A DNA stretch of 64,000 nt from Lophium mytilinum (Eukaryota): positions 379,834-443,833 of the forward strand of contig MU004189.1 of assembly GCA_010093605.1 (NCBI GenBank). The letters are read 5' to 3'. Shown here one piece after another: positions 1-64,000 of this stretch. Position 1 is the first letter of the stretch. Every line of letters begins with the position of its first letter. Under the pieces are notes generated by a model that saw nothing but the letters and a program-made list of their open reading frames with translations, had not been told where the DNA came from and did not search any database. A program made the position numbers and the translations under genes.

Positions 1-801
1 GGTCGTGAATAGCGGGAACGGGAATATGTTCTTGGTTTCTCCATCCTCCTCTTCCTTGAACATCCATTTGTTATACTGATCTAGTTAGCACCCGATACGC
101 TGCATTGTAACATGGGAAACTCACCAGTGATATTGAGATTGAAAAGAAGTACCTATTGAGCTGTTAGCAACGCTCACCACGCAGACTCGAAACAAAGCTC
201 ACCATAATCCAATTAACACCGCGTTTATGAGCATGGATCTTACCATGCTCTGCGAAGCCATCTTTTCCTCCTCCTTTGAAATGCTGTGGTCCGGCACAAT
301 GCGCTCATCGAACCTGGTATGCTGCCTCTTGCGTCTCCTCCGCCGCCGCCTGTCTCTCGCCGTCAACCCCGTCTCCTCATCGTCCTCGAGTTCATCGTCG
401 GACCGCATATCATCCAGCTCGAGATCGGTGCTCTCGGTCTTGTCGGAAGAATCCGAAAGCTCCCCGTCAGACGAAGACCCGTCCTCTTCGATGCGCGGCT
501 GCGACTGCGTCCGCTGGTGCTTCTTCGCTGCGGGTTCACCGCCCGGGAGATTCGCAGCTCCTGCGCCGGCAAGTGATGCACTTCTTCGTCGGGCGTGGTT
601 CGTAGGCGGCGCTTCCATAGAATCGGCGGAGGTGAGCTTTGCTACGCGTGACGAGTGGTGGTGATGGTCCTCGGGGTCGTCCGAGGCCGGAGAGGACGGG
701 CTGGAGAGCGTTGCAAGCGGGACCGCATCAGCAGGATGCCGTGGGTCTGTATAGAGAGTGGAGGAGGAAGAGGAGGTTTGCCAGTCGTGTGCGCGGGTCA
801 T
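1..801 (-). CDS. Triose-phosphate/nucleotide-sugar transporter family protein (SLC35C2/Ymd8-like), 5' part; runs off the window start
   Basis: Acidic/low-complexity N-terminus, then LINAVLIGLW / YFFSISISL / YNKWMF across two GT-AG introns (micro-exon ~125-152, next exon from 75); this is the typical first TM segment of TPT-family transporters. Confidence 0.75.
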
Positions 802-1092
802 GCTCTCCTTGGCCGCCCTTCACCAAGTGGATGTCGGGTTAGTGCCTTGGCGGGGGAGATCAGCTGGGTCGAAGAAGTGCATTAGGGGGAGCTTCGCGAT
901 GCGGCTGGAGGTCGCGAGGTGCTGGAGTCGACAGCGCGGCGGTTAAGGGACGATATTTAGCTATTCTTTCATGGCCTAGACTGGTGTGCAGGGTGTCAGA
1001 GGTGTCAAGGTTCTCAAAACAGGTGTCCCCTTTCGTTGCTGATCGTTCCCTGCTCACGTGACTCTTAGACTGCACATCTGCATTGCTAGGTC

Positions 1093-1554
1093 TTAAGTTC
1101 GAGCAGATGGATATACCACTGCTCGCACTCCACTCTTGCTCGCTCGAAAGCGCTGTCAGGAGTGACCCAGCTAGCCCCCGGATGGTCAGTCACGGGGTAG
1201 TCGAATTGGCACCGTGTCGACCTTGACATCGCACCTAGAGTTTTGAGAACTTATAGAGGCACCCCAAATACTGGCGAACAGGAGATCGGAGTCATTCGTA
1301 GGACCAGCTGATTTCAATTGTGTTAAGTTCGGGCATACGGATATAACACTGCTCAGACTCCACTCTTGCTCGCCCGAAAGCGCTGTCAGGAGTGGCCTAG
1401 CTATTCCGCGGATGGTCAGTCAAGGGGTGGTCGAATTGGCACCGTGTCGACCTTGACATCGCACCTAGAGCTTTGAGAACCTATAGAGGCACCCCAAACA
1501 CTGGCGAACAGGAGATCGGAGTCATTCATGAGTCCAGTTGATTTCAATTGTGTT
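1093..1554. repeat. Direct tandem duplication, 2 x 230 bp, ~90% identical
   Basis: ttaagttc...atttcaattgtgtt occurs at 1093-1324 and 1323-1554; I count ~22 substitutions and no indels. Confidence 0.97.
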
Positions 1555-1779
1555 GTACATCATCTCATTTTCTAGAGCCATTCAGCAAGCCCATTACTCC
1601 AAGTTCTGGACCACGCATCTTGTATCAAAGAGTACCCCCCATCCGCTTCCGATTGTGCAGCACCACCGACTATTCAATCCAGAATCCAAGGCCATGAACC
1701 CTCAATCAGCTTTGACTTGTTTCGATGCTACGAGGTCCGCCAGCAAGCCATTATCGCCTCATCGCCCCCTACCCCATTC

Positions 1780-2642
1780 TCAGAATATGTTCTTCAACAA
1801 GGCCCTCAAGAACCCATCCTCTTTCGCCGCCTCCTTGGGGAACATCCTCTTCTTCAAGTGAGTGTACCTGATCAACTGCCACTTGGTTCTGAAGAGGTGC
1901 ACCTTTCCTCCAGTACGGCGACAGTCAAGCAGGTCGCAAATGTTGACATTGACTCGGGCAAGGGCCTATGCACAGGAAGTTAGCACTATCATCTACCATT
2001 ACTGGCTTCATGGGTACGGGATCCACATACCTTGCGACACTGTGTGATGCTCTGCGGTATAGGCTCGATCGACACCTCCGAACACAACGCCTGCCAGCTT
2101 TCCAACTTGCTGAGCGCGGCATCTCCTCCATAAGCCCTCACGAAATCAGTCTGGTACGCCTGATTGCGATACACACGCCACGCATAGGAGTTAGCGTTCC
2201 ATCCCATGAAGTCACTCAGTCTTGCGAACTCAATTTCCAGCGGCGCCGTTGGATTTGCCTCGAAACCCGGGAAGCAGGCGAAGAATTCGAAGAACGAGTC
2301 GGCATATGGATTGAGTTCCGGTCCGTACTCATAACCGAAGCAAGCGCGCCAGTTGCGACGCCAGGCCTTGGAGTTGAGACGCCAGCCGCGCTTGAGTCCC
2401 AAGAGGCCGAAGTTGATCTCCTCGCTCTTGCTCGTGTCGACCATGAAGTCATCGAAGGAGGAAAAGAAAGTCATGTTGAGATCTGCGAAGCTGATCGTAG
2501 AGGGAGGGGTAGCGATATCGCTGCCGCTGAATTGCGATGCTGGAGTAGCGGTCGGCGGCGGGGCGGGAGGCATTGAGGCGACATCCAGGGCTGCGAAGGC
2601 GGCGGCGAGTGCGTCGGTAGTTTGTCCCTTCTTTTTGACCAT
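1780..2642 (-). CDS. Fungal hypothetical protein with an internal 37-aa repeat (2 exons: 2642-2031, 1965-1780)
   Basis: ORF 1989..2642 spliced at a GTATGT...TAG intron (2030-1966) continues as ALARVNVNICDLLDCRRTG...GFLRALLKNIF*; WQALC..V.I..IP.SITQC.K..VN..DL pattern is familiar from uncharacterised fungal proteins. Confidence 0.8.
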
Positions 2643-3204
2643 GTTAGCGGGAATGATGCAGTCGGACAGATGCAGATAGCGTCACGGCAAGGCGACTGTG
2701 CTGTGAAGCTGGCGTGTGTTAGAGCGGATTGTTGTGGGGTCGGTTGCAAAACGCTGGAACATAAAGACTGCAGGTTTCCGTCGGAGAAACGTGCCTGCGG
2801 GTCTGCGGCTAATAGCGGTGTTAGGAAATATGTCTGTGATGGTTATCATCACCGGGCTACGAAATCCGTATCCGTGGACTTGCCAGTGCCAGGCTTGCTT
2901 CAACAAATTTTCAGAACTCTAGATGGTCTAGAAAGAGTTCATTGTGACCAAACTCTTACCTCAGTGGGCCAACTCGAAAGCCCCAATCAGCACCGCAGTG
3001 AACGTAATTTGGCATTCCTACAGATCTCTGACAATCCGCTGAAACCCGTCAAGCGATAGTAGGTGGTTATGCACGGATGTATTGAAAATCACTTATACGC
3101 ACATCACTATTATAAGACATCGAGCGTCATTGAAAACTTAGGAAGCAAAGAATAACTCTCACCTACTTACCTTCCAAAGGCTTCCTGGATTATTCGTGAT
3201 TCTT

Positions 3205-4618
3205 TCAAGGAGCAAGAACCCCCCTTAGGATACACTGCTGCCCATTATCTGGACAAACGTTCTTCCTATCCAGCTGCTTGTCCTCAGGCCCCGTAGGCCC
3301 ACCTACGTACTTTCGATTCCCCGCCAACTGCTTCTGTCTCTTGTCCTTGTCCGGGTACTGCTCATCGCCCCATCTGCCTTGAAAGTACAGCCAACTCACT
3401 GGCGTCCCCCCTAGAAACGGCGTGAACGAAGCTGGCGTCACCGTTGGCGGAGATTTGGGGTCTGTGGGATTGGGCGTGGACACTGCCGGATGGTAGGTAT
3501 AATACCAAGCATTGAGAAGCGGGTCGTAGAGTGGGCCAGCATTTGTTTCGTCGACAAGTAGGAAAGGTAAGGGGAGGTTGAGGTTGGGTATTGTATGGTC
3601 GTGGATTCCGGGGGTGGCGTACATTGCGTGAGAGCCGTTGGCGCAGTAGGCAAGGGGCTTTGGTCATGTCAATCTAGATCGCACTAGGTACGAGATCGAA
3701 TTGAAAGAAATAACTCACACGCTTTCCGGACTTGTCTTTCTTCAATATTCGATATTGAAATGCTTCACCATTCGAATGCTGTGAGTACCACACGTATTTC
3801 GGCTCTCCGTTGACAAAACGGACCATGTTATGCTCCCTTCCATACACGTCAGCCAATCTTACAGCTGTACAGCTTTGGGGTCCTACCAGTCCCCGACGTG
3901 GTCTCCTGCGATAAGTGAGCAAATCATCAAGTCATTTGGTCTCAGGGGAGATTCGAGAGCAGAAAGTACCTAGCTGGTTGTTCAAGACTACGCCACCCCA
4001 ATTGAAAGCAAAGAAGTAAATGTAAAACACGTCGGTTGTTTGATTTCCCTTGTCCGTGATGATGATGCAGCATGATACGGCATTCTTCGTTCTGCCCTCC
4101 GCATCGGGCGCAACTCCATTGAGCCAGGCTGGATTCGTCGTAATGTCGACATTGGATGTCAGGTAGACATCTTTTCCTTGCTTGGTCCCGACTTTGTTGA
4201 GTTGGTCGAGGTTGTCGACAGTGAGGGGAGCGGATAATACAGCAACATTTGCGCGACCAATTTGCGGACGTGTGTTAGCGAGCTGGGCGCTGATGTCCGA
4301 AGGCTTGTATTTCTCTTTCGAGGAAAGATAGACGAGGGGTGCTATGCAATGGTTAGGAAACTTTAAAGAGGGACACTTGCAAGAAGAAAATGAGGTCCAA
4401 TAGAGTGAGAGGCCTGCTCATTTGGCTTTCCATTGATACTTAGGCAAGACGTGCTTCAAGAATGATCATGAGAGAGCCAGGAGATAATGACTTTGGTTTG
4501 ATAGTGAACCCTGCTTGAAAAATAAAAGTTATCTCGTATTCTTACCGTAGTCAATCGCAAATTGTGGAACCCCATCCGGCGCAGGGCTTATCTTAGGAGT
4601 GTTTGAAACTTCGGCCAT
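3205..4618 (-). CDS. Vps62-like (DUF946-type) protein, multi-exon
   Basis: Spliced frame reads MAEVSNTPKISPAPDGVPQFAIDY / APLVYLSSKEKYKPSDI...EHNMVRFVNGEPKYVWYSQHSNG...YATPG.HDH...WLYFQGRWGDEQYP...GPTGP. Confidence 0.8.
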
Positions 4619-5973
4619 GCTGTCAAGGCAGTCAAATAGTCAGAGTATAGGAGCTGGCCGGCTATCACGCGAAGAGAAAAGCTCTCGGAAGTACTTAGGT
4701 AGTGGGCGTAGGTAGTGGATTAAGAGGATTATGACACAGTCTTGCCAAGAGAGAGGAGATGTAATGCGGACTGCGGTACGGCACCTGCCTCGAGCCAAGA
4801 GAGTTCCTGTCGCCGGCGCTCCATGCTCTCTATATACCTTCGATGTGAAGCACTTGCATGTGCCCGACGCACATCAAGACAAAAATCAGCTGTGGAGCCT
4901 TAAAAGAGACTATCAGCTGAACGGGCGCCGCCACCTGCAGCCACCACATGAAGGCAACAACAGGAGGTCTTGATTTTCCGTGAGAGGCTGACTGTCAAGC
5001 TGAGGGAATGAGAAGCACGACTGAAATACGAAGATAACTTTCAGCAGCGTATAGCGGAGATCCTTGGAAATTTGCATCTCGAATATGAGGTCCGCAGCAA
5101 GCCGTGGCTGGTTTTCTTTTCGCGCCAAGCGAAGTGTGCTGTCAAGTGCAGTCCACGAGCTTTTAGTTGTCTTTCAAGGCTCTTGACAATCGCCGGTGAT
5201 CTTAAAATTCTCGGGACCTGCAGCTCCTAACGCGGTGATGCCAAAGTAGTTTCAACCCTAGACACGTAGGGGCGTGATGTGGCATGGCTGATCGAAGCGG
5301 TTGACGACAGAGAAAGATCGAAAGTGCTAAATGATAGGTAGGGCAAGACCAGCCACCTCTGCGGCTTCGGTAAGGAGAGTCCGCCGAGGGGCTGCCAGTG
5401 AAACGTGACCATTGAGATGGTGGTGGGGTGTCGCGACTTGGACAAGCCAATATGCAAGGAGGTCGTGTTCATGTGCCAGGAGTTCCACCTACAATAAACG
5501 GATATAGTGCCGCAGTCTAGGTGATAGGACAAAAGCAGTGAAAAGCTGCTATGTGCTGTGAATGTAGGCCTTGTGAAGAAAACCTTGGGCGTCTATGGGT
5601 GATGAAAGGTGGTGTGAACGATGGCCTCGGGATCAGGGCAGGGCCATACAGGCTTCGGCTAGCGTGAAACCCCTTTCCTGTCTAACCTCCAAACGAAACG
5701 GTACTATTACTGTGTATTCCTAATCACCACATCACCGAGACGCGAACTTCGTCCCTCGAACAGCACATATTATGTTTCTAGCATTTCATGTCACACTGCT
5801 GTGGCTATTACATCTCATCGGCCACTCAAACCCACCTAGGTCGTAGATCCAAGGTCTAGGCGTCCAACGCTGTATTTATTGCAGCTTTGACTTTAAAGGG
5901 GCTATGGTATTAAATACTTCATAATATGTCGCATTGGAACGCCTGTCTCTCCTTATTCCTAGGCAAGCGCTTC

Positions 5974-7237
5974 TCATGATTCCTTCAAATGCTGCAAAAT
6001 CAGCTCCACTTCCGCATCTGCGGTCTCGATGATATGCTCCGCCGCAAATTGCGGCTTCCAGCCAATCTGCTTGCCATGCACTGCGGTAAAGGTACAGCTT
6101 GGTATTCCGTTAGTACTTATACCTTATTGTTTCTAGAGAAGAGGTCTTACAGTCCGCCTAGTTGGACGGGCACAAAGTCCTTTGGACATTCTAGCGCATC
6201 TCCCATCTTTTGAAGAGCTCCATCATCGGCCACGTGTACCTCGTCATCGTCGATGTACTTGCTCTTCGCGAGTGCCTTGGCCATGGACAAGTAGATGTCG
6301 TCCCAGGCCACGCTGCCGGGTGAGGCGAGATAGTACCCGCTCTTGCCGTAGCCAGGCTCTTTTCCGGATAGAATGGCACGCAGCAGTTCTATGTACAGTG
6401 TTGTGTTGTCGATGACATGGCATACGGGCCATATCTACCTGGAATTAGATTCGAGATTCCTGGAGCGTGGATGCTTTGAGTCACGTACCGGCCGTCCAGC
6501 GTCAACCTTGTATACTTGCCGGACCTTTATGGCTGCTTTTACGATGGCAACGGTCTGGATCGATATCGGATTGCCGAAGCCCTCTCCTTTTCCGTCTGGA
6601 TTCTGTCAGCTCTGATACCTCACTAGTAGCTTTGTGTGCTGCTTACAGACGATGCATGGCACAAAGATGTAACTTCGAACGCCTTTACCCTCCGCGTTCT
6701 CAATGACGACATTGTTGGCCTCAACCGCCTGAGATATCAGTTACACTAAATTGCCATTTGATTTGAGTGAATAAGACATACACTCTGCATCAAAGGAAAA
6801 GGCGCCCTTTGGCTCTTCTGAATATCGTACAACTTTGGATCCGTATCCAGGAGCGGGGCATCTGTGGGTGCTCCCGCATGTTCAGAAAAGAGTTTTGCGC
6901 CACTAGTATGCAGAAAATGCACCTCCTGGCCCGTTTGCTTCTTGAGTTCTGATAAAGCCTCGATGAACGTAACTTGATGCTCCCAGTTTCGGGGATCGAT
7001 GAGATAGAAGACGATGTTGATCTTGTTGTCAAGAACAGCTTTCTTAATGCTTTCTGGGGCTTCCAGATTGATGTTCAGGGCCTCCGCCCCATATTGCTCA
7101 ACGGCTTTCCCTTGTTCTTCCGTTCGAACGAGGGCATAGAGCTTCTCGTATGATGGAAGATTCGCCTCTTTCCAACGAGCGAGTAGAGTTCCTCCGAGGT
7201 ATCCTGAGCCGCCTGTAATGAGGATCCGGTTTGCCAT
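5974..7237 (-). CDS. NAD(P)-binding epimerase/dehydratase (extended/atypical SDR), multi-exon
   Basis: N-terminal Rossmann motif ILITGGSGYLG, HFLHTSGAK, C-terminal GWKPQFAAEHII...LKES*; several short GT-AG introns. Confidence 0.85.
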
Positions 7238-7899
7238 GGCTTCAGTTGAGTCTGCAGTAACTTCAAAAAGGACAAATAGAGAGAATGTAAGATAAGAGAT
7301 GGTATGAAGTCTGTTTATTTGATTTATAATAACGAATGGGGCTAGACACGTGATCGGATAGATCCCTGTCTAGGTCCAACTATATCCTCTCTCTTTCATA
7401 TTTCCAATCAATATCGGCACACCAGCTATGAAGAGGCAACTGACTATTACGAGTCTAACTCTCTGTTGATGGTGTGATGATAAGAGTATAGTGCGGTTCA
7501 CACCGACGAACTTCGGCAACGCTCACCTTCTTGTTTATGTCAGCAGTAGTGAAGTCCGAGCGATCGCCGTGCTTCCTCGTTGGTTGATGTATGCGATATC
7601 TCCTGTGAATGGTTTCACTTGCTACTCCGCAAGTAGAGTGTTAGAGCCAATCGGACACTCGTTAGACGGCAGATTTTTGTAAAGAAAGCAGCTTTCTGTA
7701 CCAAAAGGTCCGCAACTCATTCCAGAAGAGGTGAAGGAGAGTTTCGACGCATCTTAATAGCTTCCGGAGTTATTCAACCCTGGATTTCCGTTAGCCGACT
7801 TTCTCCTACTTGTCCTACGAAATGCAAGGTCCTTATACGAGATCGGAGAAACAAAACCGCTAGAGAGTAAAAGGAAAGTTTAGCGAACCGCGAGCACGT

Positions 7900-9540
7900 G
7901 TCGGAAGTAAGCACCGGCGGCGCATAGGACCATTCTTGAGCGTACCTAGAAGCAAATCCTCTTTCGCATCATGGAAAGCTAATTGTTTGTTGACTCGGAC
8001 AGAGCTTGACTTGAGCAGATCCAAGCTCGCGTGCTCAAGCCGCACAGCTTCCGGTCTCACCACGGTCCAATCAGCGCTCAACATCGGAGCCGGAGAACGC
8101 AAGTGGTATCACGCAGGACAGCTGAGTCTCAAATCAACAGCAAAGCGCTGCTCATCGGCGCTTCGAGCCTGGAAACCGCCGTTTCTCAAAGTACGAGACG
8201 CCGCAGCTGTAGATCAACAAGAGTCACTTCAGACCGGGCGTACTCCGCCCTCACTCCAGCATGATATACTCGGACTACGAACGGCACTATCCCCGTGTTG
8301 ATCAAAAGCATGGGCAAGCGGGTAGTCAGCCTATCTTGTTTCAAGAGAGGGTTTGCGCCTCGTGATTGGGACATCGCACACGTGTCGGTGTGTGAAGCTA
8401 TGGATAGAGCCGGTGCCGAACGGGAGGCCTCGTCAGATGTACACACATAGCCTCAAATAGATTGCCTTCGCCGCATGGAACTTTTAATGGGGATGATAGG
8501 CAAGACCGTCGGGGGCTTAGACTCCAAGCAACGTGGACTCGCGTGCGAGTGCAAGGTAATAGGATTGGTACTCTAACCAATGGGGCCTCATATTGAGCAC
8601 CCAACTCGTGCTACGATATGCTAGACTCGATCGTCGATGCCTGGATGGCAGACGACAGCATGATCCTGCGCTCTGCCTTCACCGGCAGTGTCGCTAATGT
8701 CAGGCTTCCAACAGTTAGCCGCCTATGGCCCACATGTGCTAATCCGGATCACCACCCTTCACTGGCTGATCATTCACAGCTACGAGGACCTCGTGACTCC
8801 TCGCATCCATCCTTCCGGCCAGAACGCGGTAGATATGCAGAAATCATGCGTCTTGCTATCGGGGTGTGAATCCTTTGGTGCCGCGGAGCCGGATGCCATC
8901 ATGTCATGCTATGGCAGGTAGAGGAGCCTGGCTGCACCACGTATGCAAGAGCAACGCCGGTATCAGTTTCTAGCTTCCAGACGCCTATCACCACAAGTGT
9001 GCCCATGCTTTTCATTCGTGCCCAACAAATCGAGTGAACCGCATGCGTAGATCGGAAGTAATAAAGAAGTGATGGAAGTGCCAAGACATGTATCGTAAGC
9101 GCAAGATTTGACCTTACTTCCTGAGGCCACAATCCAATCTTTCCAGATTAACTTGATAAACAGAAAGACTTGGAGAAGTATTGACATTTACCATACAACG
9201 TTTATCACTTGCCTAGCGCCGAGATGGAAGTTTGGCTAAAAGCACCCTTCAGCCGTCAGAACCTGCGAAAAGATAGCACTTGCGCGAAGTTTAGAGCATG
9301 CGATTAGATCCCCGCAGGCTACTCGTTGTTTGGCGAGAGGTATTCCACATCTTTTCGATACATTCGTCGGCCGGGTCTCTATTGCTGCCTCTCCTGTCGC
9401 AAACTCCAGCTAACCGGCTCTCGCTTCATGACTAGGAGAGGCTCTAGCCCTTGGGATTTAGAGAAGACAGAAGCAGGCTATATCGAAGGCCCTACCATTC
9501 CATCCTTGATTGAGACGAAAGCTGTGATAAGAAGATACTA
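7900..9540 (+). pseudogene. Possible decayed NACHT/NLR-type gene relic (boundaries approximate)
   Basis: Stop-interrupted fragments WTRVRV...TLTNGASY*...YDMLDSIVDAW...SMILRSAF and later YQFL loosely match the post-NACHT helical region (LWV.LV..L..GL.NG...MLDSI...A...L / VQFLH); no intact Walker A seen. Confidence 0.25.
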
Positions 9541-10838
9541 GAAGGCGACGCTGATCTTGCACCGAGCACTCCGTGCTTGTGAGATAAAGTACACGGGCTC
9601 TATAATGACTGAGCTCGCTCGACCGGAGGATACACGCAGAGCAGGTACACTAAAGAAGCCCGCCAATCTCTGCACAGAGTCTATGTTGCTGTAGCTTCGG
9701 ATTGTAGGAGGGAAGTGTTCTAGGGGCGAGGTAACGTAGACACCGGTACTGAGTAGCAGACAACGGTCCATTGTCCTTGGAAGCTGAACCTCTAGGTACG
9801 TAAAATTCCCAGTGATGACGAAGTCGTTACAATTTGTCAGAATGGTTGTTTTGTCGTAGCCTGGCGATTCTAACCAACGTAGTGGCTCACTGATCCAACG
9901 GACACCGATCAGAAACCCTTCAAACCACCCTTTCCAACCTCCTCTTCATTCGAATACGCACCTACCTCATCTTACAATCAATACAAGTCGAACCTCGGTG
10001 TTCTGGAGTCAGCATAACGTTGTGTGTCGTGTCGTCGGCCGTCCAAGCGCCTTCCGAAAGCGTCCTGTCATCCGGAGGGCAAATCGGCTTATCCTCCACA
10101 TTCGATCGACCGGCCATGCACAAACGACGCGTACAAAGGTTATGGGGTCAACAATAGCGTGTAGAGTAGTCGTGAAGTGATACGGAGAATGTTTTGGTAG
10201 CCGTGAGTCGACTTAAGGCGTAGGATGTGGAACTAGAAGGCTTCGCGCTTCATCAGCCGGTGCTGTGGAGATCATCAGGGTACAGAGGTAGTATGGCACG
10301 GCGTTGACGGTCGTAGGAAGCGTACTTGAAGCTTCAGAGAGGTGGTTCTGGCGCCCTGGCGTGTTTGCGTGGACTCTCTGAGGCTGTCCTTCGCGCTGAT
10401 GAACACTGACGCGGATATCAGTGTTACGGTGGACGAGTCTGAAGCACTATTTTTAAATGGAACAATGCGGAAACACGAGGCTCGAGTCGTTGTTGAATAT
10501 CAGGCTCTTTATTTTTTGAATACAACCGTGCGGTCGGGGGCGTCGAGGGCGTTAGCCGCCAGTTGTCCACCGCAATTTCTCGTCCCTGTCACTGTCCACT
10601 CATGCAATAGAACCACTTCTCTCCATCTACCATACGTATCTTGGCTATGCATGCTTCAATGATACGTCGTTTCTCGTAGAGGTTCAGCTCAATACGCCCC
10701 GGTGTTTCCCTTAGAGTCACCAATAACATTCATGATCATGCAGAATGAGCCCCATTTAGGCCAACTGTCACCGTGCCAGACATGCGCCAGAGATGGAAAG
10801 ATAAGGAGACCGACCTGCCAGATCGTGTTAACAGTCTT

Positions 10839-12043
10839 TCACCCTTTCCCCGCTTCGTTTGCCCTGATCCTCCGCTCAAGCTCCACGAGCTGCAAGCCTA
10901 AGTCGGTAACAGTCTCGTCGACGCTACGGTACCTGAGCAGCCCGAGTACCGCGGCAGCCGGAGTGGAATCTACAAGGTCCTTGGACAGATTCCCTGTTGT
11001 CGACACTGACGATGGCGTGGCTCTATCCACTATGCGATCGGCAAGCTCGGGAAAGCGATTACGCATGATATCTGAGACTGTATGAGACGGCATCATCCCA
11101 GCAGATATGACGAACCGCTTGTTGCCTGCTTTCGGTATGAGAGCAGCTTGGACATGTGCGTATGCGAAATCCTAAGCCTCGAGATCAGCATTCTAATCCG
11201 CGATGACCCGTGTATATGTACAGAGCGCGTTTCACTTACCCGGACGTCCACGTAGTAACTGACACTATCCGACCAAAGTCCGACGGTCCCAATGGGGATG
11301 TTGCTGCAAATGCTCCAGATCCGCTGATTGCCCTCTTCCAAGTCCGTGAGAAGGGTCAGTGGTCGTACCAAGGGTCCATAGACACTGGGGGCAGAGAGAG
11401 CCACAACATCAAATCCAGGCTTCTCATCGGCAAGATACTTCCATATTCGATCATTGATGAGGTCGTCGTTTGCCCGACATGTGGCTAAGAGGTACTCTGG
11501 ATCTTTTGCGGCTACGCTCTGTATAGATGACGTAGGGGACCGGGTGTTGCTGTTTAAGTCCGGCGTGGCTAGCCAACGAGCAAAGGTTGTAAGGACGCTG
11601 GTGAAGATAACCCTTCGGACTTTAGGTGCAACCGCTTGAACGCTTTGCAGGAAGTCTTTCTTGCCATCGCTCTCTTGGTTCACGAAGTGGGACAAGCTGT
11701 CAGCCTCGTCCAGGGAATCGACAGTGACGGTGTGTATCACAGTATCGAAGGGCTCCTGGGTTGCACTGAGCGCATCATCGTATGCACGAGGGACCGAGAG
11801 ATCTTCATCCGGGACAATGGCGAAGTCGAGGCCGGTGGGAGGGGTGCGGGGAAATTGCTTTCGTAGTGCCTCTTTTTCTATGTCGGAGCCTACCACGGCG
11901 CGAACGGAAACATCGAAGGAGAGAAGCTGATCGAGGATGTGTAATCCGATGAAGCCGGATGCACCTGTGAGGAGGACTCGCTTCGTGGGCATATTTCGGA
12001 CAATCTTCCTGCTGAGTCCGAAGTCCGATGTCCGCAGCGACAT
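10839..12043 (-). CDS. Gre2/aldehyde reductase II-like extended SDR lacking the catalytic YxxxK (2 exons; start may be the Met at ~11992)
   Basis: VLLTGASGFIG, VRRVIFTS, EKPGFDVVALSAPSVYGP, YVDVR / DFAYAHVQAAL...GNKRF...YRSVDETVTD. Confidence 0.85.
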
Positions 12044-13851
12044 GGCAGTGGCGGTTGTAGATGTGTATGTAGTGGTGAGGAGAGGGATGCAGACGGGCCT
12101 ATCGAATACTTAATAGTTTTGCTGGGGGTCCACTTCCAGGAATTTTACTATTTGCAGCACCGCGCTTAAGAGATCGCTGAAGAGGGTTCGATCGTCCCCA
12201 GGTCGCGTGTGTTGCGATTCGTCGGCTACTATCGTGTACAGCCACGAAGGACGGAGACCGATAAGTAAGGCTCGTCACTATTGCGTGCGATGGCGGAATA
12301 GCGGTTTGCAAGGCGTATGCGAAAGTTGGGAGAAGGTTGATATCTGGGGGTCGAAAATGGACAAACTGAAAGTCTTACGGCCGCGCACTTCTTAAGGACG
12401 CGGCTCTCTGCATAGGAAGCCATCCTGGATATACTGCAGGCCTAAATCCTAGTGATCCACTGCACTGTGTCGCTCCGCCGGTGGCCCAGCGGTCAGTCGT
12501 TCGGTTTCCCCAGTCGTGTGCGGGATCAGCCTTGTGGTCGCCTGGATGTCCCCATCCGCACTAAGCATCGTCACATTTAACTCAACACGAGCGCTAGGGA
12601 TTTTTTTGTGAGTTAGTTCCTGTGAGAGTCCTGGATATGGAGTCTGCGATTGGGTTCTTGTAAGTCTCGCAACTGTTGCGCGGATTTACCTTGGGAGGAT
12701 TTCCTGCCCCGTGCTGGACATCGCCCTGGCGCTCAGAGGTTGGGGGTACATGTCTTGCTCAATGGGAGCTGGTATGCGGAAAACCCTTGTCAAGCGTCGG
12801 CAGAGAAGGCATGATCTCCACAGTGCCTGCGTTCCATAGCTTCGAAGCTAGGAGACGGTGACGGCGTGGCTGTTGACGTTTGCAACGGCTGGCTGACGGC
12901 ACAACGGTTGAGCCCAAAACACACTATCGCCAGCGGGACGGATGCTTCGGACGCACCCTAATCCCGCATTGCAGATAGACAGGGGCGGGGGCGGGTCTGA
13001 AGCTGCCGTACGGCTGGCCTTACAGTATCAAGCGGTGGAGGAGAATGGCGACGGGGCCCAGGGGTAGCAAACTGGGAACGAGGGAGCGGAAACCTCGAGC
13101 TGCAATGCATCGGAATAGGTGTCTACAGACCCGAGCACGTGACCAAACTCGCATGAAACCCCAAACCGGGTATTCGGGCATTAGCAGGACTCAGCCAATC
13201 GTTCGCAGCCTTTCTTTGCACATGAATCAGGGAGGAGCCAGGCCACCAGGCTGGGAGCAGACGGTGTGCAAAACCGGCTCCACAGGATATGCGGGCTGGT
13301 TTGCGCTGCCAGCTATTCGAATTCCATCGCCCGTCAATGTATAAAGATAAATGCGAAGAAAGATGACCCCCTTTTGCTTAAAGCGGACAAATTAGCTTTC
13401 TCGCTGTCCTTATATGCCGGCTTAGTTGTCTGCCGGTTCCGGTCCTTGGTCCACAAGATCGACATCTTTCACGGTGGCGGGTGAGCATTAGCCTATTTGG
13501 TCGATCTAGTCTCGCCTGTTTAAGCCAATAGCTTTCCAGCTACGAGCTTGGTATATGTACCCTTGTATTGTTATGTTCTGGCTGTATTCTATTAAAGAAA
13601 TGATCATAAATTTTAGAAGAAAGTACTTACCCAGCTAGCGACTTGTTCCTAAGCTTTTGATTGGCAGCTTAGTATCTAGATAGTTGAATTGAGTTCGCTA
13701 CAAACCTGTGGATGCCTTGTCGCCTGAATCTCAATATTCCAGCATGCTCTCTGTGTTGATCACCAGGCTGAAGCTTTCTTGGTATTCAGCCTGCCATGTG
13801 CATAACTCCTCTGCCGATATTTGTGTTACTCACTTCTATCATCTTTACAAA

Positions 13852-16094
13852 ATGGCCCTGTGCGCAACATGCAAAAACGTAGACTTCCGCACCGCCCTTA
13901 TCGCTTGCCTTCAATCATGTCGAGAGAGGCAAGAAGCTCATGGCGGGGACTATGACGACCCGCCCGCGTCCGACAATTCATGGAAGGCTAGGCACCACGA
14001 CGACATCTTCGCGATTGAAAAATCAAGCGAAAGTTGCAATCTTTGCAAACTCATATTCCAAGCCTTCGAGAATAGTGGAATCACCGACGCAGAAGTGGCA
14101 AGGGGGTTGCCGATCGTTTTGCGTGAGGTTGGGAACAAGATTGAAGTGTGTTATGATGCAGACGAAAAATTGATTCAGCTATGCGGGCTTGATGTCTGTA
14201 TGAATGAGGCTGATGGTGAGCATTACCTTTCTAGAAGCTTGGTGATGAAGCTGAATATTGGTCGATAGTTAGGAAACTTTTGTCCAGTGTTAAGGCAAAA
14301 GAGGATAGTTCGCCGGCGATTCTAAGAACGATGGAGAAGAATCCCGGCTCCGAGGCATCACTCGCAATCGCTTCTGGTTGGTTGAGAAACTGTCTGGAGA
14401 ATCATGACTCTTGCAAACCCCCCGCTGAGAACCAGAAGCCGCCGAAACGATTGATCAACGTCGGCACCGGAACCCAGACTCCGTTTCTGGAGGAGGCCTC
14501 CTGTAGTTCTGAGCACTTGAGATGGCTGTCTCTGAGCTACTGCTGGGGAGGAGAACCTTCAAAGAAGCTTACCGAGGACAACCTAGACAAGTTGAAGAAT
14601 GAAATCTCTTGGAACGAACTCGATCCGACGATCCAGGATGCTATCTTGGTTACCAGGGCTTTGGACATCCCATACATTTGGATTGATGCACTGTGCATTA
14701 TTCAAGACGAACATTCAAACGACTGGATTGAACAAGCCTCTAAAATGAACGAAATCTACGGAGGGTCAGTCGTGACTCTTGTCGCCGCCAGCTCAAAGTC
14801 AGTGAAGGATGGATTTCTGCACGATCGCGAGCTTCAATACATCCCCATCCTATGGCCCAGCAATATTGCTGGAGAGTCGACCGGTCAAAAACCTCAGGCA
14901 AAAGTGTTCATCTCGTCTTACTGGGACAAGAACGAGGACGAGCTCAACGGGCCCTGGAGTGAACGAGGATGGACGATGCAGGAAAATCTACTTTCCAGCC
15001 GGCTACTGCACTACACATCCTCTCAAATGGTATGGAAATGTAGCGAGCAACAGCGATTCGAACGAGGCGTAACAAAAAGCCTCCAAGCCGAGGTCGACGA
15101 ACTCCTGACGTACTCCGATGACATCGCTTTCGGATCTGGGTGGCTCTGGAAATTAGAGCCATTTATGAAATTCAAAAGGTTTCCAGACTACATTCCAAGC
15201 AGCTTGGAATATCCCCTGTTGTTAGAACCGGAAACTTTTCGACTGTGGTACGACCTCGTCGAGGAATATACTGAGAGGAGATTCAAATGCATCAAAGATC
15301 GTCTGGTGGCAATCTCAGGCCTTGCCAGGATAATCGGCAACACAATTCACTGCCATGACTATGTGGCTGGCCTGTGGAAACCAGACCTCATCAGAGGGCT
15401 TATGTGGTACACCAAAGGCGCAAAGCTGATCCCTCGACAATCTGCGGACAGCATACGAGCTGTCAATCTTACCTTTCCGTCTTGGAGCTGGGCTAGTGTT
15501 GGGTATGAGCGGGTGGAAAACAGCCAGAAGGAAAATAATCATTTCAAAGAGGTATCAGAAGTCAAGGATATACACATCGACCTTGTTGATCGACACGATC
15601 CCTTTGGGGGCGTGAAAAGCGGCAGCGTTACCCTCTATGGCCCGCTGAAGAAAGTACCAAGATTATACGATAAAGAATGGAGATCCCCGGAAGCATCAAT
15701 GTCAGCGTTTGCGCGGCATCTTTCCGAAACTGCCGAGAAAGAAAGCCCAGAAGGCGTTGACCACAGATTCTTTTCTCCGCCGGAAGGCCATTTCGCAGCA
15801 CTGCAGATGCTTAAGGGCATAGATTCGCTAGATTCGCTCGTGCTGGAAGCCACAGGCGAAGTCTCGAACGACATCACTATGTATCGCCGTGTCGGAGTCA
15901 TTACGCTCTGTTATTTTCCCGAGAACAGTGTGGCATCGCCAAATCTCATTGCTTACTTGGATGAGATGGATAATTCTCGTGCCGCGCGCCTTCGTTCCAG
16001 GGAAAAGGAGGGGGAGGGGCAGAAGGCTACTAACGAGGTAGTTATGGAGCTGAGGAGAGAGCCGTGGGAGGAAGAAACTGTAATTATCATCTGA
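13852..16094 (+). CDS. Heterokaryon incompatibility (HET, PF06985-type) domain protein (exons 13852-14215, 14269-16094)
   Basis: N-terminal LCxxC motif; PKRLINV, LSLSYCWGG, IQDAI.VTR.L..PYIWIDALCIIQD, DW..QASKM..IYGGS..TL.A, RGWTMQE..LS.R, DRLVAISGLA, YVAGLW, FPSWSWAS; the intron restores frame. Confidence 0.95.
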
Positions 16095-17002
16095 AAAGGA
16101 GCTAGAATCCTCATAGTCGTTTCCTGTCTTAGTTGAATTTTCGGTTAGATTAGCCGTAGAAAAGCTTTCATACCTTACCGCGCCTCCTATGGCCGTAACT
16201 ATCATGGACCCAGCGTGTTACTTTCTAAATAGACTCTACACCATTCAGGAATGTTTACACACTGTTAACATCGTGTTGACAGCTCGTTGGAAGGGTTAAG
16301 CAGGCGCGTTGTGTCGTGCACTGCCTCTTAGAAAACGACAGGGTAAGACCTCTGTGCTTGCCAATGTTCTGGTTCGGTGTTAGCGCGGTGAGGTAGTAAT
16401 GTCTTTCGCGGGATCGCACGTCAGCGTATAGGAGGGGGTGTCTGCTGGCGGAAGTGAGCGCTGCTAGGGTGATGCTTCGAGTTTCAGAGAGAGCCCAGAA
16501 TAGAGACAATAGGAACGAAACTCAATGCCTGGGATAGAAAACCAACGAGCCGCTTAGTCTTGGCTCAGGATGCGCTCAGCTTCTTAACGGGCAATTTCCT
16601 TGCCTGGATGCACATTGGGATATCGTAGTTGCTGTTATACATACTCTCGGTGGTGGAGACTAAAAATATAAGCAAGGAGAATTGTGATACGCTTTTGAAG
16701 CACTTCGAAATAGATGTGCGGTTAAATACCGATGTGTGGCCCGAGCAATAGTGGGTCGTGACATTCTTCTCTGTGAAAGGTGAATAGCTCATACGTGGTT
16801 ACAGGGACTAAAAGAATAGCTAATTGAGACGTTAATCAGCACGGCAACGTGAAGTCATTCGCACGTGCTGTTGACAGCTTGCGTCTTATTATTGCTCAGA
16901 TTTGAACTGTCCTAAGCCTTCTATGCTGTGCTGCGGACGCTCAAAAATGCAGGCATAATCATCTCCGTTCAGTCGTGGGACAGGCTTCCTCTACTCGACG
17001 AC

Positions 17003-18333
17003 CTACTCCAATAGCGAGGCCTGGTTGGTGTAGAGTACATCCACGACGCTGCTCAACTTCTCGATCGTGTCTAGGGCAGCGTCATAGCCTTGGTCCCGCT
17101 CCGCCTCGTCGTATACAATCAGACAGCCCGCACCCTGGTCCAACACACCGATGATGACTTTGTCCAAAATCATTTGAGAGAGCTTGCGCTCCACCTGCGT
17201 CGTGTCTAGCCCCACCATCTTGGCGACATGGTCTATTTCCACTCTGCTGAACGGTTCGATGACTTTGATGAGGTTCTGCTCCAACATGGCATCGTACAAA
17301 CGCCTCAAGTGGTTTGAGATGAACCTGTCGCCGCCAAGCTCGAATCGGTAGTCGGTCAGTGTTGTCTCGTACTCCTCCAGACTACGGTTGGTATGTGCCC
17401 TCGCAACCGCTTTCATAGCATCTAGATTCTTGCCGGCGTACTTGATCGCTTGTTTCGAGGTCATCAGGGACGTGACGTCGTCGCCAAGATTGAGCATGAT
17501 CTTGCACAGCAGCATGTACTGGAGAGCGGAGGTCGCCTTCTTGGGCTCGTCCTGGGAATGGTAGCCCTCCATAGCCTCGATGAAGTACGAAAACGCAGTG
17601 TTGAAGTCCTGGTCTTCGGCATGCAACATCCCGCTCTGCATGTCGAGCCCGGCTTGCAGTAGCGGAGGTGTGTACACGGATGCGGCCGACGTTCGCGCGG
17701 ATGTGAGAGCGGCTCGTCCTTTGGGGACGTTCCCTAGGGCGTGATAGACCTTAGACTCGAGGAGCTGGACTTCCACGAGCACGAGTTTGTCATCTAACCG
17801 CTTCAGCTCCTTGAGAAGACTGTTGATCAACGTGAGAGCCTCGTAATATGACTGCTTCTGCATGTACAACGACACAAGCCGAGTCTCTAGATTCTGCCGC
17901 AGGAAACCTCGCCGTTCCGAGACCGCCCATTCTATGCATGACTTTGTGACAGAGATCTGGATATCGGTGGTGTTCGGGAGGGTGTTGAAAAGGTCGAGCA
18001 TTTGCCGTACTACAAACAAACACGTTAGACAACATAGCTATACTACTCAGCACAGGGCTTCGTACCTAGCTTAGCGGTCTTCGCTTTAGCAAATGATGAC
18101 AGGACTGATCTCGTCTTGAGAACGAGCTCCGCCAGATCGTCGACCTTCTTCTGGTCCCGATAGACCTCTCCCAGGCCGACCAGCGCCGCCTCATAGTTCT
18201 TCAGCGCGGCATCGGTTGCTCCTGGATCTTTCGACAATATATCCTGGTAGATAGCTTCAGCCTTCGTGGGCGCCTTCTTCGCCAGGTCGTGCGCCTCTTC
18301 TATCCGCTTCGCATCGTCCGTGATAGGCGCCAT
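17003..18333 (-). CDS. RPN6: 26S proteasome lid subunit Rpn6 (PCI domain), 1 intron
   Basis: AKAKTAKL / VRQ, FLRQNLETRL, LTSARTSAASVYTPP, KYAG, LLEQNL-like MLEQNLIKVIEPFSRVEI, ERKLSQMILDK. Confidence 0.97.
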
Positions 18334-18860
18334 CGGGATAGCGGGAGTGAGTGTGTGATGGGTGAGGTTACTGAGAGCGGGGAAGCTTGGTGAGAATCGA
18401 CACGCGGGTTTTTAGTTGGGCTGAATGGGTAGTCGATGTTTATACGTAACAGGCGACACCTGAAGCTGGAGGTTCACGCTCGAACTAGCGGCTTGGCATC
18501 GGTACAACGTAATTCCGGCCTCACTTTAATGTCGCTTGTCACGTGTGCACAATATATTGGTTCGTGGGTTCAGGTAATTGTGGTTTATCGCTCTGTGACT
18601 CGCGCCACGACATTTGAAACATAGGACCTGCCGTATACACATACGAAGGCCAGCAGGGGCAAGCCCGAGAAGAATATCATACCCCAAGTCTCCACCCACC
18701 ATACCCTACACCAACAATATGAAACAAGTGGTCTATCTACAAGACAACTGTTCACGCTTTATTGAGATTCATATACGCCAGAAAACATCAATCATCCAGA
18801 TTTTTGGTATGCAGCTGCTCTCACTCCCCACTCCCCACCCTCACCCCCCCGCTGCCTCAT

Positions 18861-20740
18861 CTAATCACTATCATCACTAGTCGGGGACTCTCTCGTCGGA
18901 GGCCTCGTCGTCCTCGAGAGCGAGAAATCCAGCACATCAGAGCGCGGCTCAATAAACTTGCGCAAACACCAGCCAACCTGGATGGCCATGGGCTTCTCCT
19001 TGCCCAGCGGGTCTACTGACTTGCCCTTGACGAAGATGATTTGGTTCTTGCTGTCTTCACGGTCGTACACCTTGTCGGACGAGCCAAAGGCGATGACGTT
19101 GAGTCTGGAGCTGCGGTCGTGGGTCTTCGCGTGCGCCGCGCTGCGCTCGAAGCCTTGCTGGGCCATGCCTCCCAGCAGATGCTCGTAGACTTTGAGCGGC
19201 AGCTTTGAGGACGAAGGGTTGTTGTTTGGCCAGGTGGTTATGTTAAGAGTCACGAGGTTACGGAGGGCACCCAGACATGTCTAATAGTCAAATTAGCATT
19301 TGTAATAATCCAGATTGAGACAATAGAAATTACCTCAAAGGCAAGGAACTGATCGCTGTTGTGCCGAATAACGCTCGTGTTTGGGAACGCGGCCGAGATC
19401 TGCTCTAGCAATGTGCAGTCGTTGCAAATTGACTGGAAGTCCGGGAAGGTGTAAATATGCTCATGCTCGATGTCGTCAACGGTGCTAGCATGCACATTCA
19501 GCTCCTTAAGAGTCTTTGCATGTCGAACAATGCCAGCAGCCGCAGGGAGTGCCTTGGCATAGGTGATATCGATGGTCAAGATCTTAATACCCGAGACGAG
19601 GCAGAGGAAACCATCCAGAGCATTCAATGCGTCGTTTTCGACGTTGTCATCGTGCTTGAATTCCAGCGTCTCCAGCTTCTCCGGTAGCTTCGTGCTCTTG
19701 GTGAGCTCCGCAAGCAGCGCATCAGCCCCAGGACACGCGAAAACACGTAGCGACTTGATATTGCGGAAGTTGATGAACTTGCAGTATGTCTCCGCTGCAT
19801 ATCGGAGGTTGATCTTCTGTAGCGTAATTTCCCTGAGGCCTATTGGCGTGCATTTCTCAAAGGGCTGCAAAGAGTTGAACATGGTGCTTGTGATCAGGCC
19901 CGGGCCAGTGCTGGAGTCGTTTAGTTCTCGATTGGTGAGGGCGGATTCGCTGTCATCGAAGCTCGCATGGAGAGTTATCTTTTCCACTTTGGGCGCCTTC
20001 TTCACCAGCATCTGACAGTATTCGAGCACGTCCCGGCTATCGGGATATAGCCCGAGTTTCTTGACATTCTGGAAAGTTTCGTCGAAGCTGGGGATCTTCT
20101 CTAGCTCGGTCAGAGGAACGGTCCTGTCCAAGGCAATGCCTTCCAGCCACTTCATACGCTTCTGCTTCTTGTACAGCAGTATCAAATTATCTCCAGAAAA
20201 TGGCGACCACGGATGCCAGGAGAACTTGTCCAGTATGTTCTCTGGTAGAAACTCTAAGATCATACGAATCGCAAAATGGGCCTGCTGGAGCTGGTTGCAC
20301 TTGTCCAGGACGTCGGCAAGGTATAGGTCCAGCTTCCGCACCCATGGTAGGCCGATATTCTTCGGGTTCAGGAAAGCGCTGAGCTTGGTGTCTGACGGGC
20401 TTCCGACATCGAGTGTCACCTCTTGATAGAGCTGGCGTACCGTGATCTCGTGGAGGTTTTTGCAGGTTAGGCAGAGGTTCTTGAGGTCTGTCGGGCGAAT
20501 AACCTGCACATATCGGAGTCAGCACTGACCTCAACATCAAAGCTGCTCGGCTTTCTTCTCCCAGGCGCGGGGAGAGCAATCCAGTAAAGGCAAGCCCACG
20601 ACGTCGCAGTCGCACGAAAGCGAGAGACATGCTGCGAGCCCAATGGAGCCAGAAGAGCTGTGCTACAATGGCATACTCACATGCTGCACAATCAACGTCT
20701 TGACGTCGACGGAGAGGTCCATGAACTTGGAGGGCGCCAT
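18861..20740 (-). CDS. F-box-like / LRR-type conserved fungal protein, 3 exons
   Basis: Exon 1 MAPSKFMDLSVDVKTLIVQH + VIRPTDLKNLCLTCKNLHEITVRQLY forms an F-box-like motif, followed by Leu-rich repeats; introns ~20680-20504 and ~19333-19281. Confidence 0.75.
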
Positions 20741-22025
20741 GCTGAGCTGTGAGGGAGGGAGTGAGGCGACTGAGAGCTCGAGGCTAGCGGACAGAAAAGA
20801 GGTGTGCGAATGGTTGCACGACGATGAAAGCGAGCGTCTCTTAACAAGCTCAGCAAACGATAAGATGGGAGGTAAAATGGGTCACGACGGGTCAAAGACG
20901 CAATTTGAACGGAAGCAATTGCTGCCTTGTAAGGTTCTGAGCCACATCAAGGCTGCCGTGGAGGTTGAGGGCGGAGGTGTCGCGCTGATGGACAGAGCTG
21001 CTGAAGACGGCTGCCTTCGATCGTGTTCCAATCAGAAGTCTGCTCTCTCAGCCTCACCTTTTCGGACCCCAAAAACCGCCGCGACTAAGCAGCGGTCCGC
21101 GGTGCTAGTGGGACCGTAGTGGGGAGGTCAACGGCGGTGAAGGGATTGCTCGCTGCCATACCCCCTCGTTCGGGACGGGTGCGGAGGCATCTCCAAACAA
21201 TAGACGGCTACACAGATATTCTAGCTACAGAGCGACTCATCACGGCACTCAGGCTTCCCCTCAACTTCCAGATCCCAGCAGTCACATCGCATAGTGGAGT
21301 CAAGATGGCTGTCCGTGACATCCTTGGAGAGATGCAAGCGACGAGCTCCGAGGGTCCATGCGGAGTGGCACAGTCAGAGCAGTGGCACAGCCTCGCGATG
21401 TGGGGATTCGTGAACCATGAAAAGTGACCGGTGAGGCAGTACAAGCTGCAAGATAGCTTAGAGAGGGATCATAGCCAACACTTGAAGCCCTCATTACTTT
21501 TGAATATGATTCCAGTGCTAGACACGTGCGGACAGCTTGATCTATCACGTACATACAAACATCCCTCTTCGCGATACAACTTAATCTGGTGGTGAGGTGT
21601 GGAGATACTTGGAAGTGAGATTGCAGTGTTAGTTCCACCATGGAACCTTAGAAATCTGCCTCCGAACCCGCTACGATGCAGGACGCTAGATTATAAACCA
21701 TCGCGCAGACTTCAGCTGACACGATGAAGCTCCCTTGGACTGATCCATACTGGTAAAACGTCAAAGCAAATCTCACCACCACACTCACTCAAGCATCACG
21801 GCTAGGCAACGAGTGGCAAAAGTCAGAAGAGACCCACATGGTCAAGTCTGGGTATCAAGTATTTGTTCCTAGCAAGTAGCAGACACGCTATATCCTGCCG
21901 CAGTAATGTCCAGGCATAGCCAAAGATGAGCGCCCAGTCCGCCGGGCCAGTCCAAAAACCCCAGATCCAGACACCTCGCTATGCAGGTGCAAATACAAGA
22001 AATAGAGGCCCAACCGTTGTGATGC

Positions 22026-24648
22026 CTACTCGTCATCGTCCCGCTCCAGCTCTGCCAGCAGCTCAGCCTCTAGCTCTGCATCACCGTCCTCGTCGTCTTC
22101 TTCGCCACCAAGTCCGTTCTCCTGGCCCTCGTCTGGGCCAGTCGTATCTGGACTGGGAAGACCCGAAGACTTGTCCGCCGACACGACGTTCGTCAGGCTA
22201 GTCACCCGCTCGAGCACACGCTTCTTCTTCCGTTGGAGCTTCGACCCTGTGGAGCTGCTGACGCTCGCATCGCTATCATCCGCCTCGCTACCGTCCACTG
22301 ATCCGGTCCCGCGCTTTCTCTTCTTCTTGCTCCTCTTAGTCGAAGAAGTTTCTACGCTGTTTTCCGAGTTCACACTATCCGTTTCGGATCCCGTTCCTTC
22401 GTCCTCGTCCTCGTCCGATTCGTTCATGAAGTCCTGGAACTCGTCTCCCAGCGATTGCCATGTTTCGTCGGAAATGTCCACATTGACCGGGCTCTGTAAC
22501 TCGTCCTCATCCTCTTCACCAGTAATCGCGCCGTCTTCATCTTCGGCACTTAGCAACGGACCTTCCTCAAGATCATCGAAAGGAACGAGGTCGGGGGACC
22601 CACCGTGTGCTCCATGCTCGTCAGGGTCCATCGGGATGAGGTATGGCTGTTCGTCCGCCCGCTCCCACTTCGAGAAGCATTGCAATAGCCAGTCCGTGGT
22701 GACGATCTTGATTTGTGGATGACGTGACGCTTTCTTGACCTTTGTAGTCTTGCGGCTGGGATTTGCGACGACGTGTGTCGTCTGTTTGTTGAGATCAGTC
22801 GAGACCTGGGCGCCAAAGCTCTTGGCCCACAGCGCAATATCAGAGCTTCTCGATATGTTAGATCAAGTCCGTGATGGATTCGGCTAGGGACTTACTGTTG
22901 AACATCTATACCTAGGGGAACGATGCCGGAGAAAACAATCGAGACTCCTTGAAGCACGGCCTGCTTCATTCGTGGCATGATTGTCTTGACGTCTGGTACT
23001 ATTTCCAAGTCATCCGGAGCACGCTTCTTTGGACTCTTCTCGCCTCTAAGCTCGGCAATCCTTCCACCTTGATGCGCTGTCCGCTTCTTCCGATACTCGT
23101 CGAAGAATGCGCGGTGGACACGTCGAAGGCACGCCTCAATGTATATGAGCTCATCGTCATCGTCGTGGAGCAGGCTCTTGTGCTTGTGTTGTTCCGGCGA
23201 TGGAGCCTCGGCATTGTCTACAGCTTCTTCAGCTTCCGCGGTCTGCTCGGCTTGTTCGAGCGCGAGCTGTTTTTGCAGCAGTGGTCGTTCGGTCTGTTGG
23301 GAGATGATGACCTGCTCCTGCTCTTTGCTCTGTCGCTCTAAAAGGTCCGGGTTGTCACCTCCGCTCATGGTAAGTAGCTGCTTCTCCAAATCAGTTAGTA
23401 CGCCGTTTGATACTGGTGCCACAATGCTTTCAGGGGGTTTCGCGGCAATGGACACTACCTGGGCCTCTCCAGTCGACTCTTCCGCTTCATTTCCCACAGT
23501 CTGGGTCGACTCAACAACTGCGGTTGGCGCGGCGTCGGTGATGACCCCCACTTGCTTTGGAAGGAAGCTAGCGTTGATATCACCAGCGCCCAGGAAGAAG
23601 TTGTAGGCCCGCACTTTGACCAAGTTGTCACTCCATTGCCATATGTCGCCCCTGTCGTCGATCACAAGCACCATGTCCGTATTCACAGGAAATAGCCGGT
23701 GGAGGGTCTTGACTTGATCCGTCCCATTCTCATCACGGCTCAATATCCTGTCGCCAAAGTATACCCGGTCGGGATCGATGATCTTCGCAATGGCTTGGGC
23801 ATAGGCGCGTGTCGCCATGGTGTAGATGTGGAGCTCGTACATGGTGGAGACCTTGTCGAGAAATTCCTTGAGGCCGGGGCGGAGCTTGCAGTAGTACCAG
23901 TTTGCCGCGACGTTGGCTAATCTGTCATCCGCAAGCTGAAAGCTTCTAACTTCCTTGACTGCCTCGTAATTGGGATTGTTCGGGTCGTTCTGCCACTCGG
24001 CTATCGTCCGCTCGCAGGTTGTATGGATCACGGTCTGATCTAGATCCACAATCAACGAAAGCTTCTTGACACCCAACAGGCGGCGCTTTGCATCCTCCTC
24101 GGCTAGGAGGGCCTCCTTCTTGCTAACCAACAGAGACGTGTTGTCGTGCGTCATGTTGACGGTGGCTCGGTCAACATCGCGTCGGTCAGTCATGTAGTCC
24201 TCCCTATCAGAAAGCGGTCAGCAGGTCGTCGCGCAATGGGGTGGGTGCCTAGCCGTACTGCGTCATGTCCTTGCCGCAATCCGCACACATGCCGGCGAAC
24301 TGAGTCTCATGGGTGCATGGCTCATCGATCTCGACAAGCTTCGCTCTGCACAAGTGTTAGCTCAGACAGCGGGGGACTTAGTAGGGAGTCTGCGAACCCG
24401 GCGCGTTGAATGACAGTGCCATTCCGGATGAACCACTCGGCGAGCGTGCCCGCTTTTGACGACTCGAAGCTGGCACGGAACTTCTTCTTGACCTCCTTCT
24501 CATCGCCGTACTTGTCTCCCTCGGTTACAGTAGTCTCGTAGTAGTATGAGAACAGTGGCGCACCCCGTTGAATATCATCATGGGGCTTCTTGGCGAGCTC
24601 GACGACGGTGATGGGGTAATGGAGACCGGTGGGGGATTCGACCAACAT
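22026..24648 (-). CDS. FCP1: RNA polymerase II CTD phosphatase Fcp1 (FCPH + BRCT domains), multi-exon
   Basis: LSLIVDLDQTVIH (DxDxT), KLRPG, YTMATRAYA, RILSRDE, IDDRGDIW; BRCT IVFSGIVP...WL.QC...WER.DE.PY; acidic tail. Confidence 0.96.
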
Positions 24649-25856
24649 TCCTCTTTTACATGCTCCAGCGAGTCGCGCTATGTGTTGGTTTGGGTGTGGG
24701 GTTCGGGGTTGAAGGAGGCGCGTGGGAGGCGCATTCGAGGTGAAGCTCGGTTGGGAACGGAGCTTGGGCGCGGGCTCGCAGCCGTCGCAGTGGCGTGAAG
24801 TAGCTCGGTAGCCTGGCTGAGGCAGCGGGAGGGAAGAGATCGGGGTGCAATTGGCCGCAGGGAGCGAGCCGGTGGTTGTGGTGTTGATGTAGTGAGGTTT
24901 GGGTGCAGATCGCCAAATATGAAGAACGCGGCTCGCGGGGAAGGAGCGAGGAAGGCCAGCCTCTTATAGCAGACGAATAATGGATCTACCCGTCAAAGGC
25001 CCCAGCCTTGAGTCACGTGCAGCCTAATCCTAGCGTGCGGGTCGGTTATCCTGTCCCTATTCTGCGGTGGAGAGAGCGGAATCACGGCGTCGGGTCAGTA
25101 GGCCATGCATACTTTGGAGCCTGCTGCGGATGTTGACATGGATTTTGTGAAGTCGGAGTGACGTGTAACTTCTCGCATGGCCAGATCCTGCACCTTGTGC
25201 AATGGGAAAATTGAAGTGACAGAGATCCGCATATCGTTAGCTTTGTGGCCCCTTTAGCGCTCACCACCTGCAAACGAGATGTCCCTCCTGCCTCGTGCAC
25301 GTCGAACCACAGAACAATAGATCTTGATTGATTTTCGTTTGCTCATGGTACACTTTCTGTGTCCGGTCATGACCTGCCAGAGCACTTTTGACGCATGGAT
25401 GCACTTGAGGATAGCAAGCTCAGAAACAAAACTTCGCAACGTAGACTTCAAAGCATCGTTTTCGCATGTTGGCAGAATGTCGAAGCATTCTTAGCTTTAG
25501 AACATAGTAGCCGCTTGGTAAGTAGGAGGATTACCCTTTGATTCATGGTTCTATGCTAATCAGAAGCACTGCCCTTTCATTGTGGTCAGCACCAAGCCGC
25601 AGAGCGTATCCTAAGCCAGGAAATTAAAGGAGTAAAATGGTGAAGAAATGATATCTATTCTACTTCCGTGCGATTGCGCATTACGCATTATCTGTTGCGA
25701 CCCAGTCCAGAATGCACCCTATGACCAAGCCCTAACCAACACCCACTCCCTCGCGCCGAACCCCGTCGCCGATGGAGACAGGAAATAACAGAATATTGGA
25801 CACGTCGAATTCGGACAGCGATACAAGAAACCTAGTCCTCGTTAACGCCGCTGGCT

Positions 25857-28800
25857 CTAGGTCTGACCTGCACCTTTCGTCACCATGCGCCCAATTGCCG
25901 GCGCCGAACTACCAGAGCGCCCATCGGTCGACGCCTGAGCCACAGCTGGCTGCCGCTGGATTTGTGGCGCCATCTCCATCTCTTCTTCCTCGTCATCGAT
26001 CCAGGTCCAGTCCTCTTCGACCTCGGGCGTGGCGCCCTCGACCGGCTTCTCGCGGTGCCTGACAAGAGACCGGGCGCGGTCAAGCTCGCGATAGATAGTC
26101 TGAATTGCGACCCCAACTCCATCCTCCTGAGTGATGTTAGCTATCAAGTCGTGCGAAATAAGCATCTTTCTGGCATACCTTTCGGATTTTCTGGCCGAGG
26201 ACTTTGGCCCGAACGATGAGTCGTTCGCTGTTAGTCGCCTCCCACATCGCGCGACTGAGAACGCTGGTGTTGATTTTAGTCAAACATTTCCCGACCTGCA
26301 GGTCTTCTACACGCTGTCCATAGAAGAACTGATCACCAAAGAAGGGCTTGATGATGGTTGGTATCCCAGCGCGGAGACTAGCTCCGGTTGTGCCTGAACC
26401 GCCGTGATGGACAGCCGCGTCCATCTGCTTGAATAGCCAATCGTGCGGTGCAGACTGGATCTGGAATATCTCCGGCGGGAGTGGCATCTCCGGTTTCGAC
26501 GCGTCGCCACTGTTGAGCCTATGAGACCAGCCTTTCGACAGGACGCAACGAACATCAGCTTTGAGGACCGAGTCTACCACCGACTTCGTTAATGCCGCTG
26601 GGTCGTCAATGACGATGGAGCCGAATCCAACGTAGACGAGCTTCTTATTGTCATCGCGCGCCTTCTTGATGAAATCTACCAGGTCTTGAGGTGGCTCCCA
26701 CCCAGGCTCGTCCAAGAACCAATACCCGGTAATCCGGATCCAGTCCGGCCAGTCAAGAGGCGGAGCGACTACCGAAGGACTGAAATTGTAGAGAAACGGT
26801 CGGGAATTCTGCTGCATCTTACTCAGGCTCGTAGCCTGCAGTCCTAATTCGGTGGTTCTCCAGCGATTAACCTGAGATCGGATGGCCGCCCAGAAGACCG
26901 TGTCGAAGGTGATGTATGTGATGGAGTTGTAATTCCCTCCCATTTTGTGATCCAGCACTGTGAACGCGTGTGGATATGTTCTTGTTCTAGTCCAAGGCAT
27001 CGTGAACGCACGGAAATACGGTATTTCCAGTGCTTCGGCAATGTGGATACCCGCCATTGTGCTTGGACTCTCAATCAACAGATCGGCGCCCTGGCATGCT
27101 CTCCACGATGATCTACAAACATCGTCTAACCAACCTCGAAACTATACTACATATTAGCATACTCCTCATCTAGTAATACGAAATATCAAGATGTCTTACC
27201 TTCGAGTTCGCTTCTCTCATGAACGAAAATGTGAACATGCCATGTTCAACACATATTGCCATGAGTTCAGTTGGGTTTCCATCTACGGGCCGAAAGTCGA
27301 TACCGTGTTTTCGAATCCAAGGCTCAAATTCCGCATGAGTTGCAATGCAGCAATCATGTCCTTCTTTGATGAGGGCTTTGCAGAGAGCAATGTACGGCTG
27401 GACATCTCCTCGTGATCCGATTGTAAGGCACACAATCCTCATTGGCGCAGTAGGTTTGAAATCTACTATCGATGCTAAAGGATCATCGAATACGAGTGGT
27501 ATTCTTCCTTGCTCTATGATAATATTAGCTAGGTTCTGTAACAGAACAAAAGGTGTGGCCTTACCAGATTCACGGATGATCTGAGATGCCTCAAGTGGAG
27601 TGTCTAACTCTACTTTCTTTCGAGCTTCTTGCAGCATGTCGTGCTCTGTCTTCGCGGCCTCGTCGTCCGAGTTGGCATCGGGGCTATCGTCGCTGGCATC
27701 TTCCATATATCTTGTGCTCTCCAAGATTCTAAGAATGGTAACGGCGCAGTCGTCTCGGAAATCTGCGCGCGAAAACTCGAAAAATAGCTCTTCGTGGCCG
27801 CGAATTACAACGACGAGACCTTGCAGGCCTAGTCTGAAGCCCTTCTCTTTATTTACGGTCTCGATGTCCCGTAGGGGCAGTATGATCTGATCTTCATTAG
27901 TACCGGCCACAGAAATGACAGAGTGTTGTGCATACCTTGGTCCTAGATCCGATCATGAGACTCCTAAAGCAGAAGTAGTGATTACTCAGATATATCTTTC
28001 CGTAAGTAGGAAGCACTCGCTGAAGATGGCAAAAGAAAGAGGATTGAAGCTGCTCTGCTTCGGGCAGCGCAAAATGCTCTCGGAAGTGTTCGGCGGCCTT
28101 TACGGCATCCTCTTCGTCCTCTGCTCCACGCACCTGGTCCTCCGGCTGCAGGCCTTCTGCAGTGTTGTAGTGTCGCCTGCCGCCCGCCCACATGCCAGAA
28201 ACCTTCTCATAGTATCCCATAGATTCTGTCGCGAGCAGGTTACTCATCTTCTTCGATCGCGTTCTGATGAAACCCGCGAGCCCGGTTGCTTTCTGTAATG
28301 GATATGAGGCTGCGCCTACAAAGTCCTGCAAAGCTGACGAAGATCCCGATAACCTCCCGGCAGGTTGCTGGCCTTCGTTCTCCTCTAGCAGATGGGGCTT
28401 CGCGGTGGTTTCTCGGCTCTTGTTTGTATGCGACTGTTGTGGTGCTTTGCCGGCGCCAAAGGAGCGGGTCGTGTCTTGCGACTGTCTAGCAAACTTATCA
28501 AGAGAGGGATCCGAGACTGCCGACGTGGAAGCACCTTGATGGTGAATAGTCGGTCCCCGGAAAACATCGCTTCGGTTAAGGATTTGGCTGGCAGAGACGT
28601 TGCTTTCGTCAATAGACTGTATTGCGGCAGAAGACTCTGTGCCGGGATTAAGCGAATTCGACGCGGAATCAGACGAATCTTGAGGCTTTGCGGACAGTGG
28701 TGACTTGTCTCCAGCACCGTTGCGCTGGTGACTTAGACTGCGCCTGGCCTCCTGACTTGGACGACGAAAGCCACGCGGGGCATCCATACTTCGCCGCACA

Positions 28801-30555
28801 TCAGCGCTTCGGCGGTTCATATCTGAACTCGAGCGCCCGGACTCTCCACTTACTCGAGACCTCGATCGGGCAAGATGATCAGCGGGTAGGGGTGAGAGTG
28901 TGGCCCTAACATGCTCGCGAATCTGGGGGTTGTCGGCGGGGTTCATCTGAGCGGATGTGCGACGAAAGTCTTCAGATCGACCGGGGCGTGGAGAATTATT
29001 TAGTGCGCTCTGAGTCAACGTGTTCTGATTCAAAGCGCTTCCATGGTCCTGTGGTAATGGCGAGTCCACGTGGTTGTCATTATCGTTTACCATTATTCGT
29101 AATACGTTCAAAGCATCCTGTCCATGTGTGAAAAAAGAGAAAAAGTACTAGCGTAGTCAGTATCCATGGTTCGCGCAATAGAGATCTGTACAAGGGCTTA
29201 CATCGTCGACCGCAAATGTTTCGTCGTTGTCAATAACCCGTATCTTGACAGTATCGGCAAAGTCAAGAAGTGTGCTCTCTTCGATGTCCAAAACATTTTG
29301 AGTGGGAAGCGAGATCTTGACACTGTTGCCATCGTTGTGGGTCCGGAAGATGACTTTTTGAATCGCGCGCACCCATTCCTTCGCACTCGCAGCGCTGTCG
29401 GCTTTGAACTGATAAGTGCGATCATCTGTAGTGATGCTGAAGAACGTTTCGTCTTTACTCGGATCTTTACGTTCCGCCACCAAAGCCGAGAGAGCGTACT
29501 GCAGGTTAATCTGATTCCGAGGGAAATACACCTCAGCAGGATTGGTGAAGTAGGATAAGACATCGCCTTTCAGCTTGAACCAGTATCGATTGTATTTCGA
29601 CCGCCCGCGCTTGGAAAGGTATCCAGTCTTGCCCACATCATGCTATCACCTGTTAGGCACAGCTAAGAATCAGATGAAGATGACGCTCACATGTTTCTTT
29701 GGAATATAGGCATAGAAGCATATGTGTCTCTGGGTTATATACATGTAGCCTTGGAGAAGGATGCTCTGTAGGAGCCAGCAGGGATATTCTGCACCTATTA
29801 ACGTAGTCCAAAAAAGTTCGGATGAGCCACAAACCAGATATGACTTCCTCCAAAGAATCAAATTCGAAAATCTCCATCAATCGTTGTGCAAGCGTGACCG
29901 GAGCCTTTGCTTTCGAGGAGCTTGACGTGCTGCCGTGTCTACTCCGCTGAGGTTCAAGAGGCAGTCTCTGTGCTTCTGGCTCGGGTAGAACCTTGGTCCT
30001 AATCTTCTGCTTGTCCAGTATATTTTCCTCAGAGGCATCCGTGGGGCGGGGAGGGAGGATTTGCGAGGAACTCATGGGATCACTGGAGCGGTCCTTCTTG
30101 CTTTCCCTCCGCTTGATGTTCAGTCTGGGTAAGGATTTGAGTAACTTGTTCTCAGACAGACTCTTTCGATGCTTGCTATCCTTCTCTTTTGTGTCCTCTG
30201 AAGTCCCTGCAGAATTGTCCCAGGTGCTAATTGTGCTCAGTCGGCTAAGTCTTGCAGCTCCGTCAAGACCGTGATAACGCGAACTGGGTCCACCCTCCTC
30301 ATCACTATCGCCAGAGTCGACTTCGTGTGTGGTGCGCAAGTCTGTCTGCGATCGACCGCCTGCCCTGGTAATCATGGAGAACAAGGACTGGTTCATGGCC
30401 ATGGTCTCCTTGCTCTTGGGAGCTGTCACGTCTTCCTGCGCATCTTCGCCGTCTTTAAATCGCTCCGGTATATCCAAAGAGACCCTCTTGTGCTCCTTCC
30501 GCCGCTTGGTCAGCTTGCGGCCGACCTTCTCTTTGAGGCCATCCTCAGACGCCAT
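25857..30555 (-). CDS. ATG26: Sterol 3-beta-glucosyltransferase (GRAM-PH-GRAM-GT28-UDPGT), multi-exon
   Basis: [19 protein letters not shown] (GRAM), GYLSKRG...[12 protein letters not shown] (PH), [30 protein letters not shown]...[27 protein letters not shown]. Confidence 0.96.
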
Positions 30556-31328
30556 CGTGTATGTCTTTGCGCGTTCGCTCGGGAGCAGTGGTGGTGGAAT
30601 GTCGGACTTTCTTGACGGGTGACGGGGAACGAGCAGCGGCAGTGTAGGCGAGGAGAGGGGTATTTGCTGGCACAGCGGAGTGCTCTGCTATAACAAAGTG
30701 GAGATGGAGAGCTCTGCTTCAGGCAGTCGTCAGTGCTGGTCGTCACATATTGGATGGAACGGACGCGCTGACAGCAGAAGTTCGCGACCTACCCTGTGAC
30801 AAAAGCAAGTCCCAACGGTAGGGTGCAAGTGACTGCCTTGAGCCAAGCCAGCGGCGAGATAAGAGAGCGAGGGCACCATGCAGAGTGCAGCCGCCTAGAA
30901 GAACTATGATGGTAGGCAGCGTTTCTGCGCCTCGAGCAGTTGATTGTGCTGGAATTTGCGGAGTTTAGCCCATGATTCGATCTTATCGTCAGAGTCCCTT
31001 GGTATCGCGGAAGCTCCAGCCACACTTGAGCCACGGGGAGAACCTCACAGGGCATCATCACATGTTCAGTTGCACAGCAATTGTTTGGTTCCAAAATCCG
31101 GTCCTTCCGAGGTTGCATTCGCCCATGTACATAATGATGAATAATAGCAAGCCAAGGAAAACTAGCCAGTGCAGTACAGACATCCTATCGCATAATACAG
31201 CTACAATCTGAACCAAGCGCCACGACCGACCTCTGCCACAAGCTTCGCAATCTGGAAGCTGTAGTTTGCCCTACGTTTGCTAGATTGCATCTCCTGGGGA
31301 AGTCCAGTCAGTTGCCGAAGAGCAACGC

Positions 31329-32711
<1,383 letters not shown>

Positions 32712-33543
32712 GATGAAAAGAAGCTGCAAATATCAAACTGGACAAAGTGCAGCGGGTATGAGTGATGGAAAGAGGACCGCGATGGATGGTTCTCGCGGAC
32801 TTGTGTGTTGTGGAGGAGGGAGAGCTGGAGTACCTGATGACGAGGCAAGCGCATGATAGCTCCGTTGCCACGGCAGGCACCACCGACTTGCGACAGCCAA
32901 AAGCCGCTAACCAGGGGTCGTATCTGCTTGCGGCCCTGGGGCTATTCACTAGAATGGCCATCTGATCTATGTAATTGCAAGAGCCTGAACACGAATACAA
33001 TCTTTTTGGCTAGCTTTGATTCTTGTACCCGAATTAGGTTCAAGTGGTGCTGCGCCCATTGCTCATATGGTCTGACTGGAGTATAAACGACTTCTACATA
33101 ATCACGTGACTCGTGCTTGAAACTGATCATCAGCTTCTTATACGTACACGAGGCTAGAGAGTGTGTATCCTAGGACGGGATGCATTAGATGAATCTGTAT
33201 ATGAAGCCGTCGATTGTGTTTCTGTTCAAGAAAGCTTGATAACGTTCAACGGCTGTTTGTCACTGTCATGGGTTCGTCAAAGCGCACTCTAAAAACCGAG
33301 GGAGATAGATGTATATTATATAAACAAGCTGAATTAAGCTTTCCTTGTAAAGATGCCAAGCTTCTTGTTATATACCAACAGCTCGTCTTCAAATTATGTC
33401 CTTTCTCTGACGCCAATAGTGATAATTAGTATGGACAGGCCAGGAAGCCTCTCCCTAGTGAAACAGGCCGACATTGTTGAGGGGGCAGAGGTCTCTACAG
33501 CCGTGCCATAGAGAAACATAACGAGACAGCGACTGAAGTTCAC

Positions 33544-34359
33544 TCAGCCCTCTTCCCACGGCGGATTCCCAGCCCACATCCTCTTCCCATCCTGCTCCAG
33601 CCTTGCCTTCACCTCGCTCGCCAGCTTCCATTCTCGCTCATTCCACGCCCCGTTACTATTATCCTCCCAAATCCCCACAATTGTCAATATCTCCATGTAC
33701 GCCGCATCCGCCTGCTCCATCTTCGCCTCCACATGTGGCCTTAGCGGCGCCCGGACTCTCCTATCCGCCCAAATTGCCATATCGAGCTCGTATTTCCGGC
33801 GTATAAGCTCACGAAGCGACCGCAACGACTCAGGCGACGTCATGCGAAGCAGCTTGAGTTTGTTCTCGCGGCGCTGGAACTCGCGCTCCCGGGCCATCTG
33901 CTCGCGATTCTCTTTCTCTCGGCGCTCATCCTCAAGCTGGGCGGTACGCTCGCGCTCAGCCGCAAGGAGGCGTTCGTGCTCAGATTGCCGCAGGCGGTCC
34001 TGCTCCTGGCGTGCCTGTTGCTCCGCCTGCCAGCGGCGCTCCCGAGCGGCCTGTTCAGCTGCGAGGCGGCGTTGGTGCTCTTCTTGCTGGCGACGGTGCT
34101 CTTGCTCCGCGCGGGCTTGGTCCTCTAGGTAGCGGCGGCGCTCATGCTCGGCGATTTCTTGTTGGCGTCGGTAGTCTTCTTCTTGCCGTCGGAGTCGCTG
34201 CTCTGCGCGAGCTGCTTCTTCTAGGCGGTACTGGCGCTCTACTTCTATGGCTTGTTGGTGCTGGGCCGCAGCCTGCTCGCGTTGGAGGGCCATTTGGAAG
34301 AGCATGTCAGCTTCGAGCTTCTTCTTGCTCTTAGTGAAAGGGTTTCCTATGGTCGGCAT
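33544..34359 (-). CDS. Intronless hypothetical protein: E/R/Q-rich charged helix plus ~95-aa Trp-rich C-terminal domain
   Basis: 271-aa ATG-initiated ORF; residues ~25-170 almost entirely E/R/Q/A; C-terminus LRELIRRKYELDMAIW...NPPWEEG. Confidence 0.8.
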   Translation of the reverse strand: MPTIGNPFTKSKKKLEADMLFQMALQREQAAAQHQQAIEVERQYRLEEAARAEQRLRRQEEDYRRQQEIAEHERRRYLEDQARAEQEHRRQQEEHQRRLAAEQAARERRWQAEQQARQEQDRLRQSEHERLLAAERERTAQLEDERREKENREQMAREREFQRRENKLKLLRMTSPESLRSLRELIRRKYELDMAIWADRRVRAPLRPHVEAKMEQADAAYMEILTIVGIWEDNSNGAWNEREWKLASEVKARLEQDGKRMWAGNPPWEEG

Positions 34360-35257
34360 TTTGGATTCGAAAGTGGACCTGTTGAATCAGGGGAACGTGA
34401 TAGCCTCGTCTTGAGTGGAGGTACAGATTGAACTCGAAGGTGAAAGCGGCAGGCTCCGGCTTGAGAGTTTGCAATATTAGAATTGGAAGCTGGATGTCTT
34501 CATAACACTCGACAGGCTGTGTGATTCGAGTCTGCTGGGCCTGAACGGTGTTTGGGTGGGTATTCGGGAAAAAGGCTAGGAGCATCCATAGAGACGTTGA
34601 TAGTAGGACGTGGGCAGAGGAGCGCGAGGGGAACCAACTCCGCTTGAGCTCAGCCTCATAGATCAATGCCCTTGTGTCGAAGCGAGCCACGTATCACACT
34701 AGATATAACAGCGAGCCTAGCAGTGGTCCGGCTCTTTGCGAACCGTTCCGACATGCGAGCCTTCCTGCAAGGCTGAGGTTGAGGCAACCAGTGGGGAAGA
34801 ACCCAGGGCTCTGATTGGAGCTGTTTATCTTGTTGCCCAACATGTAATGGACGCATGAGTGCCTTAGTGCCTTGATAGCGCCGGATATAGTCTAGTGTAT
34901 TCATGTCGAAGAGACCAGGCTGAGAGAGAAGCAATATTCATCGAATCGTATTCCTTGATCCATGCATACTCGCCTGCAGTAATGCCATGCTCAAGCGCTC
35001 GTGATAACTCTCCGCAGGCTGCAACATGTGCCTCGCTGTTCTTGCAGCCCACTAAAGCAGAGGCTGTGTGCATATGATAGCCACTATATTGGCCTTAACG
35101 ACATGTCTCAATGCGTCTCCCGGAAGCTTCCCGGGAGTTCGAACGAGGAGTTACTGTGGGTCTCCATATGCCCGCGATATGGCAAAGCTTCAGGGCGTAC
35201 GCTGTCTGTTTGGTGTAAAGTTAGACGATATTCGTGCTATCTGGGGGCGCTGAAAGA

Positions 35258-37870
35258 CTAACTCCACGACCGTGTTGAGCTCTTACGGCCGACGTCCTCG
35301 ATTTTGACTTTGCAAAGCTCGGTGTCATTCCAGAGAATTTCAACGGTCACCGTCGCTCCAGACATGACCATTTTACATGTCAGATACGTTTCGTAGTACA
35401 ACGCTTTGTTTGTGGGGTTTTCGGCTCGGTCGAAGTTATCCAGCGAAATCGTGGATAAATCGTATGTGAGAACGGCAACTTCTTTAAGCTCTATCGGGTC
35501 ATTAGTAAAAGTCCAGAGCATTCGTTAGAGCTCGGGATGGACAATACCTTCTCGTGCATTTTGGAAACGATCCGGAAGATCATCATCTTCGTACTCGTAG
35601 ATGGACAGCTTCTTCTTGCGTTCACCGGCCTCTACGGTGCCTTGGAAGCTGACCCTGAATTCTTTGGAAGACGTCCTGCCTTCATCGGAAAGTATGAGGT
35701 CCCCTTTCTTGACGAGCCAAGTGATCTGACCTTGAGCCTTCACGTCGCCGGTAACAGTGTCTGTATAGCGATCTTCGAGGTGAAACATGGATCCACGGAA
35801 GGTTTCGTTGAGCACAATTCCATAGCTTCGCGGGCAAGTCTTCATGTACACCACGTTTACGCGATTGGTTTTCTCAATGCCGTGGATTACGGCACCGCGT
35901 ACAACTGCTGTCCACCTATTTGGCCAATCAGTGAAGCCCAGCGCGAGATCTGGGGAACACGTACGACGTATCTGGTCTTCGCAACTCAACATTTCGAAAC
36001 TTCAAAGCGGCCTGAAGCTCGGCTTCTAGATATCGCGACTCCCCGAATCCACCGATCAAGAAAACGTTCTGCCGAATCAAGTATATTAGCAATCAATGAA
36101 AGCCGCAAGGAGATTAGCTGGAGTACCTTCAAGCGCCGACCTTGCCTTTCAATCTGTTGGAGCTGGCCTTGGTAGAGCTCAATTACACCATCAACACACG
36201 GATCGAAAAATGACCTCATCTCTTCACTACTAGACATTAGCTTACGAGATGACGGGATGAATTGAGAGTCTACCTCGTGATAGTCAATTCCCCTAGATTG
36301 ACCTTCCCGGCAATGGATATATTTTTCAGCGGTTCAGGAAGCTCAATCTTCATCGGCGCAGATTTTAGGGAGAAGTTTTTCTTGTGTGCGTCAAATTGTT
36401 TGATCACGAATCGCATTCGCCGTCCTTCGCTGATCGTGCTGATCCTATTGCGACTGTTGTTTTGGTCAAGCTGCTGGAAGTATCTTTCCCCCAGGATATC
36501 TCGAAGCCAAAGCTTGAAGTTGGTGTCAATATACGCAGAACCGCTTTTGGAACCTAAAGAGTCTTGAGCAGTGGTCTCGCCTTCTGAACATCTAATGACA
36601 CTCACTGTATGGGATACCGGTAAGTTCGAGCTCTAGCGTTGGCTCAAGATTCGTAACTCTGTATGAAACAACATCCTAGGACTATAATCAGTGACGAGTG
36701 CATCACTATCAGACTTGAGACCACTCACCACGGTGCCACCTCCCGCGTCGCACAACACGAAGCATTCGCCGATCTTGAGTCATCAGTATATAGTAAACGC
36801 TCGAACTGAAAGGACTTACTTTGAGAAAATCCTTCTGCATTTTAGTCTTCAGGTATCTTGCCGTATACATCGCTGCTGCTTCGGGCTCGGTTACCATGAT
36901 AATATCCTGGAGTTTAGGAAAGTTCTGTTCATTGAAGCCAGCATTTCTGATTGCCCGCAGTGTCGAGTTCTTTGCTCGGTAAGCCCAGTCCTAATTACAA
37001 TATCAGCAAAGAGGCGTAGAGCGCATTTAAGAAGGGTCCTACCACAGGGACTGTGACAACAATATCGACTGTCAAGCGCTGACGAATACCCTGGTCTCGA
37101 ATTTGCGTTTTTAGATTTGATTCTAACGCTTGGTATACTTTCGTGAGATAATCAGTCACAATTTCATCGGGACTTTTCCAAGTGTATTCTGGATACCCGC
37201 CGGATGCCCGAACGTAGTTAAAACTGAGATCTTTCATGCCGTCTAGCACTTGAAGAATCAACTCCAGCTCGTCTGACTTGTTGTCTTGAACGTCAAGCTC
37301 CAGCTTGGTGTTGATCATAGTCACAGCGTCAGGGCTCAAGTCATCTCCCCATTGCTGCTGACCGTTTGGGGCTGGGGAGTATGAATAAATGCTTGGTACT
37401 TTGAGGCTGTTACTCATGCGTGCACCCCAATTGTCGATAACTTTGATCTCATTGAGACCGGCCTCATCTGATTTTGGGAGAGCGAACGCGACGCCTGGAT
37501 AATTTCATTGTTAGCGAACAGCCTATACCGGTGGAGAATTGTATATACCGGTGAAGGTAGTGCCAAAATCAATGGCAATCACCAGTCGACGAAGGGTGGC
37601 TTCGTCAAAATTAGTGTTCAAGCGGCCAAGAGGGGCATCATCGAAGTCAGTTTCCGAAAGCCCTGATTGATCTTGGTATTTGTACGAGGGAGTTGAGGCT
37701 TCGTCAAAATCTTCTTCGAGGAGGTCATCGTTTAGATAGTCAGGCTCTGTTTGCTCAGAGCGTGGGCTAACCGGAGAACCTCGTAAGCTTGCGGGCTTCT
37801 GCTTGGTGATAGGCGCTGGGGGTTTGGTCCTATTCGGACTAATCGGACTCGTTGCTGATCTGGACGACAT
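35258..37870 (-). CDS. Atypical Hsp70-family (HSPA12-like) actin-fold ATPase, multi-exon
   Basis: LVIAIDFGTTFTG (phosphate 1), KVPSIYSY, VVTVP, TEPEAAAMY, CDAGGGTVD, GSAYID, AVVRGAV, SYGI; no canonical substrate-binding lid or EEVD. Confidence 0.92.
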
Positions 37871-38464
37871 GGCTGACTTTTCCTCAAAGACGGATCAAGC
37901 TGTGTTTAAACGAAAGCAGTACAGATACAGTCGTGGAAGTTCGTGATTTCGGGTGGCTCGAAAATAACCTTTATTGAAGGCTTTTAAGGCTGACAGCACT
38001 CCAGTCTAGTTAACGCAAGGTCGAAGTGTGAATTAATGGGCCAGATCCTGGTGAAAGATGGCTGAAAGGCTTCCACTGAATAAAACTAGTTTGGGAATGG
38101 GCAGCATATGACCACAAAACGAATAACTGCCGGGGTTGCGTTAGTATGTTCATCGACATGAACGAGCTGTTGGGATAGCTGCTTCTTACCTAGATAGTGC
38201 ACTAGCCATGTGTGCATCAGGCTGCAGAAATTCAGGCAAAGAGGCAAACGATGGCGCAGTGCATAGTGCATACGCGCATGCAGTCGTGGCCAGATAAGTC
38301 ACCAGGGTCGCGAGGCTGAATCGCCGATCTTCAGTTGTTCTGGCCCAACCGACCTCCAAGTCGTATCTACTGTCTTGCAACTTTCAAGGCACACGGGCTG
38401 TAGGCTACTTCGCTCGAAAAAACGTCTGTTCTGTATTCCTTCTAGCCCACACAGAAAGCACATA

Positions 38465-40459
38465 ATGTCGACGGGGACATTCCGCACTCCCACGGACCTC
38501 GACGCTTCGAAGCGCGAATCTGGAGTTGAAGATCCGACCCAGCAATCTGAAATATGCATCTCGCCGAAGGAGAGACGTTGGTGGCAGGTCAGAAAGAAAG
38601 ACAAGGATATAAATTGGGAGAAAGAGTACAACAAGCTGTCGGCCCACTCAGAGCGCCTGGACGACCAACTCATAGACATGCAAAAAACAATGAGGGAGAA
38701 AGCAGCAACACTGAATCGGATGGGCCAAAGCGCGTTCAATGACGCGATACGCAATTATGACAAACCACTGGATATGGTGAGAGCTCTTTTGCAGGAGTTT
38801 GACGCCGCTCTGGAACGCGGATCAAAGTCAGATAACAGTTACCGGGTTGAGCGTCGCAGGGTAGAGGAGATGACGGAACAGCTTGTCCTAAAAGATCGGG
38901 ATTGGGAACATAAATGGCGACTTCACATGACTGAGGTGGAAAGAAAACAGGTCATGGATAGCCAGCATGAAGCCATGCAAAATCGAAAGATCCAGGAATT
39001 GACGGCCAATCTTCACAATTGCAACGTCTTCAAGGAGAAAGCTGAAAACGAGAGAGCTGCCCTCCAGTTACAGGTCAATGGCCACGGCTCCGACATAGAA
39101 CAACGCGAGATAGTTCACCGCGAAAGACTGAGTAAAGCAGAGCAGGACCTTCGAAATGAGCAAAGAACTCATGCTTGCGAGATAAAGGAGATTGAGGAGG
39201 ACAACGAGGACAAGCTCATTATGAAACAGAAGGATCACGATTCCCAGGTCAGAGTTCTGCGGAAAACGCTCTCGGACCAACAGAAGACGCAGAAGTCTAG
39301 GATCGATCTTATGAATACGGAGTTCGACGAAGAATTTCAGCAGCTGAAGCAAAAACAAAGTGAAGAGATTGATCAGCTGCACCAAAAAATCTCAGCAAAG
39401 GAGCAAGCCCACAGAGTGGAACTAGAGGCGTGCGAGAAACGTCACACACAGGAGGCGTTACGGCTAAAGAGGGAGTTCAAACAGATCCTGTCTCAGAAAC
39501 AGATAGCGCAGGCAGCCACAGAGAAGGCTCTACGAGAGGAGATTGCTCAATATAGTGGAGCGCTACTAACCCGGGATAAGAATGATTTTAATATGATGGA
39601 CCAATACGTCTTCGAACCTATGACGGATAGCGATATTGAGGCCAAGTTTGCGGATCTCGTCCAGGATGTTGACACCCTTTCGAGACTGGATTGGAAGCCG
39701 GATCCGAAAGGCTGGACAACCCAAGACCTTCGCAGCTTGGCAGAAAATGAGAGAATACTCAAGAAACAGATTCTGCAGGATAGCATCTGGAGCGTCCTTC
39801 ACAAATTCGTTTTTTGCAGCCCCTTCAGGGTGTTCGGGGAGAAGGGCGAATCTCTGGAGTCTGATTGGAACAAGGAATGTGGAGCAGGTACGTCCATAGC
39901 CTTAACCTGACTCACCAGATACTTTAAAGGGCTAATGATAGTAGACAATGAGCTGGACAACGGCGACTACGTTTGGCCGAAACCTCAAATGGAAACAGAG
40001 CGATGGCGATACATCACCATTCGAGAATGTAAAGCAGCTCTAAGGCAGAAACTACCCTCACAGTTTGACCCACGGTGGAAACTCAAGAAGGATTTTCAAG
40101 AATCAATCGAAGGTCTGAGGAAAAGCATTGTAGCGGCGCTTGAAGACTTGGTTGTGCTGGAGAAGGGCAGCCTTCAGATTTTGGATAAGATGGCAATGAG
40201 AGCTGCAAGGACGTGGCTCGACTTTGAATTACAGCGGTGCAGGGTTGTGGTACTGGTTCAGGGATCAAATTTGAGCGATGTGGAAGCGAAGGTGCAAAGA
40301 ACAAGAGAGGACGGCCTGGACCTGGTGATGGTGCCAAGGCTAATGAGGTTCGGCAACTCAAAAGGTGAGGGTCTTGACACGGGGGAAATCATCGCGGGCC
40401 GTGGGGGTGAAGTGGTCAGGATTGGGCGAGAGAGAAAGAACGGAGTTCGAGGTCCCTGA
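38465..40459 (+). CDS. Long coiled-coil protein with a globular C-terminal domain (intron ~39888-39944)
   Basis: ~350 aa of heptad-rich E/K/Q sequence, then F..L..DV..LS...IW.VL..FVF.SPF, ERWR..T, and C-terminal LVMVPRLMRFGNSKGE. Confidence 0.85.
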
Positions 40460-40916
40460 AATGAGGCTGCACGGCATATCTTCGGCAGAGACACTGTGAA
40501 TAAGCACGCTCTCATCGATACGTAGTCTCTCAGGATGAGTGAAAGAATGTCTCGTCTTAGAAGCCTATCGTCGGGATTGCTTCCAATGCCACAAATATGA
40601 CAACTTAGACGTGCATGTGAGAGTCGCACGGGGACCTACTATAGATCTGTCCGCATGAATCGTAACGCGGCTAAAGCGCAGTATTCTTAGCCGCTTCCGT
40701 TTGGGTTTCGGTGGACTCTAGGCGAGCATCGAGCATCTTCATTCTCCAAAGAACTTTGCGACGCCATCTGCCCCTCCGTCTCCTCCACGGGCTTTGCTAC
40801 GCCCCCCAAATTGTGCCCCTCCGTCCGCTGCTTTCGATCTGTCGTCTCCTCCCATCGTCGCCAGCCACGTTGGAGGACTCGTTCCGCTTGACCAAGCGTG
40901 GCCCGGCCATGAAAAC

Positions 40917-43900
40917 ATGTCAAGAGCATCTACGCCTGCACTCCCTCTTTATCACGCGTCCGCAGCCCTGCCAGAGGACTCAGAGTCCCACAATGCCCTA
41001 CACCTGCGACCAGCGCAGGCTCAGCGCCGTTCAGCGCCCTCAGTATGTCCTAAAACCCACGCCCCTTTCGTGAATGACTGGAGACGGGCAACACTAACGT
41101 CCATGTCCTTTCTTCAGTCGTTGACATCATCCTACTCCATCCTCACGCCCACCGAGACCGCGCACCGCCTCTCAACCTCCCTGACCCATGGTCTGTCGCC
41201 AGCAGGGGCTTCTGCAAGGATCCACCAGTATGGCACAAATGAACTCCCCCACGAAGACCCGGAGCCTCTATGGCTGCGCTTCCTCAAGCAGTTCAAGGAG
41301 ACTCTCATTCTGCTTCTCCTCGGATCTGCTGCCGTATCCTTCCTCATGGGAAACCTGGAAGACGCCATCAGCATAACTGCTGCCGTCACAATCGTTGTCT
41401 CGGTGGGCTTCGTCCAGGAATATAGATCAGAAAAGTCCTTGGAAGCTTTAAGCCAGCTCGTCCCTCACTCTGCCCATGTTATCCGAAGCGGAATCACACA
41501 TGTGCGAGAACACGCAGTTGCAGTGAATGGTTCTGCCGGTATAGAGTTAGAAGATGTGAAAGACAATGCTGTGTCGCTGGAAGCTGCAGAACGAACATCA
41601 ACAACCCTCTCTGCTACCTTACTAGTGCCCGGCGACCTTGTCCTGTTCCATACAGGAGACCGGATTCCAGCTGACATTCGCATTACCCACGCGGCAGACC
41701 TTGCGATTGACGAGTCGAATTTGACCGGCGAGAACGAACCCGTGGTGAAAGCACCAGATACGATTCCTTCGCCGTCGTCTTCCATGGGCCAGTCGCGCCC
41801 GCATTCTCCCTTCTATGCATCACCTGCAGCAGGCACTGTAGGTGCGGATATTCGCCTCAATGATCAAACCAACATCGCATTCATGGGTACACTTGTCCGC
41901 TCTGGCTACGGACAGGGCGTTGTCATTGGCACAGGAGCAAATACTGAATTCGGAGCTATATCCGCTTCTCTCCAGGAGATCGAAAGCCCTCGCACGCCTC
42001 TACAACTGTCAATGGATAGGCTTGGCAAAGAGCTAAGCTATATGTCCTTCGGTGTGATTGGCTTCATCATGCTCCTTGGGCTGTGGCGCGGCTGGGAATT
42101 TTTAGAAATGTTCCAAATCGGAGTATCGCTTGCTGTAGCTGCGATCCCGGAAGGGCTGCCCATCATCGTTACGGTGACCCTAGCGTTGGGCGTTTTGCGG
42201 ATGTCTAAGAGAGATGCGATTGTACGACGACTTCCCAGCGTGGAAACTTTGGGGTCAGTGAACGTAGTGTGTAGTGACAAGACTGGTATGTGCAGAAAAC
42301 CCCAATCTGTAGAGCAAGACTGGGCATAAGAAGCTAACAACACTCAAAGGCACTCTGACAACTAACCATATGACTGTTACTAAACTATGGCACTTCGACG
42401 AGCCTGCACCGGTTGATGTTGTCAAGAAGCATGGTTCTGCTACGCTCGACCCTGCGACCCGTATCATCCTGCGTATAGGCAATATCGTGAACAATGCTCG
42501 TCTACTCGGTGCTCACGCAGACTCTCATGCTACTGCATCCTCTGCAGCGGTCCTGTCCTCTACCATGGGGGACGATGCTTCAATTTCCAAAAGCCGTTGG
42601 GTGGGCCAACCTACAGACGTCGCCCTTCTAGATCTTTTGGACGCATTTGGCGAGGATGATGTGAGGGAAAGGATCGGCAGTCGCCGAAATGAGACGCCGT
42701 TCAGCTCGGAGCGAAAATGGATGGGCGTGGTAATACAAGGCAGCTCAGGGACAGAACTTACCGCTGGGTCTGATGTAGCTTACATCAAAGGTGCTCTCGA
42801 GAAAGTGCTGGATCGATGTGATACGTATATCACTGCCCAAGGCCGAGAGGTTATTCTGGACGCTCCTAAACGACAAGAAGCCTTGAATGCTGCCGAGTCC
42901 ATGGCGCAGGATGGACTTAGAGTCCTTGGATTCGCAAGTGGATCATCGCGTGAAGGGCGCAAATCTGGACTACAAACGCCGCACAAGAGCCAAAGCGGCA
43001 ACGCCTCGCCCAATAATGCGTCCGAACAAAGTCCAAAGCACGTCACTAATCCACATGACGACGAGGCCTTCCGCGGATTAGCGTTTGCTGGCCTAGTTGG
43101 CATGAACGACCCTCCGCGCAAGGGCGTGGACAGGTCAATACGGCGGCTCATGGCGGGACGAGTCAAGGTTATCATGATCACTGGGGACGCAGAGACCACA
43201 GCCGTAGCCATCGGCAGGAAGTTAGGCATGCCAATCACGATGAACTCCGCCATTGGTCGCTCTGTGCTAAATGGAGATGAACTGGACCAGATGAGCGAGG
43301 AGGAACTTTCGCACGCAATTGCCACCACATCCATATTTGCACGAACGAGTCCGGAACACAAACTAAAAATCGTTCGCGCTCTGCAATCGCGTGGAGACGT
43401 AGTCGCCATGACTGGGGATGGAGTCAATGATGCACCGGCATTGAAGAAAGCCGACATTGGGATCTCTATGGGCCGATTGGGGACAGATGTTGCTAAAGAA
43501 GCAGCTGACATGATCTTGACCGACGATGATTTCTCAACAATTTTGAGTGCCATCGAGGAAGGCAAGGGCATATTTTACAACATTCAGAACTTCTTGACCT
43601 TTCAACTGAGCACCAGCGCGGCTGCTCTTAGCCTAGTACTTCTGAGTACCTTTCTTGGATTTCAAAATCCTCTCAACGCTATGCAAATCCTGTGGATAAG
43701 TAAGCAGATATCTCATCCACCTATTTAGCGGTGAAAAGCTAATATTGCTAGACATTCTTATGGACGGCCCTCCTGCGCAATCTCTAGGAGTAGAGCCAGT
43801 AGACCCGGCAGTGATGACTCGTCCTCCTCGCGCCCGAAACGCTCGCGTTTTGACCCGACCCCTTCTTCAACGAGTCCTGCAATCGGCGTCAATCATCATG

Positions 43901-44293
43901 CTCGGCACATTGATGATATACTACCACGAGATGACTTCAGATGGCGAAGTTACTGCTCGTGACACCACTATGACCTTTACTTGCTTCGTCTTATTCGACA
44001 TGTTCAACGCACTGACGTGCCGCTCCGAAGCCAAATCCGTCCTGACTGGAGAGATCGGGCTCTTTTCCAACAAAATGTTCAACTATGCCGTCGCAGGCAG
44101 CCTCCTTGGGCAACTTGCTGTGATTTACCTGCCTTTGTTGCAGAGTATATTCCAAACAGAAGCCCTCGGCTTCATGGACCTCATTCATCTAATAGCAGTA
44201 GCCAGCTGCGTGTTTTGGGCCGATGAAGCCAGAAAATTTTATCATCGCTGGAAACGGGGGCGTGGATTAGCAGGATATAGCGGCAGTGTATGA
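40917..44293 (+). CDS. PMR1: Golgi Ca2+/Mn2+ P-type ATPase (SPCA/Pmr1), multi-exon
   Basis: [39 protein letters not shown] (spliced), [43 protein letters not shown]. Confidence 0.97.
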
Positions 44294-44544
44294 TACGGTT
44301 TAGTTGAGGTCACAGCCTTTATACACTTTGTAAGATATGTCAATAGTCGTAGGGATGCATTCAAATTGGATGAAGTTTCCCTTCCTTGATCATCTTGCTG
44401 CGTGTACAGTCTTCAGCTGACAAACTCTTCTGACTGATATCAGGTTCTAGTCGTTAGCGCTAACAGATCTGCAGACAAAAGGGTCAGGGGACTGTCTAGT
44501 TTCCGTCCTAAAGCATGGGTATCTGTGTTGATAGCAGACTAAAC

Positions 44545-46644
44545 CTAGCTATCCTTCATGGTCGTATCTACGCTCTCTTCCTGTCGCATTAAGTACCCCA
44601 TGATACCCCATAGCCCTCGCATGACTTCTATCCTGTCTTCAACAACGAAGAAGTCGTACCACCGAGTCCGGTGCAGCACAGGTGAAGCCCATAATTTATC
44701 TCCAGGGAGATCGCTTGGTAAAACGCCATTCGTCAAGAGTTGGACATAAAACGGATGTACGCGCAGCTTGAGAATGCTGACATGATGATTGAGTGACGAA
44801 ACCATGTAAACCTAGTCTTAGCATTAGTACACGTTCGTCGACTTGGTTTCAAATCAACCAGCACACTCACTTCATCCCACTCCGCATCAGAGCTCTTCCC
44901 AACGGCTTGATATTCGACTTTGGTGTCCCAGAAGCCATTACCAGGCTTCAGGACCTTCCAAATCTCCGCAGCAGACATTCGCCGCCTTTCTCTACCCCCC
45001 AGTCTTGTGCGCACAGGCTTCTCCTCCTTCTCCTTGTCTTTCTCTACTGGCACATCGCTTCCCCCGGACGCTTCTCCAACTTCACCCCCGGGGCCTCCAC
45101 CCCATCGAGGCTGAGTAACCCACCACTTGCCATCCCCAGGCTTCTGCTCCGTCTTACCTTCTCTCGCCCGCTCTTGGGACAACAGCAACATCCCCCCAAG
45201 CTCTCTCACGACGTCTAGCACCGACTCCGCCTCCAAAGACCCACTGCTTCCAAAGTCCGTCTCCGCTCTGCACTGAACCCCCAACACCGGCCCCTCCAAC
45301 CAACCCGCGCGAGCTCTCATCCGATCCGCCGGCGCCCTCCATGCCACAGTGCTTATCCGCACAGGAAACCTCACACTCTCGAGCGCAAGCGCAGGCGGGC
45401 GTCGATGCGGCACAAGCGTGAGGCCGAACGCCCACGCAATCGGCTCCAGAAAGCCGCGCACGGTGTCCATGCGATACGCGTCTGGCATCTCGGCGCCGTT
45501 GCCGAGTCGGTTGCCGCGGTACGTGCCTGGGATTTTCTCGGCTGGCGCTGCGGGGACGGCGCCGGGGACTTTCGGGGGCTGGGTGCGGGCGGGGAGGGAG
45601 AAGCTGGAGCTGGATGTGATGGTGGCTGGTGGGGTGGGTTTGGAGGCAGGTTTTGGGTCGGGCGCGGCCTCAGGAATGGGTAGTGGGGACGGCTCCTTGG
45701 GGGATTCGGTTGCGGTCTTGGCTTTCTTTCGTGGCTCTTCAACGTTCATGGCTTCGATTTCGGCTTGGAGGTCGCGGTCGTTGGCTTGGGCGTCTTTGGG
45801 AGGGCTGGCAGAGTCCTTGGGGCCTTCGTGGGCGGCTTCTGGTGCTGGGGGGATATACTCGTCTAGCGAGGTGTCCCAGTAGTAGGCCATGTTGTCCAGC
45901 CCTTCCCAGAACCGGCGGAAGTGAGCAAGGCGAGGGGCGGGTTGGTTCAGTTTGGGGGATCTGGTCAACACGGAGAAGGCATCTTCGTTGGTGTAATAGA
46001 GCTCCTTCGCTCGGATGTAGAACTCCTTGCGGTCAAGAGGCTTCCGGCCATTGCTGAGCACTCGATCTGGAGCGTCCACCTCGACGCCCTCTGGGATTGG
46101 CTCTAACCAGGATGCGGGGGGTAAGAATGACAATCCATTTGGGGACGTGGATAGCAGTGATTCAAAGTCGCCTGGGGGCTCGCACGTGACATTCAGGAGA
46201 GCCAAGTGCTCGGCGGTCACATCAGAGGGCTTCCTGATAGCGGCGAAACGTGCAGTTAGGTCGGAGGCATCGCCTTTGGTCCATTTCGGGGGCTCTCTAG
46301 ATGCAGACGGCTCAGGCGGAAAGGAGGGAAAGGCGACAGGCGAAGGCTTTGAAGGAGGGGCGCGCTCTTTGGTAGCATCATGTCGGCCAGCGAGAAACGA
46401 GCCTGAGGCATCAATCAGTATGGACTAGAAAGCAGCCTCGCTAGCCCCAGGGAAGCCTCGAGATGGTATGTCTAGCCCATTTGGAGGAGACGGCTGAGGT
46501 TCATGTACTTCGTCGTTGATTCTAGACTGTCGGTCTCCCGCGCAGGCGCCATATGTCAAGCACGGGCCTTTCGTACCGCGAGAGTGACATTCTGGAGATG
46601 GTGGAGTGAGCAAAGACGCACTTACTGTTGCCGAAGCCAAACAT
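44545..46644 (-). CDS. Conserved-looking fungal hypothetical protein (exons 46644-46626, 46402-44871, 44811-44545)
   Basis: Micro-exon MFGFGN + GTAAGT...CAG intron puts the long ORF in frame; motifs FRRFWEGL..MAYYWDTSLDEY, GVQCR.ET.F, WW.T.PRWGGGPGG, YMVSSLNHHVSIL. Confidence 0.8.
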
Positions 46645-46984
46645 GACGCCCTGCGATGGATGAACGCGCGCTCTATAGACGAGTCTTTGTATTTACAGAG
46701 GACAGCTGTGCCGCACGACGTAGCCGCCCACGTCTAGCGAGGCAGCGTGTTCCCAGAAAGTGTCGAGCTGCAGCCAGCCGCTAACGGCATACTGCATTTG
46801 GGGAGATTCAGTGATTTTGAACAACAGCATCACTGATTAACATAGCTTGCTTAATTACTCACATAACGATGCTCTATGAACTGAAGATTCAGGGTTTGAT
46901 CAATTCTTCGGTATCAGCCTCAAGCTATTCTTTTCCGATGAATTATGGTAGTTCGAACGTCAGAACCCGAGAACTGACATACTC

Positions 46985-47165
46985 ACCTGTCGCAACCCGT
47001 AAAGCACCCATAGTGTCCACCGAAACCTATATCCACCAGGGCCTTCTGTCCAATAACGGCTTCATACATGCCCCCCTAGCGTTATGTAGGACTGCGGCCC
47101 GAACCCGAGCCTGCATGGCAGCCTCATGCCGTGATTGCTCTCCGGTCCAAGTACGACGATTAATA
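46985..47165 (-). ncRNA. Candidate structured RNA (H/ACA-snoRNA-like) or structured 5' leader exon
   Basis: TATAAA at 47203-47198; three foldable hairpins; ANANNA boxes (ACATAA 47087-47082, ACAGAA 47049-47044); ACA at 46990-46988. Confidence 0.35.
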
Positions 47166-47381
47166 CTACTGGGAATAAGGACGAAGAGACAAATGTGTTT
47201 ATATTGAGTTATTTGAAGAAGCGATACACTCTCAGTGAATGGCGTTGGCCTCTGGCTGACACGTGACCATCGGACCCGCCCTAAGCGATTGTTTGTTGAC
47301 CGAACCGCGCTCTTGATTTCCGCTCCGCCACCCTCCCCCCCTCGCACTACCACCGCATCCTCTGGTCTACTAACATAATTT

Positions 47382-49516
47382 ATGGCGCCAGACATGGAGT
47401 CAGACAGTATTCCTGAAGTAACAGATGTGAGTATATTCTCTTCAGATCACACGCGGCACCGATTACTGACAACTGGCGCGTCTGCAGCTACACCATTCGC
47501 TCCGAACCACGAGTCTGGAATTGAACCTGGCGCGCAGCAAGCACTCCGTCGAAGTCGTCGCTAAGGACGAGGATATCAGGAAGCTTCGATTCCAAATCCA
47601 GCTGCTCGACGATGAGAACGACGATCTAAACGAAAAGTTGAGCGAGGAAGAAGCGCGTTCGGATGGACTGGAGACAGCGTTGGACGAAGCACTAGCTCAG
47701 TTGGAGCAGCTCCAGTCTGAGAAAGAAGCGCTGGAGAACGACATACGCATCAAGTCCAGGGAACTCAGTAACGTCAAGGTACGGGTTACTTACACTAGCG
47801 GGCAAGTCGCAACACTAACACTGGACATAGGCTGAGCTGAAAGCGATGGAGAGCGTTGGCACCGACTCTACGAAAGTCCTAACGGAGAAACTAGCCCTAT
47901 CTCGCGAGGTTGCTACCCTCAAGCCGGAATTGCAATACCTACGAACCCAGGTGGAGACAAATCAAGGATTGCTTGCCGAAAAGCTCTCGCTTCAACGCGA
48001 GTTGACCACCTTACAAGTCGAGCTCGAAAATGAAAAGCGCACATCCGCACGAGCACTGGCTAGACAAGGGAAGAACAATGAACAAGATGAGGAGTTGATC
48101 GCAGAACTGGAGTCCCTCCGGAAGGACCTAGGCAAGCAGAAGCGCGACCGCGAGCGAGCCGAGAAAGCCCTGCAAAAATCCGAGACCGCCCTGGAGAAAG
48201 CCCAGTCAGATCTCGAATCTCAGGATTTGCTGAGGCAGAAGGAATCAAGCGCAAAAGCGGACAAGGCCCTGGCTGCCGAGTTGGAAACACTTCAGAAGGA
48301 TCTAGCTAAGCAAAAGCGCGAATGCGAACGTGCCGAGAAAGCCTTGGAGAAATCCGAACTCGCTCTGGAGAAGTCCAGGTCCGACCACCAGTCTCAGAAG
48401 CGTGCTACTGAGCTCGCCTTACAAAAGGTTGAAAGGGCCTACAACAACAAGGAAGACGATCCCCAGGTTGATGAACTACGGAAAGAACTAGCTCAGGAGA
48501 AGCTGGACCGCCAGAAACAAGAGAAGGAGTTCTTCAAGGCTCAGGCTCAAGCTGAGGGCCACCAGGCTGTCCTTGATGAGAAACTGAACGCTTTCCGGAA
48601 CAAGCTAAAGTCAACCAAGGATAAGCTCAAGGAAACAGAAACCGAGGTCCAGAAGCTCAAGGCTGAAGCTGCCACACGCCCGATTGTCGAAAAGCCTGCA
48701 AAGAACCCCCGCAAGAGAATGGCAGCCTCTGTCGACCCAGATGCGACTATCGGCACACCTGGCGATGGTGTACCTATGAAGAGAACAAAACGAGCTGCTA
48801 CTGCAGCTGTGGGTGACAAATCGACATTCTCGATTACGCCCTTCTTGAACCGCACCGCGAGCATAGCGCCTGATAGCCCTCCCCAAGATGAACCGACAAT
48901 AGAAGAGGATGAAAAAGAAGAGGCTCTCGAAGCGACTCCCTCCGCGCCTCCCAAGAAAGCCACCAAGAAAGCTGCCCAGCCCAAGGTAAAACCAATAGCA
49001 AAACCGCTTGCGCCAGCAGCTTCAAGTAAAGCCAACGCAAAACCACCTGCACGAAAGAAGGCCCCCATCTCTACTCTGGAGAAGGTCACCGAAGAAGTAA
49101 CCGAAGTTGCAGAGGAGAATGCGGAAAAGCCTGTTTCCGCCCCGATTACTACTATCACGGAGAACACGGAAAACATCATGGTCCCTACATTTCCCGTACT
49201 TAAACCTGCGTCTCGCCCAAAAGCCAAGCCTCGAAAGTCCCTCATGTCCTTCGCTGCTTTCAACGAGGAGCCAGCCCCCGAGAAGAAGAAGAAGCGCAAG
49301 CTGGGCAGCAGTGGTCTGGGCAAGACACTGTTTGATGCTGAGGAAGACGATCTTCCACCGAAGCCGATCCCGGGCAAGGGGCTTTTTGCTGCGCGAGCGC
49401 TAGGGAAGACCCTACTGGCTGGAAAGGGTGCCAAAGGACCAATCAGTGGAGGTTTCAAGATGATGACGGAGGATGGATTCCAGTTTTCGCCTCTGAAGAA
49501 GGATCGTAGGAGGTAG
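47382..49516 (+). CDS. Nuclear coiled-coil protein with a disordered basic tail, 3 exons
   Basis: Introns ~47427-47487 and ~47779-47831; long coiled coil, FSITPFLNRT motif, KKKKRKL NLS-like motif, terminal FSPLKKDRRR. Confidence 0.85.
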
Positions 49517-50622
49517 GGTACCGTACTTCTTAGGACTCTTGTGGTCATGCTTTCGTGGGATTGCTTGGGTGGCGGTGTTTGCATTTGGGCGGGCAAGGTG
49601 CATGGAGTTCATGTTATGGGCGGGTTCAGTGTCTGATTCTGTCATGTGGCGGTATGCATGTGTTCGATTACGAGTCTCCAACCTCATTGTGTGTTTTGTC
49701 TAGCAATCAACGTGAAGGCTACATGCCTCAATGACCACTCCTAATATTATCCATTATTTCAAGCTTTCTCTTTCTTGAGCCACTCTCTCGTGTTCCGCCA
49801 CACTTTACTCCTTTTACGCCATAGGGGTAGACTTGGCGTTTATCCTGGTATCACTTCTCCGTAATTCTGGTCATGGTAATCAGGGCTATGGGAAGAGCTG
49901 GGAAAGGATTAATACCCCGGATTGTGTGGTTCAAGGAAGTGTACGGACCATCCGTACAGCTGGGAAGAGGACTTAGAGCCATTGCACTATAAATGCAGTA
50001 TTTCATCTCTATCATGGTATATGTCCGAAAAATGCAGTAAGAAAGCTTACGACCAAAGGGAGGGTAATGATTAGCAGCTACACTTTCCCGAGGTTGGTGG
50101 ACTGTTCTTGATGCGCGACAATGCCTTTCTTATTCGTCGCGTCTGTGAACGACCTTGTCTCGTGAAAGCCGTAGAGAGTTGTTGGCATATGTCTGGTGGA
50201 CAAAAGGGGCTTCTCCACAGGAGCTTTCGTCTTTCGTCAGTCAATTGGTATTTGGCGAATAGCTCCCGAGTTCTTCCTGTTAGACTCCGCTCCTTTTGAC
50301 TGATTTTCGGATTGGAAGGCTGATGCAGCGGGTCTCGGTTCAATTAGGGAATGAAGCGAGAAAGCCTTCCATCTGCCTTCGACTTTCACTGTTACCAACA
50401 ATTCCCAATTATCTGAGTACGTACGTCGCAAACTTTTACAAGTCCGAGCATTGCCAAAACCAGCAATTGTCTGAGATTGAGATATGATTAATAGCAGAGA
50501 CATCGTATTCCAGCGAGAGAGGTTCGTGCTTAAGGGCGACCTGGATTTGATCTCCTTTCCTATGCTGTGAAAGAGATAGTTGGTATAGGTACGCTGATCG
50601 AGCCCACCGCCGAAACGAGAGA

Positions 50623-51085
50623 CTAGAGTTTCTCAGATTCGTCACAGTGTCGCCGGAGCTCAGCAGCGAGCTTGCTGGCCGCCTGGGCAAGAGTAGCATT
50701 CTCTTCTCTGAGAGAGACTATCTCGTCATTCTGAGACTGGGCACCACGCTTCAAACTGTTGATCTCACCCAACGCTTCGTCTTTCTCCCTTTGAAGCCTC
50801 TGTATGTCTGCCATTTGCTCGGCGGACAGCGTCCGTTGAGATTCGTTCCGTCTTTTGAGATCCCAAATCTCAACACCATTCGTTGCCTGCGAATTCCTGA
50901 GCAATCGAACTTCCATTTTTGAGTCTCCCCTTAGCCACTGCTCCGACAACAATGTAATGCCGAAGTATACCCCCAATAAGCTTATGAACACAGGAACAAG
51001 AAAAGCAATGAGAAGTAGCTGTTCGCTGCGAGACTTGGTGAAAGCTTTATGGGTCTCCGTCGTATCTTCCTTGACATGAAATGAC
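50623..51085 (-). CDS. Orphan ORF with one TM helix and a coiled coil; possibly truncated or a pseudogene (start approximate)
   Basis: MSFHVKED...LLLIAFLVPVFISLLGVYFGITLL...IQRLQREKDEALGEINSLKR...; fragmented ORFs continue downstream to ~50070. Confidence 0.45.
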
Positions 51086-51159
51086 ATTGTCTTCACGCCT
51101 TCTAAAGAGTTCCCATGCTCTAGATTCCACAAAGCCCTAGCTGCAGATTTGTTGGTATT

Positions 51160-51920
51160 GCAGTGTGCAAAACTGTAACAGCATCGACCTGATACAGGAC
51201 CTGCAATAGTACCCATAGCTCCCCTACCCGACTTCAAGCCTTAATCTAATGTCCTTTAACAGCCACCCGAAATCAGGTCACTGGAAAAAGTATGCGGACG
51301 ACGGGCTGCCATCGTCCGAAATACCTCAGCTCGTTATTATAGCTTGCAAAACCGCAATAGCGCCGACCTAAATCAAGACCTCCGGCAAGACAATTAGCTT
51401 CTTTACCTTATTTCAGGCCTCCACATGGTGCCCTTTAACAGCCACCTCAAATTAGCTCACTAGAAAAATTATGTGGACTACACGCTGCCGCCGTCTGAAG
51501 TACCTCAACCCACTACTGCAGTTTGCAAAACTGCAATAGCGCCGACCTGATTTAAGACCTCCCGCAATAAGATTAGCTCCCTTCCCCAATTTCAGGCCTC
51601 CATTTAGTGTCTTTTGACAGCCACCTCAAATCAGCTTACTAGAAGAAGCGTGTAGACCACGGGCTGCTGCCGTCCGTCCGAGGTACCTCAACCCACTATC
51701 ACTGCGCACAAAGCCGCAAGAACATGGACCTGATTCCGGACCTCCAGCAACATCCTCAGCGCTCCTATCCAATCTCAACCCTCAATCGCCTCTCCTTTGC
51801 CAGACAGTCCAAACCAGACCTCCACAATCACTCTTCTGCACCTATGCTGCCGCCGTCTGAAGCACCTCAACTCACCATCACAGCCAGCAAACCCACAGCA
51901 ACTCAGACCTACAATCGGAC
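51160..51920. repeat. Degenerate tandem array, ~179-bp unit, ~4 copies
   Basis: cctttaacagccacc at 51253 and 51432, variant at 51611; gctgccgccgtctgaag.acctcaac at 51484, 51663 (variant) and 51846; partial copy from ~51160. Confidence 0.92.
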
Positions 51921-52013
51921 ATGAAACTTTTCCATTGAACTAAAACACCTAAAAAGAACCCGCCCCCCCTATCCCTCTCCCCCCAGCCCCTCCATCAGCC
52001 CGCACGCCCCATC

Positions 52014-54249
52014 CTACTGCCCGCCCATCCTCTCCGCCGTCGCCATCAAGCTGCCAATAAACGTCGTAATAAGCCTACTCTGCACCGCCACAATATCCTC
52101 CGGCACCAGCCAGATCGTAGCGCCCATCTTCCGGGCGATGCTAATCGCCAGCTTGGCGTTCTGATACGCCTCCTCCTCGGTCTTGCCGGCCAGCACGAGG
52201 TCGTAGTCGACGTAGGCGCTCTTCATGCCGTTCAGCACGTCGAGCAGCGGCACCGCCGTGCTGAGGCTGCTGTCCTTGAACGAGCGGATCGCGCTCGTGC
52301 GGCCCCCCTTCTTGACCATGTCGTTCGCCCAGCGGATCATGTCGCTGTCCGAGATGTCGCGCTTGCCCATGCGCTGCGCGAGCGACGAGAGGGTCGAGAC
52401 GATGTCGCGCCGCATGAGTTGCCATACCAGGCCTAGGGTCAGGGTGCGCTGGCCGTCGGTGATGTCGGCGCCCTGCATGCCGGGCAGTGAGAAGGAATTC
52501 GCTTTGCCGAGCTCCACGGCGTAGTTGGTGTTCTCGAGCGCTTTGAAGCGCATGATTTCGCCGCCGTTGGCTGGCGGCTTGTTCACGTGGCGCCAGTTTA
52601 CGGAGCCGGGGATCACTTTGTCGTAGGCTTGCAGGAGGACGATGCCGGACTTTAGGTCTTCGAAGAAGGATTGGACGACCGGTGAGACGTCGAGGGAGTT
52701 GAGCCATAGGGTGAAGACACGAGCTTCGCGCTCGCCCTCGGCATCGAAGTCGTCGATGTCGGCCTTTTCTTCTTCGGTGATCGGTTCGAGACCAGGGTGG
52801 TTATTGAAGAGATTGGCTACGAAGGCAAGATTCAGTTTTGGGTTGCCGGCAACGAGAGAGCTGGGGGTTAGGAATTTGCGGCAGTCGAGGCGGTCTGCAT
52901 TGTCGAGGACTTGCTCGGCGCGTTGGTGGAGATCTTGCGTTTGGAGAGGTGCGCGAGAGCAGATGTCTGGCTTTAGTTGATTGAGGAGCACCGTGTAGTT
53001 TTCGCCGTCCTTGACATCGGAAGAGAAGTTTTTGACGCTGTATGAAAGTCAATACTCGTCTTTCGTACGCCTACTTTTCAGTATATCAAAACTCACGTGC
53101 GGCCCCATTTGGCGTTCTTCAGATGGTAGTTGAACCACCTCAGCAGAATCTGTTCTGGTGGTAGACGGAGGAACTGTTCTAGAGTCTCGCCATCCTCTAG
53201 CAACCTGTAAAGCTCAGGATGTAGCTTTATGTCAATCTTGCCTAGCAAACCTCTGCGAATAATCTGCCAGATCATTCCCAGAATCAGATGCTCGCGGACC
53301 TCAATGATATCTCCGCTACCAATGTTAACAACGGAGCATCCTATACCCTTGCAAGACTCGATAACAATGTTGTTGTTCTCGGTCATGTGGAATGCATTCA
53401 ATGTCTTGATCTTCCGGCCAGGCCTGTTCAACACACGCTCGTCAATGGTATCCGGTACGCTGTCGTTGATGAGCTTCGCCAGCACGAGACCGTCCTTGCA
53501 CTCGTCGAACATCTCAAATGTATCGGTCGGGAAAGGCAGACGGTCGCCAATGTCCGGATCGCCTGCGAGCACGGCATTGATGTGGCGTGTGAACTCGGTA
53601 CGCTCGTCCTCGTTAATCGTGTGAGTGACGTTCGCCGATGAGCCCTGGACTTGTATCCGTCCACCGCCATGGCTGCCCTTTGAAGCGTGTCCAGATTGAG
53701 GAGTAGTGGTGGTGGCTGCGCTGCTGATGCCTCGCGGTCTTTGCGGTCCTGTGGACATGCGCTGTTGCGCTGGAGAGGATCCTCGCACTTTCGAGATGAG
53801 CTGACAATTATTAGTTTGAATGCTCTCACAGAAAGAACCCCAGGACATTATATCCCTCCTCTCCCAATCTGAACGCAATTCCTACACCGGAGAAAAGGCC
53901 ACGGAATCCAACGGAAGTCTTACATCGACATAGTCCTCCAGCTCGACTCTCCGCGAGCTGTCCAGCTCCACCTCTTTCAGCGCCTGGCGCACGACATCGT
54001 ACGGCTGGTGTTCAGACGACTGTGTCGCCTTGATGACCGTCGCCTCGTCTATGTAGCCCTTGTCGTCGACGTCGAGCCTGCGGAAGGATTCTTGCAGCCC
54101 GAAGATTTCAGATTGCTGGAACTGAGGGTATTTCCTGCGCACAGCATCCGCAAGAATTAGCCACGTATTCACACTGAGGATTTTCAGCGTCGGCGAGGAT
54201 AGTCAAAGGCCATGCGCGCATCTCACCTCTGGATCTTGATGATATTCAT
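52014..54249 (-). CDS. SAC6: Fimbrin (actin-bundling protein; EF-hand-like region + 4 CH domains), 4 exons
   Basis: HTINEDERTEFTRHIN, LINDSVPDTIDERVLN, LPPEQILLRWFNYHL, GNPKLNLAFVANLFN, EGEREARVFTLWLNSL, AISIARKMGA. Confidence 0.98.
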
Positions 54250-55752
54250 GTTGAGTAGCGGGGGTCTATCGCGCGGGGTGCAGGACCGGCGGTTGCGGGT
54301 GGTGTGGATTGTGGTCAACCCGGCCGGGCTCTGGGGTAATGTATACTGGTCTGCGGAGTAATGTTTGTCGGTGCCTGGTTCGTGTTGCGGCTCAGCCTCG
54401 TTGACATGCGCGGTTCAAAGGGTCCGTCGAAGCCTTTTGCGAGTCTGATGACGCTGCCTCTTGGCGCTGCGTTGCGCAGGTCGCTCTTTCGCTTGCGTTG
54501 CCACAATGTGTGGCTTGAAAGCCTTCACCGTCTTTACTCCCACAACTCGAACCTCATGATTCGCCAACGACAAGGTCACAATTGCACGTTAGGAGCCGCT
54601 GTTGGGGGTGTCTCGGCTGGTCGAAGCATAGTGCAAGAAGATAAAGTTAGGGGCTAGATCTTGGGCGCGTAGTGATAATCATGAATTGGGAGCTCGAAAC
54701 CGGTCTTATTGTTGCAAGGTCTTGTGCATGGGTCCACAATTAGGCGTGGTATTCTACACAGCTGGGAGGTGGGCGCAAGCGTCGGGGGTGCCTTGATAGG
54801 GCACCCATGGTGGCAAGTCAATAGGTCAATATAGTCAATCTAGAGGGTCACAGCATCACAGTGTCAAAAACCATGCATATTCCCAGCGTTCAGAAAAAGG
54901 AAGCAGCTTTTGATATCCTCATTATCATCCATCGAACACCCCCAATCCCTCCGTGTCCTTCCCAGCCCCCGTGACCTGAATACCCCATCCGTTCCCCCCC
55001 AAGGAGGGACCGCGGATATAAGAAAAGAAGTGGAAGGTGGAGTGTCGAGTTCGGTGGGAGCAAGCAATTAACGTCCATTTGTCGTTGATGTACCGGCCGT
55101 GCGAGCGTGCATAATCGCCAAAGAAGCCCAAATCCATCCATAATTTCGTGAAGAAAAGTAACAAAAAGAACAATAGAACAAGTTGTTGGATTGGTAGAAA
55201 GTACAGAATCGTCACCCGCAACACGCACACAACGGGCATGTATATGGCAGGGAGTCGTTTGGATCGTGAAGACAGACAAAATCGGTGCCGCCGCGTCTCT
55301 CGTTTTGACAAAACCACACTAAAAGTAGTGGGTTCGCTCCGCAAGAAAAGTCGTTATAGTTCGTGATAATGCTCCGAAGTTTAGGTAAGAAGAAACACAG
55401 AAGATGGAAAGGAAGCGTTGGGTGACACAAGGAGAAGTAAGGGTTTCGGATTCGAGCCCAGTGTCGTCTCGTCGGAGGGAGCGTGTGCGGTTCGGTTGGT
55501 GTCTGGCGGAAAGCGCAATCGTAAAGGTAAAAAAACCTTCTTTGTTGGAAAGAGTAACACAAGGAAAAGCGGCTATGCAGGTTCATGTCGTGACTAAACA
55601 AGTCCTCGTGGCGGAAGGCAAACAACCAGTCGCTGGAAAAACGCCTGATGGGATGGCCGTAAGTCACCAGACCCGGACAAGGCAAACCCTCCGTCTATTG
55701 CAAACATTCGAAGAAGCGGCCACCCAGTCATATTAGTGATATTCTGCAAGCT

Positions 55753-57875
55753 TTACCTCCGCCCGCCGGCCCGCTGGGTGATGGCCGGTCGGGTTCGTTG
55801 GAGGCCGTTGCGGTCGCGATCGAAAGCGCTACCCACAGGTCCGCCCACGCTGCCTTCGCGAATCGTTTTTCGGCGTTTGAGGCCTTCAATGTCCTCGCCT
55901 CCTCGACTGCTTGGACGGCCGTACGAGTCCTGCTCATCCTCGTCGTCTCGGCCACGCTTATTCGACGAGACACCATTCGTGGCATAAGCCTGGTTGGCGT
56001 ACGCGGGAACAGCAGCAGGCGCCTGATAAGCATCTGCGGCCGAATTGCCGTTCGTAGCGCTACCTCGGGTATCACTCATGACACTGTAGAGGTTAGACGA
56101 TGGTGGTTGTTGGGCACGCTGCGGGGTAGTGTAGCCCGACGTCCATTGAGGCTGATTCGTAGCTGTCGTTCGTGGCGTAGCTCGTCCAGACCCATTCTGG
56201 TGTGGAGACCCGGTCATCTCCGGAGATAAATGTGCGTGTTCTCCATGCAGCGATCCGGAAGGTGCGCTGGGATTGTAAGAATAGGCACCTCGGCTGCCGT
56301 TATAAGATGCACTGGTGTGGGTATATTCGTTGTCGTTTTCGTGGTCAGCTTCATCGTCTCCGGGGCCATGGGCCACCGGTTCAGGACCTTGACCCATCAT
56401 GCCGTCCGGCGGCTTGCTATCTACCTGCTGGTCAACTTCACCAGCTCTTGAAGGAGGAGCCATTTCGCTCTTCGGATATGCGCTGGGTTGAAGCGGTTGG
56501 CCGTAGCGCATCATGTGAGGCTGGGTATTGTACTGCGTCGACTGGGCAGGAGGCGCCGAGTACATTGGCCGGGAGCTGTCGTATCCCTGGCCGGGCGGGT
56601 ACGATTGCATCCCTTGGGGGAGAGAACCCGGCGGGGTTGACGCGGGAGTTGTTGGTACAGAGCGTGTGTTACTTAGTCCGGTATCTATGTTGAGGGGTTG
56701 ACTTCCAGGCATTGGCTGGACATTCGACTGGCTCCACTCGTACGAGCTGCCCTGATTGCCCATGCTGCCCATTATACTAGACGCGCTGGTGGGGGGAGTT
56801 GGAAACGTATGAGCCCTATCCAGGCCTGGTCGTGGAGCCGAGGGATGTGGCTGTATAGCGTGTGGAGGTTGCGGCATATGGCCCCCGATGGGGTTGCTCA
56901 TAGAATGATGGTGATGCAGCGACGGCGGCTGGGAGCTCGCCTGGGCGCCGAGGAAGCGCTGTTGGGAAGGATCAGCTCTGCGACTCCGATCCGCTGCCAT
57001 GGCACTAACACCTGCTCCAACACCAGCACGTGGCTGATTTGTTGGGTGGTACAAAAGCGCACCAATATCATGAACAAATAGAGGATACAGTTGCTCTGTT
57101 ATCTTCTCCTTATTCGCAAAGTCCAACGCTCGCTCGAAAGGAATCCTGAATATATCAGTACCAGGTTCAGCGTCATTAATGGGAATAAACGTACCAGACT
57201 CCCTTGAGGTGCATTGGGCCGATCTTGACAACGTGTCGTGTCTTTTCGCTTTTGAGAATGCCATCTCTACGGCCTCTGGTCATGCCCGCAACGTTAAGTA
57301 GCTTGGTGCCGTTGATCATGTGGTTGTCTGCACATTATCAGCCAAGGATAGATAAGATGAAAAGTTGGGTTTCATACCTTCTCGGCGAGCAACGCAAACA
57401 CCCTTGGCCTCGACTTGAAAGCAGAGACTGCCCTCGTCTTCCCACAATGTTGCGGTAACACGAGGTTTCATGCCAGGCGGTGCAACTTGACCGCTGGTAT
57501 CAAAGGTATGAGACTGATAGTTCTGCGAGCCTGAAAGCGAAGAAGCGGGTGCTCCAGATGTCATGGCTGTTTTGTCAGCAAATTCTGCTCCGTCGAATTT
57601 GAGATGCACTAACCTGGGAGGGGGAGAGCAGCTTGACCCATTGAATTGCCCATCGATGAAGATGCAGGAAGCTGTGATGGGACGCCATATCCTTGGCCGT
57701 ACGGTGGATATCCACCGGGCCCAGACGCATATTGAGGTCCTGGTTGTAATATCGGCGGTTGTGTCTGATACGAGTAGTGCGAAAGTCCGGCAGGAGCGCC
57801 TGAGGACGGCGCGTGTGCTGTAGCGGCCGACATGTGAGATGGATGCACCTCTCCATAGGGCTGCATCTGGTTCAT
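55753..57875 (-). CDS. stuA: APSES transcription factor StuA/Asm-1 (AUG-initiated form), 4 exons
   Basis: [30 protein letters not shown] / [43 protein letters not shown] / [39 protein letters not shown]; start MNQMQPY resembles A. nidulans StuA. Confidence 0.97.
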
Positions 57876-59450
57876 GCTGCTGTAGTTCTCGGCGTTGTAC
57901 CCGTAATCTTGCTGAGAACCGTAAGGAGACTCTTGCTGCGACTGCACATTCAACGGGTGTCCTTCACGACTCAGCGCCTGGGGAGTCTGTTCGGGCGAAG
58001 GCGTCTTGAAACCGCCTGCGTGGCCGTTGACCGACGAAGAATAAGACGTATTCGAGCTCGCACTGCCGTTGAGGACAGATGACGCGCTGAAGGAACCACC
58101 CCGAGGCGAGGAGGAATTCGAGGACGTGCTCGCGTGCGCCTGGATCTGGGACAAAGCAGGCAATCGCTCCGTCGGGACAGACGGTCGTGGCGCGTATTGG
58201 GGGTTATACCACGATGCGGCGTCTGCGGGGCCTCGGGAGTGGACCGACGTTATCGATGGCAGCTCCAGCTTTTCGGTGTTGGAGGGGTGCGGGCGATGGT
58301 TCGCTGCAGCACTCGCTTCAAATCGTCCACGCGGGAGAGCCTCGAGTCAACGCACCAGATTGCCGAGCTGAGAAGCGGAAACAGGCAGTGGACGCTCTGC
58401 GGCGGGGATTGCAGAATCGGTGCAAGTTGCCGGCGGATGAGACTGGATGGTGTTATAGTTTGATGCGACTCCAGCGATAAGGCGGAGTAGGCGGCGGCGG
58501 CAGATACGGGAGAGACGATTGTTTGCTAGGAATGAAACCTGGGGACCAGTCCGAAGCCAGCGATGCCTGTCAAACACGTGGGCAAACAGGTCTCAGCGGT
58601 CGCGCAGACGTCGAAAAACAGAAGCGCGAATATATTCAGTGCGCTCTCGACCTGTGAGGATTTCCGGGGGAGTACTTGGCAGTGCAGCGAGGTAGCACCA
58701 AGGTGGTGAAACAGGACCGAGGAATTTCGCAGATCCGGATGCCAGGAATGCAGCACCGCGCCTTTCACACAGGGTCTTCAGAACAGGAACGCTGAAATGC
58801 TAAAAGACAAAGAGTACGTCGTTAGGTCGTCGCGGTCGTGAGGACTAGCTTTCAAAAATGCTTTTGGCGGACGGTCAATGCACGCTATGAGATGGAACGA
58901 CGGCGGCCAGCCTAGGGACGAAGATGCTGAGATAGTGTGCTGCTGCAGCCACCGAGCTCATTGGACGGGCACGAGACGGTCTGGCTGGTCGTAGCGGGTC
59001 GTAAAGTCGTCGCGCACCTGGTGTGGTGGCGGGCCGGGCGGTTCGTGATTGCTCGCGGGCGGTGGAGAGGAACTGGTAGCACGGGTTAGCAGAGCGGACG
59101 CATTGAGGTCGACGGGAACGCGCACCCTCGACGAGTATGGAGTGGTGGGAGGAGGTGGAGCGCGAGAGAGGGCGCAAAAGCAGTGGGGAGGGCGGAGGTT
59201 TAGAAGCCGGAGGAGGTTGGGATGGGACTTGATGCTAGCGCCGCGCGAGCCAACCAGGCCAGCAGAGATAGGCGAGCACGGGAAACGCAATGGCAAGGCG
59301 CGGAAAAGAAACAACGGACGACACTCACGCTGGTCGAACAGGACGAACTGACACTCACGGGACCACAGCCTTGGGGAGCTCAACGACAGAGGGCGAGGCT
59401 GCTGAGGTGCTGGCTGCTGAGGCTGCTTGAAGCTGCTGCTCTCGTGCTGG
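57876..59450 (-). promoter_or_regulatory. Long spliced 5' leader of stuA with two predicted introns (59358-59073, 59017-58800); upstream limit uncertain
   Basis: GTGAGT...GCTAAC...CAG and GTGCGC...CCTAAC...TAG splice signals; no sense ATG between 57950 and 58958. Confidence 0.6.
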
Positions 59451-62400
59451 GACTGGACTGGGGAAAGTGAGAGGATGCAGCCGCGGATTCTGTGCAGAGC
59501 TCACGCACAGCGGGCAGGCGGGCAGGCAGAGGCTAGGGCTGGCTGCGGAGCACACGCCTCGAAGCGGCCTGTGTTGGATGGGTGGATGGGGGCGCACTTC
59601 ACGATGCTCAGATGCTGCTGGCTGCTGCTGCTCCGGCTGCTGCGTGGCGGGCCGGCACGAGTCTCGCAGGACACGGCGGGCTTGTCGGCGATGAGGTCCA
59701 CTTGTTGCAGCTGTTGCAGCGGGAGCGTGGGTGTGGTCGTGGATTGGAGGTGCAGGCCCAGCTGTACCTAAAAGGCGGGTGGAGATCTCTGGGGCGCTGC
59801 TGCTCGCCCTCTGCCCAGCGCAGACAATCTAAAGAGAATTGGGCGTGTGGGGCGGCATGGATGCGTGTGGCGGGCGCACGCACAAGTCCCGTGTGAAGGG
59901 CCGTTTCGAAAGCTCAGAAAGTCGCTCTGAAGACGACACCCCAGGACATCCAGCACTCCCCCCGGCGAATCGCGAACCACTCTGGCGCTGCACGCAAGCG
60001 AGGGTCTCCCAGCTCCCAGCCACCCCAGACGACCCGACGTTTGCTCCACGCTCGTGATGCGCACGCCCCCAGCGCACACAGGCGCCCGCACGCAAGGGCA
60101 GCCGCCGCTATTCCAGGCCTCCGCTGCTGCGTGGCGAGAGGGTGTTGCGGCATTCCGCCAGCCCACGGCTTGGACGTCGACGTCGTCCATCGCCCACCAG
60201 ATATCAACGCAGCCGCCGGCCCTCCCCCAGCCAAGCCAGCCTCTCGACGGCCAGGCGAACGAACCCAGCCCGGCGGCAGCAGCCCACAAGCCCGGGGTGC
60301 CGATAGGAAGAAGACGGCTGAATGGGCAGGCCAGTGGCAGGCGGCGGAGATATTCGACAGCAGCAGAACGCGCTTAGCGGTGCCGTGGGTGCTGATAGCG
60401 ACCCGTTTCGGGCCTGTCGTCTTGCCTTATTCAGCACGACCGGTGCGGAGAGGGCAGAATCGCAACAGGACAGCGACGGGCAGGGTGGGACGTGTTCCGA
60501 GCGGCCCTGCGATCGGGAGGCTGCGCGAGCCCATGCCAGCCCTTGTCCGAAACGGCGGCCCTTGTCCATCGTCTTCTGGGCCAGCGACTGTGCAGCGGGG
60601 AGCAGCCGGTGGCCTCAACGCCGGCAAACGCGTGATGATTTGCGCTGCACCGCTGCGAGTCAAACCGCGCCAGGGAAAAGCAAAAGTGCTTCTTCCACCC
60701 TGCCTTGGAACCCCCCGCGCCGGGGCCACCTCGACGTCCATCAACACTCACTCACCAGAGCGCTTCAGGCAGGCCGACCAAGGCAGGCAGCTGGAGGCGG
60801 CCCCGGTTCCAGCGTCCAGACAGGCTAAAGGGCCGCCGCCCCGATCCAACAACGACAACGCAGGACGCTGGGATCGCGACGACGAACGGGATGCGCGGAC
60901 GGCAGGCCGTGCAGGGAGCGGCCGCGGAGCATCTCTCTCATTCGCTGACGAGGGAGTCCGAGGGCTTGGGGGCAAGCACTGGACCCAGCCCCCGCCGGGA
61001 TGGTGGAGTTGAGGGCAGAGCAGCCCTTGATCGTCGCCGTGGCTCGCCGTCAGCCAACGGAGGGCGTCCGCCAGCGGTCTCCCGAGGCGGCTGGGACGAG
61101 GCCGTGGGAGGCTGGTGCGACGTGGAGACTCGAGAGCAGACGGGGAGCGGGTGCGACTTGCTTGTCAGCGTTGCGAGCAGATGATACGGCTTCGTGGAGG
61201 CCTCCAGCGAGTCCTCAGGCGCCGCGACTCCACCTCGGCTGGGCCGCCAATTGCACTGGCATGGATCCAGCGACGACGTGCTTGCCAAACGTGCCGACTG
61301 TACCACGGGCATGGAGTTGGACGTGGGCGCCCGCGCGGCGTGGTTGGCTCGTCGTCTTGCGGTGTGAGCGATGTGCTGGCGGCGCTAGGCCCGATGCGGC
61401 ACCCGTCCTTCACTGTCACGCCGCTGAGGTCAAGCCGGTCGCTCAACACCTTCTTGCGAATCGACGGCGGGCCTCTCGACATTCGATTGTCGTCGGCCAG
61501 GCCACAACCACCGCCCCGGGTCCTGGACGGCTGGAGACACAAGCCGCGAGGCCTGCGCAGCTGAAACCGCCCTGCGAGTACGAGCCTCGTTTTCTGTCAC
61601 CGCTCAGCGCGCAGGTCACGGCGCGCATCACGGGTTTTCCACGGGGTGGAGCTGTTGGCGTCCCTCCACATGCGAACCGCCCATCCTTTTGCCCAGCCAC
61701 AGCGGCCGGCTGCCTCTGTGTGCGTGCTGCGGGGACCGCTTCGCGCGCCAAACCACGTTCGCATCCATGATGGTTCGATCCCGCTAGCCGCGCAGCCTGG
61801 CGACTTGTTTCGACGTCGTTGCTGCCCTCACGCTGCTGCTGGGAGTGATGCTCGGCCCCGTGAGACGTGGCCACAAAGCCACGGCCGGTGGACAATGGGC
61901 ATTCTCTCTCGTGGTGCCACGGGCGTCGAGGGAGGGTAGACAATCCCCTCACAATCCCCTCAGCGCACGTAATCGAGCATGGGAGCGCGGCCTTGCTCGT
62001 CGGGCCAAGTCGCACAGGAGGCTGTCGGTGCGAGCTGTGGCGTCTGGCCCTTCGGCGGTTGCACTGAGGATTTCCCAGGCTGCAAGGGGAGTTGCACAAC
62101 GCCCTCGTGGACTGGAGGAATGCAAAAATAAAGGTGCATTGCACATCCGGCGCGAGAGGGACGGCGGGCTGGTTTGGCGAACCGGCGCCGTCGCCAGCGC
62201 TGCTGACCACCCTCGCCGTCGAGATAGGCAGGTTGTTAGGAAGGCCTCGCGCACTGTCACCTATTCCAGGCTCAGACATTCTCCCGTCAGCCAGCAGCGC
62301 CTCAATTGCCAGGCAGAGATTGTCGCAATCCGGCGATATGATGCCGTCGTATTAGCTCGCATCCAGGCGCGGGTGAGGATTCGAGCAATCTGGGGAACGA

Positions 62401-64000
62401 CTCCCGGATGACCTGACATCGGAGCCACTTCAGATTCAGGCGGTGGCGTCCAATGGCCGAGCGGCGGATTCTGCCTCTGCAACGAGACGTCAGGCTGGCA
62501 ACGGCAGACTCGGAGCAGTTGTCAGCGTTCGGCGCTCATTGGACGGCATGCTCGAAGCGTCCCGAATGAGCACTCGGGACAGCCCTCGGGATAGGTCGTT
62601 GGGCACGCCTTGCGGGCAATTCGCGGGCAAGTCGTAGCGGATGACGGTCGACGAGTGGCTGTCGGTACTCTGCGGAGATGGCGTGGAGATGGGACAATCT
62701 GCGACTTGGCCTCTTGCACGACGAGTGGCGGCTGGAAAACGAAGGGCTGTGGTGGTGGTGATGCTGATCGCGGTTCTCGAAGTGCGGCCTGGGGCTTCTG
62801 GCTCTCAGCGATCAGCTGCACCCCAAGGTCCGCTGGGGCTGGGGGGTCCCACGTCGCAGAGGCTTTCAGCGGCGGACATGGTTCCTGCAGCTGGAGAGCG
62901 ACGGCGGCGGGATCGAGGTTGCGGCTTGGACGAAGAGGGCGGAGTGGTTGGCTGTGTTTTGCCTGCACCTACCCGCGCTGCATATGCGTGTGATTTCAGG
63001 CCAATGATCCCTGCGCGCGCGGCCATTCCCGGGATGCGTCAAATTCGCTTGGTGGAGCTGCACCAGCGTTGCGAGATCAGTGCCACGGTGGGATTGTTGG
63101 TGTTGAGTTTTGCTGTTGGCTGTGCTGCGCTCAACCTCATCTCGCCCTTCTCCTGCTCTTACCACCTCGCTCTCCACCACGCTCTGCTCCTCAGCCAGCC
63201 AGCAGCCGAAGGGATTTGGAGAGCAGAGGGCCGGTCCAATCAGGGCCGGCCACGTCTTGCCCAGCATCACCGTTATCGGGGGCGCGGGCAGGCAAGCCAC
63301 GGTGGGCTTCTGGCGTTTGTAGGGCGACACAAACCACTCCTTGCAGTCCGGGAAGAGTCCGTCCATAGGCTCCGCATGCCACCGGGTTCGAGCGCTGCTG
63401 CCGACCACCAGCCGCCCGTGTGTCTCCCTCCATTTTCTAGCGCCGAAGATGCCAAAGACCTCACCTCTCCACACCTCTGTCCACACCACACCACCGAGAA
63501 CATGCGAGCCGCTGATCCTCCCGTTTTGCCGCCATCTTCTTGAACCGAACCTCCCCGTTCTCACCGCTGTTCTAGTCCTGCCCGAGAAACCCATCTTCCC
63601 AGTCTTCCCCTTCCCTTCCGTCCCCTCCCCGTCCTCGCAAGATGCCCGGCCTAGCAATCCATTCCCCCCAGCACGCTCTCTACCCCGCCCGGGTCCCGAC
63701 ACGGCGAATTTGGGGGCCACAGGGTGCGCCGCTCCGTCCCAGGGCCGTCGAGGGCCCACGGCCTGTACATGGCTCACTAAATGCTGAAACAAGCCGGTGA
63801 TTGCTCATGTGCAAGACTCGCTAACGGCGTGCCGTCGTCTGACGCCAGCTGGTCTCGAAGAATAAACGTTGAGAGCAAAAGAGCCGCGTCCTTCGCTTGC
63901 CATGACCCGCATGCGCGGCACGACATACATACCTGCATCCGTCGCCAGTCTGCATCATGTGCCGTCGCCCTCTCACAGGGTTCTACTGCAGCAGCGAGAC
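59450..64000. promoter_or_regulatory. Extended GC-rich gene-free upstream region of stuA
   Basis: No recognisable protein in any frame over >4.5 kb; large upstream regions are typical of fungal developmental regulators. Confidence 0.55.

Follow-up and report, generated by a model that had tools for sequence, protein, structure and literature searches.

Introduction

In many fungi, conidiophore patterning, sexual development, secondary metabolism and virulence depend on control by StuA or its orthologues, and for three decades StuA has been studied as a protein of about 620-650 aa translated from an AUG. In Aspergillus nidulans, stuA is reportedly under translational control through its leader; in 1997, Wu and Miller are said to have ascribed this control to short uORFs, with the AUG taken as the start and no in-frame CUG form described. 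The locus analysed here shares with that gene its family, a leader that is very long and contains introns as well as short uORFs, and translational control.

Long and short forms of a regulator are described or considered in several other systems. In Neurospora crassa, near-cognate codons of cpc-1 give an N-terminal extension of CPC1 that is conserved in Pezizomycotina homologues (PMC5487733). For c-Myc and C/EBP beta, alternative CUG and AUG isoforms arise by leaky scanning (cited in PMC5487733 and PMC6034079). In Candida albicans, translation of EFG1 is controlled by a 5' UTR of about 1.1 kb, and the authors consider non-AUG starts; since all EFG1 uORFs end inside the leader, an extended Efg1 'can be excluded' (PMC6034079), and therefore a StuA-type extension is not a feature of that yeast orthologue. 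The developmental regulator brlA beta of A. nidulans has a uORF and, in one isoform, a 23-aa N-terminal extension (PMC3563288). In the literature searched, no report was found of a StuA, APSES or asm-1 extension started from CUG or another non-AUG codon, and asm-1, stuA, APSES and NCU01414 are not mentioned in Ivanov et al. 2017 (PMC5487733; main text and 10 supplements).

Here we describe the stuA locus on the minus strand of a 64,000-nucleotide stretch of Lophium mytilinum DNA (contig MU004189.1), hereafter the window. Like cpc-1 (PMC5487733), stuA encodes a transcription factor of fungi, its leader is long and bears uORFs, and its AUG-less in-frame extension is conserved as protein; in both cases, conservation also covers near-cognate codons together with an A at -3 and a G at +4. 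On the other hand, StuA is an APSES and CPC1 a bZIP protein; stuA has one candidate start (CTG in 22 of 22 sequences), whereas cpc-1 has three conserved near-cognates kept in 73-98 of 100 species; and the StuA extension neither overlaps nor bypasses a long inhibitory uORF. Experiments in extracts and in vivo, together with ribosome profiling, have demonstrated translation of the cpc-1 extension (PMC5487733), whereas translation of the StuA extension is proposed from sequence and transcripts. As for c-Myc and C/EBP beta, one mRNA would encode a transcription factor in two forms, a long one started at a non-AUG codon and a short one started at an AUG, and an AUG-free interval fits leaky scanning; however, the families are unrelated, and distinct functions of the isoforms have been shown there, whereas we infer them for StuA. 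EFG1 is likewise an APSES orthologue with a long leader (PMC6034079). The brlA beta extension, unlike that of stuA, comes from an alternative transcript and an AUG and not from a non-AUG codon (PMC3563288).

Results

The stuA gene and its open upstream frame

Conceptual translation of the coding region contains an APSES segment of about 100 aa as in the named StuA protein P0033, with letters almost identical to those of named StuA proteins, and the Pfam family PF04383 (KilA-N/APSES) matches the spliced relatives P0004 and P0029. Three introns of the coding region are spliced out in transcript contigs of four runs. Removal of the optional fourth intron (51 nt) gives 641 aa for the short and 772 aa for the predicted long form; its retention gives 658 and 789 aa, respectively.

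Upstream of the main start, the stuA frame is open for 157 codons, from a TGA at 58349-58347 to the first in-frame ATG at 57875-57873, and the encoded peptide reads ..HRPHPSNTEKLELPSITSVH..ERLPALSQIQ..FKTPSPEQTP.. in the translation of the window. This frame contains a CTG at 58268-58266 (context GAAAAG CTG G), which lies 131 codons from the ATG, and a TTG at 58163-58161. A first-pass annotation had reported this open frame, its peptide and both near-cognate codons, with 131 aa added from the CTG, and we confirmed these observations on the minus strand (Table 1). However, the open frame alone is weak evidence and not beyond chance, because the region is GC-rich and full of long open frames: 52 stop-free stretches of at least 80 aa occur within 54000-61000, one of them of 371 aa on the opposite strand. 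On comparison of sequences, it is the conservation of the extension, rather than its openness, that goes beyond chance.

Table 1. Features of the stuA locus in the window (all on the minus strand).
Feature	Position	Strand	Basis
Upstream leader exon	59126..60092	-	X1 record 2; transcript extends to at least 60092
Two short uORFs in upstream leader exon	ATG 59949 (11 codons), ATG 59858 (9 codons)	-	Sequence
Leader intron, 53 nt, GT..AG	59073..59125	-	Joint in X1, X5, X2
Single exon with extension, in-frame stop and 726 nt of leader	57614..59072	-	X1 record 2, X2 record 5, X4 record 6, no joint
28-codon uORF in leader, StuA frame, own stop	58875..58961	-	Sequence; 28-codon uORF at similar distance in L001
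In-frame TGA, 26 codons upstream of CUG	58347..58349	-	Same exon as extension
Conserved context of the proposed start, AACACCGAAAAG CTG GAG (A at -3, G at +4)	58263..58280	-	Codon counts
Proposed CUG start of long StuA	58266..58268	-	CTG in 22/22; first invariant column of protein alignment
Most conserved module, ~46 aa (LELPSI..VH.RGP.D..WYN..RP....RLP.L)	58131..58268	-	Invariant and near-invariant alignment columns
Body of N-terminal extension, 130 codons after CUG	57876..58265	-	Frame conservation, dN/dS
K-T-P-S-P block within extension	57993..58007	-	T115, P116, P118 invariant, K114 at least 90% conserved (21 sequences)
+1-frame uORF, 25 codons, UGA overlapping main AUG (AUGA)	57872..57949	-	Sequence
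Main (annotated) AUG of StuA, start of short form	57873..57875	-	M158-N159 invariant
StuA coding region from main AUG, 641 aa after intron removal	55753..57875	-	Conceptual translation from contig joints
Introns of StuA coding region	57567-57613, 57328-57377, 57145-57193, optional 56959-57009	-	Contig joints

The extension in the mature transcript

The RNA evidence consists of assembled transcript contigs from four runs (X1, X2, X4 and X5), a kind of record in which rare splice forms are dropped and 5' ends and levels are not shown. In these contigs the extension lies within the mature mRNA, contiguous with the main ORF. The sequence 57614-59072 is continuous in X1, X2 and X4, with no mismatch to the window in X1 record 2, and X5 covers it only in parts. 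No ATG-bearing exon spliced onto the extension was found in the contigs of the four runs, which have no joint within 57614-59072. Farther upstream, X4 shows a different joint, from 59072 to 59335, with 6 letters replaced. Two circumstances that the first-pass annotation had named as speaking against a longer isoform, an AUG-bearing exon spliced into the frame and transcription starting downstream of 58160, are thus contradicted by the contigs, in which transcripts begin well upstream. Spliced transcripts of relatives likewise show no in-frame AUG: in L016 the frame is closed by a TGA 17 codons upstream, and in P0004 it stays open for 95 codons that include no Met.

The mature leader of the stuA mRNA measures at least 2164 nt. 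The leader in the window has 4 ATGs, against 18.5 +/- 3.2 in shuffles, none of which was that low (0/500). Whatever the frame, the window has a single ATG in the interval from the CUG to the main AUG, namely that of the uORF overlapping the main AUG, and the same AUGA layout is present in L001, L003 and L004. The transcript contigs carry at least two substitutions inside the extension, at 57906 and 57924, both at third codon positions; these are not counted as evidence.

Conservation of the extension as a reading frame

For comparison as DNA, 43 metagenome loci were reduced to 22 distinct sequences (the window and 21 metagenome groups) by merging near-identical copies; L025 and L021, truncated at contig ends, are not part of the set, nor are Pleosporales-type sequences (NTVKLELPSISSVHA...). 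These 22 sequences are mutually related, come from metagenome contigs and were fetched by peptide patterns. In all of them the frame is kept, with an extension of 111-139 codons, and stops over the extension number 0 in the StuA frame and 36 and 74 in the other two. Gaps within the extension total multiples of 3, whereas those in the 125-150 nt upstream are mostly of 1, 2, 4 or 5 nt.

Across 8 non-overlapping close pairs, 278 of the 432 differences (64%) fall on third codon positions and dN/dS ranges from 0.094 to 0.364, which is similar to or somewhat above that of the canonical N-terminus. The lowest value belongs to the window and L001, where the differences by codon position are 15/10/61, and dN/dS is below 1 in all 33 pairs with usable dS. 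The extension is under protein-level purifying selection. Frame conservation with dN/dS below 1 had been proposed as a check in the first-pass annotation, and stops or frameshifts in orthologues as grounds for rejection; the former is what the pairs show, and in-frame stops are absent from all 22 sequences.

Conservation of the extension as protein

In a protein search among 1.84 billion representatives at E<=1e-3, the extension had 30 matches, 13 of them at E<=1e-10, and 28 of the 30 continue in frame into the StuA N-terminus. Sordariomycetes and Leotiomycetes do not occur among the named protein matches, which says nothing on presence or absence in these classes. In an alignment of 21 protein sequences, conservation begins at N23-T24-E25-K26-L27, Met is absent between L27 and M158-N159 in every sequence, and M158-N159 is invariant inside a disordered and otherwise variable stretch. 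The residues of the LPxI/L motifs rank among the most conserved of the extension. The module of about 46 aa is also present in two non-StuA ORFs, P0026 and P0021, and the K-T-P-S-P block looks like proline-directed phosphorylation sites. No Pfam family matched the extension at E<=0.1. The extension is predicted to be disordered (AF2 model, mean pLDDT 51.9, no secondary structure), and the best match in a structure search of the Atlas (0.76) was under the chance-match level.

The CUG codon, its context and the interval to the main AUG

The onset of conservation at CTG 58268 is sharp in the 22 sequences. The codon is CTG in 22/22, an invariance that may partly be ascertainment, as one peptide pattern contains K-L-E-L and its Leu may have been back-translated to CTG; the second pattern does not span the CTG column. 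By comparison, the next invariant Leu codon varies (CTG 8, CTA 5, CTC 9), and CTG makes up 27% of the remaining Leu codons of these ORFs. All 22 distinct sequences share an A at -3 and a G at +4. Among the surrounding codons, position -3 is ACC in 20 of 20 Thr codons, -2 is always G.A and +1 is GAG in 21 of 21 Glu codons, so that the stretch from -9 to +6 is without synonymous change (-1 codon, AAG 16 and AAA 6), whereas invariant residues elsewhere are encoded by 2-6 codons. Both the CUG and its context are fixed down to synonymous sites, and no in-frame AUG lies upstream of the CUG: between the upstream stop and the CTG, in-frame ATGs number 0 in 22/22 sequences. The strong context that had been claimed for this CTG is thus kept throughout.

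The upstream in-frame stop is 11 codons from the CTG in L001 and only six in L029 (ACA GTC AAC ACC GAA AAG), and 5 of the 22 sequences, including the window, have no other near-cognate between the stop and the CTG. Because the residues N-T-E-K immediately before the CTG are conserved as well, translation could begin slightly earlier; there is no start codon there. Apparent in-frame upstream ATGs in relatives, that is, the leading M of ORF calls, were rejected on the DNA counts above; P0029 shows M where the near-identical P0001 has V, and therefore alternative starts are printed as M. The TTG at 58163, put forward earlier as another near-cognate candidate, did not hold up as a second start, since its column is not conserved (TTG 5, CTG 3, TTA 6, CTC 5, CTT 3). 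An initiation-boosting hairpin downstream of the CTG was not supported by RNAalifold, which found none conserved (-3.65 kcal/mol, 6 pairs, 0 compensatory changes).

In 20 of the 22 sequences no in-frame ATG separates the CTG from the main ATG, whereas L020 and L033 have one 7 codons before it; the main ATG has a purine at -3 in 20/22. From the CTG to the main ATG, the 22 sequences together contain 8 ATGs, all off-frame and none in frame, compared with 42.5 +/- 5.5 in codon shuffles, and 8 or fewer were reached in 0 of 1000 shuffles. The 80 codons after the main ATG contain 73 + 64 ATGs, and the depletion, in all frames, ends at the main ATG. The AUG-poor interval fits leaky scanning.

The extension in public gene models

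Among the named models of the Penicillium/Aspergillus group, the extension is present, in full or in part, in 31 of 42; the sequences leading into it are unrelated, and three of the models carry the mark 'partial'. The block at the CTG also occurs in Aspergillus nidulans and in laboratory Penicillium strains. Dothideomycete gene models likewise include extension sequence. The Venturia nashicola model P0076 starts with M-ELPSIS and places its Met at the column of the CTG, which suggests that the CTG was replaced by ATG in that lineage. Overall, the lengths of public StuA models lie between 609 and 1357 aa, and the models have invented first exons or are flagged 'partial'.

Discussion

We consider it probable, with good confidence, that CUG initiation together with leaky scanning lets one mRNA encode StuA in a long and a short version that share a reading frame. 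Scanning ribosomes would cross a nearly AUG-free leader of about 1.77 kb, and some of them would initiate at CUG 58268, giving StuA with 131 additional N-terminal residues (772 aa, or 789 aa with the optional intron kept). The remaining ribosomes would pass the AUG-poor 390 nt and initiate at AUG 57875, giving the annotated form of 641/658 aa. The longer isoform first proposed for this CTG thus gains support from the conserved frame, the invariant codon and the transcripts, and from these we infer the use of the CUG by ribosomes, the production of both forms and a role of the extension. Considering that the extension is predicted to be disordered and carries a conserved module (LELPSI..RGP.D..WYN..RLP.L) and the K-T-P-S-P block, the long form probably has its own partners or regulation.

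The extension might instead be translated from an AUG on an upstream mini-exon, spliced in frame in a form absent from the contigs, as assembled contigs lose rare isoforms. In the Penicillium-type sequence L017, a 12-codon ATG mini-ORF ends in GTACGT, an in-frame AG lies 26 codons before the CTG, and the ATG-rich stretch between them looks intron-like; this join is common to five named Penicillium models (P0110, P0111, P0112, P0114 and P0115), and an AUG may therefore serve as an additional or even the only start in some lineages. However, in L018 the mini-ORF is closed by a stop and has no donor, and the lead-ins of the named models are unrelated across genera. In the window, the four runs show no joint in 57614-59072, the exon in which the in-frame TGA 58349 sits, and the spliced transcripts L016 and P0004 are without an in-frame AUG. 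The CTG and its context are invariant even in L017, where an AUG-started form would not need them. We regard this origin as unlikely. Equally unlikely, in our judgement, is that the CUG form is the sole real product and the 'main' AUG merely an internal methionine. The extension is constrained about as strongly as the canonical N-terminus, the context of the CUG is optimal, and the extension already counts as coding in many gene models; but the depletion of ATGs in all three frames ends exactly at the main AUG (8 before it against 137 in the next 80 codons). Near-cognate codons are generally weaker starts than AUG, as is established (N. crassa work cited in PMC5487733). Moreover, Met-Asn is invariant amid a disordered, variable stretch, and a purine at -3 of the main AUG is kept in 20/22.

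We give still less weight to two further readings. It is very improbable that this part of the leader goes untranslated and is conserved at the RNA or DNA level, for structure, internal entry or a protein-binding site, with the open frame as a by-product. The 1997 study by Wu and Miller reportedly concerns translational control of stuA through its leader, and 15 nt around the CTG are kept at the nucleotide level; against this stand the 64% of differences on third positions with dN/dS of 0.09-0.36, length changes by whole codons only, and 0 in-frame stops against 36 and 74. A conserved structure around the CTG was not found, and the 46-aa module recurs in other proteins. There is similarly little to be said for translation of the extension by another site or route, such as initiation at the AAG at -1 or at a different near-cognate, or reinitiation downstream of a uORF. 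The conserved N-T-E-K and the other in-frame near-cognates upstream in 17 of 22 sequences would agree with it, but those near-cognates vary in position and identity, mostly in poor context, and are missing from the remaining 5 sequences, the window included; in L029, stop and CTG are just six codons apart. Initiation at the CUG, with the main AUG reached by leaky scanning, accordingly remains our preferred reading.

A broader proposal is more tentative, and we place it slightly short of an even chance. As the APSES master regulator of development, StuA of Aspergillus, Penicillium and many Dothideomycetes may always be two proteins per mRNA: a long form from the invariant CUG, with a disordered N-terminus, a 46-aa docking module and proline-directed phosphosites, and the AUG form studied so far. 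Start-codon stringency would set their ratio, which would be the unexplained 'translational control' of stuA and would allow one gene to give different developmental outputs (asexual versus sexual, virulence programmes).

The extension is common to many moulds, and standard gene annotation treats it inconsistently; the CUG-started form, if true, would account for the inconsistent public models and would give a simple rule to fix them. If both forms are made, AUG-based constructs for complementation, tagging and overexpression would miss one isoform, and deletion phenotypes would represent the combined loss of two proteins. The locus would then be, after cpc-1, a second and very clean fungal case of a transcription factor whose non-AUG initiation is deeply conserved, and the long-known translational control of stuA would gain a concrete, testable mechanism.

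Results

The stuA frame of the window stays open for 157 codons between an upstream TGA and the first in-frame ATG, and the CTG and the TTG that the first-pass annotation had proposed as non-AUG starts both lie in this frame, the CTG 131 codons ahead of the ATG. Re-reading of the minus-strand translation showed that all the coordinates of that annotation were right. By itself, this open frame is unremarkable. The G+C content of the region is 55-70%, and 52 stop-free stretches of at least 80 aa occur within 54000-61000, one of which reaches 371 aa on the opposite strand.

Positions of the stuA features in the window
Feature	Position	Strand	Remark
In-frame stop (TGA) ahead of the extension	58349-58347	minus
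CTG, proposed start	58268	minus	column L27
TTG, proposed start	58163	minus
Main ATG	57875-57873	minus	column M158
Mature leader, built from joints	57876-60092	minus	at least 2164 nt
Coding-region introns	57145-57193, 57328-57377, 57567-57613	minus	removed in X1 record 2
Leader intron	59073-59125	minus	53 nt, removed in X1 record 2
28-codon uORF	58875-58961	minus
uORF ending on the main-AUG UGA	57872-57949	minus	ATG 57949, 25 codons
In-frame GT..AG segment	56959-57009	minus	51 nt

A phmmer search of 1.84 billion representatives with the 157-residue query gave 30 matches at E<=1e-3, 13 at <=1e-10 and 7 at <=1e-30, and 28 of the 30 lead on into the N-terminus of StuA without a change of frame, the exceptions being the ORFs P0021 and P0026. 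We aligned the window with 20 matches, excluding these two and those that are incomplete or start within the extension (P0004, P0007, P0010, P0012, P0019, P0023, P0029 and P0030). Upstream of N23 the 21 sequences are unalignable, and conservation begins abruptly at N23-T24-E25-K26-L27-E-L-P-S-I. Further conserved blocks (..VH.RGP.D..WYN.., RLP.L, SSPRGGS, TSY and K-T-P-S-P) follow, with linkers of differing length between them. L27, which is encoded by the CTG, L29, P30, S31, W46, T115, P116, P118, M158 and N159 are invariant, and no Met occurs between L27 and M158 in any aligned sequence.

At the DNA level, scanning metagenome contigs with a ten-sequence alignment yielded 43 loci, fetched by peptide patterns and all having the block. 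After exclusion of L025, which begins inside the block at a contig edge, and L021, which ends before the main ATG, and after merging of copies more than 97% identical, 22 distinct sequences remained, window included; this set covers Eurotiomycetes and, outside the Pleosporales type, Dothideomycetes. From the CTG to the first in-frame ATG, all run in frame for 111-139 codons, and in L020 and L033 this ATG lies 7 codons ahead of the conserved M-N-Q. The extensions contain 0, 36 and 74 stops in frames 0, +1 and +2, respectively. Nei-Gojobori dN/dS, computable with 0 < dS <= 1.5 for 33 of the 231 pairs, was below 1 in all 33 (0.094-0.653). Eight non-overlapping close pairs gave 0.094 (window and L001, its closest relative), 0.198, 0.156, 0.141, 0.120, 0.364, 0.261 and 0.150, with summed differences at codon positions 1/2/3 of 87/67/278. 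For window and L001, the value of the canonical N-terminus (0.105) is essentially equal to that of the extension. Ahead of the conserved context, identity over 125-150 nt is 0.58-0.78, compared with 0.75-0.90 in the extension; gaps in this upstream part are mostly of 1, 2, 4 or 5 nt, and those inside the extension sum to a multiple of three.

The L27 column is CTG in all 22 sequences. The next invariant Leu is encoded by CTG in 8, CTA in 5 and CTC in 9, the Leu of R-L-P by five different codons and the other invariant degenerate residues by 2-6 codons each, and CTG makes up 27% of the Leu codons elsewhere in the same ORFs. Synonymous sites around the CTG are also frozen: the -3 codon is ACC for 20 of 20 Thr, the -2 codon is always G.A, the -1 codon is AAG or AAA, and the +1 codon is GAG for 21 of 21 Glu. 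Every sequence has A at -3 and G at +4, the two positions that PMC5487733 singles out as mattering most in fungal start contexts. In none of the 22 does an ATG separate the CTG from the in-frame stop ahead of it, and five (window, L001, L005, L029 and L039) have no other near-cognate codon in that interval; the stop is 6 codons away in L029 and 11 in L001. The TTG did not hold up as a candidate, as its position is TTG or CTG in just 8 of 22 sequences. A conserved hairpin 3' of the CTG was not found.

Contigs from four sequencing runs, none of them registered as RNA, were aligned to 55500-61000; they are spliced, and therefore derive from RNA. The X1 contigs show zero mismatches to the window, and those of X2 and X4 represent other organisms or strains (87 and 24 differences over 57614/57630-59072). 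The 2884-nt record 2 of X1 spans 57010-60092, and its coding-region introns are common to X1, X2 and X4. Because no joint lies between 57614 and 59072 in any contig of the four runs, a single exon holds the extension together with the in-frame TGA and a further 726 nt of leader. The whole mature leader of 2164 nt, as built from the joints, contains four ATGs only, compared with 18.5 +/- 3.2 in dinucleotide shuffles (0 of 500 with four or fewer). ATGs are likewise depleted upstream of the CTG in related loci of the same type.

Several side observations concern this transcript. In an X4 contig the 53-nt intron is not removed; instead, 59072 is connected to 59335 through six other letters, with 262 nt left out, either because the leader has a further splice form or because the X4 organism differs in sequence. 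The 28-codon uORF has a counterpart of the same length about 708 nt upstream of the CTG in L001, at a similar distance and with weakly similar C-terminal residues, and may be a conserved regulatory uORF. The GT..AG segment lies in the coding region just past the APSES domain; it is removed in X1 and X4 contigs and kept in X2, and its 17 residues match a stretch conserved in named StuA proteins. It looks like an optional 'exitron' yielding 641- and 658-aa StuA variants.

Between the CTG and the main ATG, the 22 sequences contain 0 in-frame and 8 off-frame ATGs (codon shuffles, 42.5 +/- 5.5; 0 of 1000 at <=8). The corresponding counts are 73 and 64 in the 80 codons past the main ATG (mononucleotide expectation, 53.6) and 3 and 19 in up to 402 nt ahead of the CTG (expectation, 95.9). 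The +1 frame holds all 8 of the off-frame ATGs. Neither the main AUG nor the Asn after it varies, and position -3 is a purine in 20 of 22 sequences. The main start always reads ATGAA, with invariant A at +4, so that a +1-frame uORF without an earlier stop ends on a UGA overlapping the main AUG (AUGA), as in the window, L001, L003 and L004.

No Pfam family was found for the extension. As modelled by AlphaFold2 from the 22-sequence alignment, it is disordered (mean pLDDT 51.9, pTM 0.11) and lacks secondary structure, so that its conserved parts have the look of short linear motifs within a disordered stretch. Judged by sequence, the blocks K-T-P-S-P and S-S-P-R are candidate targets of proline-directed kinases. 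Matches to the first ~46 residues of the extension also lie within two ORF families that are not StuA, P0026 (584 aa, 15 members, contigs up to 77 kb; BLASTP E 2e-13; residues 340-383) and P0021 (405 aa, C-terminal GATA zinc finger; residues 174-239). In P0026 the CTG column holds a Met and is the exact first position of the match. This recurrence lends modest, independent support to the module being a protein element.

Discussion

Two alternatives raised by the first-pass annotation bear on how the extension is reached. An ATG-bearing exon spliced onto its frame was not found in the contigs, which do not reach minor isoforms, and transcription beginning downstream of 58160 disagrees with contigs extending well upstream; judged from these contigs, which do not show true 5' ends, the start of at least some transcripts lies ~1.8 kb ahead of the CTG. 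Penicillium-type loci offer a related arrangement. L017 has a 12-codon ATG mini-ORF (M-R-L-L-H-H-P-S-L-H-L-S) followed by GTACGT, then an ATG-rich, intron-like stretch and an in-frame AG 26 codons upstream of the CTG. This mini-exon could splice in frame onto the extension, a join present in five named Penicillium models, and an AUG-started long form may additionally be present in such species. The mini-ORF of L018 is stop-closed and without a donor, the CTG context is the same in both loci, and no such join was seen in the contigs of window transcripts. The mini-ORF is a conserved short uORF of Penicillium-type leaders, beginning ATGCGTTTGCTGCAC; in L017 the arrangement lies ~608 to 79 nt upstream of the CTG, in L018 ~364 nt upstream.

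Considering initiation at the CUG, the ATG distribution is what one would expect if ribosomes passing it must reach the main AUG, and this pattern argues that both starts are used. Under cap-dependent scanning along the very long AUG-poor leader, some ribosomes would initiate at the optimal-context CUG and produce long StuA, and the remainder would scan the AUG-free extension to the AUG and produce short StuA. The ratio would be set by start-codon stringency, perhaps also by the few leader uORFs, and the long form would gain an extra docking and phosphorylation region.

Conserved extensions started at near-cognate codons are already known as a kind, and cpc-1 is the closest case (PMC5487733); neither stuA nor asm-1 appears in the searched text and supplements of that paper. 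An extended protein was excluded for Candida albicans EFG1 by the authors of PMC6034079. We found no description of a non-AUG or CUG extension of StuA, asm-1 or APSES proteins in the literature searched, which mostly lay outside subscription journals.

Named matches place the extension in Dothideomycetes (Lasiodiplodia, Diplodia, Phyllosticta, Aplosporella, Pyrenophora, Didymella, Plenodomus, Periconia, Venturia and others) and in Eurotiomycetes, where many Penicillium and Aspergillus models have the block; the canonical N-terminus of L018 is 91% identical to a Penicillium model. Public models are discordant, with StuA lengths of 593, 639, 645, 825 and 871 aa inside one 90% identity cluster. 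Among 42 named models inspected, 11 begin at the canonical M-N, M-S or M-A-S-M-N, the block is complete in 28, and 3 have part of the extension. Their lead-ins ahead of the block are unrelated, some put an ATG directly onto L-E-L-P-S, and three lack an initial Met and are flagged 'partial'. The inspected Dothideomycete models are equally inconsistent. As protein models, Venturia nashicola P0076 starts M-E-L-P-S-I-S, with Met at the CTG column, and Pyrenophora P0068 starts M-P-M-L-E-L-P-S. If these Met residues are true ATGs, they would mark lineages in which the weak start turned strong at the same site.
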